A stretch of 64,000 bases of DNA from Paraphysomonas bandaiensis (lineage: Eukaryota; Protista; Chrysophyceae), in assembly GCA_965644295.1 (NCBI GenBank), contig CBFFRP010000011.1, positions 65,719 to 129,718 on the forward strand, in the 5' to 3' direction. The notes under the pieces are model-generated. The model worked only from the letters and a program-made list of their open reading frames with translations, had not been told where the DNA came from and searched no databases. Positions 1 to 64,000 of the stretch are shown one piece after another (the first letter of the stretch is position 1; every line of letters begins with the position of its first letter). Made by a program: the position numbers and the translations under genes.

Positions 1-54
1 GCGTTTTACGATGAGCTAAAAATAACATAGAGCAACTACACCGCACCTCTGCAC

Positions 55-3001
55 TCAAATTATTCTCTTCTGTCGAAATATGGCGGACAAAATTGGGATC
101 AGCAAAAAACATAATATTGCTGAATATGCGCTGTAATTGCCATTACACACAACAGGACATATATGCGATTGAACTCTCACCGTCATATCTGACTCATTTA
201 AATAGTCAAAGTAGTTCACATCATACACAGAGAAATCCTGTACAGAAACAATCAAAGATGCTCATCCTTTAATACAATATATTTAACCTGCGGATCAACC
301 TCTATTTCATCAAAGGAATTGGTTTTAATAGGACAGTATCCAACCGGAATGTGACTCAGATCACAGCAAATAAGGTGGGTCAGCAACTGTTTGCGATGCA
401 CATATGGAACATAAGCGGCACCATCAATTTCACGGAATGATATATTGGTGGTGTCGCGAGAAGTTTCTGAACGAGCCGTAAAGACTTCAACGATATGCTT
501 AACCAGCTTGTACATTGCCCAGCAGAGGAGACCAAAGAAGGATAGATAGAATGCATACACATAGATTCGGACAATATCATATCTTTCGTCGTCTTCAGTG
601 CTCAGATACCTAAAGAAGGATCACAAAAGTAACAAATCTCGCCAGGCCACTTACGAGTAGTCGAAACTGAAATATTGTATCTTAGGAGACGTCAGTGCAC
701 ACACTTCTTTAAATGGCCAATTCGCAAAGAAAAAAATAGAGATCCCCATGTGCCAAAATACAGAAAAAATGAAAAAGTATCTGGCAACAACTCCTAAGGA
801 TTCATTTATAGTAGGTTTTCGTCTCCATAATTTAAACAATGAGTACTTATCCACAAGGTAGGTAGAAATCATTGTAAACGATATGATAAACAATCCGGAT
901 GGTAATGGTACTGCATAAAAAAGACCCGTAAACACGGTTTTGAGGCAGTCAGTATACCGCTCAGCGAGAGTCCACTCAGCCCCCTGCCATTTGGCATTAA
1001 ACTCAGCCTGCGTGCCATATAATGGGGCAACTGCATATCTCTGAAATGTGTCGAAGAAGTTACAGAGGCGGAACAATGGAGTGGCAAGAGCATCCGCGAT
1101 TAAAATGTTTTGAATGGACTGTAGAGTCTCAAGTGCAAAAATGTCTTCATCGGGAGTTACCCAGTAAACAAAAAATGCACTGTTGATGCAACGCGCAATC
1201 ACTAATTTTACAAGAATTGACTGTTGGAGTCGAGTCTCGGAGCTGTGCTTTTCCAACCTGACCCACACTTCACTGTTACAATCATACACAGGTGCAAGGA
1301 TACTCAATTCTCACCGGACAGTAATATTCTTTATTATCACTGGTAGACTTGAATTAATACCCGTAATGACAACAGCACTAGCAACACCTTCGTAATTGAA
1401 GTATGCCTAGACAGAGATGACATTAACGAAGTGAGTGAAATTGGAATTGCAACTTACAAATGAGACAATGTAAAAAGCTGCATACATGACAGCTCCACAG
1501 AGGATATTACTGAGGCCCAAAAACATTAGGCGAATGCAAATCCCCATATCACTGTTTTCATAAATGATGTCTGACGGCTCAGGCGCCTTTCTCACATGTA
1601 ACACCTATGTTGAATCGCTATTGAGAACCATAGAGGAATTATATGCAACACACTGTACCGTGTTGTGAAACGAAAGTGAGCGCAAATCACTCTTCTTGTT
1701 CAGCCACACATCTCTTTTACCTACACCACATTACAACATATGAGCCGAAACACATAATAAAACTACTGATTCTACCAACTGCCATTCTATTAATACAGGT
1801 AACCATAGACGCCTCAGAGTTGAACGTGACAAACACCTGCCAAAACGTGTCAGGAAATCAGCTTCATGACATATAGCAAGTAACCTTCCAGGGCTTATAA
1901 TCAAGTTTACTTAATCGTCTAATATCTTCATCAAGGCTTGACAGTCTTGTCTTCAAAGACTCTTGATCGTGAAGCAGCTTGCTGCTCTGTGTTACATAAG
2001 TTACTACAGATAGGAGTGTACGAATCACTGGTCCGCACCCTGAGCAAGTCAATGAAACGCCTCAGTATCGAGGGCAGCCGTGTTTCTCTTCCCTCCGATT
2101 GTGCAAGGCCATTAAGAGAGTTTAGAGTGACCTTTCGTGCAGCTACTGTCCGAAGAAGTTTGCCATTATCTTTGGCAACAGTCACGAGAACCACCTCTCC
2201 GAACTGTGAAAAGAAATCATGATATATCTTGGGATCGGTGATATCTTCTGGAGGATTTTGTATAACCACAGAGTAATCGGACGTCGTTTGTTGGGCTTGA
2301 TCAATTCTCTTCACGGTGTCATTGACAACTTTTTTCGCGCCTAGAGCAAGTACTGCCAGAAGACAGGTAAGGATTAGGTCCGACAATCCTTGCCGTAAGA
2401 GACGTAGATCTTCTGCTTCAGCCCCGTACACACTGCCTTTAAGGTTCACTAGAGTCTGAACCAGATAGCGAGTTCCATTGGCATCATATGGTGTGCGATA
2501 GGAAGGGCGAACATCATTATAGTTGGATACATTGTTGGTATTATAGTAAGTAAAGCATATGGGGTCAGATATATCGTCACCTGAAACAGATATCTGATGC
2601 TCTTTATTTTCATATATAGCAATTAATGAAATCAAACCACATATCATAAATAATAATGAAAATGCCTTCAAAGTTCTAAAATATAAACTGATTCCAATTC
2701 CAAATTCATCCAAAGCGGCTGATTTGGTATGAAAGAAATCATACAACTCCGCCACGTTTCCATGATCATCAAGTAGCTCTCCAGGATTCGCCAGACGATA
2801 TCCAGTAGGTTGATTTTCGTCAGCTATACGACGGGGAAGAATAAGATTACGGTAGAGTCTCGCAGCCTGGTAACTAGGGGCTGTATATGAGGGGAGGGAA
2901 TCAGAGTCCTCTGCCGCAGGGGGAGTTATTGGAAAACTAGTGGGAAAGAGATCGATATCTGTTGTACACTCTGAATCGGAATTATTTGCTGCCCATGGCA
3001 T
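55..3001 (-). CDS. OSCA/TMEM63 (CSC1)-like multi-pass membrane channel, multi-exon; 3' end approximate and may run off the window
   Basis: ORF pieces 1931-3001, 1864-2052, 1407-1604, 651-1307, 252-560 and 55-255 join via GT-AG introns. Motifs: GIGISLYF..LK, SDYSVVIQNPP, FSQFGEV, APEPSDIIYEN, ERYTD..K..F.GLFY...P...YLVDKY.L, plus several TM helices. Confidence 0.75.
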
Positions 3002-3096
3002 TGTACGACATACACTCCGATTCCAGCTTAAGGCTCAACAATGAACAAACTAACGACCCCTTAACCCACACACTTAACTGCTAGAAAAAAACAATA

Positions 3097-3756
3097 ACAT
3101 ACATACATACATACATACATACATACATACATACATACATACATACATACATACATACATACATACATACATACATACATACATACATACATACATACAT
3201 ACATACATACATACATACATACATACATACATACATACATACATACATACATACATACATACATACATACATACATACATACATACATACATACATACAT
3301 ACATACATACATACATACATACATACATACATACATACATACATACATACATACATACATACATACATACATACATACATACATACATACATACATACAT
3401 ACATACATACATACATACATACATACATACATACATACATACATACATACATACATACATACATACATACATACATACATACATACATACATACATACAT
3501 ACATACATACATACATACATACATACATACATACATACATACATACATACATACATACATACATACATACTGTACATACATACATACATACATACATACA
3601 TACATACATACATACATACATACATACATACATACATACATACATACATACATACATACATACATACATACATACATACATACATACATACATACATACA
3701 TACATACATACATACATACATACATACATACATACATACATACATACATACATACA

Positions 3757-3785
<29 letters not shown>
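3097..3785. repeat. (ACAT)n tetranucleotide microsatellite, ~172 units, one TG interruption at ~3571
   Basis: Read directly; fills most of the gap between divergent start codons at 3001 (-) and 3833 (+). Confidence 0.98.
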
Positions 3786-3788
<3 letters not shown>

Positions 3789-3832
3789 GTAGTATATTCT
3801 GTTGATGCCTTCCATTTCTTTAATTCTCAACC

Positions 3833-5515
3833 ATGGCACCTAAACCACCCTTCCTACTCGCTCTAATCGCCTCAGTCATTCCCTCATGTCTGTGCTCCTC
3901 CTCTGTATTACATTACATGCAAGAGCGGTCATCGTTCATCTCTGTAGACGAGCAGCTGTCTATTAACTCAGCATGGGATCTAACCGCTGAGGAAACCATT
4001 GCAGATAATGTATTAAATCACTTGAAATCAATCGATCAATCTCTTGATCCAGTTCCAGTTCAGTTTAACTTTGCAACTATGCAGTCGACTATAGACAGCA
4101 GTGGTCTATACGCTGCTCTGAGGACCCTCCCTAAGGGCTCTCTGCTACACAGTCATGATGTGTCCTCTCAGGATATGCATTTCTATATTAATGCCTCCTA
4201 TATGAAGGGGTGTTTGTATAATACTGATACATCGAGTGCCGACTATGGGGCTCTTTCGTTCCAACCTGCGCCTATGTACGTCCCGATTGAATTGGTTCGA
4301 GAAAGCTGGTTAGTGTATTGCGTTTCTTATAGTACTTTAAATTAATATGTTTACTGTTGAAGGCCAACTGGCGTTGCTTCCTTTGACGAAGAACTATATC
4401 AGAACTTTACTCTTCTTCCTTATATGGATATTCCGGACACTACAGGAGATTTCTTATGGGAGAAATTTCAGCCAATATTTAGCCGTGTTGGTATGATGTA
4501 TCGTTATGAGCCTGTGTTTCGAATGTACTATCAACGTATGTTTGATCAACTTTATAATGATGGTGTGATGCGATGGGAAATCCGCACCTCCCTAGATGGT
4601 TTGTACGATGATACCCGTTCTTATTCCCAACCCGAGACTATGCAAATTATCATCGACACTCTCAGGGAATGGCAAATGGAGGACTACGATTCTCGTGGTG
4701 GGTTTAGTTTTGGTATAATAATGCAAGCCATGCGAGATGGGACAGTAGAAGAAGTTGTAGATGCTTTGGAGAATGCTTATTATCTTCGGGAGCTCTTCCC
4801 TGATCACATAGTCGGTTTTGATCTAGTTGGACACGAAGACCCAGGAGAGACGCTTCTTCACTGGGCCCCGGTTCTGATTGATGCTGAAGAAGCAATCATG
4901 CTGCGGCATAACTATTCTCACCGGTTGCCTTTCTTTTTTCATGCCGGTGAAAGTAATCGACTAGCCGTACAGGAGAATCTAGTTGACGCCGTTTTTCTAA
5001 ATTCATCTCGTATTGGGCATGGCTTTGGTATACAGGAATTTCCTGCATTGTGGCCGTTGCTCAAGCAAAAGGGCGTGTTGGTTGAGTCTTGCCCTATATC
5101 GAACCAGGTTTTAGGACTGGTGGTAGACCAACGAAATCATCCTATAGGACAGATGCTTCATCATGCACTTACAGATTTCCTCCGTCCTGATAGACGTCTT
5201 CCTCCCGCTGTACAGGAATTGCTGGACTACGACAACAACATAGGGCATGTATTTGATAATATGATTATGTCTCCGTCACTAGCAGTTTCTATTAGTAACG
5301 ATGACCCGGGATTCTGGGGAATAGATGCATTTGTGAGTTATGATTGGTATATTGCGGTCCTAGCTTGGGACCTGTCGTTATCTGCCATTAAACAAATGGC
5401 CATTGATTCCATTGTTCATTCAGCGATTCCAGCAAGGTCGCGGATAGATATGCTACAACGCTGGAGTACAGAATGGGACAAGTGGGTGAGTAGCCTGCGA
5501 GAGCTGGAAGTATGA
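3833..5515 (+). CDS. Secreted adenosine deaminase, ADA2/ADGF (CECR1-like); 2 exons, intron 4309-4362
   Basis: Hydrophobic N-terminal signal; motifs LPKGSLLHSHD, GFDLVGHED, FFHAGE, RIGHG, ESCPISNQVLGLV, NDDPG. A 54-nt GT..AG intron joins the two ORFs in frame (ESW|PTGVASFDEE). Confidence 0.9.
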
Positions 5516-6238
5516 GATTCTAAATCATAGCAATTGCTTAATATTAAATGCTAGACTTCATGACGTACAATACAATAAGCCACATATATATTGACCGTGG
5601 GTCAATTATCGAATAACTGCTGGCTTCTTTTATAAACGATAAAATATCTCTGGAAGTTATGTCTTTAAGTCTTTTGTATATGTTGAACTGACTCTAGTTA
5701 GAGAAGAAGTAGTATGATTATGATATATTATAGGTAGCGCTACTTAGAAAGGAAGAACTAGATAAGTTGGTGGGGCAGCACCATATTAAGAATTAAGTAT
5801 ACCTTGAAACGTATATTTTGTTGAATTTTGCTTACTTGTAAGAACTTAAGAGCACTACTTTAAGTTTTATGAATGATGGCAGTACTTGAAGAAAACAGTA
5901 GTTATACTGTATCTACGGCTTCGAATTGAGAGGGAGAGCTAAATTAGTTCCGACTCTTTAACGCCTATTGCTGCTAATAATTAAGAACCGATCTTTGAGA
6001 CAAGCAGGCAATGCCTCGAAAGATGTTCGAAACAAATACAAGGAGTATCTAGTCAAATGCCTCGAGAGGAAAGCCACTTGTATCAGCTCAATTACGTTCC
6101 TATGTCGTAGTAGTCATCACTACTGACGATAATATAAAGCATAATAGATTATTTTATCCATTCATATCACGAATAACAACGAGCACACACAGAAGTAAAA
6201 CAGAACAGCAACAAAACATTCAATCATCAGCATCCGAG

Positions 6239-9053
6239 TCAAGGCTTGACTACTCGAATCTTACTTTCACCATACGCACTAATATCTAAGGCACTAACAT
6301 GGGGCACAGCGTCCGCTCCCGTATTAAAAGTAACTCGATTTCCACCAACTTTATTAGATTTTGATGAGAGAATATTCGTTGGATCAATGTCTCCAGCTAC
6401 AATAAGGTCTGTTAAAGCCACAAGTTTATAGCACTTCCCTGAAAGGCGTGTGGCTGCCTCGGGGTTGGTCTGTGTCAATCTATCAAGCCGTCGACTAACT
6501 TCAGTCGCCTGAAGTCCTACCAACGAGAAATTCTTTTTGTCTGTAGGGTCCACCCCAATTTCCTTAACATCCTTCACCTTAGCGCGAGCATACTTGTTCA
6601 TTTTCGAGAGTTCGATCTCTCGTTTTCTTGCACGCGCTTGTTTGTTTGTATTTGCAATTACTAGGTTCTTTCGTATAGTCAGTCGTAAACATTCGATCAT
6701 ACTGTGGACGGTCTCTGGATCTGCCTGTCCTAGTGTGCGTTCTTTAACAGTTGCTGTGTGATCCATTAACGCCAATGCCTCCTCATATTTACCTTGCCTG
6801 CAAAAATGCAATGAATCATACAACCACACACCTTACTGCGTACATAAAGATCGTAACCAGCATTTATACATTAAAGCACGCATATATATACGACGACATC
6901 GATATAAAAACATCCTCAAACCTGTCAGCAGACTCCGACGCTATCTCCAGTAGAGGTGCCAAACTAGGAGGCTCCAAAAATGCTTCTGAATATTGGCTTT
7001 TCACGAGATCAATTGCCTCTCTCACGCAATTATCCACACGCACCAAGTACTGCTGATACGATGGTAACGTAGAATATACAGATGCCGTAACTTGAAATGC
7101 GTTATCGGGTTGAGTGAATATCGAGGCATGTGGTGTGATGAGAGGTAAGGAGTTCTCACGACGTGCCCCGTTTCCATAACATTGTGAATCCACCTGCTCC
7201 TGTACCCCAGTGGCAGATGGAGTACCGTCAGTTTGAGACTGCCCACGCAATACAGGAGCCGTCGAGACCATGTCTTTCATATGTATACTCCCCTCACCCA
7301 TGTGACTGACATTATTGTCCATAATATTCCTCTTGCCAGCATATATGGGTGGCAGTGGTACAGTTGCAGCTAAAGATGGTGAGACATCGGCATCCATAGT
7401 GCCCACAACAGCTGAGTTAGACATGCTGGCAATATATGCAGTTGCTTCCTCCTCTGTCATTTCAATATCACGTGACGAAAAAATAGATGCTGCGTTGGCC
7501 ATATCTCCTCCCGTTGTACAGGCCGTACTTCCATATAATTCCCCAAACGTGGATCCCGCACCCATATCGGAGTCAAGAGGTCCAGCAGATGTACTATTTC
7601 TATCAGCTAAAAAGAGCAATAATTGACAGTACCTCTTCAGAAGAGATATCCTCAAGTTGTCATCAAGATCATACAAAATCGTCAGCCCATCGGAAATCAC
7701 AACTTCAGCAGGGGCATACTGACGATCTGCAATCAAAAACTCTGCTAGATCGTTACATACAGAGTATACAAATGAGGTACCCAGCTTCGTAGTTTTCACA
7801 GAATCATCAGATTTTCCGGCTACTACGACGCTGTTGTAAACACCTTGCAGAGCTGGCTTCGGCTTTCTCTGCTCAGTGAAAGCACGCTTCGCGGCTGTCC
7901 AACGCCTGCGTTTGGATTTGAGTGCTTCGGCATGAAATCCTTCCGCAATACACATTTCGGCTCGTTTCTCACATAGTCTCAATTCGAGTCCGATTTCCAT
8001 CCCAGAGCCGAAGCTGTGTGTTTGACCTGTTCCTTCAAGTCTTGTTGTTACCACGCGTAAGGATGGAGACATGGTGATCAGTACTTCGTATGGTGTTGAC
8101 ATGTATTCTTCCGGTACTGCACTCAGATCTTCTTCAGGGCGTGGTGTTTCCTCCTTATGAGGAACAAGGTGTACCCAATTAGATAACGTAGATACAACAG
8201 GATGATTCTTGTTTTGTGTTGCCAAATCCAATGCTGTGCTCCCATAGTTATCTACCGCTTCATATTCGGCACCCACTGCCAATAGCTCCAATACCATCTC
8301 ACGAGTACCATAGGCTGCAGCTAGATGGAGGGGCGTCCTTCCATCCTCTTCAATACGAGACCGCTCGTTAGCTCCCGCTTCAAGTAGAATTTTCATCACG
8401 TCCATGTGATTGTGCTTACACGCATAGTGTAGTGCCGTCATGCCATAATCAGGATCACGCTCATCCACATTGTCATGGGTTTTCAGATACCTTACCAACT
8501 CATCTGCTTTTCCCCTCATAGAAAGGTACCATATGGTCCAATACTCATCGCGTTTACATTTAATAGTTTCCATTTGCCATCGCAGCGTCCCTTCTTTTTT
8601 TATGGCCATTTTCTCAGTCGTTTCATCCAACTGGACTAAAGTCTTGACTAAAGCTTCATCTCGCTTTAACACCAAACGACTCAGTCGCTGTAACAACGTT
8701 TGAATTTCTAGTGTAACTTTAGCCTCTGGTCCATGCTCAAACTTCGCCTGCCAAGCAAGCAAAACATTCCATTTCGGCCATTCTGATTCAGGCATTGCAC
8801 CCATTAAATGATCGCAATATTCAAACACTAGTTTCCTATAAGTTGAAGGTAAGCGTGGATTAGCCCATCGAACAACAAAAAATATGCGCTCATGAAGTTC
8901 AGCGACTTTTTTTTTGGACTTAATTCGAATGTGAGTCAGACGAGATCGCTGCTTTTGTCGAAACTCTTTCAGTTCATTGTCCCACTCTCGTCTTTTTTTC
9001 TCTACACTCCAGTGCTCTGGAGCGAGAGGGGTGTCGTTTATCATATCTGTCAT
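6239..9053 (-). CDS. Ankyrin-repeat protein with C-terminal TPR-like helices, at least 2 exons
   Basis: Ankyrin motifs GMTALHYAC, GRTPLHLAA, GSTALDLA; 3' exon QGKYEEALALM...KERTLG...PETV resembles a kinesin-light-chain-type TPR. Confidence 0.8.
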
Positions 9054-9904
9054 GTGTTATATATATATACGTATGTATGTATGATTACATTCTATTGACT
9101 GTTATGTATGTATGTGGTATATCACATGAATTATTCATGGACTATGAACCAGATGATATCCTGTGATGTCAGGAGTGTCTGGTGATACGATCCTGAGTAC
9201 CTGTTGTTAGGTATCTCTTTATAGATGACTGCATCCTCTTAACTCGACTGCTCTACCATATCAGTAGTCGGCATCTTATTTTTCGGAAATAAGTTGAGGT
9301 AAATATTCTCTATATTCCTGAAATACAACTACGGCTGGAATACAGATAATTGTTGTCTCAATATTAGAAGCATTTTTGTTCAAAAATATACGAAGGATGT
9401 CGATACGACTGCGTGTACTCAGTTGATAACATGCCCGTTACTATGTATTCCAGCTGTATTCCCACTGTATTCCAGCTATAATAGAGGTACAATACTGCTG
9501 TTGTACAGGTCTGTTATACAGTTGTACAGCCCCTCCGGTCATCCATTGTTGTCTTTCCAATGACGTGTCGGAGGGAACACAAAGCAAAGAAATGTTAATA
9601 ACCAAAAAATGCCACTTTACGTCACTCGAATCCTTTAAAGAAATTTCTATTTTCGCATTTCGAAGCTATATATTCGAGAATACAGCCTCAGTGACTCAGA
9701 AAACTAATGGTTTTAGAATTCTGGACTGATGTGGACAAACCAGTGACATATTCTATGAACCTCAACTGCCAGGTTGATTAAGTGGAAAGCATATCATAAT
9801 ATTCATCACTACGGTCGATAGCATCCACCATCTGATACTACACGATAATTTATGATTTATTTTACTACAGTTAAGCTTATCAATCACTGTTTTATTCAAT
9901 CACA

Positions 9905-10528
9905 ATGAGTTCTGCTGCTACTTTAACTTCTTGGGAAAATTTTGGTGAAAAGATTAAAGGACTGTTCATTGGCGAATCTGAGGCTAACGCAGAGTCAAGA
10001 TTAGAAGCTTATCGCCGAAGTAACTCTTTTTCGGGTCAGACTTCGACAGAAGAACAGGGCTTATGGAAAAAGCTGTTTACTTATAATCGGCGCCCTACGG
10101 TTGTAGTGCCCATGCAGGCTGCCGATACTGAGCGGAGGACATACCCAGGGTACAATAGAGACAATACTCATCGTAATGCTCGACGTACAACTGCTATACA
10201 AATTAACGACATGCTGGCATCATTTCGAAAGAATTCTGTCCACCCAGCTCCGTCTACTATGGTAGACAGACGAAATGCTGTTGCAATGACTGGTCAAGTC
10301 GAACCATTTCCTGTAAGAAAGAAACCACAGTCAGTGTTTCGAAATAAACCCCGACCGGTAAGTAGTAGAATGCTTTCTGCTAGTGGTATTGGGTCTAATT
10401 TGTATTTATACAGTGCCGAACACACGAGTTGGCAATTCTGGCTTGGGAAGCTCAGAATCCTCGCAAAAAGAAATGGTTTGCGTAGGCCCGATATAAAAAT
10501 CATCACTGTATATAGCGGTTCTTTTTGA
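9905..10528 (+). CDS. Hypothetical basic, low-complexity protein (207 aa, single exon)
   Basis: Clean ATG-to-stop ORF with coding-like composition and a CACA-ATG start context as seen at other genes here; no recognisable domain. Confidence 0.55.
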   Translation: MSSAATLTSWENFGEKIKGLFIGESEANAESRLEAYRRSNSFSGQTSTEEQGLWKKLFTYNRRPTVVVPMQAADTERRTYPGYNRDNTHRNARRTTAIQINDMLASFRKNSVHPAPSTMVDRRNAVAMTGQVEPFPVRKKPQSVFRNKPRPVSSRMLSASGIGSNLYLYSAEHTSWQFWLGKLRILAKRNGLRRPDIKIITVYSGSF

Positions 10529-11046
10529 TATATTTTACTTTAACATGAGTGCAGTTATCTGCACTGATATTTTCTGAACTTCATTTCGTTGAATTATTTA
10601 TGCTTTAACTTGATTCTGAATTATATTATCAATTTTTACTGGAATTAATTAACTAACATTTTCCTATAAGTTGTCAGTGATAGGTAAAAGCTAATATATA
10701 TTATCCTAATTCAAACGCTAATTGCAGTACATATTGCTATTTGCTAATGCTTTCGTAGGAGTAGCAAAACTTGTTTCTCAGCCGAATATGCTGTGCCATT
10801 TCGTATTGTAGACATATCACTTCTGTGGCAAACTAGTGCAAGTCGTTCTTTGTTCACTGGGTTCCAATATAACCCAGTTCGATTGAAATATGATTTCCTC
10901 GTAAAAATCATAGTTAATATTTAATACTCTTCTTTATAAATAGGATATACATGTCTACATGACAATATCAGATTTTGTTACTTGAAAGCAAGCTACACAC
11001 AGCAAGAAAAATACACTGATATAATGACATAGGCTTTGAACACTAC

Positions 11047-12885
11047 TATAACAAGTCTTCAAAATCTCCAACTTTTAGCTCCGTCGTCCATGCCTTTGAG
11101 TCTATATGACACAATATTATGCACATCAAAATGTACAGTTAAAACCAACAATAAACTTATATATATAGTTATTAGCCTTACCCGTCAGCCGGAAGAGTAG
11201 AACGCACTGGAGGAGCTGCAGAACGCTCCGTTTCCCACCACCTACGTTACGCACCTCGACGTTAATATTCTACATGCTGGTAATACAAGTGGATGTATGC
11301 ACACTATACGTAAATTGAGCACACTAAAGAGCGAAAACGTACGGCTTTTCTTTTGGCATATCTTTCGGCATATCTTCTGGTTTGAAACTTTTCCCATTGT
11401 ATTGTTCGTCTTTCCACCTAAAGCACAGTACACAAGTTAAACAACTCGCGAAAACTCTGGGAATGAGAGTCACAAACCAGTCAGCCGGAGCAGGTGGGGG
11501 CGCAGGCGCTGGCTTTTCGAGTTCCCACCAACTTCATAACACAAAAAAGTTAGATTGGAACGTGAGATTGTTACGCTTCAATGTACACAGTACACTGCAT
11601 GCGCGAATATTCACCACCAGTGTATGACAAATATACAGCAACAGCACAGTACAGGACAACGTACGATGGAGTTTTTCTCCACCAATCTCTAGCTGCTTTC
11701 TTTTCTTCCTCAGTCATCTCTCGTCTCAAGTGTAGCTGAATATTTGCAGACATTTCATTAATTCATTAGTCAATCTGCTACCACTACACATAAGCAAACC
11801 TTTTCTTCCTCAATAGCTCTCTGGAGCGAGTTTAACCTCCAGAAAGAGGCCTCCCTATAAAGCTAAACAAATGTCAGTGCTGACACACGCACCAAGAAAT
11901 AACATCATGGCCGGCACACTATCATAACAGAATATCGAATGGTAGATACAACATACGCAGTATACGTTCAAAGACGTCTATTGGCAATACTACTAGCTAT
12001 GGACTACCTGAGCCAATAACTTCCTGTCAGATGGAAGTAAACCATCCCTCAGAAACATCAATATATACCGAAACAACCACCTACAATAAAAACAGTTGAA
12101 AAGGAAGCCGTTGTTCACTGCTTCTGAATAAAAACGCACCAATCTCGGTCGAAAAAGAAGACGCCATCATGGTCAGGAGCTATAGGCGGCTCTTCTGAGC
12201 ATATCAGAGCCAGAAGAGACCTACATTGGATCATGCAATTAGAGCCTCGTAAAACAATAATGAACCACTGTAAGGTAAGAGTTGTGCACTTTTTAGTTAT
12301 AATAACAAACACGATACTCTGACCCGTATTCAGCATATCGATATGACGAAACATACCTTTCATCACGTTTCAGAACGGCTTCAGTAGCTTCAAACATCTA
12401 TAAAATACCGTTTAATTTAAAATATCGCCTGTTTTACAAATATACGCATTAGATGTGTGGCCTTACCAGTCCCCCCACATTCAACATGACTCTCTTGGCA
12501 GTTGTGTTGGCAATCATATCCGCACTTATCCAATTGTCTTTCTGTACTACTTTGAGAGCATCTTTATAGGCTTCAACTTTAGCAGCAGAAACACGAAGTA
12601 GTCGACGCTCTTCACGCATAAATGATCGCAGACGTATCAACTAATACACCCCAACACTGTCATGTAAGCAGCAAGTCACAGTGACAGTATACTCATACAT
12701 GCTCTGTTCTTTCAATCAATCTCTCAAGACGCTCTACAGTAACAGTGGATTCCAAACTATCCTCATCCGCAAATGCTCTCTAACAATACAGTCATGCGTC
12801 ATGTACATCTACATACACACATACACACACGGCCCTCACTGACCTGCATATTCATTAACTTCTGAAGCTGCTGAACGGTCGCCAT
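11047..12885 (-). CDS. BTB/POZ (KCTD/T1-type) domain protein, about 10 small exons; ends approximate
   Basis: Spliced translation MATVQQLQKLMNMQ|RAFADED..|..RVMLNVGGL|MFEATEAVL..SLLA..GVFFFDRD|WWLFRYILMFLRDG.LP..|LYREASFW.L..L matches the KCTD BTB consensus. Confidence 0.8.
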
Positions 12886-13142
12886 ATTGGAATAATAAGG
12901 ATGTTGTAACTATCTCTCCTCAGGCTCTGGTTATTGAGTTATAAGATGAGGCGGTGGGATCTATCTGTGTATGTATGGGCTTAACGTGAGTTCATTTTCA
13001 AACCCAGTCCACTTACAACGCCCCGTATATTATCATACATCCGTCAGTGCTATCCTGTATATTCCAATACACACCATACCTTCCCGTTCAGAAATATCCG
13101 GTCCGTCTCCCCCGTATCATCTACCATACATAACAGCTGTGT

Positions 13143-13386
13143 GTATGTATGTATGTATGTATGTATGTATGTATGTATGTATGTATGTATGTATGTATGT
13201 ATGTATGTATGTATGTATGTATGTATGTATGTATGTATGTATGTATGTATGTATGTATGTATGTATGTATGTATGTATGTATGTATGTATGTATGTATGT
13301 ATGTATGTATGTATGTATGTATGTATGTATGTATGTATGTATGTATGTATGTATGTATGTATGTATGTATGTATGTATGTATGTAT
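13143..13386. repeat. (GTAT)n tetranucleotide microsatellite, ~61 units
   Basis: Read directly; lies between the divergent BTB (-) and Tctex1 (+) genes. Confidence 0.98.
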
Positions 13387-13511
13387 ATACACGAAACGGT
13401 CTCAGTTCAATTAATAGTCCTGAGCAGTGAGCTGACCTCATCACACACTCCTACACAACCCTCTAATACCACTAGGATATATTTGCATCTAGCAATAGTC
13501 TTATCACTCAT

Positions 13512-14198
13512 ATGTCAGCTGCAGCTCCCCCCCCAACAGATCAAACTATCGTGAAGCTCACATATCGTCAGAAGTACATCTACCCACCCCATCTACCACA
13601 TTCATCTCACTACTATACGATCACAGGGTGCCGATATCATCAATGAAAGAAATCATACAGGAGTGCTTACAAGATAAGCTTACAGGAAAGCAGTATGAGG
13701 TAACACACACACGGTCGTATATACAGACACTTAACGCTTGTGTTGACAGGGTGAGAAATGTGCAGAAGCTGCCCGTTTATTGTCTGACACAATCAGAGAT
13801 CGACTTAAAGGTTTAGTTACATTAATAGTCTTTTTGTTTAAATAATTTTGTATTTTTGTTGTAGCCTTAAATTATGAGCGATACAAGTTTGCGGTTCAGG
13901 TTTTATTCCATTATTACGGATGCTAAAATACTAATTGCGTATATACGACAGGTTATAATAGGCGAGAGACGAGATCAAGGAGTGAGGTAAATCGTGGATA
14001 TTAATATTGCTTTTGTATAATGTAGCTATTGCAGAATGGGTACTCGCTGCTTCTGGGATTCAAATACAGATAACCAAGCGTCTGCTACTTTTTTCAATGT
14101 AAGTTGAGAGCTACTGTTGTCTTGGTTTGGGTTCTGATTAGTTCCTGTAGGATCATATATTTGCCGTCGCTACTGCGTATGCTGTGTACTTTTATTAG
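13512..14198 (+). CDS. Tctex1-family dynein light chain (TCTEX1D2/DYNLT2B-like), 7 exons
   Basis: Manual splicing gives MSAAAPPPTDQTIVKLTYRQKVPISSMKEIIQECLQDKLTGKQYEGEKCAEAARLLSDTIRDRLKALNYERYKFAVQVIIGERRDQGVRMGTRCFWDSNTDNQASATFFNDHIFAVATAYAVYFY*; all introns are GT-AG. Confidence 0.9.
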
Positions 14199-14739
14199 AT
14201 ATAAGCCTGATTCCGCTACTGCGGATTTTTAAGGCTTCTTGTTACTTCAGTTGTTTATTCAACCAGACAGAAGTGCAGCACATGTTAGGCGTATGTGTAC
14301 AAATCATATGACTTGTCATGACTCTGTGATAGTAGCGTAGATGGTGTGCGATAGCTTCAAATTTATATAGTAATCAGTAAGAAACAAAGAGAATAATCCA
14401 GAGTACAGATCAGTGGTAGCACTACGCCGACGCAACGCCAGTCGAGTTTGTCTCCGGTTACTACTGCATAAACAATTAAAACAGGAGTGGTAAACCAAAA
14501 CTGGAGAATTTTACATTCTTGATTCTCATGTGGAAGACAATCATTTGCACTCACAAGAAAACATTCATACTTGGTAGTAAAAAGGTTTGGGATCTACTAT
14601 TGTACCAAGTCAATTTAGTGTAATTTCCTAGTCATACCAAAATTGGTGTAAAAATATAGTCATTATATAAGTATATTTCAATTTACAATGACTAGAGTTT
14701 TACTAGATGTGATTGGTATTTAATATTTAACAAATTAAG

Positions 14740-14862
14740 TGAATTGCAATAAGTAACTAATTTAATTAGAGTTAGTAAATTGGAAAGTAAATTGCAATTA
14801 TAATTGCGCGAACTATAACTAATAATTGCAATTTAATTACAATTAATAGTTACGCAGCCCTG
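14740..14862 (-). mobile_element. Probable orphan end of a hAT-like DNA transposon (CAGGG terminus with AATTGC/AATTAC subterminal repeats)
   Basis: Minus strand reads CAGGGCTGCGTAACTATTAATTGTAATTAAATTGCAATT..., the same layout as the element at 24291; no partner TIR or TSD found. Confidence 0.4.
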
Positions 14863-15309
14863 GTATTCACCTAGCCAGAAATAACATATTTACTCAAACA
14901 TGGGAGCATACTCTAACCATCAATTCATGAAAGTAGATATTGTATACATGCTTCTTGTAGTTAGTAGTTAAGAACCACGCGGTCATCGATGCATATCATT
15001 CATATACTGGGGGTGGCACACGTCCGTATTCTTTCATTCTCCTGGCCTACGGGTTATAATATTTGATGAGGGTTGCTGCAGGCCTGATTGATAATTAATT
15101 CGCAGCACAGCTAATAATAGTTGATTACTTATTCGTCGACAATATTAACTGCTTTTAACAAAGAGTTGATTCCCTAGTTGATGAAAAAATATTAACAACG
15201 AGAAATAACGGTATAGAATTGGTATTGTCTAATTATTTAATTAGCACAATAGCTATTCAACAAACACTTTCTCCTAATAATGCTTCACTGCAAAGCAAAT
15301 GCGCTGTTT

Positions 15310-18300
15310 TCACTTTCGCGTTATTCTATCTAATTCAGTATTTATACTTTCGAGGTTATTTCTTTCCAGTGCAATTTGATTCAAGGTTTCTTCGAGCATT
15401 CTTTCAAGGATCTGAGCCTTCTTTTTATCCTTGGCGGAGACAGATTTAGCCAGAGAACTATTCGAGTCCCCGGACCAGTAAGTCATCATACTGGCTGATT
15501 TCTCTCCCTTCTTCACCGGGTACTTACTGCCCAAACTAGATGACGACTTAGAAAACATAGACATATTACTCTTAGATCGATTAATTTTCTGGCTCTGTGA
15601 TTCGTTGGTGCTGGCGCTCGGACTAGAATCAGAGCCATCATCTCCAAATAACTTCCCAGCAGCATACGCCTCAAACATGTCTTGAACGGAGAGGTTTCCC
15701 TGGTTCCATCTACGTAATGCATCTTTCTCGGACCGTACGCGGCTGTTGAAAGAATCCGACCCAACCATGTCATAGCTGCTTACAGAGTGACGATGACTCT
15801 GTGACAAAGTATTTCGCTTCGATACCACTCGTTGAAGTGCCCTATCAACTGCTTCTTCAGTAGATTTATCATCTCCACCTGCACTGGTACCACTTTGTTC
15901 AAACTGATAGGTGCCCACAATGCGAAGGTGGTCCGACAGACGCACTTCATCAGTACCTTTCGCTTTAGCATCCTTATCTCGTTTCGCAATAAATGCTTGA
16001 ATGATGAATGAAAACATAATCGGAATTACAACAAGCACCATAAGTAGTCGGAATGTGTAAAAATAGAAAAGTGATGGCACACGCTCTGTTTGAGCAGCGG
16101 CGTCCATGATGTATGTCCAATTGCCCAGCATAGCCACATAGAATAAAGTGTACATGGTCTGAAGCAAAGTGTTAAAGTTGAACATATTTTCAAAGTTCAA
16201 CCATATGGCAGCATCGTCATCGGCGTCATCATTTACATGATCACTGTTAAACACTCCACAGAGGCGATTATAGCCGATTACTGAGAAGAAGTATACGAAA
16301 CAAAAAATAATGAATAGCACGCGCAGGAGTAGTGGCATCAGTGAGATGAATAAATCAGAATCAGATAAGTACCGAACCAACACAAAGTACCTCGCTGATT
16401 GAAATATGAGCAAACAAAAGTACTGTGTGCTATAGTATCCCGAGTCGTTACTGGTACCGAGCATGATCATAAACACCAGAGTTAGAATATTAAGGGAGAA
16501 TATATATCCAAATCCGCCGCGTCGGAAGTACACCATAAAGCCCCATGCAAACATAAAAAAAATCATTTCCATCCATAACAATGCCTCCAATACCCAGCCA
16601 AGGCGAATCCAGTGCAGAGTGTGCGATCGCCGAGACATGAACACAAGCTGTATGGCTAATAGTAGTTTGACTGCACAGAAAAAACACTCGAATGGAGAAA
16701 TATTCATGCTGCTATTCTTTGGAATCAGATAGGAGGGTAATAATCTATCCAGAGGTATATTATATTTAATCATTTGTACTGCTTTAAGACGCATAAGGAA
16801 AAATAACTTCTCGAAAGGAGTTGTCGACATCGAGCCAGCCGTTATGAGTTCCGTTTCATCAATAGCATGAACATCGGTGGATACCTTCGATGTACTTTCG
16901 ATGCGTGAGCGGTATTCCAACCTCGAGGGAATCTTTTGACGAGGAGTGTAAGAAGACGATCGTTCCTGTCGCACACTTGGGCGCGACATGCAAGCACTCT
17001 CATCAAAATTGTCTTGAGTCAAAGAAGGCCCTGTGCTGGGGTCACTGCGAGATCTTTCATTCCGCGATTCAGCAGATACTTTTTCTGGTGCATCCAAGAT
17101 AGGGTTGGAAATAAACATTTTTACACTGTCTCTTTTTTTCAGTGTCTCCTCGGTAAGACAGGAGCCATCAAAAGAGGATTTTCTGACATTTTCCTCGCTT
17201 TTCTCAATGGCAGCAGGCTTAGTAACATCAATTGCCACTCGAGCGGACAGTAGCGCAGAGAGGCGGAATAACCCAATGCAGTCGATACAATCAAAACTCG
17301 CTTTTGAATTGTCCTTTTCGCACTCCAAGGAGAAAAGTGCTTCTGCCAGCTGACAAGTTACGCTATACTTACCCTGAATATTTGAACAAAACCCGACCCA
17401 TGTATCTCGAGAGATAAATCCTCTATCATCACTCAGTAGGTCATGAATTGCGACAAAAGCCTGTCGCCGGTTACGCAATTGACGCTTAAACAGAACTCCC
17501 GAAAATTTTTTATATTGTCGATTTCCGACTGCTACAATGAGGTTAATGCAAATCAAATCTGCGGCAATAGTGAGTGCCATGAAAAATAATGTAGAGGTGC
17601 TGTTGACTTCATAATACGGGGTCAATGCGAGAATACTGAATGATCTTGAGGTGGCGCTCTGAAGGACTGTGAGCATCGTCTCGCCGAAAGTACCAAATCG
17701 ATCGCCATAGTTCACATCCACACCACGGAACACAACATACCCTAGAAAACTCCAGAAAAACTGAACCATTACTAAAAACATGAGTATAGGTATCGATTTT
17801 GTGAAGGATAGAAACAGGCCATGAACCATCTGTCGCATACTATTGCGTCGGGCAATGTAAATCATGGGGATGAGGCACCTCGCGAACCGTACAGGTCTTT
17901 GTGAAGCCAGAAACACAATTACATCAGCAAACAGTAGAGATGCACATATGAGACGAATCAGAATCCATTTGTCCTTATACACTGGTAAGCCGTTATTCCG
18001 TTCCTTGCCGTTGTTGACCACCAGACGCAATCCAATTTCGAAAATATATACCAATGTACAAAACAAATCGAACAAATTGATTGCCAGGCGAGGTAAGTAC
18101 TCTCCGTTATCTGTAGAAAACAGAGATATAGTTTCGTGGTCACGCATTTTCTGCCACGGGCAATATGGCTCGCCCATGAAAGGCGAGCATAGATGTAGAA
18201 AAAAGAGTACAGTGTAAACTTGAAGAAATCTCCTCGATCGAGTAATGCGATAACACTTCAATTGAAACTCATTCTAAAAAAAATAATTTAAACATAATCC

Positions 18301-18598
18301 AACACAATAAAATCATCTCAACTAACCTGTGGATAGTCTATCTTCCAACCAAGCACACCATCATCGAACCTGTGTACATAAGACATGCGTATAAACAAGA
18401 GGGAGCTACTACAATACACACACACCATCTGCCGGCTAAGAGTTCCTTCTCACTACTGCTTAAGTCACATTTTTGAGGTACATTAATAACAATGTCATCG
18501 TTCATAAGCAAATCAGCCCATTCCATTTGTAGTTTTTGTAATTCAGGGTCGATATCTGTCTGAGTGAGCATAACGGGAGGCTTAGTGCTGTCAAACAT
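15310..18598 (-). CDS. Two-pore-channel (TPC)-like cation channel with two 6-TM domains; short 5' exons plus one long exon
   Basis: 5' exons ..LAGRWFDDGVLGWKIDYPQ join the 983-aa ORF. Pore regions FGTFGETMLTVLQSATS and NFNTLLQTMYTLFYVAMLGNWTYIM, S6 INLIVAV, EF-like linker GFISRDTW. Confidence 0.8.
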
Positions 18599-19361
18599 TG
18601 TCACAATGATAATTGTTATGTCAGATAAATGCAAGTAGATGATACATTATAAATGGGATTGTGAAATATGAGGGATTTCGTTTGCATTAGTGTGTTATAG
18701 TGAGAGATATTAAAATGACTGGATTTCATGTGCATAAATTAACTGCAACAGTTAACGATATACAGTACAAGTATACGCTATACGCTATACGCCTATACGC
18801 TATACGCCTATGCCTATACCTGTATGCTACATGATATGATTGATATACAGCATCTGTACTGGAGCAATAGATATATATACATATACAGCAGCAGTAGAGC
18901 CAAAGATACCACAGATATGTAGTGTACTTTTGGACAGTATAACAGTACAATTTGTCTTCTCAACAGTACGTCCCAACTACAATAAAAAAACAACAACTAG
19001 GTTTTACTTACCGAACTTTTAGTACATGAAACTACATGATTTTTATATCAAAACAAAAATTCTCCTAAAAATCAGTTTCCGATATTCATATAAAGCCTTG
19101 TTTTTCATTGGCGATATATCGCACTGCTGCTGGTGCTGTCGTATACATGTTCTGTGGTGCACGATGAAGTAAAAAAAGAACAACAGTCAGAACAGCAGCA
19201 GTATACATACATACACTATGAAGCATCCAGTAGACTTTGATTATGAGATGTACGTACATACATACAAGTACCTGACTGTTGTAATGACTTGAACAGATCA
19301 CTCTTATTAACCAGATCCCACCTCCCTCTATACTTTAAACTCACCCATATCGGAGGAACAA

Positions 19362-20678
19362 ATGGACTGCAATTGTTCATGTAATACAATGTGCTCAAGT
19401 GCCGCATTCTTTGGCGGGATAGGCGTATGGTATGTATGGAGATCTTTAAATAAGCATACCCGTAAACTCTCCTCACCATCCACCTCCGCATCATCTTCAG
19501 AGTCACAATCGGGTGATGTGGGGTACACCAATGTTGAACCTCTTGCCTTACCTGTCATCGATGTTGCTGCTTTTATGAATAAAGTCAATAGACCGGATTA
19601 CTATGAGAAGGAGTGTGCTAAGCTCTCTGATGCCTTACAAATGTATGGCTGTGCAGTTATACGTGATCCTAGAGTGGATTATGACTTCAACAACACATTT
19701 TTAGATATGATGGAAAGATACTTCACACTCTCTGATGGAGTGAGAGGTGAGTTTATTGTTTCTTATTAATATATATCACGACTTATTTTCTTGTTACAGA
19801 TGCTCGTCCTCAGTATCACTATCAGGTTGGTGTCACTCCCGAGCGCATCGAACGTGCCCGGGATCATTGTAAGGCTATGGGAGCTTATCGTGGCAAGGAC
19901 AAGCCTCTTTCCCCTTGCCCACCTGAACTTGACGCGAAATGGCGATTTTTCTGGCGTGTTGGGCCCACTCCCAAATCCTCTCGCTTCCCTTCACTTAACA
20001 TGGATCCCGTAATCCCACCAGAAATTCCTGAGTGGAAAGATGTTATGGATTCCTGGGGAAGCAAGATGTTGGCTTCTCTTTTTGTTGTTGCGGAAATGGC
20101 TGCAGTCGGATTCGAGTTGCCATCTGACGCCTTTACTTCGCGCATGCAGTTTGGACCTCATCTCCTGGCACCTACTGGGTCAGATCTCAGCAAATACGGT
20201 AAGGCGCATCTCATCATGGGGGATGACCTTGATACTCATGATTTATTGTGCAGGCAAGAACAAGCAGGTTCTCGCTGGCTTTCACACCGACCTCAACTTT
20301 CTTACCATTCATGGAAAGTCTCGCTACCCAGGCCTCTATGTGTGGACCAGACAAGGTGAGAAGAAGCAAGTTAAGGTCCCTGATGGATGCCTCTTGGTGC
20401 AAGCCGGGAAACAGATTGAGTATCTGACGGGTGGTCATGTCAAGGCGGGATTTCATGAGGTTGTGGTGAACGAGAACACGCTGGAGGTAATCAAACGGCG
20501 CAAACAGGAAGGCAAGCCCTTGTGGCGTGTGTCCTCAACACTCTTCGGTCATATTGCTTCGGATCAAACCCTCGAGCCATTGGGACGCTTTAACACCCCA
20601 GAGGCAGTTGAGGTCTACCCACCAGTTTATGCTGGAGATCAAGTTCAAAATGAGCTCAAGCTTATCAAACTGCATTAA
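19362..20678 (+). CDS. 2-oxoglutarate/Fe(II)-dependent oxygenase (isopenicillin-N-synthase-like fold), 3 exons
   Basis: LPVIDV N-terminus, HTD..FLTIH, VPDGCLLVQAG, FHEV, WRVSS give the HxD..H and RxS motifs; introns ~19748-19799 and ~20199-20253. Confidence 0.88.
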
Positions 20679-21052
20679 TTGATATGTGGTAGTATTCTAG
20701 TTTTAATATCATGTAGTACCTTTTTTCCTGGGTGCTGTTTGAAGAAATATATGCGGCAATTATTGGGAAGTGTGTGGTGTCTAGAGAATAGTTGATCTGG
20801 TATTTCAATGTTTCAAACCCAATTCAAGCTATTTTTCTAGCCCTGCGAGTTATGTTACTTGCTTATCGAAAGCAATAAGTTTATAACAACTCTACTAGAT
20901 AATTTTGACACTTTCTTGCTCAACTAGAAGTAGTTAATGTTGATAAAATGTTTAAGCTAATGATGATGAATCACCGGCTTTAAATTATAGTCAACAATAA
21001 AATTTAATAACATTTATATAGCATAGTGCAGAAGCTGTGTAAATATTTCTAA

Positions 21053-22358
21053 CTAAGTGCTAACGAAACTCAGTAAACTGAGGGCTTCTATTTTCTTCTT
21101 ATCTCTAATAAATAGCTTCCTGAGATGCTTGTAGTTTGGCCTGTCATAAAACCCAAGGTTCATGATGTGGTCAAAATATTCGTAGAATGCGCCTAATTTA
21201 AGATAACATTAAGTATTAGTAACCTCGACAGCGATGTATAAGCAAAATATTAATTCACCACTACCCTTAACTATATCCACATAATATAATCCACCCACCT
21301 GGAAGAGTAGAACATATACTGCTGATGGAAGCTGTCTGCATAGTATGCACAAGAAGTTGGGGATCATTGCGAATACTTGGTGTATACCATGGAAGGTATC
21401 CACGTGCAATGTGGACGAGTGAATATCCCAAAGACATCATATCATCTCTGCGTGACCGTTCTGAAAATAGTAATAGATAAGCACAAATATGCGTGAATTC
21501 AAACTTACGTATGCCTATCATGGAATAAACAGACTTATATATGCCTGGGCGGCTCCTGTGTGCACTATCAGAATAGGGGACATGATTGCCGTCTGGAGTA
21601 ATATACGGAGCACTGGCGTCAAAATCTATTAGGTAGTAGCTGCACGACACCATTTTGCACATCTGCATCGACCCCGCCATATTAACAGGGCGAACATCTC
21701 GATGTATCAACCCTTTATCGTGGAATGATTCGAACGTTGTGAGCATAGAGATTGCTAGTCCTATAGCTTGGAGGACGGCATTATGTGAATTGAACAGCTT
21801 ACGGGGGATGTAGGTACTCATGCTAGGACCGACTCGTTCCATGGCAAGACAAGAGTAGTTTCCATGGGTGCCATACCACACCGCACGGCATATTCCCGCT
21901 GCAACACACATTAAAACGCGGGGTATATGTTATACTTCATTCAAAGTGTGTATACGTACGTGTGCTATTAAACTGGACAAGTGTTTTATACTCCTTCAGT
22001 AAAACTAATTTGCTCTCTTCGCCTGTGACGAATTTAACTGCAACAGGTTGAGATGTAGGTATATCCACTCCGGAATAAACCATTCCGAATTTTCCTCTTC
22101 CTAATTCTCTTCTTAACTCAATCTGTTGAATATATATATGAATATTACTGTATATATATGAATATATCATACACGTACACGTCCTCCGATAAGATCTTTA
22201 GTATGAATACTACCAGCGATCTTTTCTTTTGCAGAAGTGTAATGAAGTATCCCTAATGGTCACTGTATGTTAGTAGAGTATCGTATGTATCATGGCTATA
22301 TAGTTATACCGCTGAAGAGACTAGCAAGAAACACATACAGATGCATGCTATTAATCAT
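21053..22358 (-). CDS. Casein kinase 1-like protein with predicted signal peptide and altered catalytic motifs, about 6 exons
   Basis: LGRGKFGMVY, VAVK, AMERVGPS, HRDVRPVN, YLIDFD, SRRDDMMSLGY..RGYLPW, RPNYKHLRKLF are CK1 hallmarks; spliced N-terminus MINSMHLYVFLASLFSGILHYTSA. Confidence 0.8.
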
Positions 22359-24290
22359 ACTATTGATCTGGTGTAAGGTGTGTAGACATACTCAGTGAGG
22401 GGGTGTAATTGATGCATGTGTCCTTTAGTTGGAGCATGCATAGAGATCTGGACATATGAAGCAGCTCAATCCAACTGCACTGACCATATATACACGTACT
22501 CCTACTGTACCATATATACACACATACACACATACTGCTGTACACGCACCTGCTACACATACACTGCTGTATACATTGCTGTATACACTGCTGTATACTG
22601 GTATACCCTTCGGGTCTGTTTTCACAGTGTATACCACGTATACACTGTATACTGCATGTCCATTCAAGATCTCCTTTGGTGTCGAAATTTCCTGTCGCCA
22701 AAAAATTCTAAACAAATTTTTAAGAAACTAATTGATTGGCTAACCTTGAAATCTCAAACCTATCACATTACTCTTACCTAAAACGATAGGCTGTGAATAA
22801 TCGTTCGATAGAAGGTGCAGAATTTGTTGTTGGAATCAACGGGTACAGCAGTATGTATATATAGTTGAACAGACCACAGTATCAACATACAAACATAAGT
22901 GAAGTGAATATAATATAATCAACCAGTAACTGTAAACAACACTAAAGAAGAATGTTTCATCGAACACCACTTTATGCACGTGCAGTATCAGCTGCTGTTA
23001 GAAGAGGCTCCGATACTCCCTATCGATATCTACTGTGTAACCTACCTGGTTCATCCAAAATGTCAAGCAAGGCTGAGAGGGATATTCTTTGTACAAATGC
23101 TTACACGGATTGTAAAGTGAAGAGTACACCCGAGAGACCGTGGAACTTAAAGAATTCTCGACAAAAATCTATAGTAAGCTTTGTTAAAAGCGACCTCATC
23201 AACTTTCTGTTCGGAAAATAAACTATTCCTCTCCTTCGTGTAACTTCCGAGTCCTTTGCTCTCCTTATATATTTATAGATCGATTTAGTTTACTTCCGAT
23301 GTTATTCCAATGCAGAGCAGATGTGATATATATATTGGGCTGTGTTAAAGCCATTTCACATTACTTGTCATAGTGCATTCGTGTCAATATCTTACCTGAT
23401 GAAGTGCGTAATAATGTATTGCTGATTTGGCGTATGTTTTGTTTAGTTACATACCACTTCATTTAATATAGTAGGCTTAAATCAAGCTATGATGCGTCGG
23501 CAAGGGAGTTAAATAAAGAATTATGAGTATATGCCTTTCCATTTCTATAACGAGACAACATTGAGTTAGCTTATCAGCGATTTGAGTTTGTGATACTTGA
23601 AGTGATATAACCCTACATGCGATTGATTAACATCATTATTAGAGTTTTGTCAATGTGATAACTTCGTCTAAGAGCTGTATTATTTGTATATCGCAATCAA
23701 TATATCATTAGACATATTTGTAAATAGAGGCACGGTTCTTAGGTGATTCTACAGAATTAATATCATATTAATACAATTCATCATTTTGAATATTAGCAGA
23801 AGTCGCGACTTATATATACCTCATTCCTACAGTATGGCCATAGTGTAGGGTGTAGGATCTTTGGAACATCGCATATATCACCTTTTCTACCCTTCCGCTG
23901 GTTTACCAAATTGACTGATTCTGTGAGAGTCACGCTACTGCCCCATCCGTGTTTGCCATCACAAAGATTACGCGAGATTGTCATAGATATACGACTTAAG
24001 ACTTCCGCAAATTCTAGAAAAGCTATGTTCGATTTCCCAGCCTTGAGCAAAGACTATGCCGGATTTATCATGACCATGCATGACTCAGTATAGACCTAGT
24101 ATGGCATTGACTGAGCCCCCTACTCCTTAAGATGTGCAGGCTTTCACCATGTATGGACTATGCAAGTATTGTATATAGCTGGAACTTTCTTGGCGCCACA
24201 CAGAAAGAATACGCCTGGATTCTAATAAAGATCTATGCATCGCTTAGGTTTGCAGACACTAGGGCATAGGCAGTATAGTGTACTTTGTAG

Positions 24291-25090
24291 CAGGGATAGG
24301 GAACAATATATTGTATTGCAATACATTGTACAATATATTGCAATATATTGTAAAGTATATTGATTGGTGGACTAGTCAAATATTCCATCAATAGTGTTTC
24401 TGTTAAAAGAGCTCACAATACTATTGCAATATATTGCAATCAATATTATGTAGTCATATAAGAAAAGATTCTCAACTGTAGGGTGCAAAATGGATATAAA
24501 TAACCGAGAAATTGATTACAACATTACAAAGGATAATGAAGCTGATGTTGACTATGCGACTAAAAACCTTCAGTCAGCTCAAAAAATTAAGAAACGTAGA
24601 GATCCACGAGTCATTAACGGTTGCCTGGCCCTGGTATGTACTTCCAATACATGGGAACGTCTGTTCAGCACAGCTAAACATATTATATCAGTGTTGCGCA
24701 AAAGTATCCATCCTACTTAATATGCTGTTGTTTCTGAAAGCTATTCGACAGTTATGGCCGGATACTAGCATATATTTCAATTTATTCTGTGGATGAATAT
24801 GGTGATGTTGACGTCACCGACGATGACTCAGAGGATGAGGACGAGGTGAATTTTTAGTAGCTATAAGCAGCAGTTGTATTGGTTGTCATGTGATCTTAAT
24901 GACTAATACTAAAAATGAAATCTACGGATGTGTTTACCTACTGATTAGTCATACTAATATATTGCAATACATTGACAATATATTGCAATATATTGTAATT
25001 GTATTGTAGGACCGGTTTAAAAAATCCATCAATACTATTGATGGAACGCTATCTAACAATAGTATTGCAATATATTGTTCCCTATCCCTG
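24291..25090 (+). mobile_element. Non-autonomous hAT DNA transposon (800 bp) with TIRs and 8-bp TSD CTTTGTAG
   Basis: TIR CAGGGATAGGGAACAATATATTG at both ends; CTTTGTAG flanks both sides (24283-24290, 25091-25098); internal relic TSNTWERLFSTAK..RKS..LLFLK of the hAT dimerisation domain. Confidence 0.92.
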
Positions 25091-25868
25091 CTTTGTAGGT
25101 CCTTTGACAGTTCTAAGTTTTTATCTCTAATTAGACAATCTTTGATGTATTGGTTTTTGGTTTGTAGTTTATGTTGTTCGTAGTAGCAGAGGTATCTGTC
25201 GCTCAGGGATAGAGAACAATACATCTCAAAAGTACTGTTGATGTTAGTTGTTGCAATTTGTCTATACTATTACGATAGGCTTTGAAGCGCTTAATTGCAA
25301 TTCATGTATTTTATTGACATAGTATTGTCGACACATAGACACATAGAAATTTACTACTGGTTACGTAAATACGTAAATCACTCGTTCCGTTTTAGAATTC
25401 GCCTCTGTGCGTACAGTAACCTCATCACTGTAATCTTATATTGTAAATTATTTTTACTAGAAGTTTTGAATAAAAGCTCACCTGAATTCTTTTTACCTAA
25501 CACGTTCAATTTTGTTGTACACTTGTTACTGACACAACAGAAATAAAAACAAACACCATTAAAAACCATTTCAGTCTATGCAGATAGACTACTTTCACTA
25601 GTACTACAGACATTGGTTGCACACCACTTGTGCCTCCGTCACAGAGGAAAACCCACATACATTTCTCAAGCAACGTACTGTAAGACCAGGGCAGACCATA
25701 TATGCAGCTAAAAGGCACTTACGGGTACTATTGTTGATTATATTATACTTGTCAAGAAATGTTTGTGCAACTGCTACGCAACCAATCTCTACACAGACAG
25801 GTACCCCATATAAACGAAGAGTTCATCTACATCCAAGTTTATTCAGAATACTTATCAATTTGTGTATA

Positions 25869-26367
25869 TTATTCCTCCTCCTCCTCCTGTAACTGTGCAG
25901 CTTTCCACTTGGGCATGTATCGCAGTTCACCGTCCTCGTCTTTGGCAAACATTTTTTCAGTGTACCACTGGCCATACACAATGTCGACTCCAGCATCCAG
26001 GGCCTCTTTTCTGGCAAGCGCCTCTTTTCTGGCCCATGCCTATTCTTCATATTACAAAATAACAACTATTACAACATTTAATAACCTCAATGCTCCTGTC
26101 TTCCGTGTCAAAATAACAATAATACAAAGTCATTGCACCCGCAGCTGCCCAAATACCAAGATACGGTATTTCCCACCCTTCAAGACCTGCTTCCGGTGGC
26201 TTCGTGCCCAAATACGCTCCCGATTCATTCGTAGCGGGACGGTAGGCTACAGGGTCTTTTTTCCATATAAAATCAGGGTAGGGACTGCGCTCTTGAGTGC
26301 TAGAGCCACCAAACTTACGTCTAGGAAAGAAATTCCTCTTTGCAAGACTCCTTGTAACACGATTCAT
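25869..26367 (-). CDS. NDUFB11: Mitochondrial complex I accessory subunit, ESSS/NDUFB11-like, 2 exons
   Basis: Arg-rich presequence, LEGWEIPY, one TM helix, then D.SIE|AWARKEALAR after a GT-AG intron; matches the ESSS family pattern. Confidence 0.6.
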
Positions 26368-26704
26368 GTTATGTAATTAATTGGTTTATTTATAATGCAG
26401 ATATATGCAATGTGACAGCTTAGTGTCTACTAATTAATGAACCAGTCACCGTGTTGCGCACAGCATCATGCATATATCATCATACACTACATTACCACCA
26501 TACCGTACCGTACCACACCATACCGTACCATACCGTACACAACAGTATATGTACTGCTGTACATAGACGGTAGAAAAGTGTACTGGAGGCTGCAGTATAC
26601 CGTACATACCATATGATATTATACAGGACCAGACCAGTCTATGCTGCAGTTGTACTTGTAGCTTGGACTCGCACAATATATGCAGAGTACTTGAGTACAG
26701 TCAC

Positions 26705-26856
26705 TGTACTTGTCTATCTAGCAGTAGTGTACCTGTCTATCTAGCAGTACTTTACCTGTCTATCCAGCTGTGCTGTACCTGTCTATCTGGCAGTGCTGTA
26801 CCTGTCTATCTAGCAGTGCTGTACCTGTCTATCTAGCCATACTGTACCTGTCTATT
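26705..26856. repeat. 23-bp minisatellite (GTACCTGTCTATCTAGCAGTGCT), ~6.5 copies
   Basis: Copies start at about 26706, 26729, 26752, 26775, 26798, 26821 and 26844, just upstream of the GT60 ATG. Confidence 0.9.
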
Positions 26857-26919
26857 TGACCATATTACAAGCAGTCCGTATCACTATTAAACCCTTCACA
26901 TAAACCAATCCCGCCCACT

Positions 26920-29900
26920 ATGTTCCTATACCTCTTCCTCACCACCCTCCTCCTTCCTCCACCATCCCTCAGCACTGAATCATCTCCCGCAGTGTATCAA
27001 TCAGACGAATGGAAGCCTCTAACTACCTCTGCATATACTAACAATAGACGACCACTGGAGCCTGTATCAGATAACTGGAAACACACTACAACTGAGATAT
27101 ATATCTCTATAGTAAGCTTTCAAGACGGGGAGAGATGCGGACACACTCTCAATAATCTCATTTCCAAAGCAAAATATCCGAATAGACTGAAATTTGGTGA
27201 GTTATATACGCATGTATGTGTATGTATATAGGAGCTCATGTAGATGGGTGCTTAACTACACCGTAGAGATATTGTTCAGTGTATAGTTGTTGATTGTGGT
27301 GTATTGTGTTAGGTATCACTCAGCAACTAGAAGTAGAAGATAGGGGAAAAGATGACAACTGCATTCACAAGTACGCTGCGATATCTGGTCGTAAGTTGTC
27401 TGAGCTATCTGAGAGCATGAAAACAGTCAAGTATTCAAAGCGAATGGCTAGAGGAGCAGCTTACGCCAGAGGTATTAAGTTGCCCTGTAATTTTTACTGT
27501 GTATCAGCCATATGTATTTAAGTGAAACATGAGTATTTTATTGATAGTACGTAAGAGATATCATCAATTGAATATGCACCTCTATATATAGGCCACGACG
27601 AAGATATGATGGCAAATGAGGACTTTTGTATGCTGGTGGACGCTCATGTGGATGTGATTGAGGTGAGATGGCGTCATCAGAATGCATATTGCTGATCCAT
27701 AGTCTCACTTTTACTTCTGCATTTCAATACTCAGAATTGGGATGTGGAACTCATGAATATGTGGGGATCTCTTCACAACGAGTATGGTATACTTTCTACT
27801 ACGCCGCCCCCGAAAGATGTTCTGGGAAAGAATATTAATAACCGGTGGGAGGTTCCCCATTTATGTCAATTCTCTTGGGATGAAAAGTGAGTCATTAACT
27901 AACTTGTATATCAATATGAGTTGATGTGGCTTGATTATAAACTGGGAGTAAATTGCCTTATGGAACGCTGTGATATGCTGTACTTATGTGTTATTGAGAG
28001 AAACTAGCTTATGTGTTATTGAGAGAAACTAGCATCTATACTACCTATTTGTGTGAGGAATGGTGTGGCGTGGTATGTACTGATGAGATTTTGTATGTTT
28101 AGTGGGTTGGTCCGGAACGATAATCCTGCAGTAGCAATCAATCTTGGGGAGCCCATATTGTCGCCTTCATGGTCGCAGTCTTTTTCCTTTAGCAAGTGCC
28201 ATGCCATGACTAAGGTTCGTCACGGTGGACCACATACTATATGACTAGATATTAATTATAATTTGGCTGTGATGCTCATACTGAAATACAGACTCCAAGT
28301 GACCCAAACTTGGTACGATTGGACGGAGCAGTTACCGACACACTACAGTTTGCTAGGTGAGTTTGAGGGTCACGTATTTACTTTTCCTTCGTAGTATTGG
28401 GACAGTGATGTACTGTTTGTGAGCAGACACTTTTATATCTTCCTGCTTATGGGGGAAGTAACTAACAACTGTTATAGATTATGGACAAGGGGATACGATG
28501 TGTACTCTCCACACAGACCGGTTGTTGGTCACGACGAACAGGTACGTATCGAGATATCAGTAATCGCGACACTGACATAACTCCTACAGCGCCTGAAAAT
28601 AGCAAATGACTGGAAGACGTATGGAATGGTAGGATATAGTGTATGTGCCTAATAATTTTAATTTGTGTATGTGTCATAGTCCCAGGTTATAAAAGTCCGA
28701 GAACTAAAGAGTTCTGTACAACGTGTAAGGAACATATTAGGTAAGTTTATATATTTATATTTAGCCGATATGAGGGAGTGCGCACTGTTTCTTTATTGTT
28801 ATATATATGGTATTCATAGTCGGTTTGTAGGGATGCAAGGCGGGTCAAACGAGATCTCAGATCTCCTATCGATCGGTCGGTATGGCCTCGGGACGAAGCG
28901 TACACTCGACCAGTTGATCAGCTTCACGGGAATAGACTATAGAAATGGGGAGCTTATCCCAAACAGGTGAGTGTTACAGTGCACAGCGGTTTGTTCAGCA
29001 GCTCGTGTTATATCGTTGGAATATACTGTGTGGTACATGGCAGATGTAGTCTTCAAATCAACTACATTATGAACTAATTATATTACATCAGATGTACGGG
29101 TCTGTCGTGGGTTTCTTTTCAGGCAGATATAGGTAAGCAAGAGTATGGAAATCTGTTGTATCTTATGCATGAGTGGTGTAAATATGTTGAATTAACATCA
29201 CTAGCAGACCCTGACTGCGAATCCGGTGATTTGTGGGGATATGCCCCAGAGCCTGTAGCTGCAGATATACCTCTGGTGTTAGGCTCTTCACCTGTCAAGG
29301 CCAATGGCGACGGTACGCCAATCGCTGCTGTAGCGTCGATATATTCTTCTGTTGTGTTATTCGTTTACCATGATCGTGTTAAACTGTTAATGAAATATGT
29401 GGAATGTGAATTTGTTGGTATAGGTGCTTCAAGTTCTGTTCTATTGAATGGAGCAGTGGAAGTCACTAAACAAGTGGAATTGCCTTGGCCTTTGGGATTT
29501 ATAGATAGTGGTGTAGAACTCGCTTTGGAAGAGCTCTCTGTAGATTACGATGAAGAAGAGGCCCTGGAGGTGAGATATCAATTATGTTGACAATCGCATG
29601 CAGTGTTATGTCATCAGATTTATATGTCGTGAATGATGCGCGACAAACTATAATTGAATTTGATACTTCAATATGTGATTGCGTGAAATGACTGTGAACG
29701 CCAAATCTAATTATGATTATCTATTTCACTTACTATTTACAGATGCTAAAAGTTATTCTCCTTGTGGTACCTGTTGTCGTTGGACTGATTGGAATCTCTT
29801 TGTGGGCAATACTATCTACTGGAGGTAATTATTTAATCTTGTTTGCGTGTATGTTTATTGTGTGTAATATACAATGTCACCTGGCTGTTTGCTATACAAT

Positions 29901-29987
29901 CACAAAACTTGTAGTATTGACTTGACTTTTTGATTGCAGACGATATGCGGCCAATAATAGTCGATAGCAATATCAAGAAGGTTTAGG
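26920..29987 (+). CDS. GT60-family (Skp1/mucin-type alpha-GlcNAc transferase-like) glycosyltransferase with signal peptide and C-terminal TM, more than 10 exons
   Basis: IYISIVSFQDGERC..T..N..SKAKYPNRL.FG, ARGAAYAR, EDFCMLVDAH, NEYGILSTTP, EVPHLC, SFSKCHA, RLWTRGYDVYSP, YGLGTKRTLDQL; last exons encode a TM helix. Confidence 0.8.
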
Positions 29988-30882
29988 CAAGGTGGCTTCT
30001 TCTTTTGACACTAGAGTTAATTGGTCGACTATATTACTGTGTGTTCTGTGCTGTGAAAATAATAACAGAAAGATTTTCGCATGTAGAATTGTCACGACCT
30101 TATGCAGTCAGTCTATTGCAATTTCACTAACATTATTCTTATGTTCATATCTTATCATGAATTCATCTGATACTATTTGCTGTTCGCAACAACTGTATTC
30201 GTATTAATGAAGTAACGGTCATAATTCAACTACCTTAGAATGCAGGAATGCAGCTGCTATTTACTTATACACACTAGCAAAACTCAACATGTAGTGACAA
30301 TTATGCAATTATGTACTACTTACTGGTGTGTAGCATTAGTGAAAGTGTTGTAGCCTAGCAGCAGGTGGATGTCGTAACGGTATAGGTGGAACGTCGTAAC
30401 AGGTTAGACAGGAAATGCAAAATGTTAACTTAGAATTTATCTGTACATGGTGATGTATCACAGGTTACTATTACAAATGTGCCAACTATTGCTTGCAACT
30501 GTGTAATATTACTGTGTGCTTAATAAAAATGAGTGGTTCAAAGTTTGAATACGAAAGTCTCTTATTCTTCCAAATTTTACGAAGTGTCAAAAAGTTGATA
30601 AATATGAATTATATAGGCACCGGGCCATTTACTTTAATACCGAGAGTAACCGACCACATTCATAGCTACATGCAACAGTAAGTTACTACTGTTGCCCAAC
30701 TTACGAAATGTGACAGCTCGATTAACAGCAATAAATAAAATAATGTCGTAGGCAATACGTATTATACCATGATATGAACTGACGACGAGTAATCAATACG
30801 GTGAGAAAACTATACAGAGTGTGTAAGAGCAAGAGCGTCATTTGTATCTATATGATGTTTGACACAAAACAAGACATTTCGA

Positions 30883-31830
30883 TTACGAACTTGATGTGGC
30901 ATCCACTTCCTCTAATGCATGCTGCATGCTTCGAATGTCAAGAGGAAACATATTTTTGCCAACAAGCTCCCATGGTCCAGGTTTGTAAGACACGCGGGCC
31001 ATCTTTACTTGTCGAAATACTGGTCCATCGTCCCCAACAGATTCTTCTGACTCATTACGCCCAACTCGAGGGCGGTGAATTTCGTACACATCTGGCGTTG
31101 ATATCACTGGCACCTGCATAGCAATTTGCTCATGGAATCTGGTGCGTTTTTCTGTCAGAAGCCTCACTATCTGCGCCTGGGCTTCGTCTTTAGAAGGCAT
31201 AGGTTTCGACCACACACAGTCGCATCCAGCCGTTAATAAATTCTCCCTCGCGGTGGAAGCCATACCGGTGCAACCAATTATAACAACATTATCAAATGCC
31301 TTATCTGAGCGAAGCAATTGCACCACTTGGTGACCTAACATCCGTCCGCCAGCACTTTCCATATTTTGATCAATTATAATGACATCCGGACGACGAGGGG
31401 AGGCTTGAACTAACTGCATGGCTCGTTCACCATTCTCAGCACCTTCTACCATCCACATAACCTCATCAATCACACCACCAAGCACACGTTTAGTTAACTT
31501 TCTATGTATAATGGAATCATCTACAATTAAAACAGACAACCCAAAATTGTCTGGTCCTCTTTCTTCAGATGTGGTTTGCCATTTCTCATTACCAAATATA
31601 TTCCCAATAGAACAATCTAGTGGTCCCACATCCCCATAAAATGTTAATCCATCATTAGGAGATTTCTCTGATACAAATACTTCAAATTTCATCTTCCCTG
31701 TAGCGGGAGATATGACTTGTGTTGATGTCATTTCAACTTTATCTTCTGATTCACGTGGTGTGATATCAATATCTGGAACTGGACTCCGCCTCTCTGTTAA
31801 TTGATTGGTTTCACTCATGATAGAGCTCAT
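30883..31830 (-). CDS. Stand-alone response-regulator receiver (REC) domain protein
   Basis: VLIVDDS (acidic pocket), PDVIIIDQNM (phospho-Asp), IIGCTG (Thr), WSKP (Lys-Pro); no kinase domain in the ORF. Confidence 0.85.
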   Translation of the reverse strand: MSSIMSETNQLTERRSPVPDIDITPRESEDKVEMTSTQVISPATGKMKFEVFVSEKSPNDGLTFYGDVGPLDCSIGNIFGNEKWQTTSEERGPDNFGLSVLIVDDSIIHRKLTKRVLGGVIDEVMWMVEGAENGERAMQLVQASPRRPDVIIIDQNMESAGGRMLGHQVVQLLRSDKAFDNVVIIGCTGMASTARENLLTAGCDCVWSKPMPSKDEAQAQIVRLLTEKRTRFHEQIAMQVPVISTPDVYEIHRPRVGRNESEESVGDDGPVFRQVKMARVSYKPGPWELVGKNMFPLDIRSMQHALEEVDATSSS

Positions 31831-32785
31831 TCAATCCTTCAACACCACTTACAAACCCTTTCAATAGTACTACGCTCTAGTCCGCATTTCGTTATCTTCC
31901 CAGTACTTCGTATGATATGATAATCTCGTGCTTATGTATGGAACATCCGCAGTGACGATATGATAGTAGAAATACCTCATACCACGTACTTTATCAGTCA
32001 TTTATGGAAGCACGCCATCGTCACTCATTATGATTCATACAACGTCATCATTGACTTGTAGTTTCTCATAGGTTACTAACGGGGGCATATCAACGGCTTT
32101 TTTCCCTGACAAAAATGTGGTGAAGTCACCAGCACCAGTTTGGAGTGAATCTCTTCCAGTGGGTGGAATTCCACAGCATGCATTTTTTTTGGTGGGCAGG
32201 ATCAAATATACGGGTTACATGAAATTTTCGTAGTTAATATAGTGAAAATACACTTTAGTGAGGATGATATGTACGGGTTACAAAATATATTCACGGTTTC
32301 AATGCAAATTACACGGGTTACATTCAGGAACATCCATAAAGCTCTTGTTGTGTATGGTGAAATACAGAGCCGAATGTAGAGATAAAAGACGGAGACAGTC
32401 CGAGGTTGGACCGAAGGCTGACCGATTTTCTCCACCGACGCCGGCGTAAGGCAGGTAGAAGCCACACAAATGGCAACTTTCGTAGTTGAAATCCATTCAG
32501 AGTTTCGAAATTTAAATAAATTTATATTTTTGGGGGACTTTACTCTAAAAACTGAACTTTTACTTAAAACTGGATATTGATATATAAAACCATACTATTT
32601 ATAAAAAAAACAGGGTTTTGATTGTTTTGTACATGACCACCAGCAGGATATTCATCCTTCTATGTCCAAAACGTGGAAGAATACTGCCTGGATCCTGTTT
32701 GTCCTGAAGATATCCGCATCAGATACAGTCATAATTCACAGTCCACAGCATCACATTCACACTCTACAGTCACATACAATTCAAC

Positions 32786-33304
32786 ATGACATCTGATATC
32801 CTGGATATGGACTGGGATGAATTCCAACTACGAACTATCTTTCCAAACACTAAACCAGGCACTCCTCACGATGGTGTGAACTTGAGTTGCTTCTATTGTG
32901 GTGAGAGTGTCGTACAAGGAGATGACATCCACTGCATTAAAGGCGGGGCTATTTGGACTAAGTTCATACCTGATAGGATTAAGAGAGGCTCGAAGAGAAT
33001 GTACAACAAATACAAGGAGTGCTATATCTATGCTGCCAATTGCAAAGGCTGTTCGAGATCTGTTGGGGCTGTGTACATGGATCCCTATAAGGATGCAGAC
33101 AAGCCTTTTCCCTGTGTGAAAGTAACTTATATGTATGAGGGCAGGAATAGTTCCATCTCTAACAGCACTGCATTGGATATCATGTCTGCGGATGATGTCA
33201 AAAGTGTCGTGGATAATCTAACTGAATCTGAGGACCAGGAGGGGCGGACAGCTACGGGAGTGAAGCTTAACGCCCGTAATTATAGTACAGGCTATTCTAC
33301 TTGA
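32786..33304 (+). CDS. Yippee/Mis18-like zinc-binding protein (two CxxC motifs), single exon
   Basis: LSCFYCGESV...NCKGCSRSVGAVY spacing and the CxxC..VG..Y motif fit the Yippee/Mis18/CULT fold. Confidence 0.55.
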   Translation: MTSDILDMDWDEFQLRTIFPNTKPGTPHDGVNLSCFYCGESVVQGDDIHCIKGGAIWTKFIPDRIKRGSKRMYNKYKECYIYAANCKGCSRSVGAVYMDPYKDADKPFPCVKVTYMYEGRNSSISNSTALDIMSADDVKSVVDNLTESEDQEGRTATGVKLNARNYSTGYST

Positions 33305-34099
33305 ACGTTCTACGTTGTGGTAGCTTGGCTAGAAGTATCATATTTCGTATGTATATGTCAAAGTGGTAAAGTCATCTCATCACTCCAATTTTGCAATGGC
33401 TTTGTCAATGGTATAAATCGCATATTATTCGTAACATGGTATTGAAGTATTGAAAAAGTATGAAAAATTGTGTCGAAACCAAAACTTTATTTAAATAATA
33501 ACAACGTACTGCGCACATCAATTAATGATTGCAGACAGCACATGTTCACAATAATTAGGCAGTCTCTTGCGACCAAGCCCGGTAAAGTTCCCCAACCTAC
33601 CGCGCATATGGGTATTGAACCCCACAAGCATTGGAAACCTATCAATCAACTGGCACTGCCTTCGAAATTTTATGTTTTGTTTATCCTAAGCTGTAATCCC
33701 AGCGCATATCATTCAGTATATTGTTTGATCCATTCATATTGATATCTAGCCACTTCATCTCTAATTGTCATTAAAGTGCTAATACAATTATCCCCGTTTT
33801 GCCTCAAATAAAGTGTACTTTCGACCAGAACTCGAGTTAACAGAACGCTCATGTTAGCACCGGGAAAATATAGACATTCAACTTCAATATTCTTCTGCCT
33901 CAACTATGATAATGTGACGTCAATAGTCATTAGCTATATTACACAATTTTAAGCAACCACAATTATGACTCAACATTCATAAGCTAATCATCAAACACTC
34001 TAAGTCGTCGCCTGATGTAGAATGTCAATCTTCATACTATTTCACTGTAGAGCTCAATGTCATAACGGATGTAGAAGGTGATTTGAAGAAATACCTCAT

Positions 34100-36153
34100 A
34101 TCATACACTCAGCTTATGGCTTATACACATAGCGTTCGAGTAAGTTGCGCTCGAATTGTACATAAAAGTGATGATGATGCCAACAAAAACAAGAAATCTT
34201 GTGCTACTACTATTTTTACATTCATCATCACATTTATGTACGACAGTCACTACCTCGCAATTTTCTATTTCCTCAGCTTCCTTCTGTGGTAGTACATATG
34301 GTGTAGCAATTATAGAAATTCGGGAGTATATCGTTAGCGTATAGTACGTATACGGAATTTGAAATACAGGAGTATATAAATAGTGATATCAGTATGTGCA
34401 AACACCGGGACAGAGATATAAAGAACCTCATGCTTCGTCCTGCGACCCCTTTTCTTAACAAAAGTTGTCAATTAGACGTGTTACTGACTTTAAACATGTA
34501 AAATTCACCGGGTTCTATAAACTACTGCAGATAAAGGGAACATAGCTGCTACCCTAATAACAATTATTGCCAACTATTCACATACCAAGATTGATGTGCA
34601 AGCAAAGCGACATACACAGCAATACCAGCAACAGCACACGCAAGATACAGAAGTACCTCGGGCATCTTGTATTTTGACGGCGTTGCTCTTTCGCGAGCTA
34701 GCTGTCGTATACTAGCCATACTCATCTGCACACAAGCGTATAAGATAAAAGGAAACTGTGAGTATTGTATACTACAAATGTAATGCACTTATATCATAAA
34801 TACATACATATACAATACCACACCTCTCTATATGAATGATGAGATCCGCCGAATACTCCCACGAATTCTACAATGATCACATTTATAATATCTTCAGGTA
34901 GGCCAGTACTATACTGCAACGCATGCATGGGATCCCGGCTCAGCAAAGCCTGCGCTTTCCACGCAAAATGGTGGGTTACAAGACGGCTTGTTTCCCTCAG
35001 ACTCCTGCCTGGATGACAAGAATTTTTCCAACTAATAAAATATCAGACATTGGTTACTCCAGCTCAACACTTTGTACACAACCATCTACAAATCCGAAAA
35101 AACAATATACAAAATTGTGCATCACATTCTTGACTGAATATAAATATACAGAACATTGAAACATAGCAGATGTATACTCACTACTGCATAAGCTCAATGG
35201 ATTTCGATAAACGAATAAACTCTCTCGCTGGGACTGACGATGAGTGCGATCCCTGCCTCAGCACACACGTCTCCACCTCTTTGGCAAGGGCAACCTACAC
35301 CATATTCATATCAACAATTAAATTTATAAAACTATTACCAAAGTACAAATTTATACTCTTTGATAAGAGTTCACATATCTACATAACAAACAGGAGAAAT
35401 CCTAATACATCAATTGGTTGTAACATACGCACGATGGGATACAAGACAAGTAGTCCATCATACCGCTGTGCGACCATCGCTTCCAACTGTATCCACATTA
35501 CATCCGTATACTAATAAAAGATATACGACTTCCCATATACCCCTAGATGCCACGAGATGCAAGGGAGTATGTCCATAATAGTTAACCTGATTCGGGTCAG
35601 CTCCAGCATCTAAAAATATCCTTGTAACTCTTGGGTCCAACGAATAATGCAATGGAGTAGATTGTGAATTGTTCTGAGACTGTACCGAAAGACCCTGTGC
35701 TATTAGCTCTTTGGCTGCATCAACATGTCCTACACTATGGAGCGCCGTGTTGCCACTCATGGCTCTCTGGTAGAGATTCACTCCATAGGCAATAAGTAAC
35801 TTCACCATATCTGCTGTTGAGCACAAGTGAATTAAACCCCTTCCTTTGCTATCAACTGTATCGGTGTTTCCACTTACACGAAGTAATATGGCAACCTTGA
35901 GAAGATTATTGTTTATCACTGCATGACGTATAGCAATATGAACACTACCATCTTCTATACACTTATCAACCGTACTCTCCATACTGTTATAAATAGATAC
36001 CACTTTAGGTGATAAAGCCGATAAAGATTCATGTTTCTTTTGTAGTAATCGTTCATTATCTGCCCTGTAATCATACAAATCTCTTTCTATGGACAGTAAC
36101 GCTGATATGGACTCGCCCTCCTCTGTGGAGCTAAGATAAGACATGACTAACAC
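34100..36153 (-). CDS. Ankyrin-repeat protein with downstream exons encoding hydrophobic segments; 3' end uncertain
   Basis: GRGLIHL, GNTALH, QSTPLH, GHTPLHLVA ankyrin repeats in 35458-36153; donor GCG|gtatga; later exon MPEVLLYLACAVAGIAVYVALLAH is TM-like. Confidence 0.65.
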
Positions 36154-36696
36154 AGAGTTACCAAGTAGAAAGATATCTGAACGAAATAATAATCACCATC
36201 TTCTATTTATTAATACATCAGAGCAGTATGGTACATCTCTCTATATATGTGAGTGGTATCCTGCTGTGCTTATATCTGCCTGATATGGATGTATGTATGT
36301 ATGTATGTGTAGATGCGATGAGTTCATGTCAAAATATCATTCAGGAATCCCAAAGAAAAAACCAAGAAACATACGGGTAAGATACGGATATCTGGCTACC
36401 CAGTAGCCCGTATATAAAACGTAAGAAGAAAACAAACACCTTCTGTACCCTGTAGCCCGTCTAAATAGTGGGATATTACAATACATGCGTCACAAAACAC
36501 ACTGTAGCCCGTCTCTATTAAATTTTCAGTTCTATTTTTAGAATTCTTGCTAATTTTTTTTGTACGGACATGCCAGATACTTCTATATATGGCAATGTAA
36601 CCGCCAAGCGTTGAAAATGCATGCATGGTTGTTGCATATATTCACAAGTTCCATTGCAACAAGCGAAAGATTCAGTAACATATTCTTATAACAACA

Positions 36697-37434
36697 ATGG
36701 TATCAATTGCTCAGGTGAGTAATTCTGTTATAATGCTTTATTTGTGTAATGTATTGTGCAGCCTTTCCTCGGATACAACGTCAGAGTCACCTCAGCTGCT
36801 GGCGATGACTTCTTCGTAAACTCACCATCTCTGCACGCCACTGATGTTCGAAAGCGTATCGAATGTAAATTTCCTGGTGTGGAAATTACCAAGATGAGCA
36901 ATGGAACAATGGATTTGCTGTCACAGGAATCCGGGGCGATTGATGAGTCCGCCAGTGTTGAGATTGAGTATCTCCTTGCTGGTGGTGGATTTCAGGTCAT
37001 CACAAAGCTTCCTGACGCTATCAATATCCACTTGTTGTGCTACAAGTGTGGATTGAAGGATTTTCCAAACTTCAAGTCCGATTGGCTTTGTGAGGGTGTC
37101 TGTTGTTGCATTTTTAACAACTGTGGACTCAACGAATGCTTGCAATGTCAACTCTGTTGTCTTGACATCGGAAAGTTGACATCCCCATCATTCAAGCTGA
37201 ACACCTCGGTTCCGGTATGTAGAAAACTAGCCTCTGTATATATTGGTTGTGTTTATGATTTCCTAGGACTGCTGCGCTCTCAATGTTCTTTGCGTCAAGT
37301 GCGGTTGCAAGAATCTACCGAATTTCATGTCCGAGGACTTCGTTGTCGAGAAGTGTCTGTGCTTCCACTCCGAATGTGGATTTGGCGACATGTTTAAAGA
37401 CTGCCAATTATGCTGTCTTTCGCTTAAGTGTTAA
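36697..37434 (+). CDS. Ubiquitin-like domain (ending LAGG) fused to two Cys-rich repeats; 3 exons (introns 36715-36761, 37215-37266)
   Basis: Spliced product MVSIAQ|PFLGYNVRV...VEIEYLLAGG-GFQ...LLCYKCGLKDFPNF...CQLCCL...|DCCALNVLCVKCGCKNLPNF...CQLCCLSLKC*. Splicing restores an obvious internal duplication. Confidence 0.75.
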
Positions 37435-37891
37435 ATTATTTTGTCGTGCTTGTACCTCACCTGTCAGTATAACAAGCACTTGGGTCATGCATCAAATGGT
37501 AGTATGGTTCATTTATGAGAAGTCGTTTCATAAAAACGGTTATAATAAGAGTCGAATTTAAAAAGTTTAGAAAATTATACCTTGGTGGTAATTGAAAGAA
37601 AGTAAAAGCTGTAGAATATTATATGTAGATTTGACATGCGGATGGTGAAAAGACTTGAGTACCTGAACGTTGAACTAAGTCAATAATCAGTTATTAGAAT
37701 TGTAACCAACATCTCTCGTCATTCATTAATTTATGTCATCTCTACTACCAATCAATATTGTCAAGATCTTAGTTAATCATGTCGCCTTAATTAATCATTC
37801 TAACAATACTCAATCATTAAAATTATAATTATAATCAATATGAGCAACATGCCTCATCCTTCGTTGATGTTCGCTAAAATTATAACATCTC

Positions 37892-38184
37892 TATTAGAAT
37901 ATGGACTGTATCCTAGTATATTCAATGTGGTACTTGAAGACAATGTACGAGAATACAGTGAAGTATGGTGATGTGTAGATGCTGTTATGATATTGAGAAA
38001 ACTGAAATAGTTTGCTCTTTCAAGATATGTTTAGTAGCGAAAGGTCTACAGAAGTAGTGATTTATGCATGGCACAAAACGAGCTTGTGTTGTTTAACACA
38101 ATTCGTGTAAACGATATTAATAAATCTATCTAGTCTAACAACTTAATCTCTCTTTGATCTAAGTAAAATGAGCATTTCCCAACA
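37892..38184 (+). repeat. 5' LTR (TA...CA)
   Basis: Direct repeat of 43053-43345. Confidence 0.95.
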
Positions 38185-41100
38185 TGGTAGCGAGCGAGGA
38201 GGAGAGAAGGAGGATAGAGGAGTAGTTCCTCAGTTCAACGAGACTAACGTTGAACAATGGATTGAGGACTTCGAGACATTCCTTATGAGGAAGGAACAAA
38301 GCGAGGTAGCGGTGGAACTGCCACCTAAGGAGAGCGACTTCGGGGAGCAGCCACTTACGTTGATGGAGGAGAAGGCGTACAGACAGGCTGTGAAGAGGTA
38401 TTGGAAGGCGAACGCCATAGCTTATTCTTACTGCAGGGATGCGGTGCAGCATTCCCCGAAAGCGCTGCGTAAATTCCATCTTACCCACAAAGCGTTCAAG
38501 GCAGAAGGGAGTGGTGTAAACAGGTTCAAAACACATGTAATGATTGATGAGTTGAAGAAGTGTTTTGCTGGAGGGAAGCAAAATAGGATCAGTGACCTCT
38601 TAACTCAATATGGTTCTTTCCGTATGCGTCCGGAGGAGACGGCGAAGGACTACGTACTACGGTTCGAACTACTGCTGAAGGAACTACAGGAGCAGCAGCA
38701 GGATATCTCGGAGGTATCAAAAACAAGTCGACTACGAGAAGGCTTGCTCAATGAAGAGTATGCTCAACTGAGAGTTGGATTATACTTGATGGATGATGAT
38801 GTTAATTATGTAACTGTATCACGTAAGATAGAAGGCTATGATGATACTATGGCTGGGAAGGAAGCGTTGGAGAAGAAGCGTAAAAGAGTGGAGGAGCTGA
38901 ACCTGATAGACAGTAAGAAACGATATCGCAGAGAGAGGGATCATCGTAAGAAGAACAACGGTAAGAAGAAGCCGATGAAGAAGGATACAGAGATTACAGG
39001 GCAGCGACCTGGAAGTGCCGAATATACTGGGTGCAGAAATTGTAAGTCAAAGGAACATCTTGCCATCGATTGTCCAGCATCGAAAAAGAAGTACTCGCAA
39101 AGCAAGAGCAAGGCTGTGAGGTTTCAAGATGGAAGGAAACCAGACAAAAGACTACTTACAGTTGAAAACATCAGGCGTGGAGAGCCAGCGGATTTGTCTG
39201 ACGATGACGAAGCAAATATGATCGAGCAACAGGAAGAGTATCACTTGTCATGTAATGTGTATGAGACGAATATATGCAGTAGTGTGCATGAGGATATTCA
39301 CTATACATACATTGATACCTGTTGTTCGTCATCAATGTTTTTGATAAATGATGTGAATATACTTGATAGTCATATGCACACATCAAAGGTTATTAATGGT
39401 TCGAAAAAAGGGTCAGAGATATGCGTCACGAGTGTAGGTTCCCGTGGAGCATGGAAGAACATTGAGGTATCAAGTCAGATAAATCGGTGTCTTTGTTCTG
39501 GACGGAAGTTGAACGATATGGGATATCGATTTACTGTATGGTATGGTATACAGATATATGACAGAAATACGGATGAGCTGGTGTTGGAGGGACCTATGAA
39601 GAATGGAATGACTGCTGTGCCAACACAGCAGTTATTGGAGCTTCCAGACGTATCGACATCCAGTGATTCAGAAGTAAATCTCAGTGACCGTACGGGTGAG
39701 GATGAACTGGAGCTGTTACATAGGAGAGCGGGTCATTTTAACAAGCATGCGTTGGTAGAAGCCCACAAAAGAATGCTAATTATTGGGACTGGACTGAAAC
39801 GAAAACATCTCTCGAAACGTGTTTCCAAAGAACAGTGTCTATGTGATGTATGCGCCAGGGCGAAGATCACCAGAGTAAGTTTTCGGACAAAGGATGAGGA
39901 CTCCGTTCGTCCAAATTTCTCGGCCGATGTAGCAGTATACTTAAATTGTCCAGCTCGAGGAGGGGAAATATATGTGCTCAAACTAACACACCATGCCAGT
40001 CGGATGTTCTGGTCGGAAGGGCTTGTTCATAGGACTGGGTCATCGGTACTGCAGGTTTTCAAGAAGATTTTTGAAGGAGATGTGAAAAGGTACAAATTAG
40101 AAATGCATCATTACCATGCAGATGGAGCAGGGGAGCTAATATGTGATGAGCTGCGACAATATCTTAGGTCACAGGGTTGCTATCAACATACGTGGAGCTC
40201 TACGGACTCTCCTGAGATGAACGCGATTGAGGAGCGGAAATTCAGGACCTGTGGTGAGATGACATTAGCGATGCTGATTCAGTCAGGATTGCCTTCACAG
40301 TTTTGGCTAGATGCCTACATGGCAGCCAGGTACATATTAATTCGATTGCCTACAAAGACAGCGAAGGGGTATATGTCCCCTCTTGAATTTTTGACTGGTG
40401 AGGCTCCCAACCTGAAATATCTCAGAGTATGGGGGTGTCGTGCGTATGTCCTCACTACAAAGGCGGATCGACGGAAAGACTGGGACGACAAGGCCCTTAT
40501 CGGATATCTGATAGGATATTCAGATGAAAAGGTAGGATATGATGTATATCTACCTGCGACTGATAGGGTCGTCACGTCGGTACATGTATTAACTGATGAG
40601 TCCATACCGTCACGCTCGGAGAGCTATTTCGCTGAGATAGATGCTCTTCGAGTGAAGGAGGCCGAGAGACCGAAGATTGTGTCTGACTATGCGGGCTTAG
40701 AAGGTACATATCATATTGATGATGAGGATGGTCTTCTCTACAAGACCACGAGAGTAGTAGAACGAAAGGGGGTAATAGTAGCCTATCGATCTCTGGTAAC
40801 TGCAGGTCGGAAGCATATCGAGCACCGGGTGCCGATTCACGTCGAGGACGTAGTGCGAATGACTGCAGAAACTCCCGGGAATACCGGATATATAGGAAAG
40901 GGGGACGCCCTGAGTACTATGCCAGCCAGGGTGCTGGACCAGGGAAGACCTGGAGGGTTACAGGAGAGTCCTGACCCAACCTGTCAGGAGACAGCTGTGA
41001 GGTTGCAGACCTCTGAAGACTATGAGTCTGGGGTTGTGAGCGGGGCTCCTCCCACAACGCACGATGTGCGTGCTCAGGATGAGCAAGGTACGGGTTCTTA

Positions 41101-42879
41101 TATACCTCGTCGACCGATTGAACTAGATGGTGATGGTCGGGTCCGACGCAAACGGCTGCAGCGGAGACTGGCAAACGCGTCAGTTTTAGGAGAGATTAAT
41201 ATGGTTGAAGTACCGGATGCGCATAATATTGATCTTAACCATGCAGAGACAGAAGATATCAAGATACCAAATTCATATGCCGAGGCAGAGAGATCTCCAC
41301 AGTATCAACAATGGAGAAAAGCTCGAATGGTGGAGAAGACATCATTGCTGAAAAGACGTGTCTTGAAGATCGTGAAAATTCCAAGCGGAGTGAAATTAGT
41401 TAGAGCGAAATATGTGCATACGGTGAAGCGAGACATACTAGGGAATATAGTAAAGTACAAGGCTCGGCTAGTGGCATTAGGAAATCTCCAAGAGAAGAAG
41501 GAGGAGGAGCCGTCCACTTTCGCTCCAGTGGTTAAGGGTATAACCATTAGACTAGTGTTAGCGATTGCGTTTATGTTACAGATGCATGTGCATCAAATAG
41601 ATGTATCATCCGCATTTTGCTATGCAGATCTGGAGGATGACGTTTATATGGCACCTCCACCAGATGAGGAATTACTAGCTGGATGGTGTTTTCAACTAAT
41701 CAAGGCATTGTATGGACTGCGATCTTCACCGCGACAGTGGAATAAACATATTGACAAGTTTATTAAATCATTGCATTTTACTCCGTGTATTTTGGATACG
41801 TGTTTGTATATGCGATGGAGTAACGGAAAACTGCATTTATTATTGATATATGTTGATGATATCATAATTGCATCCGCTGATCTGACTTACTTGGAAAGCG
41901 TAAAGCGTAGGTTCTGTGAAACATTCGAGATGCATGATCTGGGAGTGTGTAAGCGATTTCTGAACATCAGGATAACCAGAGGAGAAAATTGGTATATGTT
42001 AGATCAATCTGAGTATGCTAAGAATATTATCAAGAAATTCAGCTCAGTTATGGGAAAGAGTAGTAAGAATAAGGAGGCCCCACTACCTACTAATGTTCAG
42101 GATCTGTTGGCAGAGGAACGTGAACTTACGGAGGAGCAGAAGCAGTGGGTTGACTCATTTCCGTATCGGCAAATTATTGGAGCAGTGTTGTATCTAGCAA
42201 TGCATACTAGACCTGATCTGGCTTATGCAGTGGGGTTATTGTCTCGATTTAGTAGTTGTCCGACATATGCATCGTGCAAACTGGCGATTCACTTATTGAA
42301 ATATTTGCGTGGAACAATTGATGAGGGCATCAGATTCAGTGGGAGTGAGTTCGACTTACATGTGTTCAGTGATTCAGATTGGGCTGGTGATAGACTGACT
42401 CGGCGATCGACAACAGGATACATTGTGTTCTTATGTGCAGGCGCATTGGCCTGGCAGTCTAAACTACAGACCACAGTTGCAACTTCGAGCATGGAATCTG
42501 AATATATGGCGGAGTATGCGGCTATGCAAGAACTGGTGTGGCTTCGGGGGTGTTCAAGGAGCTCGGGCTCTTAGTTGCGAAGCCGACTCCATTCTTTATG
42601 GATAGCAAGAGTGCGAAAGATCTCTCCGAGAATCCTGTGTATCATAAGAGGTCGAAGCATATAGACATCAAGTATCACTGGGTGAGAGAGCATGTAAATG
42701 GAAAATTTCCTACGGCAAAGTTGATTCATGTGTCGACGGATGATATGGCGGCTGATATTTTCACGAAGGCATTGTCAACGAAACTTTTCAGTCGTCATGA
42801 GAAAACTATTACCGGGGTTAAGAGAAGTGTGTCAACCAGAGTTGAGGAGCAGCAGAAGAAGCGACCCCGAAGAGGTTAA
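38168..42879 (+). CDS. Copia gag-pol polyprotein with one frameshift in RNase H at the G-run 42546-42550
   Basis: Zn knuckle CRNCKSKEHLAIDC; integrase HRRAGH..CDVC, SADV, HADGAGE, EERKFR; RT YKARLVALG, QIDVSSAF, ALYGLR, YVDD; RNase H FSDSDWAG, continuing in 42538-42879 with KHIDIKYHWVRE and ADIFTKAL. Confidence 0.95.
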
Positions 42880-43052
42880 AGGTGTGTTTTAGTGGGTGAG
42901 AATCCCACATAACTATATATCTAGTTGACTGCTAGTTATATATGTATCTTGATAAGATTTCACATCTATTTTACCTATGAGACTAGTTTATAGCATGAAG
43001 ATCACTGTACTCATTGTTGTTTCGTATCACTGCATTCTACATTGAGTGGGAG

Positions 43053-43345
43053 TATTAGAATATGGACTGTATCCTAGTATATTCAATGTGGTACTTGAAG
43101 ACAATGTACGAGAATACAGTGAAGTATGGTGATGTGTAGATGCTGTTATGATATTGAGAAAACTGAAATAGTTTGCTCTTTCAAGATATGTTTAGTAGCG
43201 AAAGGTCTACAGAAGTAGTGATTTATGCATGGCACAAAACGAGCTTGTGTTGTTTAACACAATTCGTGTAAACGATATTAATAAATCTATCTAGTCTAAC
43301 AACTTAATCTCTCTTTGATCTAAGTAAAATGAGCATTTCCCAACA
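43053..43345 (+). repeat. 3' LTR (TA...CA)
   Basis: Direct repeat of 37892-38184, preceded by a polypurine tract. Confidence 0.95.
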
Positions 43346-43619
43346 ATCTCAACTACCATCATAGATAGACGCTTCCTTATACAGTCTAGTTATTTTAATT
43401 TTGCTAACATTGTTCCTAGTAGTAAATGTCTAATAATTCGTATTATGTCATTAGTTCATGTAATACTGTGAACCACTACTGTATACGTCAAGCAACTGCC
43501 AATATTCAAATACCTTAAAATGCAGCTTTAAATTGCTTACAAAGTGTAGTGAATGTTTTATTATTAGAAATATGCGTTTAGGAGTCCGAACAAATTTAGC
43601 ATTGCAATTTAACTAACCA

Positions 43620-45300
43620 ATGTCCTTGAGGTGGGCCCATTCCCGGATGCCTGTTTATCAATTTCCCAGATGATGCTAAGTTCTTTTGATCTTCTTCATC
43701 TCATCTCTCGATACTTCTCACAAATGACACCACGCTGATATTTTGTAAAGATAGCAGCAGTGTGATCACCAGTTCTAACATGATACAGTGCAGTTGTGTT
43801 GAATGGGCCATCTGGGTCTACATGTTATCTCACCCAGTGAAACATGATCTCAATATTCTTCTAAGTCACGAGCACTTTGGCAATCCAGTAAAAATGGGGT
43901 GGGTTCGTACAGTCGAAGTCCCAGTTTGGTTAACGCCCCCCAGCAATTAATTGATATTAATTGGTGTGATAGTTATTGGATATCGTTCACCAATTAGGCT
44001 GGCTTAATTGTATAGCATTTTAAGCTGATAGCACTGGTCATATGTACAAACTCATTTTTAGTTTTTGTATAAAAAGACGTACGCGCATAGTCACTGGTGT
44101 GACAGTATTAGGGTCAAAATACACTTTAACCTCAGCAAGAGAAATAACATGTCTTAGAACAAACGGAGAACCTCCACAACGATCGTCATGATACATAGTA
44201 TAAACTCACTACACCGCAGAATTGAATCTGATACACCCTTATCTCGGTACTGTATCTACTATAGCACACTCAACATGTCAATTCCCGTTCATCCAATTCC
44301 ATATCGGACTGGCTACTATTGAATTCACCACTGCTGAGGTATGCGTCGTCGATGTTATCTGTCATATTGAAAGTATAAAATTAATAGGTTTGAAATTGCT
44401 GCTCCCACGGTCACAAAGCGGTCTCACTGGTGCAATTATGCATACTTACGCATGAAACAGACGTCCATCAAATTCAAACTGACTCCAACGTCTTCCCTCC
44501 ATTGTGGGCACTCGTCCAACACATGTATCCACGTTTTTACTGTTCTCCCGGGTGACTTCCGATAGTAGGAAACAGAGCGCCTTCTCCTCGGATGAAAACT
44601 TACTAGAAATTCACCTGACACTGCTTGTTATAATCTCTATGTCCTGGGTCAGGAGAAACCAAGCCTAGGCAGTAGACGTGTGGTAAGACATAACAGGCCT
44701 AATCACATTGCTCCGGATTGACAGTATAACTACATCATTCAATACTGTTGCCCTTGATCATATCTGCGACATATCATCATCTCATTAATCAATACACTGC
44801 ATTTCATCAGATATGAGTTCGTGTAGAGCTGTTGCGAGTCGTTTCTCGATTCTAACGCGGGTTGCAACATCGTTTTATTAGCCTCACCTTATTCTGCTAC
44901 CAATAGTTCTCCAGGTAAATTATAAACCCTGCAAATTTATATTCAAAACAATTCATACTGGGTTCTCCATGAAACCTACCAATTAACCTAGATACCAAAG
45001 CACTAGCCAAAAAACTTTGTCGGGGTCGTCGATTGGCAGTATATCCTCTTCTCGGAAATATTGCTCCACTGTTTAAAGATTGCACTGATACACACATCTT
45101 TACTTTCCACCATTTCTCGAGAGCTTCCGTGCATTAGTTTCCCTGTCATGCCTTGTCCCTGGATGCGCTTGTCTCTCCTCTTGACATAGATCAACTATAG
45201 TTCTAATTCTTAGCCCAGTGTACAGTCCATGCTGATGAAATTGGGCAGTATCTTCCAGAAATCTGAACTACGACACGCTGCCATGCTGTTTCTTAGAAGA
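43620..45300 (-). pseudogene. Decayed, internally deleted copia-type relic; boundaries approximate
   Basis: Minus strand ~43735-43950 gives LGLRLYEPTPFLLDCQSARDL and, after a frameshift, KNIEIMFHWVR*HVDPDG..HVRTGDHTAAIFTK, homologous to the RNase H end of the neighbouring element; disrupted gag-like coding sequence at ~44900-45200. Confidence 0.6.
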
Positions 45301-45963
45301 AGCAACTTGCAAAACAACACGCTGTCAATTCATGATATTTCTCATTACTTATTGTCATTCACTACATTGATGTTGTCACCGCTAACAGCCAATGTTTTGC
45401 GATCTTAGATAGACATGATCTTCTACAGTCAAAATCATGCAGTTTCTCTAACCTAATACATTTAATTCTGGCATGAAGTGCTGTATTTTTCAAAAAACAG
45501 TTATAATCCAAAAGGCCTTAAAATACAGCTTTTAGTTGTTTAGAAATATTGTGAACACAACTCAAAGTGCGTTTCAATATTTGTCTGAGAAAAAGTATAT
45601 GCTTGTCGTCTTGTTGTTGCTTAGTGTTTGTCGAACTTCGGTATACAAATGAGCTTATGTGATGAATGCAAAAACCTAAAATAAAGTGTAATGCAATGTT
45701 TACAATGCAGTTGTATGTGAGGACGGACACATTTCAACGTTACTCTATTTCGGAAGGAAAATTCACTTCCCTTTTTTACAAGGTGTTTCAATTTCAATGT
45801 AATTCCAGAAGGTATTCAGAGTATTTCAGATGGTGACAAGTCAGGGCTTACCCTGCCTTTTAGGAAAAGACATTGTCTAAAGAGACATTACTGACATGAA
45901 GATTATATACACATTATAGTAAACTACATGACACCCTCATATACCACTTCAACACAGAATTCA

Positions 45964-48900
45964 TTATAATGCCGCCGAAACAAACTGTCCTGACCCAATT
46001 TTATCCAATAGAGAAGTATCAACCGGAGCGCTCTCATCAGCACTAATTTGGCTGTCATCTACAGATCCCAAAGTACTTACAGATTCCCCAATCGACTGCT
46101 TACCACGGAATCGTTTGTCTACTTTGACTGGTCTGTTAACGGAATGTGTAGGCTTCTCTCTCACAAGTAGATGTCCCAACGCAATAGCTTCACTGTGACA
46201 CAACGGTGCTTCTCCATCTTCCATTGCAGCTACAAAAACGCTGAAAGATACTGGAGCAGAGTGCCTAGAGCGGCTACCTCCCGATGTATGGGGACGCACT
46301 CTGTCCTCTCCACTCAGAGATTTAATAGGATCCATGCACCGCGGAAGAGCACGCATATACACCTAAACCAAGCCAGGTTACATTCATGATTTCACTTTAC
46401 GACAAAGTAAGACTTTATGATACCTGCAGTTTCTTTTGCAAATCCCTGTATGATCCTAAACATCCCAACCACGCTTTCAGCTCAGCAACGGTTGTTCGTG
46501 GTTCTCTGTTATCATACGTAGGACGATTAGAGCCTGTGTCATCCACGCTGCCCCAGGCGCACATAGACAACAGCGCAGATGATTCTGAGGGGTCAATCTC
46601 GTTTATACCTAAGCGGGACAGAAGACTGAAGAACGCTGTAGGTCCAATCCAGTCACCGTGATCTAGTCCCCTCACAGGCGTTGGTCGCATCAAGAGTTCT
46701 TCTATATAATCTGCTGCATTCATGCCGCGTTGGATTGACTGGTGCATTGACTTGTATCGACAAGTCGCCAGAAGTTTATACAACCTAAACGTATTCTGTT
46801 CAGTACAAATACTTACAAACAAGCAACTAATCAGAACTCAAGGCGACTACAAACTAAGCAGTAAAGTATCATCACCTTATACCAGACGCTGGAACAGCCT
46901 TCAGCCACTCGTCCTCCATTAACATCTGCAGAGTGCGCAATGGAACCATTCCTCCCCCCTTGGCATCTTCACCCCGACCACTTCCAGCAGCCACCAGCTT
47001 AATCAACATACAAAACTGACAGTACATGTCTTTCCCTGCAGTCTCCTCGGGTCCACCAGTGCGGGCAATGGCACTATTTAATAAACCTGCTTCGATAGCA
47101 AGCTCTCCAAGCATTGTGGCTACATATTCAATTGGTACAATATCTCCTCTCAGTGGCTCAATGCCGTCTTTCAGCAAAATGGAATCATAGAAATGCTGCA
47201 ACCAGCGACGCATCGGCGCAGGGCCATATACAAGGCAGAGCTGCTGCAATAGATGACACGCAGTGTTCTACACAAAATCGAATGCAATTAGCACGTAGGC
47301 GCCAGAGTAGAAGAATGCACACCTTATCAAATGTCTCCGTGATACTCGATTTTAGGCCGACATCCAGCAGACCAGATATTTCAATCACTGTTTCTCCTGC
47401 AGTTGCCTTTTCTTCAGTGCTTCTCATCGCAGCCAGAGAGCGGTTGGAAGGAACCTTCGCACATTGTGCTAATACTTGCTCCATGTACTCTCCAGCTGTC
47501 GATTCCTCCTCTGGAAATGAATACAGTACATTCGCAGTTCCACCTAGTGTGCTCTTCAACTGCTCGGGCGACTGAGATCGGGGTCTCCACATCATAGCCT
47601 CGTGGGTCTCAGAGTGGCTCATGCTTGGAGATGAAATGTACCCGTCAGTATTCCCTAGCCCTGGAATTCGCATCTTCATATCAGACATCGGACTCAATTG
47701 GTCTAATTCAGCGCTTGACACAATACCTCCCTGATGGATACGATCAGATTTTGCAGTTGGTGACTTATTTCCCCGCGTAGGTGATGAGTATTGTTCTGAA
47801 TGTCCGTCAGCGCATAAGCCAATGGAAACGCATAACATGATACCTGATCGCACATTTCCAATGCGTCCCATACTTCTTCGCCGGAACATTCTTTGAATTT
47901 TCGTCGACGCCTCATCCATCTGTCTGCTACTGACTTGGGGTGGGGGCTGCTGATTGCTCGCAATACCTGTAGTACGAGGTGACTGCCCAGCTATACGATG
48001 TGTAGGACTACGCGGCGTCTGGGCTTTACTGGAGGGAGAACCTGGTGGTCGTGGAGATGAGAATAGGTGTTTCTGGGATACGGGGTCATTCCCTTGTTGC
48101 TGCCTAAGAGCAGTGAACACTTCCATATCCGATCTGGGGGTGTGCAAGACTCCAGCACCTCCAGGAGAAGGAGCTTGAATCAATTCTTTTGGCTTCGAAG
48201 AACCGTAGGGTGTACCCGGGAGAGCCGGTCGTGAAATAGATAGCTTAGAGCTACTAAACAACTCCGACGCTTTTGCACCTTGCAACATATCGCTCGTCGA
48301 AGCAGGTTCAGTACTGACAAGTGAAGCTTTCTCACTGCGCTCAGATACAGGGGCAGAAGGCACAAGTGCAGGTGCGAGTTGAGCAAATTTGCCAACCAGT
48401 GCACGTTCCAACTAGATTAATTTGTTGAAATTCATGAGAAGAGAGGCTTCATGAAATACATAGAAACTTACCTGTAGCATCGGAGCTTTACCTTTGAGTT
48501 CAGGTTGCGTTAACTCAGCAACAAGAAGACGCAATGCACCCATAACCCTCTGTTCGGCCTTCATATGCTTCACAAACTCTCGTCCACGCCGACCTCTGCA
48601 TATGGCCTGAATGCGTGTCGCCGCAAGATCCCTTTAGGCATAGATACAAATTAAAGCCATTCATTCAAGCGGCTCGGCACCGTACCTGATTTCTTCTTCG
48701 CTCTTTGCTTTCGCAAACTTGCCAGCTCGAAGAGCATGTCTTCGCTTTTGAAGGTCTACGGATGCGAGCGCGCGAACACGGAGAAGTTCTGCAAGTCGGT
48801 CCCTCAGCTGCACCGCCTGCTCGCAGAGTTCCATGATCTGTGCATGCCTGAGAGTATACCCTCTTGACAAAAGAAAATATAGAAAACATTCTAGACTAAC

Positions 48901-51900
48901 CGCTTTTCTGGACTTATCATTGACTTCTTTGCGAGAGCATTCAGCAGTTCCTCCCCCTTCACCTAAGCACACTTGAGATCCACTCCAATGCACATGTTTC
49001 ACATACCTCCCCTAAGAGTTCGTTTGCCTTTAACTCCGCCATCGAGAGTAAAACTTCTTCACGGTTTTCACGAGTGAAGGTAATATCTCGACTTACATTG
49101 TCAAGAGTGTTGGTACCTACGCCAGGTTGGTCACCTCTATCTTCCTTCGGGCCACCCTACATGCTGTAAGGAGTGGTGCATCCGGTACGCATACAACGTA
49201 CCTGTCTTTGCTGTGTAGCATATGCTACCCACAGTAAGGATTCCCTCTCATACACTTCCTGTTTTGAAGCTTGAAGTGGATTGATTCTCGCGTATTTATT
49301 GGGTTTATCTTTTTTTCCTGATTGGCCTTCGAGAAGCTTCTTGTCATCATGCAGACTGTAATCTAGGTCTCGAACATTCATTAGAGCTGTATCAAGTCCA
49401 AGACCTGTTGCACGAAATCTATCGTTGGCGTCATGCACAGGATGATGCATGGCCCCACATAGCATGGAGGAATAAGCTATTGCACCCCAATTGGACTTCT
49501 CTCGAATCGCCTTCGTAATCACAAGTCAAAGCATGTCATCGGTAGCAAGGCATAGCGCATTATATAATACACTACGAAATATATATTGCAATAAAATTTT
49601 AACTAACCTTAACGGTCTTTAAGTGACCTCCAATGGCGCTGTGAATGCTATTTTCAGAGCGATCATGTTTATTATCGAAAGGAGGTATATCACAAAGGAT
49701 ATCTCTCACACTGGCTTCATAGGTACCACGATCTTTCTTCTATGAAGACAAAAGTCATCGCATAATCACACGACATCTAAACAATGAAAAGTAACATACC
49801 ATTTCAGTGTTTTCGTGGAGGTTTCCATGTTGCCGTGTTTCACGACTGCTTTTTATCCCCGCCATGCTGCCATTAATTGCCTGTCGTGCATCTTCAAGCG
49901 ATAACAATGGTTTTTTACGACCAGTAAGATGATCCAAGAGCCTTTTAGACCGGGAAAGAGATTCCATTCGCACACTCTATGGACATCTAATAAACACAGA
50001 GCAAACACGTAATATATATCAACATACTTGATTCTCCTTCCATTGCGACTGAGATGTCAAGTACTCGTCAAGCAACACGGCTGCCTGCTGCTTTGACTGA
50101 AAGTACTCCTGAAATTTTCTGCGGGGGTTTGAGCGCCCTTCCATATTACTCCCCGCAACTCCCCTGGAAGGTTTAGCTCCAGGATGGGTGTAGTCAATTT
50201 CGTACTGTTGTCTGTACAAATTGTCCTTTTCTATTTGCTTCTTCTTGGCTTCATCCTTAACACGGTCCATTAGCTGAACCAATGATAATGCATCAGGAGC
50301 TGCCAGGGAATTCTCACAATCATCTGAAACCACTTATCCACAGAGGTCTACAAATTGCTTATTACTACCTACCTAATTCGAGCACAGGGATTCGACGAGA
50401 GGTAATGGCGTTAAAATGTTCCAGCATTTCGGCCTGAAGCTGTGAGATTTTAGCTTCAGTCTCATCTGCTTCGCCGCTACGTTTCCTCTCGTTTTCTTTT
50501 GGGTCTGATACGCACATCATTACTATACCACTGAAAACAACAGTAATATCTACCTTTGGATGTCTGTAATTTCTTTTTTTCTCGGGCTGCAAGCATCAAT
50601 CGTCGTTTCCTCCAGCATTTTTGAATTATTCTGTAATTAACACGTTACTACCTCATGTTCACGTTCTTGTAAGCTTACTTGGCTGATGATCCGCTTCGTA
50701 GTCTCTCAAATTCCAAGAAATTTTGCACTGGGAGGTGTCTCAGCAGTGCGAGTTCCTTCTCTTGATTTCTAATACGTCTGTACGATGGCAATCAACCAAA
50801 CCTAGATTAATATTCGTGAGTGTTACCGTAGCCGTTTAGCACGCTCTTTCTCTTGCTGGATACAAATTTTCATTCGATTTAGATCTTCTTTGTACTTGAT
50901 CCGATTCAACCGACCGCGGGAAACACGTTGAATCTCTACAGCTGCGATCCGCTCACGTTTGCGTTGTTTACGAGTTCGCCTGCCATTATTACATCTTGTC
51001 ATCATATAAAAACGCACGAGTGCAACATTCATACCATCCTCTGTAGGTACTCTGTAGCTTCAATACAGCTGAGGGAGGTTCAAGTATTTTCTTTCCTCCG
51101 ACATGCCCTTGTTCAACTGCTCGCTGGCGTTTTTTTCTTCGTATGCGTCTCTGACGAGGAGCAGAAGCGGCTTCCAGGTCTAAAAGATTTTTTCTTAAGT
51201 CCGATGGTAGAAGTACTCTAGATAGTGCGATTACGAATTGTGTAACGGTGATGTATCGCTTGTCACCAACACTCCTCGGGTCAGGCTGATGAGATGCATC
51301 GTCAGATTTACTCTCAATATTAATACGCGTCTCCTTAGAACCCGCAGAGTTGCTTTCGATTGGAAGTAATAAAAGCTCCAACAGATCGTCTACATTCGCT
51401 GACCCTTGTTCTGTTTTCTCATTCGAAGAAATACTCGTCGATTGGGACATTTTATTAAACAAAGCTTTCTTGAGCTCTTCTATATTCGAAAAAATTTGCT
51501 TCGCACATTCGTCATTCACACAATATCCAAAAGCAGCACAAAAACGTCGAAATCCATTAAGACCTATTCTTTTAGTCATGCCAGGAGGCCTAAAAGTAAC
51601 AGAGGACTTGTCCAATGCATCAACCTGAGCGGCATTGTGAAGTATGGCAACTAATCGGGACTCTTCAATAAGGCCTTCACGGATAAGAGTACGTATGTTC
51701 ATAATCAATTGTTTGAAGGAACTCACTGAGCCGGAGGCGTCAGACTTAGAGGCATTTTCTGTGCATTTAGATGAATGCAACACCATGTCTCGCACTGCCT
51801 CTACGAAAGGGTGGTTCTTAACATCGTTTTCACCAGAAGAAAGAGGCGTAGACTTGCTTGTATAATTCTCAAAAGTGGTCGTAAGAAGTTGCTGAACATC

Positions 51901-54900
51901 GCTGATATCTATTAGTCTTAGATCTGTTTCGCACTTCAGAGTGTGTAATTCTTTCGGATTACGAAACTTCGTACTGCACAGTCCAAGCGCATCAAGAACT
52001 AAAACATAGTCATGGAGATTAAATACCGCACAGGCCTCGCGCTGCCGTGACCAACTACCAAAATATTTACATAACATGCTAATGTCAGAAACATCTTTCG
52101 ACCCACTGAAAGAATCAACCTTCTCAAATACAGGATAGAAGACTTCAACAACAGCTTCACAAAACATTTTATAGACAGCATCCGATTGACGTTCTAACCC
52201 AATATAATGAAGCCAAAGATTCATATCGATAGTAAAATCCGTGTCACCTTCAGGTGACACTACTTTCCCGTCAAGTAAATCAAGAAACTCCAAATAATCT
52301 ATCTCGCCATCGTTCGTGGAATCACAGTGCCTAAACACCACTGAGACCTCCTCCTCACTCAAATCCAAACCCAATGAATCTAGACCCTTGCGAAACTCAG
52401 TGAGATCTACAGTCTTACTATCATCTGTATCCAAGTCTGCAAACAATGCCTTCAACTTGTTCCGACTTGCCTCACGACCACCTGCCTCGCGATTCAGCTT
52501 GTGCTGGATGGCTGGTATCAACTCTTCAAAACTGCGAGCACGCTTACCAGAACCACTACCAGATTTAATTGGACGTAACATTTTCGAAGAAACCCCCTTC
52601 TCTGAATCACCATCATCATAGTCAACGTTATATAACATCTCCACCTTGCCGCCTACTTTCTTCTGACTGCGACCCACTATTATACCAGAAAACCAAGTAC
52701 CCTCCCCACCAAAGTTACCCTCTACCTTATCACCAACTGAAAACTGAGTTGAACCTGATGACGCCGAACCGCTACCCGAAGGCTTCCCGTCAAGTAAATC
52801 AAGAAACTCCAAATAATCTATCTCGCCGTCGTTCGTGGAATCACAGTGCCTAAACACCACTGAGACCTCCTCCTCACTCAAATCCAAACCCAATGAATCT
52901 AGACCCTTGCGAAACTCAGTGAGATCTACAGTCTTACTATCATCTGTGTCCAAGTCTGCAAACAATGCCTTCAACTTGTTCCGACTTGCCTCACGACCAC
53001 CTGCCTCGCGATTCAGTTTGTGCTGGATGGCTGGTATCAACTCTTCAAAACTGCGAGCACGCTTACCAGAACCACTACCAGATTTAATTGGACGTAACAT
53101 TTTCGAAGAAACCCCCTTCTCTGAATCACCATCATCATAGTCAACGTTATATAACATCTCCACCTTGCCGCCTACTTTCTTCTGACTGCGACCCACTATT
53201 ATACCAGGAAACCAAGTACCCTCCCCACCAAAGTTACCCTCTACCTTATCACCAACTGAAAACTGAGTTGAACCTGATGACGCCGAACCGCTACCCGAAG
53301 GCTTCCCGTCAAGTAAATCAAGAAACTCCAAATAATCTATCTCGCCATCGTTCGTGGAATCACAGTGCCTAAACACCACTGAGACCTCCTCCTCACTCAA
53401 ATCCAAACCCAATGAATCTAGACCCTTGCGAAACTCAGTGAGATCTACAGTCTTACTATCATCTGTATCCAAGTCTGCAAACAATGCCTTCAACTTGTTC
53501 CGACTTGCCTCACGACCACCTGCCTCGCGATTCAGCTTGTGCTGGATGGCTGGTATCAACTCTTCAAAACTGCGAGCACGCTTACCAGAACCACTACCAG
53601 ATTTAATTGGACGTAACATTTTCGAAGAAACCCCCTTCTCTGAATCACCATCATCATAGTCAACGTTATATAACATCTCCACCTTGCCGCCTACTTTCTT
53701 CTGACTGCGACCCACTATTATACCAGGAAACCAAGTACCCTCCCCACCAAAGTTACCCTCTACCTTATCACCAACTGAAAACTGAGTTGAACCTGATGAC
53801 GCCGAACCGCTACCCGAAGGCTTCCCGTCAAGTAAATCAAGAAACTCCAAATAATCTATCTCGCCATCGTTCGTGGAATCACAGTGCCTAAACACCACTG
53901 AGACCTCCTCCTCACTCAAATCCAAACCCAATGAATCTAGACCCTTGCGAAACTCAGTGAGATCTACAGTCTTACTATCATCTGTATCCAAGTCTGCAAA
54001 CAATGCCTTCAACTTGTTCCGACTTGCCTCACGACCACCTGCCTCGCGATTCAGCTTGTGCTGGATGGCTGGTATCAACTCTTCAAAACTGCGAGCACGC
54101 TTACCAGAACCACTACCAGATTTAATTGGACGTAACATTTTCGAAGAAACCCCCTTCTCTGAATCACCATCATCATAGTCAACGTTATATAACATCTCCA
54201 CCTTGCCGCCTATTTTCTTCTGACTGCGACCCACTATTATACCAGGAAACCAAGTACCCTCCCCACCAAAGTTACCCTCTACCTTATCACCAACTGAAAA
54301 CTGAGTTGAACCTGATGACGCCGAACCGCTACCCGAAGGCTTCCCGTCAAGTAAATCAAGAAACTCCAAATAATCTATCTCGCCATCGTTCGTGGAATCA
54401 CAGTGCCTAAACACCACTGAGACCTCCTCCTCACTCAAATCCAAACCCAATGAATCTAGACCCTTGCGAAACTCAGTGAGATCTACAGTCTTACTATCAT
54501 CTGTATCCAAGTCTGCAAACAATGCCTTCAACTTGTTCCGACTTGCCTCACGACCACCTGCCTCGCGATTCAGCTTGTGCTGGATGGCTGGTATCAACTC
54601 TTCAAAACTGCGAGCACGCTTACCAGAACCACTACCAGATTTAATTGGACGTAACATTTTCGAAGAAACCCCCTTCTCTGAATCACCATCATCATAGTCA
54701 ACGTTATATAACATCTCCACCTTGCCGCCTACTTTCTTCTGACTGCGACCCACTATTATACCAGGAAACCAAGTACCCTCCCCACCAAAGTTACCCTCTA
54801 CCTTATCACCAACTGAAAACTGAGTTGAACCTGATGACGCCGAACCGCTACCCGAAGGCTTCCCGTCAAGTAAATCAAGAAACTCCAAATAATCTATCTC

Positions 54901-57900
54901 GCCATCGTTCGTGGAATCACAGTGCCTAAACACCACTGAGACCTCCTCCTCACTCAAATCCAAACCCAATGAATCTAGACCCTTGCGAAACTCAGTGAGA
55001 TCTACAGTCTTACTATCATCTGTATCCAAGTCTGCAAACAATGCCTTCAACTTGTTCCGACTTGCCTCACGACCACCTGCCTCGCGATTCAGCTTGTGCT
55101 GGATGGCTGGTATCAACTCTTCAAAACTGCGAGCACGCTTACCAGAACCACTACCAGATTTAATTGGACGTAACATTTTCGAAGAAACCCCCTTCTCTGA
55201 ATCACCATCATCATAGTCAACGTTATATAACATCTCCACCTTGCCGCCTACTTTCTTCTGACTGCGACCCACTATTATACCAGGAAACCAAGTACCCTCC
55301 CCACCAAAGTCACCCTCTACCTTATCACCAACTGAAAACTGAGTTGAACCTGATGACGCCGAACCGCTACCCGAAGGCTTCCCGTCAAGTAAATCAAGAA
55401 ACTCCAAATAATCTATCTCGCCATCGTTCGTGGAATCACAGTGCCTAAACACCACTGAGACCTCCTCCTCACTCAAATCCAAACCCAATGAATCTAGACC
55501 CTTGCGAAACTCAGTGAGGTCTACAGTCTTACTATCATCTGTGTCCAAGTCTGCAAACAATGCCTTCAACTTGTTCCGACTTGCCTCACGACCACCTGCC
55601 TCGCGATTCAGCTTGTGCTGGATGGCTGGTATCAACTCTTCAAAACTGCGAGCCTGTAGGGTCTGCTTCATTTCGATTTTTGACGGTGTATGTCGTTTTA
55701 TACTTTCCGTTCTTCTCAGGTCTATGGCTTTGTACTTGCCAGAATAATAGTCAAACACTCTATGGTGAAGTGAACTTGTGTCTTGCCCAAGATTTAATGA
55801 AGAAATGACATGGCCGAATTCATTTTCATCAAGATGATCTGGTAGTGTGGTCATCAATTCCATACCTTTTTTTTCATCTATAACTTCGGCACGTGTACTG
55901 TTATTTGTTTTGTTACGTCGCAATTTGCATTCCGTAATACTTCGATCAATTATATCATTGAATTCAAACGGACTATTTGAAAACTTCGATAATACCATCT
56001 CCTTTAACTCTTCATTGGACCTCTCATACATCAGTAACTCCATATCAATCTCATCAACATATAAAAAATCAATAAAACTCGCAAAAGACAAACGAGAACT
56101 TCCTGCAGAGAGCAAGCGTGTAAAAACCACTGAGACCTCATCCTCACTCAAATCCAAACCCAATGAATCTAGACCCTTGCGAAACTCAGTGAGATCTACA
56201 GTCTTACTATCATCTGTGTCCAAGTCTGCAAACAATGCCTTCAACTTGTTCCGACTTGCCTCACGACCACCTGCCTCGCGATTCAGCTTGTGCTGGATGG
56301 CTGGTATCAACTCTTCAAAACTGCGAGCACGCTTACCAGAACCACTACCAGATTTAATTGGACGTAACATTTTCGAAGAAACCCCCTTCTCTGAATCACC
56401 ATCATCATAGTCAACGTTATATAACATCTCCACCTTGCCGCCTACTTTCTTCTGAATGCGACCCACTATTATACCAGGAAACCAAGTACCCTCCCCACCA
56501 AAGTTACCCTCTACCTTATCACCAACTGAAAACTGAGTTGAACCTGATGACGCCGAACCGCTACCCGAAGGCTTCCCGTCAAGTAAATCAAGAAACTCCA
56601 AATAATCTATCTCGCCATTGTTCGTGGAATCACAGTGCCTAAACACCACTGAGACCTCCTCCTCACTCAAATCCAAACCCAATGAATCTAGACCCTTGCG
56701 AAACTCAGTGAGGTCTACAGTCTTACTATCATCTGTGTCCAAGTCTGCAAACAATGCCTTCAACTTGTTCCGACTTGCCTCACGACCACCTGCCTCGCGA
56801 TTCAGCTTGTGCTGGATGGCTGGTATCAACTCTTCAAAACTGCGAGCACGCTTACCAGAACCACTACCAGATTTAATTGGACGTAACATTTTCGAAGAAA
56901 CCCCCTTCTCTGAATCACCATTATCATAGTCAACGTTATATAACATCTCCACCTTGCCGCCTACTTTCTTCTGACTGCGACCCACTATTATACCAGGAAA
57001 CCAAGTACCCTCCCCACCAAAGTTACCCTCTACCTTATCACCAACTGAAAACTGAGTTGAACCTGATGACGCCGAACCGCTACCCGAAGGCTTCCCGTCA
57101 AGTAAATCAAGAAACTCCAAATAATCTATCTCGCCGTCGTTCGTGGAATCACAGTGCCTAAACACCACTGAGACCTCCTCCTCACTCAAATCCAAACCCA
57201 ATGAATCTAGACCCTTGCGAAACTCAGTGAGGTCTACAGTCTTACTATCATCTGTGTCCAAGTCTGCAAACAATGCCTTCAACTTGTTCCGACTTGCCTC
57301 ACGACCACCTGCCTCGCGATTCAGCTTGTGCTGGATGGCTGGTATCAACTCTTCAAAACTGCGAGCACGCTTACCAGAACCACTACCAGATTTAATTGGA
57401 CGTAACATTTTCGAAGAAACCCCCTTCTCTGAATCACCATCATCATAGTCAACGTTATATAACATCTCCACCTTGCCGCCTACTTTCTTCTGACTGCGAC
57501 CCACTATTATACCAGGAAACCAAGTACCCTCCCCACCAAAGTTACCCTCTACCTTATCACCAACTGAAAACTGAGTTGAACCTGATGACGCCGAACCGCT
57601 ACCCGAAGGCTTCCCGTCAAGTAAATCAAGAAACTCCAAATAATCTATCTCGCCATCGTTCGTGGAATCACAGTGCCTAAACACCACCGAGACCTCCTCC
57701 TCACTCAAATCCAAACCCAATGAATCTAGACCCTTGCGAAACTCAGTGAGGTCTACAGTCTTACTATCATCTGTGTCCAAGTCTGCAAACAATGCCTTCA
57801 ACTTGTTCCGACTTGCCTCACGACCACCTGCCTCGCGATTCAGCTTGTGCTGGATGGCTGGTATCAACTCTTCAAAACTGCGAGCACGCTTACCAGAACC

Positions 57901-60900
57901 ACTACCAGATTTAATTGGACGTAACATTTTCGAAGAAACCCCCTTCTCTGAATCACCATCATCATAGTCAACGTTATATAACATCTCCACCTTGCCGCCT
58001 ACTTTCTTCTGACTGCGACCCACTATTATACCAGGAAACCAAGTACCCTCCCCACCAAAGTTACCCTCTACCTTATCACCAACTGAAAACTGAGTTGAAC
58101 CTGATGACGCCGAACCGCTACCCGAAGGCTTCCCGTCAAGTAAATCAAGAAACTCCAAATAATCTATCTCGCCATCGTTCGTGGAATCACAGTGCCTAAA
58201 CACCACCGAGACCTCCTCCTCACTCAAATCCAAACCCAATGAATCTAGACCCTTGCGAAACTCAGTGAGGTCTACAGTCTTACTATCATCTGTGTCCAAG
58301 TCTGCAAACAATGCCTTCAACTTGTTCCGACTTGCCTCACGACCACCTGCCTCGCGATTCAGCTTGTGCTGGATGGCTGGTATCAACTCTTCAAAACTGC
58401 GAGCACGCTTACCAGAACCACTACCAGATTTAATTGGACGTAACATTTTCGAAGAAACCCCCTTCTCTGAATCACCATCATCATAGTCAACGTTATATAA
58501 CATCTCCACCTTGCCGCCTACTTTCTTCTGACTGCGACCCACTATTATACCAGGAAACCAAGTACCCTCCCCACCAAAGTTACCCTCTACCTTATCACCA
58601 ACTGAAAACTGAGTTGAACCTGATGACGCCGAACCGCTACCCGAAGGCTTCCCGTCAAGTAAATCAAGAAACTCCAAATAATCTATCTCGCCATCGTTCG
58701 TGGAATCACAGTGCCTAAACACCACCGAGACCTCCTCCTCACTCAAATCCAAACCCAATGAATCTAGACCCTTGCGAAACTCAGTGAGGTCTACAGTCTT
58801 ACTATCATCTGTGTCCAAGTCTGCAAACAATGCCTTCAACTTGTTCCGACTTGCCTCACGACCACCTGCCTCGCGATTCAGCTTGTGCTGGATGGCTGGT
58901 ATCAACTCTTCAAAACTGCGAGCACGCTTACCAGAACCACTACCAGATTTAATTGGACGTAACATTTTCGAAGAAACCCCCTTCTCTGAATCACCATCAT
59001 CATAGTCAACGTTATATAACATCTCCACCTTGCCGCCTACTTTCTTCTGACTGCGACCCACTATTATACCAGGAAACCAAGTACCCTCCCCACCAAAGTT
59101 ACCCTCTACCTTATCACCAACTGAAAACTGAGTTGAACCTGATGACGCCGAACCGCTACCCGAAGGCTTCCCGTCAAGTAAATCAAGAAACTCCAAATAA
59201 TCTATCTCGCCATCGTTCGTGGAATCACAGTGCCTAAACACCACCGAGACCTCCTCCTCACTCAAATCCAAACCCAATGAATCTAGACCCTTGCGAAACT
59301 CAGTGAGGTCTACAGTCTTACTATCATCTGTGTCCAAGTCTGCAAACAATGCCTTCAACTTGTTCCGACTTGCCTCACGACCACCTGCCTCGCGATTCAG
59401 CTTGTGCTGGATGGCTGGTATCAACTCTTCAAAACTGCGAGCACGCTTACCAGAACCACTACCAGATTTAATTGGACGTAACATTTTCGAAGAAACCCCC
59501 TTCTCTGAATCACCATCATCATAGTCAACGTTATATAACATCTCCACCTTGCCGCCTACTTTCTTCTGACTGCGACCCACTATTATACCAGGAAACCAAG
59601 TACCCTCCCCACCAAAGTTACCCTCTACCTTATCACCAACTGAAAACTGAGTTGAACCTGATGACGCCGAACCGCTACCCGAAGGCTTCCCGTCAAGTAA
59701 ATCAAGAAACTCCAAATAATCTATCTCGCCATCGTTCGTGGAATCACAGTGCCTAAACACCACTGAGACCTCCTCCTCACTCAAATCCAAACCCAATGAA
59801 TCTAGACCCTTGCGAAACTCAGTGAGATCTACAGTCTTACTATCATCTGTGTCCAAGTCTGCAAACAATGCCTTCAACTTGTTCCGACTTGCCTCACGAC
59901 CACCTGCCTCGCGATTCAGCTTGTGCTGGATGGCTGGTATCAACTCTTCAAAACTGCGAGCACGCTTACCAGAACCACTACCAGATTTAATTGGACGTAA
60001 CATTTTCGAAGAAACCCCCTTCTCTGAATCACCATCATCATAGTCAACGTTATATAACATCTCCACCTTGCCGCCTACTTTCTTCTGACTGCGACCCACT
60101 ATTATACCAGGAAACCAAGTACCCTCCCCACCAAAGTTACCCTCTACCTTATCACCAACTGAAAACTGAGTTGAACCTGATGACGCCGAACCGCTACCCG
60201 AAGGCTTCCCGTCAAGTAAATCAAGAAACTCCAAATAATCTATCTCGCCATCGTTCGTGGAATCACAGTGCCTAAACACCACTGAGACCTCCTCCTCACT
60301 CAAATCCAAACCCAATGAATCTAGACCCTTGCGAAACTCAGTGAGATCTACAGTCTTACTATCATCTGTGTCCAAGTCTGCAAACAATGCCTTCAACTTG
60401 TTCCGACTTGCCTCACGACCACCTGCCTCGCGATTCAGCTTGTGCTGGATGGCTGGTATCAACTCTTCAAAACTGCGAGCACGCTTACCAGAACCACTAC
60501 CAGATTTAATTGGACGTAACATTTTCGAAGAAACCCCCTTCTCTGAATCACCATCATCATAGTCAACGTTATATAACATCTCCACCTTGCCGCCTACTTT
60601 CTTCTGACTGCGACCCACTATTATACCAGGAAACCAAGTACCCTCCCCACCAAAGTTACCCTCTACCTTATCACCAACTGAAAACTGAGTTGAACCTGAT
60701 GACGCCGAACCGCTACCCGAAGGCTTCCCGTCAAGTAAATCAAGAAACTCCAAATAATCTATCTCGCCATCGTTCGTGGAATCACAGTGCCTAAACACCA
60801 CTGAGACCTCCTCCTCACTCAAATCCAAACCCAATGAATCTAGACCCTTGCGAAACTCAGTGAGATCTACAGTCTTACTATCATCTGTGTCCAAGTCTGC

Positions 60901-63900
60901 AAACAATGCCTTCAACTTGTTCCGACTTGCCTCACGACCACCTGCCTCGCGATTCAGCTTGTGCTGGATGGCTGGTATCAACTCTTCAAAACTGCGAGCA
61001 CGCTTACCAGAACCACTGCCTGAAGGCTTCCCGTCAAGTAAATCAAGAAACTCCAAATAATCTATCTCGCCATCGTTCGTGGAATCACAGTGCCTAAACA
61101 CCACTGAGACCTCCTCCTCACTCAAATCCAAACCCAATGAATCTAGACCCTTGCGAAACTCAGTGAGGTCTACAGTCTTACTATCATCTGTGTCCAAGTC
61201 TGCAAACAATGCCTTCAACTTGTTCCGACTCGCCTCACGACCACCTGCCTCGCGATTCAGTTTGTGCTGGATGGCTGGTATCAACTCTTCAAAACTGCGA
61301 GCACGCTTACCAGAACCACTACCAGATTTAATTGGACGTAACATTTTCGAAGAAACCCCCTTCTCTGAATCACCATCATCATAGTCAACGTTATATAACA
61401 TCTCCACCTTGCCGCCTACTTTCTTCTGACTGCGACCCACTATTATACCAGGAAACCAAGTACCCTCCCCACCAAAGTTACCCTCTACCTTATCACCAAC
61501 TGAAAACTGAGTTGAACCTGATGACGCCGAACCGCTACCCGAAGGCTTCCCGTCAAGTAAATCAAGAAACTCCAAATAATCTATCTCGCCATCGTTCGTG
61601 GAATCACAGTGCCTAAACACCACTGAGACCTCCTCCTCACTCAAATCCAAACCCAATGAATCTAGACCCTTGCGAAACTCAGTGAGATCTACAGTCTTAC
61701 TATCATCTGTGTCCAAGTCTGCAAACAATGCCTTCAACTTGTTCCGACTTGCCTCACGACCACCTGCCTCGCGATTCAGCTTGTGCTGGATGGCTGGTAT
61801 CAACTCTTCAAAACTGCGAGCACGCTTACCAGAACCACTACCAGATTTAATTGGACGTAACATTTTCGAAGAAACCCCCTTCTCTGAATCACCATCATCA
61901 TAGTCAACGTTATATAACATCTCCACCTTGCCGCCTACTTTCTTCTGACTGCGACCCACTATTATACCAGGAAACCAAGTACCCTCCCCACCAAAGTTAC
62001 CCTCTACCTTATCACCAACTGAAAACTGAGTTGAACCTGATGACGCCGAACCGCTACCCGAAGGCTTCCCGTCAAGTAAATCAAGAAACTCCAAATAATC
62101 TATCTCGCCATCGTTCGTGGAATCACAGTGCCTAAACACCACTGAGACCTCCTCCTCACTCAAATCCAAACCCAATGAATCTAGACCCTTGCGAAACTCA
62201 GTGAGATCTACAGTCTTACTATCATCTGTGTCCAAGTCTGCAAACAATGCCTTCAACTTGTTCCGACTTGCCTCACGACCACCTGCCTCGCGATTCAGCT
62301 TGTGCTGGATGGCTGGTATCAACTCTTCAAAACTGCGAGCACGCTTACCAGAACCACTACCAGATTTAATTGGACGTAACATTTTCGAAGAAACCCCCTT
62401 CTCTGAATCACCATCATCATAGTCAACGTTATATAACATCTCCACCTTGCCGCCTACTTTCTTCTGACTGCGACCCACTATTATACCAGGAAACCAAGTA
62501 CCCTCCCCACCAAAGTTACCCTCTACCTTATCACCAACTGAAAACTGAGTTGAACCTGATGACGCCGAACCGCTACCCGAAGGCTTCCCGTCAAGTAAAT
62601 CAAGAAACTCCAAATAATCTATCTCGCCATCGTTCGTGGAATCACAGTGCCTAAACACCACTGAGACCTCCTCCTCACTCAAATCCAAACCCAATGAATC
62701 TAGACCCTTGCGAAACTCAGTGAGATCTACAGTCTTACTATCATCTGTGTCCAAGTCTGCAAACAATGCCTTCAACTTGTTCCGACTTGCCTCACGACCA
62801 CCTGCCTCGCGATTCAGCTTGTGCTGGATGGCTGGTATCAACTCTTCAAAACTGCGAGCACGCTTACCAGAACCACTACCAGATTTAATTGGACGTAACA
62901 TTTTCGAAGAAACCCCCTTCTCTGAATCACCATCATCATAGTCAACGTTATATAACATCTCCACCTTGCCGCCTACTTTCTTCTGACTGCGACCCACTAT
63001 TATACCAGGAAACCAAGTACCCTCCCCACCAAAGTTACCCTCTACCTTATCACCAACTGAAAACTGAGTTGAACCTGATGACGCCGAACCGCTACCCGAA
63101 GGCTTCCCGTCAAGTAAATCAAGAAACTCCAAATAATCTATCTCGCCATCGTTCGTGGAATCACAGTGCCTAAACACCACTGAGACCTCCTCCTCACTCA
63201 AATCCAAACCCAATGAATCTAGACCCTTGCGAAACTCAGTGAGGTCTACAGTCTTACTATCATCTGTGTCCAAGTCTGCAAACAATGCCTTCAACTTGTT
63301 CCGACTTGCCTCACGACCACCTGCCTCGCGATTCAGCTTGTGCTGGATGGCTGGTATCAACTCTTCAAAACTGCGAGCACGCTTACCAGAACCACTGCCT
63401 GAAGGCTTCCCGTCAAGTAAATCAAGAAACTCCAAATAATCTATCTCGCCATCGTTCGTGGAATCACAGTGCCTAAACACCACTGAGACCTCCTCCTCAC
63501 TCAAATCCAAACCCAATGAATCTAGACCCTTGCGAAACTCAGTGAGGTCTACAGTCTTACTATCATCTGTGTCCAAGTCTGCAAACAATGCCTTCAACTT
63601 GTTCCGACTCGCCTCACGACCACCTGCCTCGCGATTCAGTTTGTGCTGGATGGCTGGTATCAACTCTTCAAAACTGCGAGCACGCTTACCAGAACCACTG
63701 CCTGAAGGCTTCCCGTCAAGTAAATCAAGAAACTCCAAATAATCTATCTCGCCATCGTTCGTGGAATCACAGTGCCTAAACACCACTGAGACCTCCTCCT
63801 CACTCAAATCCAAACCCAATGAATCTAGACCCTTGCGAAACTCAGTGAGATCTACAGTCTTACTATCATCTGTGTCCAAGTCTGCAAACAATGCCTTCAA

Positions 63901-64000
63901 CTTGTTCCGACTTGCCTCACGACCACCTGCCTCGCGATTCAGCTTGTGCTGGATGGCTGGTATCAACTCTTCAAAACTGCGAGCACGCTTACCAGAACCA
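45964..64000 (-). CDS. Giant EF-hand/Tudor-like tandem-repeat protein with multi-IQ C-terminal tail; 5' end lies beyond the window
   Basis: Frame is open from the window edge to the donor at 51034 (intron 50980-51034; LQSTYRGW|RTRKQ). A chain of small exons follows to the stop at 45964, with IQ motifs LQSTYRGW, IQRVSRGR, IQKCWRKR, IQAICRGR, IQRMFRRR. Linkage of all 3' exons into one gene is inferred. Confidence 0.85.
52265..64000 (-). repeat. Coding tandem array: 519-bp unit (303-bp EF-hand pair + 216-bp Tudor-like), ~24 EF-pair and 19 Tudor-like modules, unique spacer at ~55655-56120
   Basis: The 519-nt periodicity is visible in both the sequence and the ORF track; three junctions have a 303-nt period with the Tudor module absent. 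Confidence 0.97.

What the first reader, a model, noticed from the sequence alone, without database searches (positions are those of the whole stretch)
45964..64000. Giant 'beads-on-a-string' protein of alternating EF-hand lobes and Tudor-like domains with its own IQ-motif tail
Seen: one exon of >12.9 kb, in a genome of tiny exons, encodes over 4300 aa. It is made of ~24 near-identical EF-hand pairs (loops DTDDSKTVDLTE and DSTNDGEIDYLE) alternating with 19 beta-barrel modules (FSVGDKVEGNFGGEGTWFPG..YNVDYDDGDSE..V...LR) joined by SGSGS linkers. It is spliced to a tail with at least 5 IQ motifs. Established: paired EF-hands form calmodulin/centrin-like Ca2+ lobes, IQ motifs bind such lobes, and VGDKVE..W.PG..Y.V.YDDG is the Tudor/Agenet (LBR-Tudor-like) signature with aromatic-cage residues. 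Inference: a titin-scale Ca2+-responsive polymer carrying both sensor and target in cis. It could be a self-associating contractile fibre (rootlet, rhizoplast or stalk) or a multivalent Ca2+-gated methyl-Lys/Arg reader scaffold. I know of no characterised protein with this architecture.
Basis: partly seen in the sequence, partly recalled or inferred. Interest (0 to 1): 0.88.

Follow-up and report, generated by a model that had tools for sequence, protein, structure and literature searches.

The report
Giant EF-hand–Tudor repeat protein gene
A marine, silicon-transporter-bearing protist (probably a diatom) expresses a gene for a protein of over 6,000 residues made of about 20 nearly identical 'calcium-sensor plus Tudor reader' units and a tail with calmodulin-binding-type IQ motifs. 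It is a real and unusual new variant of the uncharacterised giant Tudor-array proteins typical of stramenopiles, not a wholly new kind of protein.

Summary
One frame on the minus strand stays open from 50989 to the window end, which is also the contig end. It holds 24 EF-hand pairs and 19 Tudor-type barrels in 519-bp units that are 99.8% identical. Spliced transcript contigs from three runs, one of them a polyA metatranscriptome, join the giant exon through 16 observed GT-AG introns (a 17th is inferred) to a tail with five IQ motifs.

The gene is larger than reported, at least about 6,040 aa. Its start lies on another contig (C318), across an assembly break inside the repeat. DNA k-mer depth matches the assembled copy number.

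The barrel is a true Tudor. Large Tudor arrays were already noted as a stramenopile hallmark in 2011. This genome has at least six other arrays, and 1,139 cluster representatives carry the module. A collinear orthologue has 13 Tudors and the same IQ tail but no EF-hands, so the IQ motifs are probably older than the EF-hands. The interleaved EF–Tudor unit occurs in one other organism (66% identity, strong purifying selection).

Most likely it is a Ca2+-responsive multivalent scaffold. A contractile fibre is unsupported. It is a new variant of a known, uncharacterised kind. The scan had also noted this stretch in overlapping windows.

The parts
51035..64000 (-). Giant first exon visible in the window (12,966 nt, about 4,322 codons). 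It is open to the contig end.
   Evidence: open frame 4336 aa. The donor at 51035/51034 is supported by the joint in X1, X4 and X5.
52264..64000 (-). Repeat array with 24 EF-hand pairs (one more is degenerate) and 19 Tudor barrels. The unit is 519 bp and the EF-only unit is 303 bp.
63086..64000 (-). EF-only sub-array (303-bp period) that runs off the contig end. The same repeat ends contig C318.
54625..55143 (-). One reference unit of 173 aa: leader helix plus EF-hand pair (aa 1-96), flexible Ser/Gly linker, Tudor barrel (aa 114-166).
   Evidence: Pfam. AF2 model with pLDDT 82 and linker below 50. Tudor-only model with pLDDT 84.
55651..56121 (-). Unique interruption of the array (about 157 aa) that follows a degenerate EF pair. 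It has no Pfam match.
51035..52263 (-). Post-array unique region of about 410 aa ending in IQ motif 1. It is collinear with P0007 residues 1177-1526. The Atlas gives only a weak EF-hand+IQ-like lead.
45964..51034 (-). Tail of 17 exons (62-568 nt) separated by 17 introns of 44-97 nt, about 1,366 codons, with the stop at 45964-45966.
   Evidence: 15 joints are listed. One intron (50324-50372) was deduced from contig arithmetic. One intron (46363-46423) was inferred from GT..AG and frame only.
50967..51057 (-). IQ motif 1 (LQSTYRG-W-RTR). It is completed by the splice across intron 50980-51034.
   Evidence: The same motif is uninterrupted in the intronless orthologue.
50901..50933 (-). IQ motif 2 (IQRVSRGRLNR).
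   Evidence: (Pfam IQ 13.8 bits, below the cut-off).
50594..50626 (-). IQ motif 3 (IQKCWRKRRLM), a looser match.
48580..48612 (-). IQ motif 4 (IQAICRGRRGR).
   Evidence: 15.1 bits; 60% identity to P0007.
47866..47898 (-). IQ motif 5 (IQRMFRRRSMG), a looser match.
46424..47267 (-). Conserved C-terminal region (exons 16-17) of unknown fold. Exon 16 is 45% identical to P0007, and exon 17 matches the ORF that follows P0007.
   Evidence: No Pfam or Atlas hit. Single copy in the genome.

Best explanation
This is one real, expressed, single-copy gene of a marine silicifying stramenopile. It encodes a protein of at least about 6,040 residues with this layout:
- a short basic N-terminus (on contig C318);
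- an EF-hand-only sub-array;
- at least 19 composite units of 'leader helix + EF-hand pair, flexible Ser/Gly linker, minimal Tudor barrel';
- a helical unique region;
- three clustered IQ motifs, a charged helical stretch and two more IQ motifs;
- a Ser/Pro-rich disordered stretch;
- a conserved C-terminal domain.

It belongs to the stramenopile family of giant Tudor-array proteins. Its orthologous group is defined by the Tudor array plus the IQ tail.

**Shown**
- The anatomy, the splicing and the expression.
- The Tudor and EF-hand folds.
- The orthology of the tail.
- An EF-hand pair interleaved in each unit in this lineage and in at least one other organism, and conserved under purifying selection.
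- Arrays kept nearly identical within the gene.

**Inferred mechanism**
- The Tudor barrels keep three aromatic residues and an acidic one at the positions of the PHF20/53BP1-type cage. Each would bind a methylated (or basic) Lys/Arg ligand weakly, so the array gives high avidity and acts as a multivalent scaffold.
- The roughly 28 EF-hand pairs, with up to two Ca2+ sites each, would make spacing, stiffness or partner binding depend on Ca2+.
- The IQ tail would recruit calmodulin-type lobes, in trans as in the EF-less orthologue and possibly also the protein's own lobes.
For: **Gene and expression**
- Spliced contigs with 15 listed GT-AG joints occur in X1, X4 and X5 (X5 is a polyA metatranscriptome). 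None occur in DNA run X18.
- One 5,606-nt transcript contig runs from the 3' end into the array.
- All exons are in frame.

**Copy number**
- X18 k-mer depth is 95 on unique sequence and 1,839-2,013 on repeat sequence, a ratio of 19-21.
- The two contigs hold 19-22 exact copies of the same cores.

**EF-hand**
- Pfam EF-hand_7 scores 702 bits in 24 stretches.
- Loop 1 fits a PS00018-type pattern 24 times.

**Tudor**
- The family profile hits PHF20, UHRF1, 53BP1, LBR and SGF29 Tudors at E 1.5e-6 to 1e-4.
- The AF2 model has pLDDT 84, and all top Foldseek hits are Tudor, PWWP or chromo barrels with TM about 0.7 and rmsd 1.7-2.0 A.
- The near-invariant family columns are G11, Y49, D51, G52 and E55. 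Y49 and D51 align to PHF20 F120 and D122.

**Family**
- 1,139 representatives carry the module, many of them multi-copy.
- Named members come from Pythium, Hondaea and Epipyxis.
- At least 6 more arrays lie in this genome.
- Iyer et al. 2011 described the arrays.

**Orthologue**
- P0007 is collinear with the post-array region and exons 2, 3, 6, 13, 15, 16 and 17, with IQ motifs in register and no EF-hands.

**Composite unit elsewhere**
- P0154 is 66% identical, with pN 0.18-0.24 against pS about 0.8.

**EF-hands near other Tudor arrays**
- 8 of 152 family members carry them.
- EF-hand hits lie about 3 kb downstream of the C108 and C144 arrays on the same strand.

**Flexible linkers**
Against: - No ligand, Ca2+ binding, localisation or phenotype is known for any family member.
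- The fifth cage position (53BP1 Y1523, placed from memory) is acidic here, so methyl-mark reading is not assured.
- EF loop 2 has Thr at position 3. The relative P0154 has a degenerate loop 2 (Lys at position 5, Ser at position 12), so the second site may not bind Ca2+.
- Within the array, the five single-copy changes in Tudor modules are all non-synonymous. The copies are too young to show unit-level selection.
- RNA k-mer depth over the array is only about 4-7 times the adjacent unique depth, not 20 times or more. Transcription of the whole array in one mRNA is therefore not proven.
- The C318-C11 join is inferred, not read.
Confidence: 0.5

Rival explanations
1. It is a Ca2+-driven contractile or elastic fibre (rootlet, rhizoplast or spasmoneme type), or a high-capacity Ca2+ buffer. 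The EF-hand pairs do the work and the Tudor barrels are mere spacers.
For: - At least 28 EF-hand pairs are strung on flexible linkers in a protein of over 600 kDa.
- Foldseek matches of the EF lobe include EF-hand proteins of ciliary doublet microtubules.
Against: - The orthologue keeps the Tudor array and tail but has no EF-hands.
- Pfam found no Sfi1-type centrin-binding repeats and no other cytoskeletal domain in any exon.
- Each lobe is a single EF pair, not a four-EF-hand centrin or spasmin.
- The Tudor barrel is at least as constrained as the EF-hand pair between species. Its cage positions are the most conserved columns of the family.
Confidence: 0.1
2. It is a self-regulating Ca2+ switch. 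The protein's own EF lobes bind its own IQ tail (sensor and target in cis) and fold or cross-link the polymer.
For: - Three strict and two looser IQ motifs sit in the same polypeptide as the EF lobes.
- The splice to the tail is confirmed.
Against: - The IQ motifs are conserved in register in an orthologue that has no EF-hands, so they have a trans partner.
- There are 5 IQ motifs for at least 28 lobes.
- No co-fold or binding test could be run.
Confidence: 0.15
3. It is a recent, largely neutral repeat expansion, or an assembly inflation, of a gene whose function needs only a few units.
For: - The units are 99.8% identical.
- The contig breaks inside the array.
- The single-copy changes in Tudor modules are all non-synonymous.
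Against: - DNA read depth supports about 19-22 copies.
- The frame is intact over 13 kb.
- The orthologue also keeps 13 homogenised Tudors.
- Family members commonly carry 10-34 modules.
- The composite unit is conserved under purifying selection in another organism.
Confidence: 0.15
4. It is an RNP or small-RNA pathway scaffold that reads dimethyl-arginine, as Iyer et al. suggested for the stramenopile deaminase-SAM-Tudor proteins.
For: - That paper proposed the idea for related arrays.
- The top Foldseek hit is the Papi extended Tudor, an sDMA reader.
Against: - The modules are minimal barrels of about 55 aa without the SN-like extension.
- By sequence alignment, the fourth aromatic residue and the Asn of sDMA cages are not conserved, while the Asp typical of 53BP1/PHF20-type Kme readers is invariant (plus family knowledge from memory).
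- No RNA-binding domain was found in the gene.
Confidence: 0.1

Closest known systems
Stramenopile giant Tudor-array proteins, including the deaminase-SAM-(Tudor)1-22 proteins noted by Iyer, Zhang, Rogozin and Aravind 2011 (PMC3239186). Examples are Pythium oligandrum Poli38472_012166 (P0001, 30 Tudor_5 stretches) and P. insidiosum PINS_up006831 (P0003).
   Same: - The Tudor module is homologous (36-51% identity).
- The modules form long tandem arrays in very large proteins of stramenopiles.
- Arrays are homogenised within a gene.
- EF-hands, IQ, SAM and ankyrin repeats recur as partner domains.
   Different: - Here an EF-hand pair is built into every repeat unit in strict alternation. Other members place EF-hands in a separate block after the array.
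- None of these proteins has been characterised.
P0007 (2,503 aa, ENA assembly ERZ25071330, locus L010), the uncharacterised orthologue.
   Same: - The post-array region is collinear.
- IQ1, IQ2, IQ3 and IQ4 are in register.
- The charged helical stretch and the C-terminal domain match.
- It has an N-terminal array of near-identical Tudors.
   Different: - It has 13 Tudors on an 80-aa period with no EF-hands.
- It has no introns where this gene has 16-17.
Drosophila Tudor and mammalian TDRD1/TDRD6 (multi-Tudor germ-granule scaffolds).
   Same: Many Tudor domains in one polypeptide act as a multivalent scaffold. This is the best functional analogy.
   Different: - Those are extended Tudor domains of about 180 aa that read sDMA on Piwi proteins.
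- Here the barrels are minimal, about 55 aa, with a 53BP1/PHF20-like cage pattern.
- Those proteins have no EF-hands and no IQ motifs.
53BP1, PHF20, UHRF1-TTD, LBR and SGF29 Tudor domains.
   Same: - The fold is the same and the profile similarity is significant.
- Aromatic and Asp cage positions are conserved.
   Different: Those occur singly or as tandem pairs in chromatin proteins. The ligand of the module here is unknown.
Calmodulin/IQ systems (myosin necks; the EF-like + IQ C-terminal domain of Cav/Nav channels).
   Same: - IQ motifs fit the consensus.
- The EF-like region precedes the IQ cluster (weak Atlas lead).
   Different: - The EF lobes here are single pairs with an extra leader helix, repeated at least 28 times in the same chain.
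- The Pfam IQ score of single exons is below the cut-off.
Centrin/Sfi1 and spasmin-type giant Ca2+ contractile systems of ciliates.
   Same: Giant size and many Ca2+-binding sites.
   Different: - There are no Sfi1 repeats.
- The EF-hands are in the giant chain itself rather than in a small partner.
- Tudor barrels are unrelated to those systems.

Membership tests
EF-hand pair (Pfam PF13499 EF-hand_7) | Profile score above the curated cut-off. | tested here: met
   A single unit scores 42.7 bits against a cut-off of 30. The whole exon scores 702.5 bits in 24 stretches.
   Loop 1 fits in all 24 copies. Loop 2 fails only at position 3 (Thr). Its counterpart in relative P0154 is degenerate.
EF-hand pair (Pfam PF13499 EF-hand_7) | Ca2+ binding. 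| not testable with these tools
   Needs ITC, 45Ca overlay or NMR on the recombinant unit.
Tudor / Agenet 'royal family' barrel | Significant sequence-profile similarity to known Tudors. | tested here: met
   A single unit is below the Pfam cut-offs (Agenet 21.5 against 27; Tudor_5 18.8 against 31). The whole protein scores Agenet 267 and Tudor_5 167.5 bits. The family profile hits PHF20, UHRF1, 53BP1 and LBR in the PDB at E 1.5e-6 to 3e-5.
Tudor / Agenet 'royal family' barrel | Five-stranded SH3-like barrel fold. | tested here: met
   The AF2 model has pLDDT 84 and five strands. The Foldseek top 50 are all Tudor, PWWP or chromo barrels (plus CarD/CdnL), with TM 0.6-0.74.
Tudor / Agenet 'royal family' barrel | Aromatic cage. 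| tested here: inconclusive
   By the HMM alignment to PHF20 Tudor-2, the positions of W97, Y103, F120 and D122 are F, F, Y and D here. Y49 and D51 are 90% or more conserved or invariant in 110 family modules. The position of 53BP1 Y1523 is acidic. The cage assignment for PHF20 and 53BP1 is from memory. No ligand test was possible.
Stramenopile giant Tudor-array proteins (Iyer et al. 2011) | Large tandem array of related Tudor domains in one protein. | tested here: met
   There are 19 modules. They are 36-51% identical to modules of Pythium and other arrays.
Stramenopile giant Tudor-array proteins (Iyer et al. 2011) | Stramenopile host. | tested here: inconclusive
   Several silicon-transporter genes score over the cut-off. 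Named relatives are all stramenopiles. The runs come from marine plankton. The organism's name is coded, and no rRNA or marker-gene phylogeny was done.
IQ calmodulin-binding motif (PF00612) | Consensus [FILV]Qxxx[RK]Gxxx[RK]. | tested here: met
   Three strict matches (IQ1 across the splice, IQ2, IQ4) and two looser ones. The strict motifs are conserved in register in P0007. Only 1 of 152 shuffled proteins had a strict match.
IQ calmodulin-binding motif (PF00612) | Pfam score above the cut-off. | tested here: not met
   Single exons score 13.8 and 15.1 bits against a cut-off of 20.3. The joined protein was not searched, by rule. The orthologue P0007 scores 31.2 bits.
Centrin/Sfi1 or spasmin contractile fibre | Sfi1-type centrin-binding repeats or a four-EF-hand centrin or spasmin subunit. 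| tested here: not met
   There was no Sfi1 or other cytoskeletal Pfam hit at E <= 0.1 in the giant exon or the nine largest tail exons. The lobes are single EF pairs.
Extended-Tudor (TDRD / Drosophila Tudor) scaffolds | eTudor module of about 180 aa with an SN-like extension. | tested here: not met
   The barrel is about 55 aa. Matches to the Papi eTudor cover 63-64 of 185-213 residues.

The most novel reading that the evidence does not exclude
The interleaved unit could be a Ca2+-gated reader. Ca2+ binding to the EF pair next to each Tudor would change the spacing or accessibility of about 20 methyl-mark (or basic-ligand) pockets at once. A Ca2+ transient would then switch a >600-kDa multivalent scaffold between dispersed and cross-linked or condensed states. 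This would link Ca2+ signalling directly to protein-methylation reading. The recurrent pairing of Tudor arrays with EF-hands in several giant stramenopile genes would then mark an undescribed signalling principle of the group.
Probability: 0.15. Interest if true: 0.85.

Novelty: new variant of a known kind. Interest (0 to 1): 0.6.

Why it matters
Giant Tudor arrays are abundant in stramenopiles: diatoms, oomycetes, thraustochytrids and chrysophytes. This one genome holds at least seven arrays. They were noticed in 2011, but no member has a known ligand, location or function.

This gene is the clearest case in which a second signalling module, a Ca2+-binding EF-hand pair, has been built into every repeat unit and kept by selection in at least two lineages. 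The calmodulin-type IQ tail is conserved in an orthologue that lacks the EF-hands. That natural with/without-EF-hand pair gives a direct handle on what the arrays do and on whether Ca2+ controls them.

The 173-aa unit is small, well modelled and easy to express. The key questions can therefore be tested directly: does it bind Ca2+, does it bind a methyl-peptide, and does one affect the other.

Tried and rejected
- **Giant homologues of the post-array region.** A word-indexed search with residues 3896-4325 scored nothing. The orthologue was found only through the Tudor search plus a local BLAST done exon by exon.
- **The 173-aa unit against proteins of similar length.** This gave a single hit, P0154.
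- **JGI metagenome contigs, scanned with the unit alignment.** This gave only two partial EF-hand matches.
- **Pfam on the interruption, the post-array region and the tail exons.** Nothing scored above the cut-off.
- **Atlas look-alike search.** The post-array region gave only sub-threshold EF-hand+IQ clusters (0.89). Exon 16 gave nothing.
- **Foldseek of the whole unit against the PDB and the ESM Atlas.** No entry covers both domains. One Atlas cluster combines Agenet, Tudor-knot and EF-hand families but aligns only to the barrel.
- **Four literature searches for the architecture.** These found no characterised protein, only the 2011 remark on stramenopile Tudor arrays.
- **Synteny between the window and the orthologue's contig.** None was found beyond the gene itself.
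- **Paralogues of the tail in this genome.** None.
- **Assembly inflation.** Rejected on read depth.
- **The repeated 101-aa ORFs on the + strand.** Dismissed as antisense by-products of the repeat.
- The exons were never joined into one spliced protein for any search or fold. Every search was done exon by exon, by reference.

Full report
**1. What is in the sequence**

The minus strand carries an open frame from 50989 to 63966 (4325 aa). It has no stop up to base 64000. The genome search reports an open frame of 4336 aa.

Base 64000 is the last base of contig C11. The window is G000:C11:65719-129718 and the contig has 129,718 bases. The array therefore runs into an assembly break.

Translation shows a 173-aa (519-bp) unit. 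It consists of a leader helix plus an EF-hand pair, a Ser/Gly linker, a small beta module and a second Ser/Gly linker with a KRAR motif. In places the 101-aa (303-bp) EF part repeats on its own.

Motif counts are 24 for loop 1, 23 for loop 2 and 19 for the beta module, in the order EEE-T-E-T-.... One EF copy is degenerate and is followed by about 157 unique residues (55651-56121) that split the array.

Tudor modules are 99.8% identical at the DNA level. EF modules are 98.0% identical, or more if the degenerate copy is left out. Several synonymous variants are shared by blocks of copies. This agrees with the homogenisation noted by other first-stage readers of the same stretch.

**2. The gene is bigger than the window shows**

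The identical EF-only repeat ends contig C318, in the orientation that continues C11. On C318 the frame opens with MRKALTKTFFKKKK..., followed at once by EF units. This is the likely N-terminus, though an upstream exon is not excluded.

The near-identical EF module occurs nowhere else in the 62.5-Mb assembly. The tail is single copy.

Coding length is about 5,688 codons on C11 plus about 355 on C318. That makes at least about 6,040 aa, not counting the gap.

**3. Copy number is not an assembly artefact**

In DNA run X18 the unique flank has k-mer depth 95.2. The two repeat contigs that abut it have depths of 1,839 and 2,013, ratios of 19.3 and 21.1. The two contigs together hold 19 and 22 exact copies of the corresponding cores.

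Depth from contigs is a rough measure, and X18 may be the sample that was assembled. It is still independent of the assembler. It argues that the gap is small.

**4. Expression and splicing**

Laying four runs on 46501-52500 gave 15 listed joints, all CT..AC on the + strand (GT..AG on the minus strand). They skip 44-97 nt. They are present in X1, X4 and X5 and absent from DNA run X18. X5 is a polyA marine metatranscriptome.

One further intron (50324-50372) follows from the arithmetic of the 5,606-nt X1 contig. That contig runs from 720 nt beyond 46501, through every tail exon and the 50979/51035 junction, into the first repeat at 52294.

With these introns every exon stays in frame. The last intron (46363-46423) is inferred from GT..AG and frame only. 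The stop is at 45964-45966.

The intronless orthologue described in section 7 reads RGWKTRK...RLRRIRAQEKD... and ...SAKVIQRCWRRRK straight through the positions of the first three junctions. This confirms them at the protein level.

RNA depth on repeat k-mers is about 4 times (X1) to about 7 times (X4) the adjacent unique depth. Several units are therefore transcribed. A full-length mRNA is not shown, because contigs cannot show it and polyA libraries lose 5' coverage.

**5. The domains**

*EF-hand.* EF-hand_7 scores 42.7 bits for one unit and 702.5 bits in 24 stretches for the exon. Loop 1 fits a PS00018-type pattern in all 24 copies.

*Beta module.* One copy is below the Pfam cut-offs (Agenet 21.5 bits, Tudor_5 18.8 bits). 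The exon as a whole scores Agenet 267 and Tudor_5 167.5 bits.

- A profile of 110 homologous modules hits solved Tudors of PHF20, PHF20L1, UHRF1, 53BP1, LBR, SGF29 and KDM4A at E 1.5e-6 to 1e-4.
- The AF2 model (pLDDT 84, five strands) has only royal-family barrels among its top Foldseek hits: Papi, UHRF1 TTD, Tbtudor, LBR, PHF1 and PWWPs. TM is about 0.7 and rmsd 1.7-2.0 A.
- The near-invariant family columns are G11, Y49, D51, G52 and E55.
- In the HMM alignment to PHF20 Tudor-2, the positions of W97, Y103, F120 and D122 are F, F, Y and D here. These are the dimethyl-lysine cage residues as I recall them.

A cage is plausible but not proven.

*Whole unit.* The model has pLDDT 82 and pTM 0.50. 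Residues 97-103 are below pLDDT 50. There is an extra helix (7-22) before the EF pair. These are independent beads on flexible linkers.

*IQ motifs.* Three fit the strict consensus, one of them completed by the splice. Two are looser. Single exons are below the Pfam IQ cut-off. The exons were not joined for a search, as the rules require.

**6. Relatives of the Tudor module**

An exhaustive phmmer search of the 72-aa module against 1.84 billion cluster representatives found 1,139 proteins at E <= 1e-3 and 99 at E <= 1e-30. Most of the top 150 carry 5-34 copies. Named members come from Pythium oligandrum, P. insidiosum, Hondaea fermentalgiana and Epipyxis. All are stramenopiles.

Partner domains include SAM plus a deaminase-like head, ankyrin repeats, EF-hands and IQ motifs. 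Iyer et al. 2011 (PMC3239186) described the deaminase-SAM-(Tudor)1-22 proteins. [quoted passage not shown] I found no experimental work on any member.

This genome holds at least six more arrays, on C144, C108, C394, C66, C69 and C28. Their open frames reach 4,320 aa. EF-hand pairs lie about 3 kb downstream, on the same strand, of the C108 and C144 arrays. This partly verifies unchecked first-stage notes on other giant Tudor+EF-hand genes in this genome.

Among the 152 fetched family members, 8 carry EF-hands. In these the EF-hands form a block after the array and are never interleaved.

**7. Orthologue and the age of the composite unit**

P0007 is a 2,503-aa product of one uninterrupted ORF on a 487-kb ENA contig. 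It matches the following parts, in order:
- the post-array region (24.5% over 408 aa);
- exon 2 (48%), exon 3 (53%) and exon 6 (34%);
- exon 13 (60%), exon 15 (31%) and exon 16 (45%, E 3.5e-31).

The next ORF on that contig matches exon 17. Strict IQ motifs sit at the corresponding places. Its N-terminal half is 13 near-identical Tudors on an 80-aa period, with no EF-hand.

The orthologous group is therefore 'Tudor array + helical region + IQ tail'. The EF pair is an addition (most parsimonious, given the wider family) or a loss in P0007.

P0154 is a 236-aa product of a 1.5-kb JGI metagenome contig. It reads EF second half, linker, Tudor, linker, EF first half. It is 66% identical to the unit and shares the hairpin insertion of the barrel. 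Synonymous sites are saturated (pS about 0.8) while pN is 0.18-0.24 in all three parts.

The composite unit is therefore old and under purifying selection in at least two organisms. The near-identity of copies within this gene reflects concerted evolution.

A second gene here (C565) has 4.5 near-identical units of the same 'leader helix + EF pair' module, 36% identical.

**8. How it most likely works**

*Shown:* the anatomy, the expression, the folds, the family, the orthology and the selection.

*Inferred:*
- The array is a multivalent binder. Each barrel offers a 53BP1/PHF20-like pocket and the array adds avidity, as in Drosophila Tudor and TDRD scaffolds.
- The EF pairs make the chain respond to Ca2+.
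- The IQ tail binds calmodulin-type lobes. It must do so in trans in the EF-less orthologue, so binding in cis here is possible but not required.
- The KRAR motif in every linker fits a monopartite NLS and also a basophilic-kinase site followed by Ser-Phe. This is my reading only and was not tested.

I put about 0.5 on this overall account. The anatomy and family assignment alone deserve about 0.9.

The contractile-fibre or buffer reading has little support (0.1). There are no Sfi1-type repeats. The orthologue lacks EF-hands. The barrel is at least as constrained as the EF pair.

**9. Novelty and score**

The kind, stramenopile giant Tudor arrays, is known but uncharacterised. The interleaved EF-Tudor unit and the conserved IQ tail make this a new variant.

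It is a good entry point to a large unexplored family, because nature supplies versions with and without EF-hands. Interest is 0.6.

**Limits**
- The organism's name is coded. 'Diatom' rests on silicon-transporter genes, marine plankton runs and other notes of the scan.
- The caps for read laying, structure prediction and word-indexed protein search were reached.

Noticed in passing
L009 5800-6260 (G000:C318:85203-85663): A long ACAT-type microsatellite reads as HTYIHTYI... in all three + frames, about 2.7 kb upstream of the putative start of the gene.
   Followed up: no
G000:C565:24583-25821 (L014 6548-8023, minus strand): A second tandem array holds 4.5 near-identical 107-aa units of 'leader helix + EF-hand pair' in a 492-aa open frame. 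The units are 36% identical to the EF module here. A 1,412-aa open frame lies just downstream on the same strand.
   Followed up: partly
G000:C394:194200-206298 (-), C144:168270-176411 (+), C108:208972-215133 (-), C66:489576-490727, C69:47366-49228, C28:73223-73405: At least six other Tudor arrays lie in the same genome. Their intronless open frames reach 4,320 aa, and C394 has a 207-bp period with about 58 modules. EF-hand_7 hits lie about 3 kb downstream on the same strand at C108:205448 and C144:179241.
   Followed up: partly
L010 10001-18293: The orthologue is one 7.5-kb ORF with no introns where this gene has 16-17 short introns. This is a striking difference in intron density between two related organisms.
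   Followed up: partly
L011 301-1011: In the relative that carries the composite unit, the open frame starts and stops in the middle of the EF pair (at ...LGLDL / VDLS...). The unit may be a single exon bounded by introns there, whereas the array here is intronless.
   Followed up: no
window 52316-62941, + strand: A 101-aa GTG-started ORF recurs once per repeat unit on the opposite strand. It is a by-product of the repeat with no independent support.
   Followed up: no
G000: C348:104740, C406:324812, C398:55702, C150:402264, C405:74066, C298:538687, C149:227073: Several silicon-transporter (PF03842) genes score above the Pfam cut-off. This is consistent with a diatom or another silicifying stramenopile.
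   Followed up: partly
window 52264-64000, every linker: The linker motif SGSGSGKRARSF recurs about 24 times. KRAR fits a monopartite NLS, and R-x-x-S-F fits a basophilic (CaMK-type) kinase site. Both readings are untested.
   Followed up: no
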